DNA of 61,106 nucleotides, filler included, from Basidiobolus ranarum (lineage: Eukaryota): the NCBI GenBank assembly GCA_040143965.1. It is 5 parts of 5 records of this genome, joined end to end, with 100 filler letters (N's around TTAATTAATTAA, not from the genome) between each part and the next. Parts side by side here need not be neighbours in the genome. Positions count along the whole stretch, not along the records: positions 24,523 to 36,656 come from JASJQH010007439.1; 4 more parts are not named here. One strand, given 5' to 3'. This document shows positions 1-61,106 of this stretch, piece by piece (the first letter of the stretch is position 1; each line of letters starts with the position of its first letter). Under the pieces are notes generated by a model. It did not search any database, was not told the origin of the DNA, and saw only the letters and a list, made by a program, of their open reading frames with translations. A program made the position numbers and the translations under genes.

Positions 1-2206
1 CCCTAACCCTTGCTTATTCAAATTATTGCCTAAATGCAACTATTCTTAACCAGGCTCGACATTACACCCAAAATAACAACTACATCCCCCTAACAATTAA
101 TTAATATACAGATAAGATAAGTCGATTGGTGAGCGTGCTTACCAATAAAGTCATGGATTGGTTATTGAATAGACTTCGGGATTAATCAATAGAATAGCAC
201 ACGCAATTCATATCAACTGAGGTATTTCAAGGTATACAACATAGTATCGAGCTAATCATATGGGTTGCCATAAGTCACCCTCTTATATGTTGGTGAACAA
301 CTGAGATTCCACATAAGATATGCTCAGTAAATAGTAAGGTTAGACTGATGAGAATTGGCGAGATCTTCGACATTTCAATTTGCTGCTTATAGCTGAAGAA
401 CTCGCATTCAAGGTTTAGCCCAATGAAGCCAGTAAGAAAGATTACTACACTGGCACAATCCAACAACCTACTCTTCCTATGCAAAAGTACTTTCAATTTG
501 ATGATAGCCACCAACTAACATGCAGAATATCTACAAACTATTGTCGAGCAAGCCAAGAATAGATCGATCAGCAAAGCACCCGATGCGATTTGATGTGCGT
601 CTAAATATATATCGTTATTGACGGATGATTAGTGGACAAGTATGTAACTACGAGAGCCATCAGCAATGTGGTGAATTGGTGGGCTTCCATCCACAAATAT
701 CTCCCCTGCCAGCTACCAGTTAGGTAGGCATCAATAATAGATATCAAGGATCCATTGACAAAAAGAAAGATTTGCAACATCATGCATCTCGTTTTTATCA
801 CGATTGGATGTGCGCTACGATCAATGTACCATCTCTTAATATGTGTAAACCAGAACAGCTCCATGTATGATGCAGAGAAGTCCAGTACTTAGCAACGAAA
901 TCCCCGCCACATGGGATATTTCCTTGCGACCACCTAGGGTAGCAAAGAAAGCCACAGCAAGAGAGTTGACACACATTCTCTACTGAGTGTGATGGCATGG
1001 TAGCTCAGGTCAAGGGCAGTTGGCCGTACAAGTAGTGCTGTGCTCTTTGTGGTGGTAGCATACTCTATCGCTTGAGTGACCTATGCAGACGCTGGCCAAT
1101 AGCAGTCGCTCAAGACCAATACTGAAAGAGATTAATGTTTCGGATGATTGAGGTGCTTGGTGAAGTTGTAATTGTTTCAGATACCACCAATAGGCTACTA
1201 CTAAGACAATCAGAAAATTCACCCAATAAATTGCCAAGGCACCAATCGCTTGCCAGGAACATCATCATAGCATAATAGATATGAGGTAATTTGACTACGC
1301 TTTACCTTGATCCAGCCTACCTTAGCGTAGTGCTTTTCCGAGTGTGATGATGACGAAGAGCTTGATTCGCCTCGTTTTAGCTTGGTTGTTTGCATTATGC
1401 TACATCTCTCCTAATGGATCATTAGTTGACGCATAAAGTCATTTGCTGCAATCCCCAACAATCTAGCATTCATCCATAATCAAACAGCATCACAGGCAAT
1501 CTTGTCACGCGCATTGTGCATTACTCAATGCTCTCCAACCCACCATAGCTTGTTCGTAGTCAGTGGGTTTCAATGGTCAGCGCCCTCGGAATCTTCTCTT
1601 GCCGTTATAGGTCTCTCGAGACCTCATCCATCATGTGATGTGGTTGTCCACTTTGGCTCATTATTGCAGCTTATAATTAATTGAAGGTTATTCTCACTAA
1701 AATAGGAATTAATCAAATCCGACTATAATTAAGCTACATTGGCCACCAATGAAATGCGCTCACCCCTATGTTACTTACCAGTTGTGTCCATGACTTTTGG
1801 AGCTGTGAATTCTTTACCCCAGTTTCATTACGTGCCTTCACCCACCCATCTCCTTTTACTTCTCCATTCTTAAAGTAAATTCCCGAGCTACAGCAAATTT
1901 ATCAAAACCGCTTCTTTGCATAAAATCACTTACAAATAAATCAGATAAACGTACGGCCGGTCCTTAACGTATACCTATTTCATCGCTTTATATATTATCT
2001 TACCTTTGAAACTTTCCTTCTCTCCTCCATTATCGTCAAAGTAGAGGAACACTTAGATCCTTTTGTTCACTTCTCAACATCTTTTCATAAAGTTTTTCAT
2101 TAACTACTTTACGCTACTTATAACTCAAGTGTGTATTCTTTCCTTGCTTTTACTTTTTTTTCTGGTTCATTCCCCTTATTGAATATATATCATCACCTCT
2201 CATAAC

Positions 2207-4271
2207 ATGACTATATCCAACCTTACCTCCCCAATACGCTTTCATCACCTCAAATCCAAGGTATTACAATGACCATAGATTCCACTTGTGATTATCAACT
2301 AATCAGGCACTGCCCTTACAGCTCAATGTCCAGTTTTCAGAGCTAGTGAGAGACCTGACCTCTACAGAAATTGCCGTTGTTGGGAATTATGATTTGTTGG
2401 AAACAATAGGAAAAGGTATATATTTGATTCGAAGGAACTTGTTTTCGTAGTGCCTAATAATTTTGACAAAATCGCATTTTTATATAGGTGCTTACGGGAA
2501 AGTTAAGTTGGGAATGCACAGACTTACCGGACAAAAGGTATAAAGGCACTTGCCTTTTCTAGAATATTGATGCACTTTCAAAACTATATCCACTAACAGA
2601 ACTACATTGGTATTATAGGTCGCGATTAAAATTGTGGATAAAACTCACGCTCACACAGCAGCGAGAGAAATAGAAACATGGCGACACTTGCACCACCCTA
2701 ACATCACACAACTTTTAGAGATCTTAACTACTGAGACTAAGATCTACATGGTAATGGAGCATGTCACTGGAGGCGAACTCTTCGATCATATTACAACACA
2801 TGGAGCTTTAAATGAGCATTGTGGAAAGAGCATGTTTCGAAAGCTTACATTGGCAGTAGATTACATTCATCGAAAAAAATGCGTTCATCGCGATTTGAAA
2901 CTAGAAAATATCTTGCTGGACAAAGATCTAAATCCAAAGATCATAGACTTTGGATTTACTCGCGGTATCCAAAGCCGGAAACTATTGGATACCTATTGTG
3001 GCTCTTTAGCTTATGTGGCCCCAGAAGTAATTGCTGGCACTCAATATTCTGGCCAGGAAACTGATGTATGGTCTTTGGGAGTTATCCTATATACAGTTGT
3101 ATGTGGATACCTACCATTTGATGATGAAGACGAAAGCATTATGCAACGATTGATTGTTGATGCTAACTTTACATTTCCCGAAGGGCTTTCCAAAGGTTTG
3201 AGATTCATGGCTATATAATTTCTAGATTATTCCCTTTCTCAATGTATCTTTCCAATGACAGAATGTCAAGATTTGATATCTGGCATCTTGAAGAAGAATC
3301 CGGCCGACAGGCTAACCGTAGAGGAAATTTTGAATCATCCTTGGGTCAATGAAACTGAAGCATCCATGGATTACGAAATGGCTGCGCCAAACGAACACTT
3401 GACCACTCAGGCTGGCCCAGGTGAACATAGCTCCTCAGACCCCACACAAAATCATTCCCCAACCAAAGCGCCGTTGGCAGTAGATTGTCGTTCTGCAATA
3501 ATACAGTCTGCAACTGAACTTCGCTTATGCTCATTGTTATCGTCAATAGGAATGAGGGCTGAAATGATGAAGAAATCGGTCCAAGAGAATCTGTGCGACT
3601 CGCTTTCGGCACTTTACTATTTGCTTTTGAAGAAGAATCATGAAGCATTAGGCGAGGAGAAGTTTGATCCAGGAGTGCCGAAACGAAGATCGACAAATGA
3701 AGAGATGGATTCGCTTCGGCACCCCAAAGGCTTATTCAAAACAAACTTATTATTCAAGGAACCCAAAAACAGAGAAACTATAAGTAAGCCTAAAACTCCT
3801 AACGGGAAGCGTACAAACATGCAGAAACTCAAAAGTCGAGCTGGAATCCAAGAGTTCAAGCTGCCTTCGCCACCATTTTTTAAAAGATTTGATTTCCATT
3901 TCAGAAAACATAGGTCGTCTTTTTCAAGTGACGAGCCCAGTAGGCCTGCAGCAACGATAACTCCACCAACATCACCAAACTTATTACTCAGACCTATTAC
4001 CCAAACGATCCCCACCTTCGCACTCAAAAAACCCTTCATACCCTCTGGACCCGTGATCAAGGTGAATCCTTCAATATCGTCGGAAGAAAGTCGTTCCCAC
4101 TACCGAAAGTCAAGAAATATTCGTGGGCTAACTGTGTTGTCCACTAGTACACATGATGAAAAGCTTGAATCTTCAAACTTAAGTAGGAGTGTTCCGGAAA
4201 GGGGCACTGACAGGCCTACCTTTCGAGCGATTCAAGCGACAATCACTGAAGAAGAGGAAGAGGGAGTGTAG
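2207..4271 (+). CDS. CAMK-like (CAMKL/AMPK-related) Ser/Thr protein kinase, 5 exons
   Basis: Exons about 2207-2260, 2322-2415, 2488-2537, 2619-3195, 3262-4271 with GT-AG introns. Spliced product has GNYDLLETIGKGAYGKVKLG, VAIK, HRDLKLEN, DFG, TYCGSLAYVAPE, DVWSLG, then a low-complexity tail. Confidence 0.9.
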
Positions 4272-4724
4272 TCCATATCCTACCCTAAATTCTATATTCT
4301 TATCTCAGATACAAAGTGATATATTGAGCCCAATGAGGGTGGGAGCAGCTTCATGCTCTTGAAAATCTCAACTTACTTTTACATAATCCATGATTTACTG
4401 TTAGTCCGATGGCTCATTTATTCAACGACAGGGTTCGTAATAAACACCATTTTTGGCCAGCTAATAGTTTCTTAGTATGAAGGCTTCGATTTGTATGGAA
4501 GTCCCACTTTAACTGTTGTTACCAGTAAGATTATGGGTTGAATTCACTCTGGTTAGTGAAGCACCAAGCTTTAGATTCAATAAAGAGACCTTTGTTCCAT
4601 AGAAATCCAATTTGACTGTGTCTCATGATACATTTAGGCCTCGAACCAAAAGTTATTTGTACAAGCTAACCCCAACCCTCTTTAGCTATTAGAAAGTAGG
4701 GGTTAGATAAGTACCTTAGTCTTA

Positions 4725-4736
4725 TGGTATCAGAGC
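4725..4736 (+). mobile_element. Possible LTR-retroelement primer-binding site (TGGTATCAGAGC)
   Basis: Exact 12-nt match to the classic tRNA-iMet PBS. No gag/pol recognisable downstream. Confidence 0.3.
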
Positions 4737-5969
4737 TTAGCTTTCACATGACGACATATCGGATAGCATAGGACACTGTTACCTTGCTATAGTCTCTGCT
4801 AAGCCTTGTATTCTTCATGAGTACCACACCAGCCCAATGCATATGATGGAATGATATGCCTTGCATCATCACCCCTGGGGCTTGGGAAAATCCAAGAAAT
4901 GCCTTTTGACTTATACCCTGGGCTAACGATTCCCCACACTCGTGTTGGCCTTTTCTGGCTTTAGTAACTGTATTGTTTAAGATACAAGCCTATATCAGTA
5001 ATACGTTTTACCATTGTACATGGTTACATCATCCTGTGGATGGTATTTAGTGTCTCAAACATCCAAAAGAAGACACCATATCTTGATAAGAAAGCATTCA
5101 CTCGCAATGTATTTGTTTTCTGCTTTATTACCGGTGATCATTTACGGTAATTGGCTGACATCAGGTTTTACTTTTTTCATTTAAACTGTGAGGCTTGCTC
5201 TATTTCGCAAACTAGTCGACACCCCCATGGCACTGGATACATTCGACGCAATGGTCCAGGTTGGTTATTCTTGGACGTATCAACTCAGCTCTTGGGCAGC
5301 GCCTCACATGGTAAGCAAAACAGAAATATGCCGGCCCTATTTTTTGTATTTGGAAGTGGGAATGTGGAGATGAAATACTGGTTACATTACTGTATAAGGT
5401 AAATCAACCAACCTACTATTATGGGAAATGGGGTTTCAGAGGCCTACTGCTTATCGATACGAAGTTCTTAGAGATGCTTGTGACTCGCTTTCTAACCCCG
5501 GGTTCTGGGAAATTACCAGATTTCTTAAACTTTAGAACATACTGACTTCGATTTGAAGGATGATCAAGGATGATCAACCAGCACCAAGTATAAAATGTGT
5601 CTAACAACAAGCAGGCAAATTATGATGTAGGTAGTACAACTGATGCAGCTTGGTATACCCATCTGCCTCATCAATCAAAATACAGGACGATAAATCCCCA
5701 AAAGCTTCACTTACTAACTCTAGGCAAGCATCCAGATTCTGGTTTCAAACCATATGTACTTGAATAACTACAAGAGACGCCAAGATCCATATGTGGGAAA
5801 TCCAGTAAATTCGATGGTAATTGTTGCTGTTCATTGGAGAGAGCTTAACTTAGACATAGGTCGAATGAGTGGGTCTGTACGCTACTGACTTCTACGAATT
5901 TCAATAAATAGCAAGGGAATCTCCATCCTAAAACGTATCAACTATTCCTACCTCGAGAATTGTTTGGTT

Positions 5970-8603
5970 ATGGTTAAGTGGCTCAGCGCATCGCTTGCTT
6001 GTCTTGGACTTTCCACACTCACAAATGCGCAATATCGCAACTCCACTCAAATAGGCTCCGCCGACTGTCCTGGATACAGAGTGGTTAGTACTCAGAATCG
6101 TGGAAACGCTATCTACTCTAGATTGACCCTCCGCGGCCAGCCTTGTAATCAATATGGCAAGGATGTCAAGGACCTCATTTTAAAAGTTTCTTATGAAAGC
6201 TCCCGACTACAGGTTAAAATTTCCGATGCCGAAAAGAAGCATTGGGAGGTCCCGGCTGATTTCTTGAGTCCAGATAAAAAATTCCGTACAAAGACGCCTA
6301 TGAAACACTTACTTGAGTTTACTTATCAAAAGAATCCTTTTTCTTTCACCGTAAAGCGTAAAGATACCGGGGAGGTCATCTTCGATACTACTGGCCATCG
6401 ACTAGTATTTGAAGATAAATACTTGGAGTTGTCATCTGCTCTTCCAGAAAACGCTAACATCTACGGTCTTGGAGAAGTAGTCGACACATTTCGCAGGAAC
6501 CCTGCTGATACTATTCAAGCGATGTGGGCAAGAGATGTTGCTGACCCAGTCCGAGAGAATCTTTACGGTGCTCACCCGTTCTATATTGAATTAAGAGATG
6601 GGAAAGCTCACGGTGTGCAGATTCTCAACAGTCATGGAATGGATGTCATATTAGCCAATAAGTCCGTGGCCTATAAGGCGATTGGAGGTGTCCTTGACTT
6701 CTCATTCTATCCGGGTTCAGACGCCTATGAAGTCATAAATCAGTACACTGCCACAGTGGGTAGGCCTCATCAAATCGCCTACTGGTCTCTAGGATTTCAT
6801 CAATGTAAGTAGAAACTTTTATTTTGCTGTAATTCCATGAAGAAACCTGCTAAATTTGAGTGTATTGCAGGTCGTTATGGCTATGTCGATATCGATGAAG
6901 TTGAGGGACTAGTGAAAAATTATTCACTTGCCATGATTCCCTTGGAGACTATGTGGACCGATATCGAGTATCGGGACATGTTTAAAGATTTTACATTGGA
7001 TCCTATCAACTATCCACTAGATCGCGTTCAAAAATTCGTGTCAAAACTCCACAAAGATGGCCAACAATATGTGTTGATCATTGATCCCGCTATTGTGCGC
7101 AACGAGAGTTATCCTGCTTGGACTGAAGGAATAAAGCAGGATGTGTTTATTAAAAATCCCGATGGATCTACTTACATTGGACAAGTTTGGCCAGGGTATA
7201 CAGCTTTTCCGGATTGGTTTGCCCCCAATACTGAGAGATGGTGGACTACTCAAATTGCGAACTTTGTTAAAGATGTTGCAATTGACGGACTTTGGATTGA
7301 TATGAACGAACCAGCTTCCTTCTGTGTTGGGTCATGTGGATCTAATCGTACTGGCATACCCCCATATCCTTGGATGGATCCTGATTACAAGCCTGATGTA
7401 CCACAGACTTTCCCAGAACCTCCATATGCAATTCACAACGCCTATGGCAATCTTTCGATGAAAACTGTAAGCACAGAGGCTGTTCATCATGGTGGCCTTA
7501 CTGAATATCAAGTTCATAATCTCTACGGCCATATGGAGGCTATCATAACTAGAAAGTCACTGTTGGCTATTGAACCCAAAAAACGCCCCTTTTTATTAGG
7601 ACGCTCTACATTTGCTGGATCTGGCGCTCATGAAGGACATTGGACCGGTGACAATTGGTCTACTTGGGAGCAGCTTAAGTACTCCATCTCTGGAATCTTG
7701 AGTTTCCAGATGTTTGGTATTCCATATGCTGGTGCCGATATCTGTGGCTTTAACGGAAACACTACGGAAGAATTATGTCTTCGTTGGATGCAGCTTGGGG
7801 CCTTTTATCCATTTGCACGTAATCATAATGGTAAAGGAAACATAGGACAAGAGCCATATTTATGGGAATCCGTGGCTGATGCTAGTCGCAAAGCACTTCA
7901 TACTCGTTATGAAATTCTCCCATACATTTACACTCAATTCCAGCATGCACATGAACTAGGTCGTCCTGTTTGGAGACCATTGGCCTTTGAGTTCCCCAAA
8001 GATCAAGAGATGCTTGATAATGATGTTCAATTTTTAGTCGGTCCGGGTATTCTAGCTTCTCCAGCTCTTACCGAAGGTGCAACAACTGTGGATGCGAAAT
8101 TCCCAGAAGGAATTTGGTACGACTATTATACTTGGAGTGCTGTAAATGGTCATACCAAACAAATACTCGCAGCCCCATTGAACGGACATCTACCTCTTCA
8201 CATTCGTGGTGGACATATTATTCCCACACAAGAGCCTTCAAGCACTGTTTCCCAATCTCGCAAGAATCCATTCAGCCTGCTAGTGGCCTTGGATGAGCAA
8301 GGTAATGCTGAGGGAGAGCTTTATTTGGATGATGGACAAAGTATAGAAGTAGGCAAGAAGTTCAGTAGAATTACCTATCGTGCTACTTCTCGTGGTATCC
8401 TAGCAAATGGTCATTTCGGATATCGTAGTGGCGTTGTTTTGAAGAACATCACTATCTTGGGTATTAAAGCTCAACCCAATCAAGTTAAGGTTAATGGACA
8501 CACAGTCTCTCACGATCAGTTGAGTTATGATGCTGACAAGAAGACATTGATTATCGCACAATTAAATGTGTCCATGGATAAGCCATTAAGAGTCACTTTT
8601 TGA
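5970..8603 (+). CDS. Secreted GH31 alpha-glucosidase, 2 exons
   Basis: Signal-peptide-like N-terminus MVKWLSASLACLGLSTLTNA. Intron 6805-6870 restores GFHQC-RYGY. Catalytic WIDMNE, plus HWTGDN, GADICGF and FYPFARNH motifs. Confidence 0.95.
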
Positions 8604-9385
8604 ATGCAAAAGATGAAGCGAATAAGTGGTGATGATATCTTCGGGGACAAGTAATTGTTTCTCATAACAGCCACCGATCTATTCGATGCAAATCAGACAA
8701 CCAAAATGTATATCAATTTTGACTGAATAAAACTTTACCCACCAAATATGATCGTGAGAGTGTTTTGATTCATGAGAGCTTGTCAACGTATTCATGCGAA
8801 AGCTTACTAAGTGTTATTCCAAACAGTATAGGCCAAATTCCCACGTCAATATAGTTCTTGAACATTGAATCACGTAGTAAGTTGGGCAAGTGCATTTACA
8901 CATAGATGGTTTCTATCCATGTTCAGGACTGGCATTCTTCATATGGAATCATATGGTTGCACTGTGAGAAAAGAGTGCAACGTGAGCCGTCTGAGAGATA
9001 GTAAGACACGGAGGAAAGACTTGTATTAATTAGCAGGCAGTATATTCTCATCACCCATCGATTCAATTAGTGTGGAGAGTTATGAGATGATGTATCATGA
9101 ATGCATAGCCTAGGTGCTTACCCAAGATGACGTATCAATTAATCTATATTCCGAGATCTCACATTATTCGTGGGTTTTTGGATATACGTACACCTTCGTG
9201 ACGTCAATCAGCCGATATTTACTATTAATGACCTCGGTGGAGTTTCCTCGCCACCATATTAAGATCCCCTCGTACAATAATTAAGAATCATCAGTCTTGT
9301 TTAAAAGATTATGTTTGCTTCCCTCAGAATTGAAACCACATCGTTCTCGAAACGTATATTGAGCAATCGATACTATTTCAGAAGC

Positions 9386-11071
9386 ATGACTACTATGACA
9401 CCACAAGTATGTCTTCCTTCTTGAGTTTTTGAAGTGCAATTCTCCTAAATTATGATTTTCTTTCGTTATTCTGTAGCTTAAAGGTACTAGCTTATTCAAA
9501 GAGGCAGCTTTCGTTAACGGGAAGTTTGTCAGTGCTGCTTCAAACGAACGTTTCTCAGTGAAAGGTAACCTATCCCTAGGCTTCATTTCCCCTTTAAACT
9601 ATGAACCTAAGGTTTCTTGTAAATAGATCCTGCCACCGGCGAAATAATTGGAGAAGTACCTGAGATGGGGGTTGAGGACTGTAAGAACGCCATCGATGTT
9701 GCTACAGCTTCCTTAAAAACTTGGAAGAAAACTACATCTAAGGTAACGTTTTTAGCCGAATATTATGTCAACTTTTGACATATATGTAATTATCATCGAT
9801 AAGCTACAAATATTTATTTTTTCACTCTGTAGACAAGAGCAGACCTTTTGGAAAAATGGTATAATCTCATGATGGAAAATAAGGAAACTTTGGCCCAAAT
9901 TTTAACCGCAGAGAACGGCAAAAACATGACAGAATCTCGGGGTGAAATTGTATATGGTGCTTCCTTTATTAAATGGTTTGCTGAAGAGGCCCGCCGTGCC
10001 TACGGTGATATAATTCCCTCCCCTGCAGAGGATAGACGATTACTAGTAATCCAACAACCTGTTGGTGTAGTCGGAATTGTTACACCCTGGAATTTCCCCA
10101 ATGCTATGATCACTCGCAAGTTAGGGGCTGCGTTGGCTGCTGGATGTACAGCTGTAGTCAAGCCAGCCCCTGAAACACCATTCTCTGCATTGGCACTTTG
10201 CGAATTAGCCAATCAGGCTGGTATACCTGAAGGAGTGATTAACATGATCACCGGACAAAAGCACACCAAAGATATCGGTAAAGAAATGGCAACCAGTGAA
10301 AAGGTTCACAAATTATCATTCACTGGATCCACAGCTGTAGGCAAAATCTTAATGGAGCAAGGAGCCTCCACTATCAAAAAGCTCTCACTAGAATTAGGTG
10401 GAAATGCTCCTTTCATAGTATTCGATGATGCTGACATTGATGCGGCCGTCGAAGGAGCTATTGGCTCAAAATTCCGTAACACTGGACAAACTTGTGTCTG
10501 TAGTAACCGTTTGTTAATCCAATCTGGAGTCTATGATGAGTTCGCCAAGAAGCTGGTCGAGAGAGTTAAGAAATTCAAAGTAGGACATGGATTTGAAGAT
10601 GGTGTCACTCATGGTCCGTTAATCAGTGAAGCGGCAGTTGAAAAAGTGAAGCGTCATGTAGATGACGCAGTGTCCAAGGGAGCTACTGTTGCCCAAGGTG
10701 GCAAGCACATCAAAGGGAATTTCTATGAACCCACAGTCTTGCTTAACATGGATACCTCAATGATAATCAGTTCTGAAGAGACCTTTGGCCCAGTGGCAGC
10801 CTTATATAAATTTGAGAAGGAGGAAGAAGCCGTTGAATTGGCAAATGACACGCCATTCGGGTTAGCTGGATATTTCTACAGTAAGGATATGGGACGCATA
10901 TGGAGGGTAGCCGAAGCTATGGAAGTTGGCATGGTTGGGGTGAACTGCGGATCAGTCAGCTTTGAGGCAGCGCCATTTGGTGGCATCAAGCAATCTGGAT
11001 TAGGGCGCGAAGGATCCAAATATGGCTTGGAAGAATATCTTGAAAGGAAGTTTATTTGCATGGCAATCTAG
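9386..11071 (+). CDS. UGA2: Succinate-semialdehyde dehydrogenase (ALDH5/GabD-like), 4 exons
   Basis: Exons 9386-9406, 9477-9564, 9627-9742, 9833-11071. Motifs [69 protein letters not shown]. Confidence 0.93.
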
Positions 11072-11316
11072 GAATCACTTGAAGATTTGAAAATCAAGAA
11101 CTCGTACTTCAATTTGCCATTATCTTATTTGTAAAAATATTTTGAAGTAAAAGCATAGTATATTCAACCACCCTGCACAGGTAGGCAAATGTTGAGATAA
11201 GCCCACATATAATAAGCTTATTAATAATTGATCAACTAGTTGGGCAAAATAGACCCAATTTCGCAGTGATAATTTAGAACTCCGTTTGCAACAAAGATAG
11301 CAACAGGGCGGGATAT

Positions 11317-12185
11317 TTACAAGTTTTTAACCTTTGTGGATTGAATGGATGGATTCAAGGTATCCATGAACCATACAGCAGACTTTGCAAAGATATAGAT
11401 GAGTCCCACAAAGGTTGTGAGTATTATGAAGTAGACATCGTAATTGTGTACTTCCCAAAAACTCATCCGAGATTCTGCTCTTTGATATAGCCTGTTAGAG
11501 AGATTCACACTTTTTTTGGTGTAGATTAGTTGTTCAGCTACATCCGCTGCATTATTAATTCGCCTGGAATTAATATGAGCCAAGATTTGCATATGGCGCA
11601 CGTTTTTCTCAAAGTTCCTATCTTTATCTTCCACGAGTAACGTCATCTTCTCAATCATTTCTGGTGACGTAAAGGTCTTCAATTCCATCGGTATGGAAAC
11701 GCCAACCGTTTCGAGGTTGCCTGAGTTATAGAAATGATCTCCAAAGATCGGTATATTTAACACTTTAGTGCCCGTAAGTATAGCCTCATTGGAGCTATCC
11801 AAACCACCGTGGGAGACGAACAGAACGGTATTGGGATGTGACAAGATGGAGAACTGGGGCCCGAACGTGAGAATTCTAATGTTATTGTACTCATTATTCA
11901 GAATCTTTTCGATAGGAATGGTAGAATTGTCGAAATGTATCTCTCGAGGGAAGTCATCTTCTGATGTTTGTGAAAGTGGCCAGATAACCCCATCAATCAC
12001 TCCCTTATTGAGTAAATGCAGAACGCTCCTCAACATCTTCTCCACAGAGATCATGTCAAGAATTACTATCGTACCAAACGCTATATAAACGACCTTCTGT
12101 CGTTCATCAAGAAATGATTGCAGCTCGGGTGACAATGGGAGATACTCACGAGAAATCAAGGGTCCGATGAGGTGAACGTTTGGGG
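11317..12185 (-). CDS. UDP-glycosyltransferase (GT1), C-terminal part only, cut by contig end
   Basis: VVYIAFGT, UGT signature PQFSILSHPNTVLFVSHGGLDSSNEAILTGTKVLNIPIFGDH, C-terminal TM helix and KxKxx end (TKVKNL). Confidence 0.88.
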
Positions 12186-12285
12186 NNNNNNNNNNNNNNN
12201 NNNNNNNNNNNNNNNNNNNNNNNNNNNNNTTAATTAATTAANNNNNNNNNNNNNNNNNNNNNNNNNNNNNNNNNNNNNNNNNNNN
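12186..12285. other. Artificial contig spacer
   Basis: N44-TTAATTAATTAA-N44 (stops in all six frames). Confidence 0.97.
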
Positions 12286-14255
12286 AATCTTCCAATCAAG
12301 TTAATCAAGAAGAATACGAAAGGGAGAAAAAGAAGTGGGATTCTCGCTTCGGTCTCGATACGGATATTAAGAAATTCCTTGATGAACTAAAAGAGCGTGA
12401 AAAGCAAGTTACTTCTTCCGCTAAGATCTCTTCAGCTCAGCAATCAAGACCTTCTTTCCTTTCTTCTTCAAGTGTTCCATCTGTGGCTGGTATTCCTTCC
12501 AAGGTCTCTGCTACTCCCTCCAAACCTAGTTTGCTTGCTTCAGCTAAGTCAAAGGAGGAGAAGGATCGCATCATTAAAGAAGAAGCAGAGCGTAGACTAA
12601 AGGAAAGACAATCATTCTTTCAAGCGCAACTTCAACGAACCAAAGAGCAAAAGAGTTCAATTGAAAATAAGGCAGAGACAGTGGAGAATAATACCAAGAC
12701 GGAGACCAATAATTCTTATACTCAGGATAAGTTAGCTGCTATTGAGCGCGAAAAACCTCAGAGTACTAGTAATGTTCCACCCCCACCTCCACCACCACCA
12801 GCCAGCAGTTCTGCCAACGCTGCCCTCGGAGGTTATAAAACACTTTGGTTAAACAAACCTTCCTCAACAGAGACTAAAGCACAAACTACTAAATCAACTA
12901 TTCCCTCATTCCTCGCCAAATCCAACAACCCATTCCCCAACGTTAGTGTTGAGAAAGCTCAATCTCCAGTAATTCCAGAGCCATCAAAAGAAGATAGTAG
13001 TGATGATGAAGATGATGAAGAACAGGAAAGACTCTTCCGTGAACGAATTGAAAAAGCTAAACTCGAAGAGTTACAAAAATCTAAAGTGCAATCTCAGGAA
13101 CGCGAAGCTACCCATAATACAGTCCAGGGCTCTCTTGGAGCTATGCAAGGAAGTGGATCCCCTGTTACTAAGTCTACCGTCCCCTCATTCCTCTCTAAAT
13201 CCAACAATCAGTTCCCCAGCTCTACTGTTGGAAAGATCCAATCTCCAGTGATTCCTGAGCCATCAAAAGAAGATAGCAGTGATGATGAAGATGACGAAGA
13301 ACAGGAAAGACTCTTCCGTGAACGAATTGAAAAAGCTAAACTCGAAGAACAAGAAAAATCCAAGCAACAGCTCCATCAACAAGAAGTCACTCCCCCAATT
13401 TCTCGGGGTATGACACCAGATACGAAGTCTAAAATACCTAGTTTTCTAAATCGTTCTAACAACGTGTTTACCGCCTCATCTTTTAATGCACAACCTACCG
13501 GTCCTGTACAATCATTATCTGAATCCTCTCATAGCCCCAAAGATGATGAATGGGATGTTGTAGAAAAGGAGCCAACCTCGCCAACAACGTTTGACTTCAA
13601 TCCTACACCTGGACATGCTCAACATTTGACATCTTCATTCTTCTCATCAACTTCGCAATCTCCATCCAACGTGTCCGCTTCATCTACCAGCAAGTTTGAT
13701 GAGGCTTTTGGTGGCTCTTTGTTTCCAAGTGAAAGCAACAATTCCTTCAGTCCTACTGCCTTCGATGATGCTTTTGATATTCCATCAAAACCTTACACCA
13801 ATCCTCAAGAATCAAACGATCAACCACAGCAACACACTGACTCGGCAAATGATGAAGTGCTCTTTCGTGTGAGAGCTCTTTATGATTATAAAACCGCAGG
13901 AGCTGATGATTTAGGATTCCTCGAAAACGACTACATACAGGTTTCTCAAACTAACGACGACGGAGATTGGTGGTACGGAAAGCTGGAGAGCAATGGGTCT
14001 AAGGGATGGTTCCCCAAGAGCTATGTTGAACAAGATGTTGGCACTGCAGAGCTGCCGGATTTCAATGCTCCTGCCAAACCCTTCGTCGCTAGAGTTTTAT
14101 ACGATTATCAAGCTCAACAAAGCGACGAATTATCGGTAAAGGCAGACGCACAAATAGATATCCTGGAGAAAATAGACGAGAATTGGTGGAGAGCTCAGGT
14201 TGAAGGACACATTGGCTTGGTTCCATCTACATATTGTGAAGAATTAATACAGTAG
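12286..14255 (+). CDS. Pan1/intersectin-like endocytic scaffold, 3' part with two SH3 domains (5' missing)
   Basis: Frame is open from the contig edge. EREKKKWDSRFGLDTDIKKFLDEL and KEEAERRLKER resemble the Pan1 central region. Poly-Pro, NPF, and two C-terminal SH3 domains (ALYDY...WWYG...GWFPKSYV; VLYDY...WWRA...GLVPSTYC). Confidence 0.75.
12888..13349 (+). repeat. Intragenic duplication of about 60 codons, period 279 nt
   Basis: TKSTxPSFLxKSNNxFP...QSPVIPEPSKEDSSDDEDDEEQERLFRERIEKAKLEE occurs at about 12888-13070 and 13167-13349, nearly identical at DNA level in the second half. Confidence 0.92.
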
Positions 14256-15652
14256 TACCGCTCATTTTTACAAGCTGGGCATATTTCCAAACTGATTCGA
14301 ATATTCTGATTAGCATTGACTATTTAATGCTCTTTGTTCATCTTTCCATTTGGAGCTATAAAGTGATATACATGTTAATCCATTGCTCGTATGAGTGCTA
14401 CAAATTCAATTAAAAATCAGTAATTAGTGAAAACATTTCCCAACAATAGATAGAAATTCAGGGAAAGACAGAGATCGTCATGTTGGGACAAAGCGCTGAA
14501 GACTGACGAAAACTAACCAGTCTAAATTGCATCTCCATTTCTTGATGCTGTGGTTTTGGTGAATTTCAAGTATTCACAGATGAGAATAGCAGCAGCTCCA
14601 ATTGGCACGTAAAGCCATTTTCTAGGTAACCTCTTTTGGGTTAAGGATCAATTGGGACCTATTCATGAATCAATGTGTAATACAGAGACTAAGACGAGTT
14701 AGCCAGTTATAGGATATGAGCTGCCACTACCATTTTTGTTTAACACTCAATGTCATACTACACTATAGTTCGAGTGATTAAGGTTCCAAATTTAGAATCC
14801 ATCGAGACCATATGAGAAGCGTTAAATGAACACTAAAGTATGCAAAGATATCCGTTCCACAATTGGTTTCAATTCTATTGGTATGTGATTTTCTATGGTA
14901 GACCGTATATATATTTTTCACTATATAAGTGGGAGTTTTGGGTAGTGATCGCCAATCTCATGGAGATTACAACTATAATCGCAGTAAGATATGAGAATAC
15001 CTGAATCGAACACCTACGACTCCTGAAACTTGGAGGGTGTCGGCAAAACGAATGCTTCGTATCGCCAGTTCTCATCAGATTCAATCGTTGATGATATAGA
15101 GATTAATCACAAGACCTTTGTTCACAGATTACCCTACTCAGACAAGCATAAATCATAACCATTCGCGAGAAAGATACTGGCTGATCAAAGCCTAACGTAT
15201 TCAAATTCATATCAAGTGGTTTCAGTTTTATAATATAGAAACCCATATATAGTAGGTAAACAAAGGCTTCAACACAGTAATACTATACACTTTATTGTAC
15301 TGATTATTCTCTTTATTTTGAACGGAACCTCTATGCTACGTTCAACGGTTACAGTATGAAGAAGTACTATGAACGATTAAAATTAGAGCTCAAAACTTGA
15401 CAATATAGTTAGAATACATCGAGATCATTAGTGGAGTAACAATTTCACCAGGAAATTCGCTGAAAGATTAGAAAAAGTATTGATATTTGAATGATTAAAA
15501 TAAGTTGACAAATTGAAACTCTCCCCCATATATGTTCCATGTAACCGAATTAAAAAAGTCCACCTAATATATTACAAGATTCGAAAATAGGAGACATGAA
15601 TTAACACATCCAATCACAAAGGGCCAAAGTAACGTATTGCATGGAGTAACTA

Positions 15653-15980
15653 TCAAGCCATCTCAAGGTCTCTACAAGGCTCTCCACAATTCTTACACTT
15701 CTTTGCGCCCTGAAATAGAGAGGTTTTAGAAAACATAGCATATAGGAGTATGCTGTAAAAATAACTCTACCAAAGGGCTACACCCAGGCCAGTTCATGTG
15801 GTCTTGACTAGGATCGCGTGCACAACAGCTAGAGCAACAAATCTCAGCCAAGCAGTAAAACGGAGAGAGAAGAATAATTAGGATCCAATTATACCAGGTC
15901 CAAGTAGACTCAAACTCATGGCAGTCTCCTTGTGGACAGTAGTAAATATGGTTATGGGCTGGTAGGTTTGAGGTGGACAT
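15653..15980 (-). CDS. Small Cys-rich membrane protein, BRI3/DUF2367-like, 2 exons
   Basis: CPQGDCH, hydrophobic WILIILLSPFYCLAEICC, then a predicted intron (about 15770-15710) and exon 2 GAKKCKNCGEPCRDLEMA*. This gives a metal-ligand-pair / TM / CxxC layout. Confidence 0.55.
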
Positions 15981-18063
15981 AACTGATCAAAAGAGATAAT
16001 GTTTAAGACGTGAGAGAGAACAAACAAGCGTGTAAACATCCGAAATCATAAGTAGATAAATGTTAGCAATAAACTGTTGGGGTTGGTACCCATGTATTAA
16101 GAGCGAAGACGATTACCACTGAACCTGACGAACAACATCTCTCAGCCTGGAATGGAAGTTACCAGTTGGAACCTAAATTGAGTTAATAGATGGCCGCTGT
16201 TGGTGACTGCAATTTTAGCGACGTGATGCTAAGTATAATATGATTTGCATATTAGCTCAAGTCTCGTTACTCAAGTGAAATTCAAAATTGCTCCCCAACA
16301 AAAACATCGGGCCAACCAAAAAACTACCATTCAAACTGATTGCATACATGCTGTTAGATCTAGCTTCATAAACAAAATTCCTTAAGAGTGCACCTACAAA
16401 AACATCTCTACCATTGTTTAAAGCAGCCACTCTCCTTTCATTGGTTATTGCCATATGAGGGTTCTCCAATGAAGCCCCAAAGTCGATGCCCAGTGTACTG
16501 CCGTGCCTCCATTGTACTACCTAGAGCCTCTTTAGAGTACACACATCATTAAGTACGTACTTCAAGTGTTTTAGAAGAAACAGCATTGCACTGGAAATAT
16601 CACACTATTGGATAAATGACCATACAGATATAGGAAACCTTACCCAAGCCTATATATAGGCTTACCAAATATGTGACGGAAAGTCTGTTTCTGTTTCCAC
16701 ATGGAGCTCTGAAGACTATCTTTCTCCCGTAGTATAAATAGGATGAGTTATTTTGAATCAAAGCGAATTCCAGTTTCTCTGAAGGAGTTGTTAGAATAAA
16801 GGTTGGGCGCATAGTCTAGTGACTTCTATTAATAGCCAGGATCAAAAAGGGAACTTTTATCCTTTGAACATTGGTATTAAATGGATATAGAAATTATCAG
16901 CAGGTAAAATGCTAGTTGATTGCCAATCGTGCTACCGTTGCTTGACGCCGCAAAGTTCTTCATCTACACATTGCAATATTGAGTAATTTTCTGCAAGTAA
17001 ATCATGTTCCAACATCAATTTACAGCCCAGCTAAGCCTTGACTTGGGAAGCTACAGGGGTTCATTTTGTATTGTTATATTAGGAAGCAACAGTTGCAGAT
17101 TTATCATGCATTCCTTGTAGCATAGTTTAATCAGTTGTCAAGTTTGTACTTGGGGTTGATTGAATGTAGTCAGGATATACTTTCTAATACCTCTCTAATG
17201 ATTAGCCTTTAGGCTGATGCCACAAACTGTATTCACGATTATGTGTCTGGTCACATGTTGCCGGTGAAACCTGTTTGTGAGCATACAGTTCCTGACTACT
17301 TATCTAAACATGCCCCCTTCTACTGTTTTCACTTTCTAATCAGAGAAAGTTTTTCGGCCCACATGAAGTCTTGATTTACGGATTGTCAGCACATTAATGT
17401 TGAGCTATGATCTTTCTTGGGTGACTTTCTGAATTCAACTCTAGTGAATATTTACAATCAAAACCTACGCAGATAATACTTTTAGACATTGGATCATATG
17501 GATTGACAGTTGGAGAGCGGTGATTGGATAAAATGGCGCAATTATGTGAGCTCACGATCGTGAATCCCGAAACCTGTATTTTCCGGTTTTCATAATCTTA
17601 AAATGTATGCCAATTACTACCAAGATAATTGAAAGCTAATAATGCTTAATGATCACAGGCGTTGAATGATCATTCGTTTAATTGGATTAATGTGATGGGT
17701 TTCCTTGAAAGTTGTTTTATTGCTTTGTAGAGCCATAGGCAAATATATCATTAGATGAAATCATGTAAATCGAAAGAAAGAGGGTGCAGATCGACTTCAT
17801 AATGTGTGCATTGGGTTAAGCAAGTCTATCTAAGACTGATCATCTAACTTATTCCCTACATTACAAGTGAAGTTCAGATATGAACGGCTGATGTAACGGC
17901 ACTTGCATCTGGATATTTCCTCTAAAATACCCCACTTCCTGCTAAGGGGGTAAGCCATAGAGAGTCTAAAAATGTACCATACTATATTACAAGCAAAGCT
18001 TTTGGAGTTGAAGAAATATCGGTCGGGTATATAAGATACAGTGGAAGCGCTCGAGATGTCAGC

Positions 18064-18780
18064 TTAGAAGGGGAGGGATGTCTGAGACCTTGAAGTAAAA
18101 TTGGGCATTGGCAGGATTCGTTTCTCAGGAGAAAGCTCCATGATATCACTTAGACGGACTTTGCTTGGTGAGCTCATGACATTGACATCCGATCTCAATA
18201 TACTGTTGCTTAGCGTGGGATGCATAGTCTCTTCTTCTGAATCCGAGTTTGATGAGGCGGAATAGATCGACCATGAAGGGCTTGGTGGGTGTATGGGTGG
18301 GAGATTAAGCTTGCCCAGAGGGAAGTGGTTGTGTTGTTGACCGGGATAAGTGAGGTTTAAGGCATGAGTAAAGCTATCTCCCATGCTGATCTGTGGACTG
18401 TAGATAAACCTATTGCGAGTCATTGGGGATGGAGTTAGGAATGGGGAGTCATGAAGCTCCAGTGGAGAATCAGAGCCAAATGACTGACTAGAGGGACTCT
18501 CAGCGAGTCTCATTTTTTTGCTGTGTATACGTGCATGACGGGTTAACTCATCAGACCGTGAGGAGCGTTTTCCACAACTCTCAAAAGTGCATGAGTATGG
18601 TTTTTCACCAGTATGAGTACGAATATGTCTGGTCAAATGCTCAAGACGTCTGAAAGCCTTTTGGCAAACATTGCAAGTGTGTGGACGAATGGCCGTAGAT
18701 TTAGGCATATTTTGAGTGGATTCAGTATCTTTGTTCCCGAGAAACAAAGAAGCATAATAGTACATGTTGCTTGAAGACAT
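18064..18780 (-). CDS. CreA/Mig1-family C2H2 zinc-finger transcription factor
   Basis: [55 protein letters not shown], plus LPPI and RLSDIM repression-type motifs. Intronless. Confidence 0.88.
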
Positions 18781-19009
18781 CTTTAACCTGCGATTCAACT
18801 ACTGTAGAAAATCAAAGAGATATCAATAGCTTGAATGTTCAATATGTGATTGTTTGCAGACTGATAACTGATTATCCACCAGCGATCAGTATTTATAGTG
18901 TGGAGGTTGACGATGAACAGCTGTGGGATTTTTGTCTCCCTAGGGAGCTTAAAAGTATAATGCATACTTACTGGATGAACATGTGCACCAATCCTGAACC
19001 TCAAAATCT

Positions 19010-19119
19010 CCCCGCGGAGTGAGCCCGTAGTTTCCTGGAGATCATTTGGTCTAGGTAACCCACAGTATACGAAACAAATCCCCGTTTAGTCGTTTAAATT
19101 TCAGTTAATATTTGCGGAG
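19010..19119. promoter_or_regulatory. Candidate CreA/Mig1 SYGGRG sites upstream of the creA-like gene
   Basis: Overlapping CCCCGC/GCGGAG at 19010-19019, CTGGAG near 19035, and GCGGAG at 19114-19119 after an AT-rich run. Confidence 0.35.
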
Positions 19120-22100
19120 TTGGCATGATCTTCGACCAATTTTCATGCGTGACTCTGATATTGACTGCTTCCGAAATTTGAAGTTGTCAGCAGTTCGATT
19201 TCACTTGTACATAGTATTGCGAGCGTTCATTTGAAACCAAATTACTTGGGTTGTGACGTTTGCTGATATTCACTGTAAGCTCAAAGATGATGATATTTGT
19301 GATCTTCTTAGGAGGGCTAATGTATAGTAATCGTGTCTTACGTAGGTGCTTACTGTAAGTGATGTCGAACGTGATACTACGACTCAGGGATAAGAAGAGT
19401 CACATAACATAGTCGAATCATCGAGTCAAATGTCACTTCACGATTAATTAGCTCAGGGACATTCAATATATACAATAGAATAATGCAGTCGGTCGATCGA
19501 ATAATGGCTCAAGATCACAAACACATTTGGCAGCCTCCATTGGTAAAGAGAGGGCCGTGTGATCTGGCTATTGAACATTTTTGGTAGTTGTTGACGAACC
19601 TTCGTTTATGCTGCTATTACAGGTTGATTCAATTCCCTGTTATAATTGATCAGCAACTTGACCTGTGATTAATGTTACTCTTCGATCGTACCTGGGGAAG
19701 GATTAGTAACAGCTCCAATTAATTCTTGCATAATATTAGCTTGAACTAACGGATAAGAGCGAAATTGAATCTTCATTTGTCGACAAATACGTATGGGCTC
19801 TTCGCAAGCGGGAAGACCATCATAGTGTTGATCATGAGGTAGAGGGTCTGACCCTGACCCCGCGATCGAAGGTGTTCTCATATGGATATGAGCTGGTGTT
19901 TCTGCAAAATGTATGATATCTGATGCTAGGTACTAAGGTTTGTCTAGACTACGGTCATATCTTGAATTATGCGAGTTCCTTTCAGTAGAGTCAAGTAAAT
20001 ACCCAAGCTTGCTTTTAGTCAACGCTAGGTTTGGCCTATGTATTCATTTGGCCTGCTGGACTGGGGGTTACCGCATCATATTGACGATGCGCAGTCCAAC
20101 GATGCTCATCCTTATGGATCCCTAAGGAACTGTCAGAATCGATCTACAAACACAATGATGAGGACTGGTAGGGACCGTTTCACAGTGATAAGTTTCTCTT
20201 AGATTGTGCATTCGAAAATCAGGTACCCTTAAAAGCAGAATCATCACTTTTTGGCCCGCAACCGCTCAGTGCTCTCAGCAAAACCCCTTACGATCCGTTC
20301 ACTTTTATGACGCTTAAGCAATCCTACATCAGACTCAAGAAGGTTCCCATAGTGATTTTGAGTCTGGGTATGTACTGTATTGTACCGAATCAGCTGAATT
20401 ATTATTCATACTATAATTCACTTGAAAAACTCCAATTCAGACTCCAGTCTCTCAATCAGCTGCGTCATGGTTTAGGGAGTAGAGTTGATTTGATGGCCAA
20501 TGGGTTGTTGTAGAAGAAGTGTATCAAGAACGATATACACTTCCTATGCCTTGAGTTTTAATCCCCCTTCTAACAGGGTTCGAGCAGATGCCTTCGAAGG
20601 ACTCGGTTTCAATCGGTAATTAGAATGAGTACGACATACTAGACCAGTCAAAGATGCACTTAAGAGTAAATTTAATATCGAAGGATGCAAGTGTTTACTC
20701 TCATCTGTAATTAGCTCTCACACCACCTACTGGTTAATAATCAGTCGCATAGTTCGAACCCCAACCCAAATTTAGAAGGAACCTGTTTAACATTCTTAAA
20801 CCTATGACCATTCGTTTCACAATATCCGGATAATGAAGGCACTCTTTATCTATCTGGATGTATGTATCCTAACAGTGTCTTTCCATACCCCATTCCACTG
20901 GCTAGAAATATATCAATGCAACGTTGTATATATAATCAAGCAAGTTTAGATTACGTAAACCATAGTTTAGCTAGATATATCTGAGCACACACTTGTTGAT
21001 CATTAATCAACAATCTGCGAAGACTAGGCGAGCGACTCAAGTCATACAGGAGGAGTTACTCTTAGCAAATTTTCAGGAGATGTGGCACTTTGGCCAATCT
21101 AGATGTGCGGTGCCCAGGGGAAATGTGAGTCTTCTCAAGTTAACAGATAGGAAAGAATAAACTCGGATGATTCTTCCTAGTATCGGTTTGTCAGATCAAA
21201 GTGATTGGCATGCAGACTGGGGAAAGGCGAGTTTTTCATCCTCCTCTCTATGAACATCTTATCTATCTATTGTATCTATAGGCATGGAAAAACGATTGTC
21301 AATAATCACTAATTTCTATGGTTACAATCAAGCTACTCCTCAAAATCAACTGCGTAATTCTAAGCATTGAATATGAAGATTGTGGCCAAGCCAACTAAGG
21401 TATAGATCATATAAACATAAATTTTGCATTTGTCATACAGCTGGATGCTACGAAGTCAAAGCCGAAATCATCCGAATTACCAGCAAGCTTGCTATTCTTG
21501 GTGATACTCCAGATATGTATTGAACACGAACGCCTTGGAGAGGCTTTGGAATTAAGATTCCAACTCTCATGAGTTCATAATATATTTAGGCTAGGTTAGT
21601 ATACGCCTACCAACTCAAAAGGTGGATCTCAAGCATCTTTCATGTGATAAACCTTATTTACAAATGGTCCAACTTGGAGGCAATGTGATCAAGTGTAGCT
21701 AGGTGTTCGATTGCATGGCTCACTCAAGCTTTTTGGATGATATCTTTAAAGTAATAGAAGTCAAAAATCTTTTGCTCATATTCAACTGCATTTGTGTGGC
21801 TATTTTTCATTGTTGTATCATTGATAGACGAGTGCTCATCCTCCTCATCAGGTATCTCTCTGATTGACTTGAGTGGTGAATACTATTACTTTCTTGACTA
21901 GGTCGATCCATAGATTTATATGTATGTTATTGATACACACACACTTACTGGACTACGAAGTCCTCAAGGGCACGCATATGCCATTGCTTTCGAAGGCCCT
22001 TTATCAGCAAAACTATCATCGTATATGATAAATGCAAGTCATACCGCACAGCGAAGTTAGGTCGAAGTATGATCTCAAAATGAACTTTTAAACTTTAATA

Positions 22101-22346
22101 AGATTTAGAATCTAGTCGTACTGGTTTAATTGAGAAGAGGCTATCTACATTTGAATGAATAGGTAAGTGAATGGAATGATATTAATTGAATTTAGGTAAG
22201 AATTAACGTTAAAAAGAAAAGCATGATGGTGATAACGGTAAAGTAAGTTGAAATGATGAAAATTTTGCAAAACTTTGTACGATGTTAAATGGCTACGGTC
22301 TACAAAAGATGACCAAGTGGTTTGATGTTTGAAGTATGGTGAACAT

Positions 22347-23380
<1,034 letters not shown>

Positions 23381-24422
23381 GTTGCTTTTAGGTTAGTTGG
23401 TTGGTAGGTAGGTAGGTAAGTAGGTAAGGATGAACTAGGATGAGATAAAAAAATCCAATAAAGAGGAAATAGGTAGAAGGTAAGAAAATAAGAAACTCCG
23501 ACGTTATACTGAAATTCTGGGAAAGGAGACAGAGAGGTAATAACAACAACCAATAAAACAATAACGAAACATCCGGCCAAAAAAATCTGCATTAAGGATA
23601 ATACACATGGAAGCAGGCGCCAAAATGGTAGGGAAATTTATATAGCTATCCTAATAAATCCTATTTTATTTACCATTTAACAATTCACCATCTCTTAACC
23701 GAAAATGAATACTAAACTTAAACTCTTCACCATGAATTGGATTTGGATTTCTAATACAATTATGCTATTCTATCGCCAACCTTCGTTAAGGACCATCAAA
23801 ACAAGATCCCGGAATCCTATTCCCTTATTTATCCGCCCAATATTGATTGATTTAATTAGACCCGAATGTAATGCGGTTCCTTTATATTGTAGACGTCATT
23901 ATCAGTCGATGGATGCCACTGGAATGAGTGATTGGTTGCTTTAATGCCATCAAGCTGTATTCAATCTTGAAGTACACGGGTGTCCAAAGATTGAGTAAGA
24001 GTTTCGGCAACAGTAAGCTGAGAAGTAGACAGTGCCAGTGCTGGAGTGGAATTGGCACCAATGGAGAGCCACCGTTGCTGATGCCCAACAGAAGGTCATG
24101 GGACAGCGAAGACAGACCTCTAATAAGATACCAAACATCGCCACATTGGTTTTGTCACAGGACGGGCTCATCCCAAAGTGTGATTGTCAAGGCAACTCCT
24201 TGGTCAGAGAACATACAGCCCAACTGTGATTCTCATAACAGAGCTGACCAATAAAATCGGGGTCCTGGAGGCTTCTCTGACCAGATCATTCACCAGTACT
24301 CGTAGTTTGGCAACGCTGTGAAATTTGTACTACCCAGCCTATATGGGTATGAAGAATGTGTTAAATGGATCGTGGGACCTTTGCTTAAATTCAAATGAAT
24401 CTGCTCAAAATAAAGTTTACTT

Positions 24423-24522
24423 NNNNNNNNNNNNNNNNNNNNNNNNNNNNNNNNNNNNNNNNNNNNTTAATTAATTAANNNNNNNNNNNNNNNNNNNNNN
24501 NNNNNNNNNNNNNNNNNNNNNN
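24423..24522. other. Artificial contig spacer
   Basis: N44-TTAATTAATTAA-N44. Confidence 0.97.
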
Positions 24523-24845
24523 CCTGCAAGAATGCAACCCACCAATGCTGTGATGATTCTCTGATGGTTTTGCTCTTTCAGAGGGTGAATCTGATCTGGA
24601 TCAAGTTGATTTTATTTTTGTTATGGTGACTGTGCAAAGATGTTTTAATTGGATATGAAAAACTTGATTACAGGGTTAAAGAAGATAGACTGAATCTATG
24701 CTGGTTTTCAATACATTCCCTGCTGCAACTTTCACAATGCTTAGAGATTATAGGCCCCTGCTATACATTCTGGGAGTTTATAATGGAGTGCACCTGTGGT
24801 GAAATGATGCTCCATGTGAAATTATCAGTATTACTGTATGCTAAT

Positions 24846-25554
24846 CCATTTGATGAGAACGATGAGCGTATTACCGTACAAATTTGCGATCGTCCTGTTC
24901 AAGGTCATATGTTCTTGTCACGAGTCTATACTCAACCACAATGGATTTACGATTGTGTAAATGCCAAGAAACTTTTATCAGTGGAACAATATGCTCCTGG
25001 TGCTTCTCTTCCTCCTCATTTGTCTCCATTCGTCGAATACAAGGAAGGTGATTATATTCCTGAAGCCGCTGGCTTTGATGGTGAAGTCGAGGAAATCGAT
25101 GAGCAAGATGTTGAAGTCGCTGAAGATGAAGAAAGTGATAGCGATGATGAGGAAGCCGAAAATGAAGAGGAGCAGGCTCCTGTTGCTGTAAGTACCCTGT
25201 TACCCCAATGCAAAAATTATATCATTCAAATTACTAATGTACATATATCTACAGATTAACACTGAAGAATCCGAGCATCAAAAGGAACTTGAGGCCGAGG
25301 CTGCTGGTGTTGCATTCTCCGAATATCAACAGAAGCGTGGAAAGAAGAATACCAAGACCGCACCTAAGATTAGCAAAGAGAAGCAAGAAGAAGTTGAAGC
25401 CAAGGAGCTTGCCAAGATCATGATGACAAAGAAGAAGCGTCAACTTTACAATAAAATTCAACACAGCAAGAACAAGACTGCCGATGAAACCAACAAACTT
25501 AAGAGAAGAAAGGAAGAGTTGGCCGCTAAAGCCAAGAAGCAAAAGAAAGCTTAA
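24846..25554 (+). pseudogene. NOP7: Pescadillo/Nop7 C-terminal half, 5' region missing or interrupted
   Basis: PFDENDERITVQICDRP...YTQPQWIYDCVN...YAPGASLPPHLSPFV (end of BRCT), acidic tract, intron 25188-25254, ELEAEAAG...KIMMTKKKRQLY. No Pes1-like frame in 24523-24845. Family call is strong; pseudogene status is less certain. Confidence 0.7.
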
Positions 25555-26532
25555 TAATATTCATTTTACTAGACTAGCTACTCTTCCCTTTCATCCGTAT
25601 GTATTGTTAATTCAGCGACTTTGTTCAGTTGTTTCTCCTATTATATAGTTTTCTGTTACTTTATTCATCCCAAGTATCTTAGCTCTATTTTATACGTTTT
25701 GAAAAGCTTTTATCGATCTTAATTGATCCCCATTCTATCACTAAACATGTCCATCTCACTAAACAATAAATAAGTATAGACCAACGGACCCAGAGCTCTT
25801 CGCATTGAAACTTGTATTACGAAATGCTAAACGAAATTCTTATATCATGTCAACTCCAGGTTGTGTCCTAGCTATTTTACATAAGCTGAATAGTTCTGGT
25901 TTTATTTCGATAGTCATCCCTAAATGTTTCTCATCTCATGACTCTACCTACAATATCTTTATAGAGATCGATATTATAGCTACAAGAATCTCTCCTAGCT
26001 GGCATAGTCCATGGTGATATACATCTTTTTACATCAGACCATAAACCTTTTACATAGCCTCGAATTTCATCTGGATTGGTTCATGGGAGAGAGCTGTGAC
26101 TTCAATAGCCATATCCTCATATATAGTCAATGGAAAATACAAATTGATTAATTCAACATACTTCGTGTAGGTCAAGAGATTTGATGTATCAGGTTTTAAA
26201 TATAGTGTCAACAGTGGGGTTTATTAGTCCAATTCAAGGACAAGGGTAAAGGTGGGAATTAGAAGTTGTGTTTACATAAGAATCGTATATACCCTACAAA
26301 GAAAGGAAAGATGAGAGTGTGGATGCGAATAGTGAGAAAGGATAGTTAGTGGATTTTGTATAAAACAACTTGAAAAAATTGGTTGGATAGGAGAAGACCT
26401 GGCAATATAAAGCGAGGGGATGTCAATCGTTAAAAAATACAAGGATTTTGAGTGGTTGGATGAACAAAGAGACTGGAGGGACAAATTAGATCTAGCTGAT
26501 TTAGTAAGGTGACACAGTGAATCTTGGGGAAT

Positions 26533-28137
26533 TTACTGTTGGAAGCTGAAACCACCTTGTGGCATGGATACATCTGATTGGAAAGCAAATGCACCAGTGT
26601 TGGCATCAACTTCAGGAGCAAGACCGGTATCTTCATCCTCTTCTTCACCAAAGTATTTATCAATAATTCCGTAGGCCTTTTGATAGATCTGAATGTTGTC
26701 GTGGATTTGAAGATTGTGAATTTTCTCCATACCACCGGCTTCTTCGACAAAGAGAGCATATTGGTTCTCTCCATTGATTTCTTTATCCATCTCACCGACC
26801 TTGAGAATGTTCTCAATACCGTCTAAAGCAACTTGAATGATTTTGTTATCCATGCATGTCAAGAGATCGCACAAGGGCTTGATGCATCCTGCAGAAACAA
26901 GATATTTAACTTGTTCAGGTCTGGCAAGACCACCAGATGTAGCATTGGATATTGCCCAACAAGCCTCTTTCTTGGTTTTGAAATCAGCGACTTCAAGAAC
27001 ATGGACAAGAGGAGGGATAAGGTTGGCATCAAGTACAAATTGAATTTGATCTGGGGTACCAGCGGTGATGTTGGAAATAGTCCAGCAAGCCTCTTTTCTG
27101 ATACCATCCTTGGGGCTAGAAAGAAGGCTTAGGAGAGCAGCCAAACAACCAGAGTTGATCATGATTTGAGTTTGTTGATCATCTCCAGTGACAATGTTAC
27201 CAACTGAACGCAAAGCGGGTGTTTGAACGGTGGTAGAGGGATGCATCAACAATTCAATGAGACGACGGCAAACACCGGATTCAATTACAGCTTGAATCTT
27301 TTCGTTGGATCCATCAGACATGTAGGAAATAGCCCAGCAAGCATCACCAAGAACCTCATCATCATGAGAGTACAAAAGTTTGTTGAGGGTAGGAAGAGCT
27401 GGAGCAATAAGGGACCATTCAGGCTGAGGATTCTTACCACGGCAGAAGTTAGACAAAGTCCAGGTAGCGTTACGTACCATAGAGATTTTGTTGTTTTCAT
27501 TCAAAAGAGTAAGCAAGTTGGGAAGACCACCACATTGCAAAACAAAATCACGACAACGAGCTGAATCACCAGCAATATTTCCAAGAGCCCAGACAGCTTG
27601 CTCCTTAACATCGGAAACGTGACTGTTGAGTAATTCAACAAAAATTGGGACAGCACCGCTCTCAATAACGACTTGAGTTTGGTGAGAAGAACCGGAAGCA
27701 ATGTTGGTAAGAGCCCAAGCAGATTCGAATTGAAGTAGGGAATGAGGAGAACGCAAAAATTCAACGAATCTGCTTACAACTCCACAGGCAATTACCTCTT
27801 CAATAGGAGGATTGGTTTCTTTAGAAAGAAGTTTACGGAATTTAGTACAAGCTTGAAGGGCGACTTCAACGTTGTCGGAATAAAGGTCTTGGACCATCCC
27901 GGGAAGTTGCTCCTCCAATTGAGCAGCGACAGCTGAAGCCATCTTATCCTCGTCTTCACTATCGGACATCTCACCTTCAGGGATGAACATATTTCTCTTC
28001 TTTGCTAGAGACTCTTCACGCTTCTGCTTACGAATTTCAACTTGAGCCTCTTCACGTCTGCGTCTAAGCTCGTCGGCCTTAAACATGGCCTTAGACTTGT
28101 AGGCATTACGTCTGTGTTCGGGAACTCTGGATTCCAT
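26533..28137 (-). CDS. SRP1: Importin subunit alpha (karyopherin alpha), intronless
   Basis: IBB domain ([24 protein letters not shown]) and ARM repeats ([40 protein letters not shown]). Confidence 0.97.
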
Positions 28138-28966
28138 TGTGTATATTGTTTATAGACGGAGAGAAATATGGAAAAAGGTAAATAGATACAGAGGAGTAAA
28201 GCAACAAATTTAAGGTGAGGGGGTTTTAATAAAGAAAAAAATCGATCTACTCCCTGATGATGTATCCTCCACTATCATTTTACTATCTAAGAAAAAGGGC
28301 TCCATCTTACATCCCTCTGGGGGGTCTAAAATCTTACTGAGTACTTCCAATATCCATAGAAACTGAATGAAAGCGACAAAATAGGGTTCGTCGAGCAGAG
28401 AAAAAGGGTACATTAAGAGGTACCCATTATTTGTTTTGACCTGATGAAAATTTTCATGTTTGTTTATTGTTTTCTCTAAATTTTTCTGTTTTTCGCCTAG
28501 GGAGTACGAAAAGACCAACGGTTCCCATATGAGGAAATGTAAATAACAGATTGTCCACAAACCATCCCCTGTATTGAGTTGTTGAGTTATGTTAGCATAT
28601 TCCTAGTCACTTTCCAGTGTTAAAGCTTTAGAGCTTTAAAGGAACAGTCTATCGGCTTTCAATGGACTTCTTTCAGCAAATGCTTGATTGGCCAATATGT
28701 GGGAACGTCATCTGTATTTAGTGCCATGATATCAGCAATTATTGAAAATCATCGAGAACTCAAGCAAACCAATAAATAAATATAAATACCGGTAATTTTC
28801 CAACTGGAGTGTTGTCACATATTGTTAGCCTTTTTTATACTTTAACTTTTGGTCCTATTTGGGTAATCAACTCTGATCAAAACATTTTTATGAATCAAAA
28901 TAAACATCCCATTAGCTGAACACGGACAATTCATTTGAACTGGCCTTTAAGCGTGAAAGCCTCAAA

Positions 28967-31955
28967 ATGGAGGAAAAACGTCCAAGACAGAATATTGCTG
29001 AAATTCGGGTATAATATCTTTTGAAATTCATAAAATGCTGGTTGGACGAATGATTGACTCGCTCTTCGTGTTCTTTAGAGACTTCAAAAACTACGTCGAG
29101 AGCAACAAAAGAAAGAGAATAAATCCAACGATATTCAAAATTCGCCATATCAAAAGCCCATAAATAATATAAATGTCCCAAGGAAAGTAGAGAAAGTACA
29201 AGTTCAGAACTTAGAGACTGCATCCAACAAAGAACTGAGTACCGGGGTTCGAGCATTTCAAACGACTTTTGAAAGAACCAGGGGTAAGGCAGTGGAGATA
29301 AATCCATTTGCTTCTTCAACTCAACAGGTTGACCACACATCGCAAAACCCATTCACTATATTTGGAAAACTTATTTCCGAAAAGAATGGGGAAACCACCA
29401 TCGTTCAGACTAGCGATGCTCAGTCTGAGAAGGCAATGGAGGTAGTGAAGAGTGTGGGTATTACGATTTTAAATGTGCAGCGTTCGAAGTAGCAATACTA
29501 ATTAGTTGTACCCTTCATCTTAGTCGGAAAAACAAACACACTCTCTCCCTACACATCTTACACCTTTAGTGGTTCAGCGACATACTACAGCGAAATCAAA
29601 TAATTCTTTCCTCGAAGACATACACGAATCAAGTCACTTCAAAAGCAGTGACGAATCTGATGGGCATAGTGAAGCATCATTATCAGATTATTCGGATGGA
29701 CCTAGTGACGTTGAAGATGGCGGCGCGTATATGAGGAGAAAACAACAATTCATGCAAAGCAATCACAAATACGAAATCAATGATGGTAAATAGACGTTTG
29801 CTGCTTATTTAAAGGTTACTGATTGACACAATTGATTTCATTGCTGTCTAGACTCTAGGATCCTAAAGATTCCTACAAACTATATGGTATTACATTAAGT
29901 ATATGCCAACTTGGAAGTTCTTCAACTCACATTTCTGGGATTTAGAGCGCTACTGCAGGGGCGGACTTGCAGGACGTCAAGAATGGTATGTCGATAGCCA
30001 CCAATTACTTTGTCGTCGATGCTTTTGCTGACTTTACTCTATATTATATTGCAGTGGAATCTGATGATAATCGTAGTGTTCTGTTTAATCTGTTGGAGCG
30101 ACGTAGTGTACGAACATTTGTCACTTTTGATAAGTACCAGGTGACTAATATATATATATTTGAATTACTAGTCTCATTTAGAGAGTCGAAATGATGATCA
30201 GGATGTAAATATGGAAGGTGCTGTCTATCTTCAGAGTTGGATTGTTTTATTCTCTTTGCTCTAACCTACAGCTTTAGACACATTTGTTAATACCGAAAGT
30301 CCATCGAGTGAAGCCATTAGTACGGATGTAAGACTAGGGAAGTTTATAGCATAATGTGATTCTGCTTATTAACCTTCCTTCTTCTATATATCAACTCAGA
30401 ATGCGAATGACACAGGTACGTTCAATTAGTGTGTATGATGCTTACTAGCCGCTTCTAACTTCAGCTGTTGTTGCCAGGTATCCCCATTCCTCAAAAGGTA
30501 TTTCGACTCAAACTAACCCCTAGTGAAGCTGTGACTTGACTGATCCTAACTTTACGTTCAGCCCAGACAAGGAAGTCCGATGGCGCCTTTCGACTGGACA
30601 ATCAAAGTTCGCCTAACTTTCACATCAGCCAAGTCATTCCAATGGTGCGATAGTCTGGTTTCGGCTCACCAAACGGAGGCACTGAATTCTTTTGTAAAAT
30701 CACACGAGCCAGTGCATGTTAATGTTAGGTTTTTTGTTATAATATCCTACCAAGATATCCAGCTGACCAAACTCTGTAGAGTCAATTGAAGAAGCATTTA
30801 CACAGTTGGGTCTACCCAACAGCAGAAAACCCCAAGCCTTACACCGATTATTTAATGAAAGCAATGTCCAAAACTAGCTCACTGTTGGCTGAAGAGAAGC
30901 AAACCATTGCAGAGTTCAAGGGCTCCATTGAAGAATGGTAATCGTTGTCCAATTATTCTTATGTCTGTGATGGTGACTAATGACCTTTTTGTATGGCAGG
31001 AAAGATTCGTTTCGCTCTTTATACTATTCATTGAGAAATGGCGTTTGTGACTATTTCTATTACATCAATGACCAATTCTCGGTTCTTTTCAAATCGAAGA
31101 ATATTGCCCACAGCGGCGAATTCGAAGCCATCATGTGTAAATCTACTCACGGCTTACGCAAAGTTCTTCAGGATGAAGGCATCGAATTTGAGATCCCTCT
31201 CGATAGACTCTCGTCGGATGTTCTTTATCGAGGGATGGATGATCCTATCTCTGATGAGGAGAGACAAGCCATCTTGAAAGAGCTTGAGGCGTTAGAGATG
31301 TTAAATCCTGGTTCCACGTAGGTTATCACCTCTATGTTAATTACCTCAGAACTTCCATTTATATTTTTGTCAGTTCCCAGAAAAACGTCCAATTCAATTG
31401 GGATAACTCTTATCGATCTGCCTTGTACTTTGCCGGCCATCCTAATGTTCATGGTTTATTCGACTTCTTATTAAATTGGAAGGACAGTCGCCTTGAGCAT
31501 CATGTCAAAAGTCGACCTCGTCTTATATCTCCGGATCCCTTTCTGAATGCTGCAGTAAAGAGTGCCAAAGTAGGTTTCAAAGAAGTTACGGAATGAAGGT
31601 CTTTTAGTAATCTATTGTTTCAAACTAGATCGCCAAAAATGGGAAAGTCCATCGAGCTGCTATTGACGCTGCCAATGGTCAAGAGTTCTTACAAACGTTT
31701 TACAAGATCGAATTAATTGGGTTATTTCTTCCCACTTCGGTTCATCTTTTAATGGAATTATTCAAAGTAACCCAAGAGAGCGCATTCGAGGTCAACTTGA
31801 AGACCGATAATAGAACTCTAGGTCTAAACATTCCAATTCCTTTCTCTTCTACTCAAAATACTTCACGTTTATCGCATGTATTGCGTGAATCCAGAGTAAA
31901 AGTTGGCTCACTCAAAACGATAACTTGTACACCCGAATCTCACTTTTTGTATTAA
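28967..31955 (+). CDS. DONSON: DONSON (downstream neighbor of SON) homologue, multi-exon
   Basis: Exon 1 28967-29008, exon 2 from 29079. Conserved blocks in the expected order: PFDWTIKVRLTFTSAKSFQW, HSWVYP, WKDSFRSLYYSLRNGVCDYFY...FSVLF, STHGLRKVLQDEGIEFEIP, VHGLFDFLLN, PRLISPDPF, YKIELIGLFLP. Confidence 0.85.
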
Positions 31956-32443
31956 TGACATTTGAAGGATGACTTTGCGAAATAAAGCATAAGCCTTCAC
32001 TATCCTAACCCTAACATTGGTCCACCCAAAATGGCTAAAACGGCTATGGCCAATTTCATCGTATACTAATCTATTATAATACCATTAGCAGGGTTTTTGT
32101 CTGATCTAGAATGGGTATGTGGCCATTATATTACCTAACCTTAATATAAATGATGGGAACAAAGCTAGATGAATTTGTTTTCACACTTCAAAACAATCAA
32201 ATCAATTCTGCGAGACAGCTATATAGAATATCCATAACAAATCGGAGACTACAATTTTCTTATTTATTACTGTGTTGAACACTCCATACGTTGTTGCGTC
32301 TTGTTTCTGGTAGCTCGGCCTAAACTTATCTCGCCTTCAACGTCCCCTTTGTTCCTTTCATTGCTTACCAATAGTCTTTAATTTCCTCATCAGGCTCACT
32401 CTTTTTATCCGTCCATTCATTTTCTCATTACTCAGCCTCTCCA

Positions 32444-33672
32444 ATGTCCGAAAATTATACCAAAATCGAAAAGGTCGGTGAAGGAGCCTACGGAGTTGTT
32501 TATAAAGCAAAAGACAATCGCACTGGCCGCATTGTTGCCATGAAGAAAGTGCGCCTGGAATCTGAAGATGAGGGTGTACCTACTACAGCTATTCGAGAGA
32601 TTTCTGTATTGAAAGAGCTGAATCATATCAATGTTGTAGGGTAAGTAGAGTTTCAGCCTGAGCTCCTCCTCTCATTGGCATGATATGATTTTTATTCTGA
32701 TATCAAATACTGACTATTCTCTAGTCTTTTGGATATTATTCATAGTGACGGGAAACTGTATCTGGTTTTTGAGTTTTTGGATTTAGACCTCAAGCGGTAT
32801 ATGGATAAAGCTGGTACACTGGATCCAATGCAAGTCAAAGTATGTTCTCCTCGTTTATATGATCAGTGTATGTTTATATGATCAGTGCTTTCAAGGTAAA
32901 ATCAACTTACTTTGCGGTCTGTTAGAGTTACATATACCAGCTGTGTCGAGGAATGGCATATTGCCATGCACGTCGTATTCTACACCGTGATCTGAAGCCA
33001 CACAATCTACTAGTTGATCGTGAAGGCATTTTAAAGCTGGCCGACTTTGGGCTGGCACGTGCGTTCGGTGTTCCTATGCGTAACTATACTCATGAGGTCA
33101 GTCTCGATTTATTGGACAGCAATGGTAGACATAGATCCTTAATGCCAACTTAATAGGTCGTTACGTTGTGGTATCGTGCCCCCGAGATTCTTCTTGGTTC
33201 TCGCCAGTATTCCACAGGAGTAGATATGTGGAGTGTTGGCTGCATTTTCGCTGAAATGGCACTTGGGAAGCCATTATTTCCTGGAGACTCTGAGATTGAT
33301 GAATTGTTTCATATCTTTAGGTTAGTTCAATAGACATTGTGGCGCATACATCGACCCTTACTAACAAACTCTTAGATTATTGGGAACACCTAAAGATTCG
33401 ATATGGCCTGGAGTCGAGAGTCTACCCGATTACAAGGGCACTTTTCCCAACTGGTGTCCCCAGAACCTAGCGCAAGTTATCCCTGCACTAGATGCCGATG
33501 GCATTGATTTGTTGAAGGTTCGCTTGATCCTATCTCATCATACTACCGTTGAAATATTACTAACTCTGCTTCTACCTAGAAAATGCTTGTGTTTGACCCG
33601 GTCTACCGAATTTCTGCGAAGAAAGCCCTACAACATCCTTACTTTTTGGATTTAGATCGTTCCCAATTCTAA
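32444..33672 (+). CDS. CDK1/Cdc2-like cyclin-dependent kinase, non-canonical motifs, 6 exons
   Basis: [82 protein letters not shown], ending [12 protein letters not shown]. Confidence 0.92.
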
Positions 33673-33900
33673 ACCCCATCTCCACCATTTTCCAAACTCA
33701 TTCACTTTGCACTTTCTTTGTTCATATTGATTACGATTCAAGGTTGTTGTGTTATATCCACAGCATATTAATAGAATATATCAAACTTGATGATCATGTT
33801 CGTTTCTTGGTTATCTCTTTATAAATTCAAGTGGGTATGTAATGTAGTAATGTGAGGGTGAAGGTGAATAGGTGGACAATGTTTGTATGCCAGATGATGT

Positions 33901-34738
33901 TCATGCTCGAATGTATCTCCAAACAACACTGCAATCTTCTGGCTTCAAGACCAGCATTTTACATCTGGTAATGTAGTGATATCCACGATCCAAAAATTGC
34001 TGCAATTCACTCTGTTGGTTGGTTTCCAATACTAGAATGCCTCCGTTACTGTGGGCATGGGATGAAAGGATATTTAGTTGACGAGGCTCACGTAGAATAT
34101 GCTCATTACTTATGTAACTTCGTTCACGACAGTTGTAATAATTAGAGAACAGGTTTATACCTGATGTCGAAACGCATAAACCTTTTAAGACAAATTTAGT
34201 CACTCTTCAAAACCATATGTTTAAATTACTTAATACCTGATAATCCTACTACTTTTAAGTTGGTGTTGGTGATTCTTAATTCCTCCAAGATCTCTTGAAT
34301 GCTTTTGAGAACTAAATCTCCTAGTCTCTCACTGTTCTCTTCCTTATTTTTTAGGGAAGTCCAAGAAGGATAGCGCTCCATATGATATATGTGTAAACCA
34401 ATTTCATCCTCGCCTGAATCTGAGTGCTGAGAGTTATCGAATAGAACTTCAGAATCTAGCTCACTCTCAAGAAGAAGGCCGTTGGTAAACTTCGACCAGC
34501 CTTGAGAGGTAAGAGGCACTACACAACAGGTCCCTACGATTACTTCCTTCTCATATTCAATGCCTTCAACTAATTCATTGCTATCATAATAGTAGATGAT
34601 TCCAAATTCAGGATGACGTGCATACCATATCGAGAAGGTTTCTGCGGTCAAAGGTGTTTCTGTCGGATACACATCGATATCAGAAGCCAGTATGGTTTCA
34701 TAATCACTCGGCTTAATAGGGCGCCTTTTTAGAATCAT
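33901..34738 (-). CDS. Hypothetical protein of about 260 aa (possible GNAT-like fold), 2 exons
   Basis: Two ORFs join in frame through a GT-AG intron at 34236-34182. Begins RPIKPSDYETIL, as many GNAT proteins do. Fold assignment is weak. Confidence 0.6.
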
Positions 34739-35378
34739 TTAATGGTATGAATTGAACCCACTCATTGAGTGTAAACATCACTTATTGACCCTACGTAAAC
34801 ACCTCTCACTGCTGAAACAGGGGCAATGGCATAAGCATAATCACGTGACACGGCTGTCAGTGTTTACGTAATTAACAATAGCATCCTATACACCTCATCA
34901 CAAGTAAATAACCTCAACTTGGAGAAGAATCTGATTGGACATCCCCTGGGTACTGTATTCCGGGAGATTGAACGAAATAAATAAATATATAAAAAATAAA
35001 TATACCAGAGAGGGAAAAAATAAGGAAAAAATGACAATTGATGTTTTCCCAGACAACCTTGCTTGGTCGCAAGAAATTCCATTATTGGGATATAGACCAA
35101 ACCAACATACTTCAACTTACCAAAGGTAGCCTATATACTAATCGAGTAACTAGTATTTTGAAAATGGCAAAAATGTGTGAGGAGATTCCACCAAATGTGT
35201 TATTAATGGAAGTAGTTCCTTAGATGGTGATAATCACAGAAAAGGGGTTTGGCTTATCTCTGCAATGAACCAATCACGTTACAGATTGCTGATTGGTGGA
35301 ATCCACGTTTGCATCATCACCTTTTAGTTATAAAAAGAAGTAAAATGCAGTGGGAATTGCCATTCACCTTTGCTTAAA

Positions 35379-36191
35379 ATGTCTAATAACATCTGCCGTT
35401 TCGAAGATCAAACTCACACCATCCCTGAAGGCGGTGACCACCATGGTCATAGTCACGGTCATGAACATTCTGGTGCTGCCGATCACGGCCACACTCACGA
35501 ACAAATGGACAGTCCAGGTAACTTCCATGAACGTGAAGCTCCTGTTTTCAACCGTAGAGACTGGAGCGAACGTGGTTTCACTGTTGGTATCGGTGGTCCC
35601 GTTGGATCCGGCAAGACTGCTTTAATGCTTTCCCTCTGCAGAGCTCTCCGTGAGAACTATAACATTGCCTGTGTTACCAACGATATTTTCACCAGAGAAG
35701 ATACTGAGTTTTTGGTTCGCAATGAAGCTCTTCCTAAGGAACGTATTCGTGCCATTGAAACTGGTGGTTGCCCTCACGCTGCCATTCGTGAGGATGTCTC
35801 TGCCAACATGAACGCCTTGGAGGAATTGCAAGCTCAATTTAACTGTGAACTCTTGTTGATCGAGTCCGGTGGTGATAACCTCGCCGCTAACTATTCTCGT
35901 GAATTAGCTGATTGTATCATCTACGTCATTGATGTTGCTGGTGGTGACAAGGTCCCTAGAAAGGGTGGACCAGGTATTACCCAATCTGATCTCTTGGTTA
36001 TCAACAAGACCGATCTTGCTCCTATCGTCGGTGCTGACTTGGACGTCATGGCCAGAGATGCTGAGAAGATGCGTCAAGGTGGACCTACTATCTTTGCCCA
36101 AGTCAAGAATGGACCAGGCATGAAGGAAATCATTGAATATATTTTGCAATCTTGGGAACAAAGTGGAGCCAAGGCCGCTAGCAAGCAGTAA
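35379..36191 (+). CDS. ureG: Urease accessory GTPase UreG
   Basis: His-rich N-terminus, [51 protein letters not shown]. Confidence 0.97.
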
Positions 36192-36406
36192 ATTAGAATA
36201 AGCGAAGATGTTCATTGTATATTAAATAGTTTTTATAATTAAATTTAAAAAAACAATCCACAATATTTTTCCGAATGCTTTAATGACATATATTTAGCTT
36301 CATCAGTGTTGTGTGCTTTCGCTATTGTAAAAGTACATTCTTTTTATTGAGATAAAAATTTACAAATATATTCAGCAGTTACGTTTGGTTTATGACAATC
36401 AATTTA

Positions 36407-36656
36407 TCATTTTGTTTCTTTGTCAGTATGCTTTTGTGCTTCTTTAGCAGCTAAGTTAGCTTTTTGTTGTGGAGTAATGTTCTCAGACTTGGCTTGCTCA
36501 ACTCGTGGCTTGACTTCCTCTGCAACTTGCTGAGCTCTGATCTTAGCCGCTTCAGCAACCTCTCCACTATACTCCTTCACTTGTTCACTTTTGCTCTTGA
36601 CTCCTTCACTTACTGATTTGGCAGTGCCAGCAACTTCTGATTGAACTTTACCAGCT
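36407..36656 (-). CDS. C-terminal fragment of an LEA-like/amphipathic-helix protein, cut by contig end
   Basis: Open frame AGKVQSEVAGTAKSVSEGVKSKSEQVKEYSGEVAEAAKIRAQQVAEEVKPRVEQAK...KETK*, rich in A/E/K/V. Not listed in the ORF track. Confidence 0.55.
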
Positions 36657-36756
36657 NNNNNNNNNNNNNNNNNNNNNNNNNNNNNNNNNNNNNNNNNNNN
36701 TTAATTAATTAANNNNNNNNNNNNNNNNNNNNNNNNNNNNNNNNNNNNNNNNNNNN
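36657..36756. other. Artificial contig spacer
   Basis: N44-TTAATTAATTAA-N44. Confidence 0.97.
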
Positions 36757-36899
36757 GCTAAGTGATATTTGACTAAATAATGTTGACTAACTAATATGTG
36801 ATATATGAAATAGTTAGGTGTATAAAGATAGGGATAACATATATGATAAAGACAATAAACTTCAACAATATTCATATGCAAATTGAGGAAGAGAAATTG

Positions 36900-37333
36900 A
36901 AGAAAGTGGATCCATAATAGGACACTTATTTCTTAGCTTTAATGGAGCTTTTTGTTTGAATTTCAAGAAACAACCTACTACAGCACTTTGGCAACTGAAG
37001 CAGAAAAAATGACTGCTTATGAAGCAACATAATTAATAAAATCTTGACAGATATGGGCTAATCTCAAAACTTACCTACTGCAATATTTCAAGATAATCAA
37101 AGTTGTATTAAATTAGCTAGAAATCCCACCTTTCATACCAGTAGTAAACATATTAATATTAAACATCCTTTTATTAGAGAAGCCAAAAGGGAATCAGTTT
37201 ATTGACTTACCTTATTATTCTACAGAAAATATGATTGCTGATATATATTAACTAAACCATTAGCTGGACAGAAATTTGAGAAATTTAGGTCTTCTTTAGG
37301 ATTAGTTCATATGACTATTTAGTTGAGGGAGAG
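36900..37333 (+). mobile_element. Decayed Ty1/copia pol 3' end (RNase H) with polypurine tract
   Basis: Frameshifted pieces KKQPTTAL..TEAE, QDNQSCIKLARNPTFHTSSKHINIKHPFIRE, STENMIADI..LTKPL..KFEKFRSSLGL, then purine tract TTGAGGGAGAG ending at 37333. Confidence 0.88.
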
Positions 37334-37682
37334 TATTAATATTAGCATTGCCTGAATGCTTATAAAGTCATATAGAGCTTAGTTTTCAGTTTTCCTATAT
37401 TTCAGTAAGCTACAACCATTTATTCTCAATTGAAACTTACTTTGAAAAGTTTTGCCAACTTGGAAGTTCTCAGATAGATAGACTTTTCAGGCTTGTGCTG
37501 GAAGCCCCAAACTCTGTACACATGCTCTTGGGACCTTCCTTAGCATATTTTTATGTTAGTTTGCTCATGTTTTGACAAAACTATATATTTAAACTCTCAA
37601 TTCAATTAAATCAAGAAGTGAAAGTCACCAATTTCTCTAATTCTTCAAAACCACTTCCAATAGGCTCCCAGATAATTTAATA
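37334..37682 (+). mobile_element. 3' LTR of the copia element (family A)
   Basis: Starts right after the PPT. Aligns by eye with 38587-38914 (minus) and 44373-44679 (plus). Family consensus ends appear to be TGTTGAA...TTCAACA. Confidence 0.75.
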
Positions 37683-37849
37683 ACCACAAGAAAGTCCTTC
37701 TCATGTTTTGATATTATTTCCAAAGCAACTCACATTTGCACTAAATAGTAATACCTCACTTGAAACTAGTGTTCAGTACAATCAAATGTTGTTGAAATTT
37801 TGAGCATAAATTAGCCCTTTTAAGTGACATACTTTGCTTATATTCATTT

Positions 37850-37990
37850 TGTAAATTACAATATCTCTGTATTCACTTCATGAATTAGCTTGATATTGTG
37901 TCCGCATCCTAAGCAGAGCCCAAATGGCAGGCATTGATATTGTAAAGTCAATACCACCACTCTTAGTTGTATTACTTACATCTAAATCCA
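37850..37990 (+). repeat. Repeat family C, copy 1 (inverted partner at about 39860-40000)
   Basis: AAATTACAATATCTCTGTATTCACTTCATGAATTAGCTTGA...GAGCCCAAAT...CCACCACTCTT matches the reverse complement of 39860-40000. Confidence 0.7.
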
Positions 37991-38586
37991 CTACAGCTAG
38001 CAAATCACTTTTGAGCTTGACATCATTCCATATTTGAATTATCCATCATTGACTATCCAATACTATACATCAAAGGATTTGAACTGTCAATAATATGGTT
38101 CTCCTCATTGTCCTTCCATGCTTATTTTAAATTATGTGCACTAACCCCAGTCAAATTCCACAGAATCTACCAATGTTGGATAATTTATGAATTTTTCAAA
38201 TATTAAAATACAATAGAACTTGACTTATGGAAATAAATGATCTCTTTCAGTACCCAGTCATTTGAAAGTTACTCCTGAGGTGATGTTTTGTTTAAACAAT
38301 TTCATGATTTATTAATTGTTAGTGAAAAGTGATGTTTGAATCATAAAAAGTGTTGGAAGCAAGTTTGATTTCTCTTATGAGAAGAGATATATACATTGCA
38401 CAGTAGGTTCCAACTTACTTTTGGAGGATCTTGATGTAATGGGGGTAGACTTTGTATATTGGATAAAACCTATGATATTGTTTTAGCTGCTTTATTCTTA
38501 AGAGAATATGGTGGCTGAGTAGTAAATCAATTGTTCAAGATATTCAGGAGTTTGTGTAAGATGCTATAGTAGATAGGTATATGTAA

Positions 38587-38914
38587 TAGTTAAAGTGTTT
38601 TGGGAGCCTGCTGAAAATGGTTTGGAGAATTAGAGAAATTGGTGGTCTTCACTCATTGACTTATTGCATTGAGAGTTGGCATCTATATTTTATCCAGACA
38701 GAAGCAAAAAGAATGTAGAATGTGATAAGGGAGGTTCCATAAACATGTGTGCAAAGTTTGGAGCTTCTAGCATAAGTTTGAAAAATCTATATATCAAGAA
38801 CTTTTAAATAAATTCCAATTGTGAATAATGGGTATTATTATAGTAAGCAATAGGAAAACTAAATGCCAATATATGTATGATTATATAGGCGTGTAGAAAA
38901 TGCTAATTTCAACA
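38587..38914 (-). mobile_element. Solo LTR, family A, inverted
   Basis: Reverse complement begins TGTTGAAATTAGCATT and contains CCAAACTTTGCACACAT and CACCAATTTCTCTAATTCT, matching the other family-A copies. Confidence 0.75.
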
Positions 38915-38926
38915 GTAATAAAACAT

Positions 38927-39638
38927 ACTGGTTATCTAGATATACAGATATTGCTGATTAGAAAATAGGGGCTATAGGAAAGTTGCTTTCTATTTCTGAT
39001 TTATGTATCATACCTGAAGTCAACTAAGGTATCAAATATGAATGATTATCTAACACCTACTTCATATGTCTGCTATCCTGAGACATTGAATGAAAGGTGA
39101 TAACATGGAGTGATGCTTAAAAAAATAATTCATTCATACAAGTGCATAGCAAATCTCACAAATTATTGTAGTGCTCATGTGTCCATCAGTTAAGAGATAT
39201 AACCCAGCATTCCTGAGCATGACCAACTCTTAAACATGTTTTCTAAGTCCTTGATACAAGAGTCTGATGTTTAACCTTACCAAGTATGGCTGAAAATTTC
39301 AGATTTGGTTGTATCCTCTTCAATTTTATGACCTTAAATATAATCTGTTAAGTCTTCAGTGAAATTCCCTTAAATAAAGCCCACTAAGATGTGATCTATG
39401 TAATTACAAAGGAGACTGAAGAAGACAGCAAAATATTTTGATACTGTTCCAAACATTCTTTCCATGATTGTTTAGTAAAGTGTGAAATTTTTGGAGGAAG
39501 AGAGGTCTTACAGATGGATAATTAATCATTATTGAATGTCTTAGTTATCTTTACTTATGTTACATATATCAGAAACAAGAAAGCATTGTATCAACAGCCC
39601 CTATCTTCTGATTAGGAATATTTCTATTTCTATATACC
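38927..39638. repeat. Pair of about 125-bp diverged inverted repeats (family B): 38927-39057 and 39519-39638
   Basis: Shared core ATCAGAAA..AGAAAGCA...AGCCCCTAT.TTCT.AT on opposite strands. Could be a MITE-like element or two opposed solo LTRs. Confidence 0.6.
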
Positions 39639-39696
39639 TGTTGAAGTTTTTGGGAGTTTATTGGAAGTGGTTTAGAGAGCTAGAATTTCCTTGGTA
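39639..39696 (-). mobile_element. Partial family-A LTR end
   Basis: TGTTGAAGTTTTTGGGAGTTTATTGGAAGTGGTTT is close to the reverse complement of the LTR 3' end at about 44640-44679. Confidence 0.6.
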
Positions 39697-40371
39697 TTAG
39701 TAAACATAACTGATATTAACCATGTAATGGTAATGGCTAAAACGGCAAGGTCCAAGACTTATATTTTATATAACATAGCTTTATAAGTATAAGCAATAGT
39801 GTATATTATTAGCACAAAAAACATGCTGAGCCCAAAATTGATTCACTAATTGTAATGAATATAAGTGTATGTAATATCACCAAGAGCGGTGGGATCACCT
39901 TCATGATACCGAAGACTGCTATTTGGGCTCTCCTTAGGCCAAATGACAAATTTCAAGTTAATACATGGAGTGAATGCAGAGTATATCGTAATTTCCAACA
40001 TGCACACAAAAAAGTGAAACAGCTAAGACCGTGAGTAGAACAAATATTTGTCACGATCAACTTAGGAAGGAAACAAAGCTAGGGATGCAGAGTATTCATA
40101 TTTGGGATTAGCTTGATGATTTGATTGCTTGAGCAAGTGGACATTTATGGATGGATTCTTCATATCATTGTCCATAGAATTCGAAGATTAATTTTTCGAT
40201 GATATTTTAATATGATTTTTACTAATTTGATAAGTATTTCAGCAAGCAAATTTACACATTACCAAATTAGTGTTTAAATGATAATACTCTAATTAGAGTA
40301 AGAATCAGTGATATCGCATACAATAATTATATTGCATGTAAAACTTGGTCGTTTAGCCGATAGGAGGCTGA

Positions 40372-40380
40372 ATCAGATAA
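40372..40380 (+). promoter_or_regulatory. ATCAGATAA iron-responsive GATA (SreA/Fep1-type) site upstream of FET4 copy 1
   Basis: Exact ATCWGATAA consensus about 580 bp upstream of the ATG. Confidence 0.5.
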
Positions 40381-40953
40381 TAATCCACAATACACATTCC
40401 CTTATTATCGCTATGTTCAACTCAAGATAAAATTGCTTTAAAAAGATTTACACGAGTCTCAAGAATGGCTTATAGACTGTACCATTTTGCTTTCCCATCA
40501 GCCGTATAAAGTAAGAAGTCAGATATTGAGTCCAGGCACGGTGGTGTCAGAATCAGACTCAAAACAGAAGGAACAAAACACAAATTCATGAAACATGGAA
40601 TACGGAATAATTAATGTGCTAAAGTGGGATTTTTATATATGTATGCAATAGTTACTACCGTGGTGTCCAAAACACTCCAGTGCGAGAAATGGAAGCATGA
40701 AGATGATCCTTCAAATACCTCAATATAGAATAAAAATCTCGGTCGAATCCAACATCAATAACAAGTAGAGAACAATGCTAGTTCCGTTAGGCCCAGACAA
40801 ACGTCCAGACAAACACGTCGAGTGGCCAATTTTTTTATGGCGTAACCTGATAATTCTAATCAGATCGTTTTAATTTTCCTATAAATATTGATCTAATACT
40901 CATCCTACTACAAATACTCATCAATCATTGTTCATTAATATACACTACTAACT

Positions 40954-42498
40954 ATGTCTGATTCCGAGGACAACACGGGGTTAGGCAAAAGAATTTATGC
41001 TTCTATATGTTCACCCGGAAGACAGCAAGCCGTTAAAGCTGCTGCTCCAAACCAATTTGTCACTACTAGCAAGTCAGAAATGGTCGCAATCGTAAGCGAG
41101 AAAATCCCAGAAAGTTATACAATCCACGAAGCTAGGAAGTCCCTTGGTGGTCGCTTCTTTGATTCTATCACAATGCATGCCGGATCACAGTTGATTTTTT
41201 TAACCACATTAATCATCTTGATTATCTGGGCTATAGTCGGGATTGTTCTGGGTGCTCCAGATAATTGGCAGATTGCAATGCAAGACGGTGGCTCAATCCA
41301 ATGCTACATCTCGGACACACTTCTTATGCGTCAACAGCAAAATCATTGCAAAAAACTGCTGACTGTCATAGCCCAATTGCGGTCCAGAAATTTCACTCTC
41401 CAGCGACTGTTACATAATACACGCATTAACAAGAACTTCACCATTTCCGAGATAAATAATCTTCAAATGCCAGAGGATAACGTTGGTGATGCTGCAAAAT
41501 TACCCCTCGAGAACTGGTTTGACAGATGTTGCAATTGGGTCTCAAACGCTGTCGGTTCCATTTATGCTCTCATTATCTACTGGATGGGTATTTTTGCCTG
41601 GATTGGCAGTGGACATTTACTTCAATGGAGTAATTTATGGCAACTCTATATCAACACTGGCACTGCCGTCGAACTCACATTCACTTCTATGTTCCTACAA
41701 CATACCCGTCGCCGGCATATGGAATATCTCGAAAAGTGCCTTGCGTCGGTCATGAAGGCCGATTGCGAGCTAGAAACACTTCTACGTCGGTCTACCGGAG
41801 ACAATGAGCCCAACCCTATTATCGAGATCAAACCACTAAGGGTGACCCGTGCTGTGCGGTCCATTGACTACTACGCCGACGTGGTTGGCTCTGGGATTGG
41901 GGCTATCATCTCAACTGCTGTTTTTGTTCTCTGGATTTGCATCGGCGATTATATGCAATGGGACTCTAACTGGTGGCTCATTATTGGTACCTATACCGGT
42001 CTGGTTGGATTTATCGATGGTTTTGTATTGAGAAACGTTTACTTCCGTCAAGACAAGATCATGGACGAGCAATTCAATCTACTCATAGATGCAGATTCAG
42101 AAATATTTCAGTATTTGAATTTGCAACTACCGACAAAGCCTCTATCTGGCAAAAAATCCTTTATCTGCCTCGTAAGTTACTACATGGGAGTGATTTGCTC
42201 CATGCCTGGAGCAGTACTGGCTTCCTTGATAATCACTGTAGCTCTATTGTGTATTGCTAGTGGCATGAGTTGGAATGAGACCGGCCAGTTACTATGCAAT
42301 ACTCCAACCATGATTATCGAGGGTTTCCTGTTGATTGTATTGATCCAAGCCCACAATATTTCCAATACTAAGCGCCGAGTGCAGCTACATGATATCTTAA
42401 TTCGTAGACTTAAATTACTTCAATATGTGCGCCAGATCGTAGACAAAGAAAACTATCGGAATTTGAATGAAAAAGAATCAGTGCAATACAATAAATAA
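40954..42498 (+). CDS. FET4: Low-affinity iron/zinc permease, Fet4 family, copy 1
   Basis: Intronless, 514 aa. NWQIAMQDGGSIQCYISDTLLMRQQQN, WQLYINTGTA, NWWLIIGTYTGLVGFIDGFVLRNVY, TGQLLCNTPTMIIEGFLLIVLIQAHN. Confidence 0.92.
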   Translation: MSDSEDNTGLGKRIYASICSPGRQQAVKAAAPNQFVTTSKSEMVAIVSEKIPESYTIHEARKSLGGRFFDSITMHAGSQLIFLTTLIILIIWAIVGIVLGAPDNWQIAMQDGGSIQCYISDTLLMRQQQNHCKKLLTVIAQLRSRNFTLQRLLHNTRINKNFTISEINNLQMPEDNVGDAAKLPLENWFDRCCNWVSNAVGSIYALIIYWMGIFAWIGSGHLLQWSNLWQLYINTGTAVELTFTSMFLQHTRRRHMEYLEKCLASVMKADCELETLLRRSTGDNEPNPIIEIKPLRVTRAVRSIDYYADVVGSGIGAIISTAVFVLWICIGDYMQWDSNWWLIIGTYTGLVGFIDGFVLRNVYFRQDKIMDEQFNLLIDADSEIFQYLNLQLPTKPLSGKKSFICLVSYYMGVICSMPGAVLASLIITVALLCIASGMSWNETGQLLCNTPTMIIEGFLLIVLIQAHNISNTKRRVQLHDILIRRLKLLQYVRQIVDKENYRNLNEKESVQYNK

Positions 42499-42830
42499 CA
42501 TAAATTGATACAGTGTATACTTAAAATGAGACGAATTAAAACAATCAATTAGACATTTCATAAACATACAAAACATAACTAATTGGTACGTTTGTTGGTA
42601 CGTGGAATGGATGCTCTTGTAGGATGCTCGTTCGTCTAATAGGCTTGCTATTGGTCATTGCTGGGTGTTATTTATCTAGTTTAGGGCAAAAGAACTGAGT
42701 AGTCTGGAATATATCATTGACATCTGATAGCGAATCATGAGTTAATTTGGGCCACTTCACCATTGTTAGAGGGTTCTCATTGATATTGGTATGTAGGGGC
42801 GCATTTCTTTCCTTCTCAGTTCATATAATA

Positions 42831-42955
42831 CATGTGTCTATGGTACTAAAGATACTCTCATCCTCATGTGTCTATGATACCAAAAATACTCTCACCTTCT
42901 TGTGTCTACGTTACTAAAGATACTCTCACATACATGTGTCGTTGTTACTAAAGAT
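42831..42955 (+). repeat. 34-bp minisatellite, about 3.7 copies
   Basis: Units close to CATGTGTCTATGGTACTAAAGATACTCTCATCCT start at 42831, 42865, 42899 and 42933. Confidence 0.85.
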
Positions 42956-44372
42956 GGGTATTACCCTACCACCATTTATAGTCACTTTTCTGCGACAAAA
43001 ATATCATATTCAATATGTATATATCCAGTACTGATGCGCCTTCATAGAATGGCCGACTCCTATGCATCAGGTCATGTCAGAAATAAAAGAACGAACCATG
43101 CTACTAATATATTCTTCACGCACACCCTTCAAATTACTAGAGTAGAATAATTCTCGAACCTTCTGTCGAAAGGTTCACATCTGTTAAGGGTAATCTAGCC
43201 CTTCTGTTTAGTGAATATGGTAATTATTTGTGGTAGAAGATTGTTTAATTCGTTAAAACAAACATGACACTTCATTTGAAGAGTATTGTAAAAGAAGGGT
43301 AGAAGAAGGGTTAGAATTGTGTTAATTAACTGGTTTATCTGATCTGATGAGATAATCTTAATTCGGCTCTTTTGGATCCAAGATTTGTTTCAGTATCAAC
43401 TTTAGATAACTTATTAGTACGAGACTAGTCTACACCATCGCTTGGCGTTGCTTGAATAAAAGGAAGTATATTTCGTATAAACTGAGTGATTTGATGGTAG
43501 AAATCACGGTAGACATCACGGTAGAAATTAGATATTACTGAGCTGACCTAGTGATTAGATCTGCCCTCGATCCATCCATAACTACCGGTAGATATCATCT
43601 GAGGGGTCTGAGGTGGGTTAGGGAGTATGGTAGTTTAAATAAAAGTTAATATTAAAATTGACCAGGTTATCTCATCACTAATTGGCTTAACAAACCTCTT
43701 CATTAGGGTTGAATCCATATTTGGGGGTTTAATCAGATAGACCGCATTTAGATAGTTCTCGAGTTTTAGTAGTTTTCACACATGTCCAATAGAATATCTT
43801 CATGTAACAAATGTTACTGAGCTTTGATCGGCATAGATACGCAGATGATTAGGTATGGATTTTTGTTGTCTGGCAATAATCTTTGGATCTACGCTTCGAG
43901 AATGGATCATTGTAAGTTATCATTTTTTGATATTATGTAAATATTGGAAATTTCTTGCTTTTTGACAGACATAAGTAGATGTTGCTTTTGGTCTACATTC
44001 GTACTCTATCATTAGCATGGTTTAATGCTTGCTTTAATGCTTACAGATAATCAAAGTTGGAACTATCCATTGTCTGTGCACATTTATGGTGTAATTACTA
44101 GGTCCTTACTTGTAGATTGAATCTTTATGCTCTTTCTTGTCACTGACTAACTCGTCATCTTTTGTATTCTATAGAGTCAGTTGCGATGATGGAATATTAC
44201 AGAAACTGGATTGTTGCTAAGTATAAGAGAACTATGCTCTTGATCAAAGTGAATTAGTTTAGCAATAGCATATTCAATCAGAAGCTATTGTTAGATTGCT
44301 ATGTAATCCAGGTACATGGATGCTCTCACAGTGGCTATAGGTGCTGGACTAGATTTGAAGGGATATTCATCT

Positions 44373-44679
44373 TGGTGAAATGAACATAGCCTAAACATCA
44401 ATATAGTCATATATATCTTAGTATTTAATTATTCCATATTTCACTAGGATATCACTCAATGTTCTCAAGAGGAATTTACTTTGAACATTTTGAGAACTTG
44501 TCCGAGATGCCCCAAACTTTGCACACATATTCCTGGGACCTTCCTAAGCACATTCTACATGTTTGTTTGCTTACCCAACCATAAATGTCAACTTTCAGCT
44601 CAATAAATTAATAAGTGAAAACCACCAATTCTTCTAGTTCCCCAAACCACTTCCAACAAGCTCCCAATATAATTCAACA
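44373..44679 (+). mobile_element. Solo LTR, family A, between the FET4 copies
   Basis: TGGTGAA...TTCAACA termini. Shares GCCCCAAACT, TGGGACCTTCCT and AAACCACTTCCAA with 37334-37682. No clear target-site duplication. Confidence 0.72.
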
Positions 44680-46299
44680 AATACATCATGAATATATTTA
44701 GAGCAAGGGTTGTATATATCCCAAGGAAGATATTCAATAGTGGAAAATCATTTAATTCGTTAGCTACAACGTGGTAATAAAAGTTGGATATATAGGTGAC
44801 GTGTATACTCTTTGTTGGTAAATATTGTTGGTTGATTGGGCACCTGAAGTGACTCCGGAGTCTGTGATTCTGAAAGAGAATAATCAAACACATGGAAAAA
44901 ATGAAAATGATGGTCATACATAAACAGAGCCGAAGCGCGTTGAATTACCTGTAAAGTCTGTAATCCTGAAAGAAAATGTTCAAAGAGAAGCTGAAAACGG
45001 AAAAAGTGACTATAAACGAACAGAAGAGCTCAGAGTTGCATTGATAGCCGATCGTTGCAAAAATGATGGGCATACACAAAACAAGGAAATCAATATTTCG
45101 ACTTGAATAAGGAGCTGAAAACGGAGCAAGTAACATCGTTAGTTGGCTATGCGGGGAAAGAGACTAGTTCTAAGTTAAATGAAGAACCAATATCAGTTCA
45201 ACCCCTAAAAGAGAATTTACAAAAATTTGAAAATGCAGTATTGATGATACCTGAGCATGATACTTTAACGCGTAGTGAGTTTACCTCTTGGCATGTGCAG
45301 TCACTCTATCTGACAACAGTAAAGAAAATAAAATAGTTGATTTTCAAGATGTTGATACTCAATTACTAACGTTATTAACTTGAAAAGAATATGTATTCGA
45401 TCAAGTACGCGGAACGCTTAAACAATCACCAATGGCATTCTTTATATGGCTGACAGGGTTCCAATGGCTGGAATAGACACGGATTCAAACTGATAATCCT
45501 AACTGATAATACCTAGATCACTCAGATTGATGAGGACCCTAGCAGTAGTCTGCATGTGATGTACATATACGGTCAAACTTCTCAAGCTATAGTGTAAACA
45601 TTAAGATCACCCCACTCATACGTTACTCATATGCTACTCATGTATACAGTTATGGTTTATCATCTTACTGGGTGGGATTTGGAAAATATACATAATAGAC
45701 TAGCATTCATTCATTACTTTCAATAGACGACGACCCTAAGGGTAATCTACTTCCAAACCCGATTTATCTACTCCAAAATGAGCCTATCTAAAAATATATG
45801 TTCATAGATTAGCATTGACTCATTACGCACCGTAAAGCAATAGAAATCATTAACTCGGCTATTGAGGACCCTACCAGTGATCTACGTCGATACCCGACCA
45901 TTACATGGTGCTTTATGCTTGTCATATCTATATTGTAATTCGTTTAGTCTCTAGGCTCTAGAATTACTACAAGAATACACAACCTCTAGTTGCTTCAAAG
46001 TAGCATGAGAAATGCAGCAAGCGATTCTTAGCAAGCATTATGAAAAGTACAGTAGGCGACTCTTGATGAGTATGTGAGGACCTCAAAGGTCAGCGAAAAA
46101 AACTGACGCTGAAATGAAGAAAGGCCCAGGCAGACTCAATGTCGAAATCAGTCCTAAAATAGGAATATATTTAGCATGTAATCCGATCATTCTAATCTGA
46201 GGTTTTTTATGACTCCTATAAATAGGCTTCTGATCCACTTCGCTGATGGTCTAACCCTACTTACCAACGTCTCTTGTGTACATTATTATACCGCTAACC

Positions 46300-47862
46300 A
46301 TGTCTTCCCAAGGCAATACCATCACAAGGCTAGGAAAGAAGATATTTTCTGCCTTATGCTCCCCTGGAAGACAATACTCCATCAAATCTGCAGCTCCAAC
46401 TCAATTTATTACCACTAACAAATTGGAGCTAGTCGATATCACTGAGCAGGAATTTCCGACGAGCTACGCAGTCAAGAAATCCCTGGGAAGCCGCTTCTTT
46501 GACTCTATCACAAAGCATGCCGGATCGAAGGTCATATTTCTAATCACTTTAATCATCTTGGTTGCTTGGGCTATTGTCGGCATTGTCCTGGGTGCCCCAC
46601 CCAATTGGCAGATTGCAATGCAGGACGGTAGTTCAATCCAATGCTATATCTCAGACTCACTCCTAATGCGTCAGCAGCAAAACCATTGCAACGATCTGCT
46701 GACTATCATTGCCCAATTGCGGTCCAGAAATTCAACGCTCAAGCGACTACTACGCAATACACGAATTGATAAGAATTCCACTGTCTTACACATAAACAAT
46801 CTTCAAATGCATGAAGATAACGTTGGTGATGCTGCAAAATTGCCCGTCGAGAACTGGTTTGACATATGTTGCAATTGGGTCTCAAATGCTGTTGGTTCCA
46901 TTTATGCTCTCATTATCTATTGGATGGGTATTTTTGTATGGATCGGTACTGGATATTTACTTCAATGGAGCAATATGTGGCAACTCTACATCAATACTGG
47001 CACTGCCGTAGAACTGACGTTCACCTGTATGTTTCTGCAACATACCCGCCGTCACCATATGGAGTACCTCGAAAAGTGCCTTGCATCGGTCAAGAAAGCC
47101 GATTGCGAGCTAGAAACACTTCTGCGCCAGTATACCGGAGATAATGAGCCCAACCCCATTATTGAGATCGAACCACTAAAGGTGACTCGTGCTGTGCGGT
47201 CCATTGATTATTATGCAGACGTCGTTGGAACTGGAGTTGGTGCTGCCATTTGTGTTTCTGTCTTTGTTATCTGGATAGCCATTGGTAATATTATGCAATG
47301 GGACTCCAACTGGTGGCTCATTATTGGTACCTACACCGGTTTGATTGGATTTATAGATGGTTTTGTATTGAGAAACGTTTACTTCCGTCAAGACAAGATC
47401 ATGGACGAGCAATTCAACCTACTCATAGACGCAGATTCGGACATATTTCAGTATTTGAATTTGCAACTACCGACAAAGCCTCTATCTGGCAAAAAATCCT
47501 TTATCTGCCTCGTAAGTTACTACATGGGAGTGATTTGCTCCATGCCTGAAGCAGTACTGGCTTCATTTATCATTGTTTTGGCTCTATTGTGTATTGCCAG
47601 TGGTATGCACTGGAATGAAACAGGCCAGCTACTATGCAACACCCCAACTATGATTATCGAGGGTTTCTTGTTAATTGTATTGATCCAAGCCCATAATATT
47701 TCCAATACTAAGCGTCGAGTGCAGTTACATGATATTTTAATTCGAAGACTCACACTACTTCAATGCGTAAAGCAAATAGTAGGTAATGGAGAGAGTAAAG
47801 GATTTAATGAAAAGGAAATACCAGTGTTGGAAAGAAAAATAAAAAACCTATCAAAATGTTAG
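46300..47862 (+). CDS. FET4: Low-affinity iron/zinc permease, Fet4 family, copy 2
   Basis: Intronless, ATG at 46300, TATA near 46217. Same motifs as copy 1 and collinear along its full length. Confidence 0.92.
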   Translation: MSSQGNTITRLGKKIFSALCSPGRQYSIKSAAPTQFITTNKLELVDITEQEFPTSYAVKKSLGSRFFDSITKHAGSKVIFLITLIILVAWAIVGIVLGAPPNWQIAMQDGSSIQCYISDSLLMRQQQNHCNDLLTIIAQLRSRNSTLKRLLRNTRIDKNSTVLHINNLQMHEDNVGDAAKLPVENWFDICCNWVSNAVGSIYALIIYWMGIFVWIGTGYLLQWSNMWQLYINTGTAVELTFTCMFLQHTRRHHMEYLEKCLASVKKADCELETLLRQYTGDNEPNPIIEIEPLKVTRAVRSIDYYADVVGTGVGAAICVSVFVIWIAIGNIMQWDSNWWLIIGTYTGLIGFIDGFVLRNVYFRQDKIMDEQFNLLIDADSDIFQYLNLQLPTKPLSGKKSFICLVSYYMGVICSMPEAVLASFIIVLALLCIASGMHWNETGQLLCNTPTMIIEGFLLIVLIQAHNISNTKRRVQLHDILIRRLTLLQCVKQIVGNGESKGFNEKEIPVLERKIKNLSKC

Positions 47863-48506
47863 TATTTGTGGTTATATTATAACTCTATTACGTCTAACAT
47901 TTTTGCAGAAAGAGCACCAAGCAATACATTATCCAAAATGCCATGTACATAGCGTTGTTCTAGAGGTCTACCAAGAATCAGTGATAGACCTCATGATTAG
48001 GATCTCCAAAGTTGAGAAGAAGCATTATAAGGTAGTAAACTCTTATGTCCCAGTGTTATACATCTGCAGCTTTGTAGTTTTTTTTCTTTCTATCTATTGC
48101 TGCACTAATGGGGTCTGACGCTCGTTAGGTCTGAGATGAAGTATTTTTGTGACATAAAATATTGCTCTGATATGTCAGACAGCCAATGGCAGCATTAATA
48201 GCTATGGTAAGGGGGAGCAAATTAGAAAAAGATGCAAGGAGCTACTTGTGAACCCAATAGCAAAGAGTGTGCTACAGATCTAAGTGCTAGATTAGTATGT
48301 TAGTCCGCGACCAGTTACTATGTAGCACGAGCGATGGTGAACTTCAGAGACTTGGCCTAGATAAATTAACGAAAAATATGAATAGAAAAAAATATTTAAG
48401 GGTAGATCGAATCTTTAATTAAATATCTTTAGTCTATTTTCAATGGAAATCATTCTCGGCTTATATGATAGAATATCTTTCTACGTTGGAATCAGTTTCG
48501 TTATAA

Positions 48507-48884
48507 TTAGTATTTATAAGCTGAACCACTCCCGTTACCTCCATATTCACCGCCTTCACCACCATATTTACCACCTTCGCCTCCTCCCTTGCCACCGTAT
48601 TCACCGCCAGATCCACCACCACCGCCATATTTGCCACCTTCACCACCTCCATTTCCTCCGTAGTCACCGCCGGATCCATCACCACCACCGCCATATTTAC
48701 CGCCTTCACCTCCTCCATTACCTCCGTAGTCACCACCAGAACCACCACCACCATATTTACCGCCTTCACCACCTCCGTTGCCTCCATAAGCACTGCCTGA
48801 TCCACCACCACAACCGCAATATATACCTCCAGCGCCGCCGGCATATCCGACGACGACACCACAGCAGCCCACAACATCAGGAGC
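48507..48884 (-). CDS. Gly/Tyr-rich repeat protein, C-terminal fragment
   Basis: Frame open to the contig edge: Cys-containing stretch followed by about four GGNGGGEGGKYGGGGSGGDY-like repeats, ending SAYKY*. Confidence 0.65.
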   Translation of the reverse strand, partial: APDVVGCCGVVVGYAGGAGGIYCGCGGGSGSAYGGNGGGEGGKYGGGGSGGDYGGNGGGEGGKYGGGGDGSGGDYGGNGGGEGGKYGGGGGSGGEYGGKGGGEGGKYGGEGGEYGGNGSGSAYKY

Positions 48885-48984
48885 NNNNNNNNNNNNNNNN
48901 NNNNNNNNNNNNNNNNNNNNNNNNNNNNTTAATTAATTAANNNNNNNNNNNNNNNNNNNNNNNNNNNNNNNNNNNNNNNNNNNN
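48885..48984. other. Artificial contig spacer
   Basis: N44-TTAATTAATTAA-N44. Confidence 0.97.
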
Positions 48985-50173
48985 TCACAACCCACTATTA
49001 ACTAAACTCTATTGTAGCATGTAGCCGAGAATGTTCATTGAATCATGGCTACTCAGGGTAGTGAAGTAGGGTTATGCAATGCCAGAAATAGAAAAATATT
49101 TTTCCTCTGTTACATCCTACAGCTAAGGTGTCTACTGCATGGATAATGATTTGAAACATCGGATTTGGCTGATTGACTCACTTCTAGGCTGAAGCTATGC
49201 CTTGACCTCATAGCATCATTTTCAGCGCTGTTTGCAAAATTCAACAAAGGCCGTATGTGATCACTTCATTGGATTCCGAATATCCCCTCTTTGTTCTGAG
49301 AAGCATTCTTGTTCGAGAGGCACCGACCACAGCTAGGAAGTTGTACGATTTGTTTCCGCAGAGCCCCAATGGGAAATATCGGAGATTCCTTTAGCGCACT
49401 AGCGAATGTTGATGAGAACATACACAATTTGGATTTGTATTAGGCATCGCATTGCAATGCCTCTAAGAACTCAGCATGAACTGCACACACTTCCCCAAAG
49501 AAAATCACCCATTACCTGTTAAGGGAGCGGCTTAGTTACTCTAAACAGTAGCATGGCTCCTACATAAATATATATAGTCTACTGTACTGTTGCAGAATTC
49601 GTCATTTCAGACCAATTCATGATGGATGTGTCATCAAGACTATTTAGGCTCTTGCTACAGTTACACTACACTCTAATTTCATGTTTCTCGTTCACAGTAA
49701 AAACTTAAAACATCACGGCCCAAGTTGATTCTTCACCTCCTGTAAGCCACGGATCTTGAAAGTAACACTCCTTAAACTCTTGTTTTCTGAAGCTTACTCC
49801 ATTTGCAACATAGTCCATGAGGCAATCCTCCATCACGACAGAACGTGGTGCTGTACCATCGGCAGTGCTACTACCTATGGCCCCTTGATAGTCTCTAGCC
49901 TCATTTTGGGCACTATACTTCAACTAAACTAGCAAGTGCTTTGTGTGGTTTTGGAGGCGAACAGAAGCCTTAGTGTGGTTAACAAACACTCTTTAGATTC
50001 AGTACATGGTTTCAATTTCTTCAAGCGGATTACTCAACTGAGATGGTTTGTAATTATCAATAAACCTGTATTGGCTTGAATTTGCGACAAAAGAATACAG
50101 TTTGGGGGCAAATAACAACTCCCCAAAACATATTATTATTTATACAAATTGAATTAAAGTCCAAGTCTATAAA

Positions 50174-50360
50174 TTATCTGATTTGAAGATCAGATTCATC
50201 TTCCGTCTTGACATCAAATCTGGCATTTTACTGAGCGCTGTTTTCTACATCTTGAGCAAACTCTTGATTGAGTTCTACTTTCGGACATAGCTCAATGGAG
50301 GAATTCAACCAAGTTTGGAAAGACATCGGCGTTAATCTCATAAATAAATACATCTGATAA
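50174..50360. promoter_or_regulatory. Two ATCWGATAA iron-GATA sites upstream of the ferric reductase
   Basis: TTATCTGAT at 50174-50182 and ATCTGATAA at 50352-50360. Confidence 0.6.
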
Positions 50361-50663
50361 CTCCAGGGTTGGACAAAATAACTTAGGAGTGAAATAAAAG
50401 GCCTGTTGATCTCGGCACCCCTTCCAGTTGAATATAACATGTTAATGTAGACTTTTCTTAATCGCCAATTATATCTGATGAGCACGATGAGCTTATGATT
50501 GGTGATTTTCTATCCCCTGGCACATAGCAGATTATAAAGAACGCTCAAGTGGCTCATCTCCCTTCATTAAAATACTCGACTGCCCTTCCATCTCCATCCC
50601 ATCCTATCCCCTCTCCTCTCTGCTTTGCTCACCCCACCAGGCTCCCGCTTACTGACTTTCGTA

Positions 50664-52570
50664 ATGGGAAAGGTTCCACCATGGCTGAAATTATATCAAG
50701 CTAACGCAAAAGAATTTATACTGGCCATAGCTTGGATAGTGTGCATACGAGCATGCTATCACTTGACAAGGGTCTTGATATGTCGTCAAGGCTGGTTTCC
50801 AAAGGGGATACGGATTGGCTCCACTACGCTACTTGGCTCTTCTATTGTATCAAGAATACGTAGAATTCTACTCCCTACCAGTAGACTACTTGGGCTAACC
50901 ATGGGTCAATGGTTGATGGTTCTTTTGTACTTCAGTCTAGTGGCATGGTATTCATTAAGGGTGGTGTTCAGTAGATTGTCAAGAAATGTAGATATTGCAC
51001 TGTCGGCTGGATACATATCCATTGCGAATATTCCAATTTTGACAGCATTGGCGAACAAAAACACCATCTTAACTAAGCTGCTTGGAATTAGTCACGAAAG
51101 TCTCAATTATCTACATCAAGCATCTGGTATAGCCACAGCATTCACGGCTACGGTTCATACCGTGTTGTTTAGCTTAGTTTGGCTAAAGTTTGGGAATTTT
51201 CAAAGGTTCATCTTATTGCCATTTGTGATCTATGGGGTCATTGCCCTCATCCTATTCATTGTGTTGTGCCTATCTTCGATCAATTATGTAAGACGTAAGT
51301 TTTATGAGTCATTTTTGGTGATTCATATAGTAGCTTTTGCACTGGCCGTGGTTTTCACAGCACTCCATTTCTCCGAAGATCGAGTTTATCTATTCTATGT
51401 GTTCAGTGGATTCTTACTCTTCCTCTTGGACAGGGCGATTCGAACTTTCAGAGCAATTTACTATAACGTAGTACTATGGATACGTTGCTATAGAAGCGAA
51501 GACAAGGCCCAGTTGGATACCGTCCAGTTAATGCCTGGGAATACTTTGCGTTTAGAATTCTTCAAACCTATGAAATGGCTACCTGGCCAGCATGTCTTTA
51601 TCAGCATGTCAGATGTGGCTTTTGGCCAGTGGCACCCGTTCACGATAACTTCGATATACGAATCTATAGAGGATAGTACCCCCGAAAGACCCATAGTACT
51701 GGTCATTCAAGCACGGGATGGTTTTACAAAAACTCTGTATGAGCGCGCACTAGCTGACTGCAGTTTCAAAGTTAACTTGGGAATACTAGTGGATGGACCA
51801 TACGGTACCTACCACCCTATGCATAATTTTGAAACAGTTGTGCTGATAGCGGGAGGAACCGGTGCTGCATTTACCATACCTATTCTATCTGATCTCATTC
51901 GTAGGAAAAATCAGAACGATCCTAAGTTGCTATCAACCAAAAATGTTCAGTTCGTTTGGAGCATTAAAAGACGAGGTAAGTTTGTGTTGCAAATATACCA
52001 GGTAATTGTGAGTTGGTGAAAGCTAACCTTTTCTCATGTTTCTAGCTCATATTACCTGGTTTGTGGAGGAACTTCGTAAGTGCACACTCCTATCCCCAGA
52101 AGGGTTTTTAAATGTCAGGATCCACTTGACAGCGGAGAATACTGATACCAAGTCCACCGGATCCCTAAAGGAGGATGTGTTTGATGAAACGAGTGCTTTA
52201 CGAAGCTCTATAACTCAACCCAAGAGTTACTCTTCCATTCAGAAAGCTACCTTGGATTGTTCGTTGACGGATTTAGAGTCCGAAGAGTTCTCGGATTTCC
52301 AGACATATCCTCATAGACCGAATTTAAGCGGCATCATTCATGAAGCAACTCATATAGCAAGCCAGGATATCGGGGTGTCAGGTAATTATTGTGACTTTCA
52401 CGGGAACATTCATCAGAGTTTGAACTAATCACGCACTTTAATATTTAGTATGTGGTCCACTGGGTCTGACCAAATCAACGCGCCAGTGTATCAGTGAGAG
52501 AAACTCTTTCAAAACCAAGGCGGGAATCACCGCAGGAATCTATTTACATTGTGAAAGCTTCGAATGGTAA
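50664..52570 (+). CDS. Ferric/cupric reductase (FRE family flavocytochrome), 3 exons
   Basis: Heme His pairs (YLHQ...TVHT; VIHI...ALHF), FAD motifs WLPGQH and WHPFTI, DGPYG, NADPH motif IAGGTG, FVWSIK. Introns 51976-52045 and 52382-52448. Last exon VCGP...LHCESFEW*. Confidence 0.92.
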
Positions 52571-53248
52571 TAGAACATGGCTTTGTAACAAACGTCTACA
52601 TACATTTAGAAAGATCATTATACGTATTCAGCAAGAAGCAAACCCCATTTCTCACCAAACTTTCTAATTGGTGGCAAGATATTGCTTCCCTATATTTGTG
52701 TACAGGAATAAACCAATCATTTTTATCATTTTTCATACGATTCCATTGGCTCCCCAATCAGCTCACAAGACAAATAATATCTCCCTATCAGCCTTTATCT
52801 GATCAGACTTATCAGATTTTTTAATTATTCACTAATACTAGTGTCATCCATGAATGCATTAGCGATTGTTTACAAAGGTAATACAGGCAAATCTACGAGT
52901 GATACAAGTGCCTTCGGATGAACTGTTGACAATCCATCCGCTTGTTTTCACCATGTTTACCCACCAGGAACACATCATTACTGGCAGAAAATCTGTTTGC
53001 ACTCCTATTAGTCCTGTGGAGAGTGAGCTTCACCCCTTTCATATTTGAGTTTCCAAGCCAAGGTATAATCTATTCGTTCATTTATTTATACAGAAGTTCA
53101 TCTGTGAGTGTTGAAGTGAGAAATCTCCTTTTTCTAAATAAGACTTTCATGGAATCTGAGGGGAATTTGATATCAATATCCGGTTGATCAGCATGGGGTG
53201 AGGCAAATATTCGTGCTGCAAAAGGAGGAATGACGAGCTAGAATGGAT

Positions 53249-55137
53249 TTACATTTGCTTCAGTACACTCTTTATGAATCCTCGAAACAAACGAAATTGC
53301 TTTTTATCCCCTGCCAATCTCCTGACCACTACCGCGGATTTATTTGTCCTTGGCACTTCGACAACTTTGATCTTAGCCGAGAAAGTTTTCTTCTCAACTA
53401 AATTCCAGTGAACTTCTGTCAGAGACGGAGAGTGCTGGCATATTAGCTTTGATTTAGCGTCTAATATGTAGGCAAATTGATGTTCGTCCAGAAATTGAAT
53501 CATCTTTGATAGAAGTACAGAGGCTTTCTCTTTGGAAAAAGTGACCACGCAGTGGTTCAAGTAGATGAATACACTTGCTTCATTTATATGCCGAGTTTGC
53601 AAACCAACCGCACTATCGTTATCATCGCTTTCTTCAGCATCTAATAGTAGAAGACTACGCGAAATTAATTCGTATAATGAGGTTACCGGGCTTCTTTTCA
53701 CCAATACTCGCTCTGACGAATTTTTATCCTCCTGGCTTAACTCTAACTCCTTTTCCAAAGCCAATTGAATCTCCGTCTCTGTTAGGTATAAACAAGCACT
53801 CATTTCAATCAGTACTTGGGGATCGATCTCACGTGGAAGGGAGATACTTTCAAGAGGATCGAAAAACGGCATCGGAATCGGTGTTACGTTATGTAGAAAG
53901 CCATGCCTGTATACATCAGCTATGGTCACACGACGTCTTCGGTTGGGATCTAAGCAACGAGCCAGCAGATTCTTACACTCTGATTAGATAAATATTTAAT
54001 TCTCTAATCTAATGTGGTCTCAAGCAATTATTTTTATGGTTACCAAGTGATATATTGTTGGGATATTTAACTTTCCCAGTCATGACACGCTCTAGATTCT
54101 TAGGCCTGGACGGATCTCCAAATGGTAAATACCCCGCAACCATCATAAAAAGCACCACACCTGTTTAGTGTAATACTCTTTCTTTTAGCTCATTAAAAGG
54201 CTAGATTCGTAAATTCAGAGAAACTTACCAAGTGACCATATGTCTACTTCCGGGCCTACATGCATTTTAAACATTAGATTAAGTTTAATGGACCCCTGAT
54301 TGACATTTACTTACCAACGTAAGGTTCCCCTCGTAGAATTTCCGGAGCAGTATAGGGAAGAGAGCCGCAAGAAGTTTTGAGTACTGCATTTCGATTGTAA
54401 AAGTTGGCCAACCCAAAATCAATTAGTTTAATATTATCTTCTTTATCAACAAGGATATTCTATATGAAAATAAATATGAATTCTGGATTGTAAATGCGTG
54501 GCAAGTCACTGAAAAAGAAGTATTGGGTTTACCTCGATCTTAATATCACGATGTGTGATATTATAACTGTGGCAATAACCTGTTTAGACGTCAAGTAAGT
54601 TTACAATCAGGTAATGGGTGCTATTGAATGATATTCTTACTTAAAGCAGCAACAATTTGATTGAAATACCGCTTTGCTCTTTCCTCAGAGAGACCTCGTT
54701 TGCCGATTTTGTCAGCTAGTTGACCACCGTCAACGTATTCGTAAAACAAGTAATAATGAGTATTTGTTACTCGGAAGTTCTTTAATGTCACAATGTTTGG
54801 ATGAGCAAGCAGCCGTGCCATATTGGCCTCGCGCACTACACGCCGCTCCATAGATTTTGTCCTCTTCGTATCACATACAGTACCGCGTCGAATCTGGCGC
54901 TGTATGATCTTTACTGCATACTGTACATCAAATAAGACTGGATGAATAATCGAAGTAGCGTAACTTAAAATAGGCATGTATACTCACTTTCTCTTTGGTG
55001 GCCAAACTCATGACTAGTTTCACTTTTCCATAGCTTCCTTCTCCGAGTGATTTCATTACAGTGAACTCGCCCAGTGGGGTTCTTAGTATTCCTCGATTAG
55101 CGCTCTTCAAGGATAGCGCGATGCGTTTCGAAACCAT
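53249..55137 (-). CDS. Kin1/MARK-like Ser/Thr kinase with C-terminal KA1-like domain, multi-exon
   Basis: GEGSYGKVKL, YAVKII, REANMARLLAHPNI, HRDIKIEN, DFGLANFY, KTSCGSLPYTAPE, EVDIWSLG, and KA1-like VVVRRLAGDKKQFR. Confidence 0.85.
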
Positions 55138-56444
55138 GGGAAAGGTGCTCGTAGAATTGGAAAGTTTCTCTGTTGGGGAATTGGGATAACTGTAGTTTTA
55201 ATGCAGGTCCAAGTTACCAATATCCACGTATGATTGATGAAAGCGTATGATTACTCTAGTGACAGATGAAAATTTGCTTAACGGTCAAAATAGTAAGATG
55301 ACTAGATAGGATGAGATCTTTCAAAAACGCGGAAAGTGATTTATAACAAGTTCAATCAAATAGGTCATCCTGCGAGTTGGTGCACTTCTATTGACAGTGT
55401 ATCTGGTCAATTCAAGAATTAAAATCTCCTCGCATGGTAACCATTTCTTTTCCTGTTCTCTTAACAGATAAACTAGAATAAAGAAATCCAAGGAAAATCA
55501 ATGCAATGGCAGTCATTCCTATTGTGCTGACTCCTCATCAATTCTTGTTATAGACAGCGGATTTGGATAATAATTTCATCGGAGATTTAATCCGGCTAGT
55601 TACTCTGTTATTTACATAATTAGTATAGATTATAGTGGTAAATAGGTACAGGTTGAAGAGAGTAAAAAATGAGCTACATAAATAATCTACATGTAACATT
55701 TAATCTCCTCTCATGCTTTTTTGTTTCTTATATTCTTTCGCTTTAGACAATGTTCACGCATACTTATTGAGCTCCAGAAGTATGCTGGTACTGATAATCA
55801 ATAGAGTACTTAAATTCTGCTTCATAAAATCTGGTTCTCAGCTAGTACTATTGGAAAGTACTTCCGATCCTTAACAGCTCCTAATACGAAAATCACATTA
55901 GTAAGTGGCAAGGGAGTGAATGCAACTTACAGCAAGTAAGTGGAATCTGTGTTGCAATACAATCTGGGTTCGAATGGCATTGTTAGAGAAAATTTACGCT
56001 TTTCGTTCACCATACTAACATAATTAGGATAGTTGAAACTCTTTATTTAACTAATATTCGTGTCAAAGATGGTTCTAGAGGCTCATAGAACAATATATTG
56101 GGAATATATGGCGTATTCTAGCCAGGTATGTGTAGCGATCGGCCTACTATTATCAATAACGCTCCGTGTATTGCTATCAATATACAGCTGCACATAACAA
56201 GTTCAACAACAGTTATTTGCTTGACCACATGCATCATCCGAAATTATCAACATACCCGGTGTAATGTGCCGTGAGATATAGGATTGAATACAATTTAGAT
56301 AACAAATTATCACGAGGCGAGGCAATACTTGGCTTTATTCTCAAACAATGGCCAGTGATTGCCGGATATTCCAAAATGGAGGATCTCGTGGGGTATTCGA
56401 ACAGGGAAACTCCTACCAATAAAAACTGCATGATGGGAAGGGGC

Positions 56445-56753
56445 TTAAGATGTTTTGGAGGTCCAATGTAGTCGATGTCCACTTTCACGATTTTGTAATT
56501 TCTTAATCAGATTATCTCGGTCAGTGATGCTGGGCAAATAAGACCTAGTGATATCGCGGCCGATACGATGTTGACTGTGGGGAGAGAATAGCATTCTATC
56601 TGCACGAGATTTAGGGTTGCGAGATTTATGTGATCCCCAATGAATAGTACTGCTGGGCAGAATTACCCAGTCATCAGATAGGCAGTCATCAGCAACACTA
56701 ATGTCTTTATTCCCGCCAAACACTTGTTCATTAATCCAAGCAAGCATAGACAT
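56445..56753 (-). CDS. Small hypothetical protein (102 aa) with LIR/AIM-like motif
   Basis: ATG-initiated ORF in otherwise gene-free DNA: MSMLAWINEQVFGG...SDDWVIL, followed by a basic tail. Confidence 0.45.
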   Translation of the reverse strand: MSMLAWINEQVFGGNKDISVADDCLSDDWVILPSSTIHWGSHKSRNPKSRADRMLFSPHSQHRIGRDITRSYLPSITDRDNLIKKLQNRESGHRLHWTSKTS

Positions 56754-59700
56754 CGCTACTTGAATACGTATTTAGTGGATAGATTTGAAAAGTTGTCTGC
56801 ACACAACAGCTGGCTAGCAGGGTAAGATATATTGAAAGTTAGATGGGCTTGAAAATGACCAATCCCAATGAAGCAAGCAAGAATAAGGATTCACGACAAA
56901 TTTACAGTGTATCTACAGTAGGGATTGCCGCAAGACACCAGGGCGAAATAGGGTATTTGAATATGTATTGCGAATGCTAATGGCGAAGATGGGTTGATTT
57001 ACAATGCGTAGAGAAAGGTGAGAAGGCCAGAAGAATATTACGAGATTGCTAACGGATACCTGGGATGGGAGGTATATATATACAAATCATGGTACCAACA
57101 AAGGATGATGCAATGAATGGAACCTAGCCTACCACGTCACTGCTGTCTGTTAATTCACCTCCAAACTAGTCACGTCTCCCAAGCATGAAGTAATGATTGG
57201 CCAGATACTACACAACCCAACAAAAGAATGCTAGCTCGAGCCGATCTGTTTTGCTGCGAAGTCAAATGGACTATTTACTGATTTCAGTGGTCGAAATGAT
57301 GCTTTACACACCCTCTTTCTCTTGATCTCCCCTCTATTTCGCAAATTGCTCTCTGGCGTAGTAGTTTTGCGAGTCATGTCTCATAAGCATGTTGCAAAGT
57401 ATCTTCTAAAACGGGAAGGCACTTAAGGCTTATTGCACGATATAACCTTCAGTCGTAAGGAATATCATTATAGCCCTATCAGCGACGAAACACTTCGTGA
57501 TGGTGTTTTAGATGTCATTAAAGCTGTATGACGAAAAGATTTCACAAGGCAGAGATTGCACATGACTTGCTTATAGCTTCTTTAGCCCGGAATAATCTCT
57601 TAACAAATGGATCCAATCTCGACATATCTAGGCTGTGCTAAATTGCGGCATGGTGACTGGGCGATTACAAATTGCCAATGCTCTAAAGGCCAGCTTGCAG
57701 AATCCTCAAATCTGAATTGACTTCCGAGGCAGGATCAGAAGACACGGTTACTATGATCTCTGCTCAGTCATTTGCTCTACGAAAGGGTCACGTGACTCAC
57801 CAAGATAGCTAATATAAGTTCGCTGATAAGATTGGAATTGTAATGCATCACAGATTCAGATTCATCTCCTCACCAACATATTAGATAGTATAGCCGCAGC
57901 AGGTCCTATTGTTGATGAAATATTGACGAATACTTAGTCAAGTTACATTTAATAAAGATTCTCACATCTAACTTGTCCTTACTTCTACGTCTAATAGAGC
58001 GACTTTGATGTTGCCCCACAATTTGAAGACAAATCATGTGATTCATGCTGAAACTCAATTTGCACAGCCACTTAGCGCATTCTCAAGCCCACTAGTAAAA
58101 TAGCGACTAGCGCAAAATTGGGCTTGATGTTGCTAGAAACACTTGAACAAACACTGAAGCACTGAGGAGAGACGAGTTCATGAGTTGTCCATTTGGGAAT
58201 GACTTTTAGTGAGAGGTCGCCATTAGTCAGTGTAGTTCCCTAACAATAAATCGTATGAACTCATCAAGTGCTAGTACGTGGGGTTCGTTCTTCCAAGAAT
58301 GATATAATTATTTCCTGATGTGATAGAGACGTAATGTTAATGAAACTTTCATATCGTGAGCTACAGAATTGAATAGATTAAGTTTTCACCAGTGTGTATA
58401 CATATGCATCTCAGTAATCTGGATGTGCTTGATACTCAGGGGAAGTAGAATAGTATATGGCGCTCCAATAACTTCGTACCTTTTGAGGCATATTAAGCAA
58501 GTGCCAGTAACAATTAAGCTTTTCTGATGTGATTTTGAAGGAGCAACTCTGGGGGTACATTGTTTGAATTTTAGCGCTGCGGCTTAGCCATCATTAGCCG
58601 TTCATGAAAAGCAGATATTTCGGAGTTGTTTGTGCGGTTGCAACTGCATTGGGATGGTTTGTGATGACAAAGAATACTGACTTCTTGGACATCATCTGCA
58701 TTCTACAGTAAGTACGTAAGCTCACTATTCTGAACTTCTTGAGATGGAGCGATGTAATCGTTCTATTACAGATATATAGAACTATAATTGTATTCAATTA
58801 TAAGGGTTTTAATTGCACCATCATGGTAAGATGATACAACATATTCACATCCATTCCAAAGATTTATAGTTTGATTATAATAAAGACCAAGAAAAGATTA
58901 GCACTTTGAGCTTTGTTTATTCTGCACTTTTATCAGTCCTTTTATTTCAGTATCTAGAGGTTCCTACATGAAATATTTGTAGTCAAGACCATGTACTATC
59001 TCTGATTATCTTTGTGTATTGCACAAATGTCTTCAACTGAAAATACATGACAATACCTCATACATGGTGCCAGTTGAGTATAACTATGCAGACAACAACT
59101 TGATGGCAGGAATTTACATTATACTTTTGACTGAAATTGTATATAAACAATCAGCACTTCAATACATTCATGTTTCAATGCTTTACTATCATTTTATATT
59201 GACATACGTTTAGTATCTGAATAAAGCTATAAAATTTTCACCTTCAGAGTTTTCTGTATTTACAGTTTATCTATTGATTAGTGCTATATTCACGTGCACT
59301 AAATGGAACCTAAGCAATATGGTTAAAAAGTATTACTTAGATAAATAATTACACATGGCTATCACGATGATGTACAAACCTATAGAACCGTTTCGTAGAC
59401 CAAGTAAAGCATCTGTGAAATGCTTCATTAGGATAGATCGGAAACTCGTTAGATTGATATTTCGAGCTTAATTTCCCAAGAAATTTCTAATAGTAACTCT
59501 CGATAAGTATAGACAGTGGCGCGTTTGTAGTCAATTCAGTTGATCAGATAGCGCTGCATACATTTGTTTTCAAAAACTATTGATACAAACTGAAGGAGCA
59601 GTCGAATAAACGTGCCCCGGAACCTTTATTAGCTACAGGGTACTTTCACTGTTTGGATTAATCACTAATTTCTATGGTATTTGATTGGTACAAAGTTAGC

Positions 59701-61106
59701 ATTTGAAATATTACCCTATGCACGCCTTACCAACAATAACGGACAAAACCATGTTACAATACTTGTGGCTAGGTCTTGCTCCACAATATTACATTGGAAC
59801 TACACGTGTATTCATGCGCGTTTGATTGAACTTTCTGATAACATGCGTGTGATACTTCGTTAAGTATACACTTTCACTCCGAAACGGTTTTTTCCTTAAG
59901 ATCATACGGATATATTAAGTAGAGTAAACATCAGTTGGTGGGATGCTTGGTTCTCAAATGTTGTAACATCTATTTCGATTATAGAGGATCTCCCACATAC
60001 CTGAATTCCGTGAAGTGAAGATACTTCAATTCTCATAAATAGCAGTCTGAGTCAATGAGTACATCTGCCTTCTCATCATGATTATCACCACGAGAGAAGT
60101 GTACAAACTAACGTCTGTATATGTGTTTACGAATTCAAATTGCCTCAGTGAATTTGGAGATAACAAGTAATGAGAGTGTGTAGGGCTTTCAAAAGACCTA
60201 CTACTAACACACAGTGTCAAGTTCAGAGATTTCGGTTATTGCTTAGCGCTGAAGTAATAGGGTTGTTCCCTTCAATGAATCTCGCTCATCTGACACTATC
60301 ATCAAACTGAATGGTATCATTTGATTGACTTGCCGACGTATTTCGGATTGTAATATAAAAAGGTTTCTGAGTGGCAAAAAAACAAGTATAACGTGCACAC
60401 ATGAAAATCTCTACCGCGATTCAGTAATCGTCAGCAATGGTAGGGCGATCAGACTAAATCTTACCCATGCCCCAGGTTACCACAATTTCCAGTTTATTCC
60501 CGTAGCCCAATGGCTTGTCGCTGAAACAGTGAGAGAGTATATGTGCCATTGTAGTTGGTGAGCGATAGAAATTTTGGTGTGACAAATGTGTATCAAGGGA
60601 TAAGCTCAATTAATACTGATTAGTCGACGAGTTGCACTATTCTATGAAGGTACAGTGACAATCAATTGAGGCATCTTGATAATTTCTCACACAATGAAAG
60701 TTCAGTAGCTGGTTTGTGTGTGATGGACTATCCCAACCTGCGAGACTAGTGAGTTTAAGCATCAATTCTATTTGTCAGAATGCTAGGTTGATCATTCACT
60801 ACTTAGATTTTGAGTTACCAACTTACATACAGCAGGATGAAAGCAGGTTTGGACAATGCCCTCGGCACCATTCTTGCCAACTGGCCTAGACATCAATATT
60901 CCCTCGAGCATTCACCTAAGTGTAATCATCTATTCAGTAATGTAGAGCAACAGCTCAGTTCAGCTCCCACCCAGTTGTCGCTTTATATCGTTTGTGGCAT
61001 GTGCCAGTACCCAGTTTCTAACAGATTAAATGGGTTTGAAAGAGAGGCTACTATTTTGTTCCAGAAAGGAAACGATTGACAAAACGTACCAGAAGCCTGG
61101 TATTGA

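Follow-up and report, generated by a model that had tools for sequence, protein, structure and literature searches.

The window analysed here, a 61,106-nucleotide stretch of DNA from the fungus Basidiobolus ranarum, harbors a complete gene of 15 exons (28967..31955, + strand, ATG to TAA) whose 699-residue product is, very probably, a vertically inherited orthologue of DONSON acting in the assembly of the CMG helicase. DONSON is known as DNSN-1 in C. elegans and as humpty dumpty in Drosophila. The place of DONSON as a core assembly factor of the animal replicative helicase was recognised in 2023. To our knowledge, mechanistic work on DONSON has been confined to animals, since neither of the model yeasts possesses it.

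Membership of the DONSON family

The B. ranarum protein is composed of a long disordered N-terminal half followed by a C-terminal globular DONSON domain, and it is 66% identical, over its full length, to the orthologue from Basidiobolus meristosporus. The latter matches Xenopus DONSON (8q6o_R) with an E-value of 1.3e-23 over ~350 residues (304-651 versus 153-531). Two exons of the B. ranarum gene retrieve Xenopus DONSON on their own: exon 13 (31000..31317, +), the best conserved core (W-KDSFRSLYYSLRNGVCDYFYY...) that also carries the loop helix described below, matches residues 271-335 (E 1.9e-10), and exon 11 (30562..30723, +), with which the globular domain begins (PFDWTIKVRLTFTS...), matches residues 154-191 (E 1.8e-5). 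The best match of exon 15 is still DONSON, with an E-value of 0.46, and exon 14 alone yields no PDB match. Furthermore, tblastn with the B. meristosporus orthologue as query returns eight collinear pieces on the + strand. The DONSON-like blocks in the right order, read from the exons in the initial annotation, are thereby recovered. The deposited protein K7432_009295, of which the source is named as B. ranarum, matches the window exon with 100% identity.

Fold comparison was performed with the AF2 model of the sister-species (B. meristosporus) protein, not B. ranarum's own, and its mean pLDDT of 53.8 results from 383 of 689 residues scoring below 50. Foldseek places Xenopus DONSON first (8q6o_L, E 9.8e-22, TM-score of 0.69 on the target), together with both chains of C. 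elegans DNSN-1 (8ouw_F/G, E 1.3e-17 and 5.9e-15); RPP40 comes next, at 2.5e-5. This structural check, of the kind named at the outset, has DONSON and DNSN-1 as its top matches.

At the profile level, K7432_009295 and proteins source-named DONSON share the precomputed tag PF27662.1, which is also found on 29/29 homologue matches, some of them source-named "protein downstream neighbor of Son". In a Pfam copy lacking PF27662.1, hmmscan assigns no family to K7432_009295, and only sub-threshold matches to the B. meristosporus orthologue and to two of the eight exon pieces; as the family is absent from the copy searched, this null result says nothing against DONSON membership. Sequence, fold, shared tag and the tree presented below converge on a fungal DONSON homologue carrying NPF motifs, as the gene had first been described.

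Linear motifs and proposed role in CMG assembly

The N-terminus harbors a basic motif, KRPRQNIAEIRRLQKLRR (aa 5-22, 28979..29102, +), split by intron 1 and forming a candidate Sld5/GINS-binding helix. Across this intron it reads MEEKRPRQNIAEIR followed by RLQKLRR, exactly as initially written. The motif is shared with named DONSONs of fungi, holozoans, animals, and plants, and occurs within the first 70 residues of 57 of 148 proteins versus 1.2% of shuffles, the pattern having been chosen after the data were seen. In the B. meristosporus model, the motif corresponds to a helix spanning residues 10-24, with a pLDDT of ~85. The first 24 residues of Xenopus DONSON are reported to be required for Sld5/GINS binding, and Tyr8 is described as the aromatic anchor upstream of the N-terminal helix. 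The anchor position is occupied by W, F, or Y in the animal rows; it has no counterpart in B. ranarum, in which merely four residues precede KRP. No PGY is found in the first 60 residues of any of the 174 proteins examined, B. ranarum included, in agreement with the earlier remark that a clear PGY-type motif was not apparent, and the label "PGY" itself was not found in the DONSON literature searched for it.

Two NPF motifs follow, at the positions first proposed for EINPFA and SQNPFT. The first, EINPFAS (NPF at aa 89-91, 29301..29309, +), is a candidate ligand of Dpb2/POLE2, and the second, SQNPFTI (aa 104-106, 29346..29354, +), is located 15 residues past it. An NPF is present in 31/31 named fungal rows and in 8/9 holozoan rows, and is found upstream of the core in 0/10 rows named as plants. 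The paired form (NPF or xPF) occurs in 25/31 named fungal rows, in 0/9 holozoan rows, and in 0/6 plant rows; as judged from these sequences, it is a signature of fungal DONSONs. Xenopus DONSON possesses RRNPFAS at residues 65-71. For human DONSON, a single NPF has been described, which is reported to bind POLE2 directly and to be visible in cryo-EM density; the POLE2 pocket for this NPF involves Y513, E520, and S522.

The third element is an acidic helix, DEERQAILKELEALEML (31253..31303, +), borne by the loop equivalent to the Xenopus D3 loop and representing a candidate contact with the Mcm3 AAA+ domain. It forms helix 494-509 of the B. meristosporus model. In Xenopus, the D3-loop helix (D374, E377, W381) is reported to be required for binding this Mcm3 domain. 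According to residue pairings counted by hand on the alignment of Xenopus 8q6o_R with the B. meristosporus orthologue, D374 is paired with E496 and E377 with E499, and Trp381 falls in an unaligned insert. On the same alignment, the dimer-interface residues Trp234 and Met463 are replaced by Asn373 and, conservatively, by Val576, the TopBP1-related Asn430 by Asp545, and Ser437, a contact with the Mcm3 A-domain, by Asp552. Several key residues of Xenopus are thus not conserved, which counts against the role proposed below.

The helicase-assembly role of B. ranarum DONSON is one that we infer by homology with work on Xenopus, worm, and human proteins. In the proposed mechanism, fungal DONSON would be a dimeric scaffold at replication origins that helps turn loaded Mcm2-7 into CMG. 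Its basic N-terminal helix would hold GINS via Sld5, its NPF pair would tether Pol epsilon through the non-catalytic subunit Dpb2/POLE2, and its acidic loop helix would dock onto the ATPase domain of Mcm3. If this is true, an ancestral eukaryotic DONSON step has been kept in early-branching fungi and lost in Dikarya, including both model yeasts.

Fork protection and checkpoint functions were the role first ascribed to human DONSON. It is conceivable, if improbable, that the B. ranarum protein is a true member of the family that has left fungal CMG assembly for such functions or for another one, GINS being delivered by Sld2-Dpb11 as it is in yeast. The lack of conservation of Xenopus Trp234, Asn430, and Ser437 and the missing aromatic Sld5 anchor speak for this repurposing, as does the life of Dikarya without DONSON, which shows that a DONSON-free route can evolve in fungi. 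Against it, three linear elements linked to CMG assembly in animals, namely the N-terminal helix, the NPF, and the acidic loop helix, occupy the same positions in the same order in the named fungal lineages, a retention that is hard to explain unless the partners are the same. A role in CMG assembly is the preferred reading.

Within this preferred reading, fungal DONSONs may constitute a distinct variant, a suggestion made tentatively and rated below even chances. Two NPF-type motifs, separated by 12-25 residues, would take the place of the single animal NPF. The N-terminal helix of the pattern K-R-x-P-x-x-hydrophobic-A/S-E/D-hydrophobic-R-x-x-Q-x-K/R-K/R would be the ancestral and kingdom-wide Sld5-binding element, to which animals later added the aromatic anchor. 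The NPF pair could then capture Pol epsilon via Dpb2 in a bivalent manner or with higher avidity, or engage Dpb2 together with a second NPF reader, and the question of why DONSON became dispensable in Dikarya could be asked in a simple setting, that of early-diverging fungi.

Gene model, descent and distribution

The gene extends from the ATG at 28967 to the TAA at 31953-31955, its span and strand being exactly those first assigned, and its 2100-nt coding sequence contains no internal stops. It is indeed intron-rich, with 14 introns of 56-72 nt, all of the GT-AG type. All exons lie on the + strand. Exon 1 (28967..29008, donor GTATAA) encodes MEEKRPRQNIAEIR, exon 2 (29079..29453) the remainder of the basic helix and both NPF motifs, and exon 3 (29524..29785) a disordered linker that includes an acidic stretch rich in Ser and Asp. 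An ORF on the minus strand (28912-29352), opposite exons 1 and 2, belongs to no Pfam family and is taken as a chance occurrence. At exon 4 (29852..29886), the model follows the GenBank protein and is collinear with the B. meristosporus orthologue. Exon 4 is succeeded by exons 5 (29946..29985), 6 (30055..30107), 7 (30172..30217), and 8 (30278..30327). Exons 9 (16 nt, 30400..30415) and 10 (20 nt, 30478..30497) encode a poorly conserved linker, and their placement draws on two sources, the GenBank model and collinearity with the B. meristosporus orthologue; exon 10 is less certain, and no other part of the model is as uncertain as exon 9. The globular domain starts with exon 11, which is followed by exon 12 (30780..30937), exon 13, exon 14 (31374..31569; VHGLFDFLLNWK ... 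PFLNAAVKSAK), and exon 15 (31629..31955, stop codon included).

The GenBank entry for this gene, "hypothetical protein K7432_009295", is 526 residues long and lacks exons 14 and 15, intron 13 being read through to a TAG (31319..31321, +). Taken at face value, this stop at 31319-31321 would indicate a decaying or mis-assembled gene, truly truncated at 526 residues, which is very unlikely: splicing from a GTAGGT donor at 31318 to an AG at 31372-31373 brings the sequence back into frame. Exons 14 and 15 are 88% and 74% identical to residues 517-581 and 581-689 of the B. meristosporus orthologue, respectively, and the conserved blocks that they then supply, VHGLFDFLLNWK and the C-terminal one, contain invariant columns of the DONSON family. 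The splice sites of exon 14 were read directly from the genomic sequence and then checked. The TAG within intron 13 is thus not the true stop of the complete gene.

In the tree, a single clade of 29 fungal DONSON rows (SH-aLRT 98) stands next to one holozoan group (78), with plants as the outgroup (100). B. ranarum pairs with B. meristosporus (100). The tree results from a quick search without bootstraps, in which ten long branches were flagged, and it fits vertical descent in fungi. Vertical inheritance, which had been proposed on account of the many introns, is thereby supported. That the gene was transferred horizontally from an animal or a plant, or that the contig is contaminated, is very unlikely; these origins were raised solely in view of the absence of the gene from both model yeasts, and nothing was found in their favour. 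B. ranarum groups with B. meristosporus inside the 29-row fungal clade, apart from animals and plants, the 14 introns resemble the local ones in style and are short, the genes next to it are of an ordinary eukaryotic kind (importin-alpha, a protein kinase, a UreG-type GTPase), and the GC content (0.38-0.40) is the same as that of the flanks.

Basidiobolus possesses an intact, motif-complete DONSON, as do at least 29 named genera of early-diverging fungi. A homologue search with the fungal alignment returned at least five matches, of which Dimargaris was the sole addition. Dikarya, including both model yeasts, are devoid of DONSON, and the distribution among early-diverging genera pins its loss to the line leading to Dikarya. 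It also points to fungi suited to a study of the ancestral DONSON step; Spizellomyces punctatus and Mortierella alpina are considered tractable. The caveat on novelty voiced in the initial annotation applies, since a 2024 preprint already mentions, in a single sentence, the presence of DONSON copies in basal fungi; a literature search combining DONSON with early fungal groups or LECA returned nothing relevant. New here are the corrected gene model for B. ranarum DONSON, the N-terminal motif spanning kingdoms, the paired-NPF signature of fungi, and a tree consistent with vertical descent.

Comparison with known systems

Human DONSON is a CMG-assembly factor mutated in microcephalic dwarfism. 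The Xenopus and human proteins (8q6o, 8q6p) resemble the Basidiobolus one in the sequence (E 1.3e-23) and fold of the globular domain, and share its layout: a basic N-terminal helix, a disordered region with NPF, and a globular domain with an acidic loop helix. The NPFAS core of Xenopus RRNPFAS is identical to that of B. ranarum. B. ranarum, however, possesses two NPFs 15 residues apart where human DONSON has one, lacks an aromatic residue ahead of the N-terminal helix, unlike Xenopus (Tyr8), and has a disordered region of ~300 residues versus ~150 in the Xenopus and human proteins. C. elegans DNSN-1 (8ouw) displays the same fold, with a structural-alignment identity of merely 14-16%, and has been reported to act as a dimer in placing GINS on Mcm2-7 via Sld5 and Mcm3.

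Plant proteins named "protein downstream neighbor of Son" possess a globular domain 26-33% identical. Their N-terminal KRKTPSELRGEQLKRK belongs to the same class as KRPRQNIAEIRRLQKLRR of B. ranarum, and their loop helix resembles that of B. ranarum (LVELSEIEKHNLG versus ILRELEALEKQNPG), but they differ by having no NPF upstream of the core. The homologues from other early-diverging fungi, such as Spizellomyces, Rhizophlyctis, Mortierella, Calcarisporiella, and Dimargaris, belong to the same clade as B. ranarum, and display the N-terminal motif and the paired NPF or xPF. They are all annotated as "hypothetical", and are no more than 21-40% identical to Basidiobolus. In Mortierellomycotina, SPF takes the place of the first NPF and the N-terminus is MIPxKRxSPF, unlike that of Basidiobolus.

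Yeast Sld2 belongs to an unrelated protein family, and nothing in B. ranarum DONSON resembles it. The initial annotation had set DONSON against Sld2 as two routes; the absence of DONSON from yeasts holds, but the two proteins are not alternatives, since animals use both, SLD-2/RECQL4 acting at helicase activation. In yeast, the delivery of GINS and Pol epsilon to Dpb11 and the origins is the job of Sld2; in animals, DONSON fulfils it together with TopBP1.

Structure and surroundings of the gene

The DONSON gene of Basidiobolus ranarum (phylum Basidiobolomycota) starts on the plus strand at 28967 (ATG GAG GAA AAA CGT CCA...), followed by numerous short open stretches. A protein database query with the largest conserved stretch, the 106-residue translation of 31001-31318, matched two proteins. 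P0001, "hypothetical protein K7432_009295 [Basidiobolus ranarum]" (526 residues), is 100% identical to it, and P0002 from B. meristosporus (689 residues) shares 86% identity across it. Threading P0001 onto the window DNA with GT-AG introns yields 13 exons, and this model terminates at a TAG (31319-31321) barely within intron 13. Introns 13 and 14 have GTAGGT donors at 31318 and 31570 and end with AG at 31372-31373 and 31627-31628, respectively. Exons 14 (31374-31569) and 15 (31629-31955) show 88% and 74% identity to the C-terminal 173 residues of P0002. K7432_009295 lacks them (31318-31955) because it reads into intron 13 and ends at that TAG; what it misses is 173 conserved residues at the C-terminal end of the DONSON domain.

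The full model (28967-31955) comprises 15 exons and 14 GT-AG introns of 56-72 nt, with a CDS of 2100 nt and no internal stops. Its 699-residue product is 66% identical to P0002 end to end. All donors start with GT, and the U12-type GTATCC/ATATCC box was found in none of the 14 introns (29009-31628). DNA reading and the 15-exon model bear out the gene coordinates, the N-terminal peptide and both NPF positions of the initial annotation.

The flanking genes are ordinary eukaryotic genes: a single-exon importin-alpha with IBB plus Arm repeats (26533-28149, minus strand, E 2.4e-94), a protein kinase with a CDK-like first exon (32375-33655, plus) and a UreG/CobW-type GTPase whose N-terminus is rich in His (35334-36191, plus). 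A run of N at about 36655-36700, read as X in the minus-strand ORF 36407-36700, was taken as probably an assembly gap; the record JASJQH010007439.1 ends at 36,656, where filler begins.

Family membership, distribution and descent

A Pfam search with a set devoid of the PF27662.1 model returned no family for the exon pieces, P0001 or P0002. This tag is, in precomputed form, carried by 29/29 relatives in the homologue search, including plant proteins source-named "protein downstream neighbor of Son". A search of all PDB sequences with P0002 gives a single match, Xenopus DONSON (8q6o_R, E 1.3e-23, residues 304-651). Taken alone, window exons 13 (31000-31317), 11 and 15 match the same protein with E-values of 1.9e-10, 1.8e-5 and 0.46, and exon 14 does not match it. 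The AlphaFold2 model, built for the sister-species protein P0002 from a 14-row alignment, is disordered from residue 26 to 305 and mostly confident in the domain that spans 306-689 (mean pLDDT 53.8). With this model, Foldseek retrieves Xenopus DONSON at E 9.8e-22, followed by C. elegans DNSN-1 at 1.3e-17 and 5.9e-15. Family tag, sequence matches and Foldseek matches together make DONSON membership, as first proposed, secure; within this family the gene is a new and as yet uncharacterised addition. Below these chains, Foldseek next ranks the RNase P/MRP subunit RPP40 from human (6ahv, E 2.5e-5, TM 0.41 on target), and DONSON and Rpp40 may be distantly related in fold.

A profile search with ten fungal homologues against 1.84 billion representatives gives 1079 proteins with E ≤ 1e-3, of which 610 have E ≤ 1e-10 and 163 have E ≤ 1e-30. 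Names were sought for 30 of the 150 matches listed, and 29 received a name or source label. Twenty of these 29 are early-diverging fungi, among them chytrids (Spizellomyces, Powellomyces, Batrachochytrium, Synchytrium, Chytriomyces) as well as Hyaloraphidium, Calcarisporiella, Bifiguratus, Jimgerdemannia and Dispira; nine are holozoans (five animals, Capsaspora, Chromosphaera and two choanoflagellates). Other homologue searches add Rhizophlyctis, Polychytrium, Mortierella, Podila, Gamsiella, Neocallimastix, an Orpinomyces-labelled entry and Dimargaris. Combining searches, at least 29 fungal genus-level labels occur among the matches listed, none of which, we take it, belongs to Dikarya. All labelled fungal homologues are annotated as "hypothetical" or "uncharacterized". 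Dimargaris xerosporica has two family members on separate contigs (P0030/P0031, 768 and 718 residues) with nearly identical N-termini; either a recent duplication or a pair of haplotypes may account for them. That basal fungi have DONSON has already been published, though only as a database remark; Xia et al. is the sole relevant paper found to mention both DONSON and Dikarya.

IQ-TREE was run as a quick search on 44 named rows and 614 columns, with plants as the outgroup and SH-aLRT as the only support measure. In this tree, 29/29 fungal rows form one clade (SH-aLRT 98), the nine holozoan rows group together (78), and the DONSON protein encoded in the window pairs with B. meristosporus (100). 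Branching order within fungi is not trustworthy, since ten long branches are flagged. Horizontal transfer into Basidiobolus is argued against by the single fungal clade, and the topology is consistent with vertical inheritance, in agreement with the original proposal.

N-terminal helix and NPF motifs

According to published work, Xenopus DONSON requires its first 24 residues to bind Sld5/GINS, and Tyr8 in this N-terminal element is critical. The Basidiobolus helix, KRPRQNIAEIRRLQKLRR, matches in pattern and position those of four groups: fungi (KRPxDLAALRQKQLQKR), plants (KRKTPSELRGEQLKRK), Capsaspora (PAQLKRQQVERRR) and animals (WKKPSDVMKMRRKKK). In the P0002 model it is confident (residues 10-24, pLDDT about 85). 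An aromatic residue precedes it in animal DONSON, but is absent in Basidiobolus. A loose version of the pattern occurs within the first 70 residues of 57/148 N-complete proteins, whereas 1.2% of shuffled sequences and 0.7% of 70-residue windows taken elsewhere fit it; these counts are a description and not a test because the pattern was written after the data were seen. Mortierellomycotina DONSONs (P0005, P0007-P0009, P0011-P0013, P0033) are devoid of the KRP...LR..Q helix. Their sequences open with MIPxKRxSPF and then carry an SPF or PPF and one NPF, a remodelling of the N-terminus specific to that lineage.

Two NPF motifs follow (29301-29309 and 29346-29354, plus strand), 15 residues apart; the first lies within NPFAS, as in Xenopus DONSON (RRNPFAS). 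At least one NPF is found in 31/31 named fungal rows, with an NPF-NPF pair 10-40 apart in 16 and an NPF plus N/D/S-PF pair in 25. Eight of nine named holozoan rows have an NPF and none has either pair; the six named plant rows have no NPF and neither pair. Among named rows, the paired NPF/xPF is hence a fungal DONSON sequence signature, of which no published mention was found in the literature searched. As published, a disordered DONSON peptide adjacent to the Sld5/GINS-binding N-terminus binds POLE2; the single NPF of human DONSON (peptide 71-88) binds POLE2 directly (Kd about 13-16 µM) and is visible in cryo-EM density. A synthetic triple DONSON NPF is reported to bind POLE/POLE2 more strongly, so by analogy the fungal pair could raise avidity.

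Comparison with animal DONSON

An acidic Ser/Asp-rich stretch of the disordered linker, ESSHFKSSDESDGHSEASLSDYSDGPSDVEDGG (exon 3, about 29626-29724), is well conserved between both Basidiobolus species and resembles a group of sites for acidophilic kinases. In the globular domain, published accounts place the DONSON D3-loop helix (D374, E377, W381) against the Mcm3 ATPase domain and Ser437 against the Mcm3 A-domain, include Trp234 and Met463 in the dimer interface, and describe Asn430 as important for TopBP1. The Basidiobolus protein has an acidic loop helix, DEERQAILKELEALEML, at the D3-loop position, and in the alignment of P0002 with Xenopus DONSON its glutamates fall opposite D374 and E377. 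Trp234, Asn430 and Ser437 are not conserved (Asn, Asp and Asp in P0002, by our own count on the alignment), and Met463 aligns with Val.

The initial annotation set DONSON against Sld2; this contrast needs softening because animals possess both. The order of parts in the Basidiobolus protein (putative GINS-binding N-terminal helix, NPF, putative Mcm3-contacting acidic loop helix) is that of animal DONSON. By analogy, it would act as an animal-like scaffold, bringing GINS and Pol epsilon to Mcm2-7 through predicted contacts.
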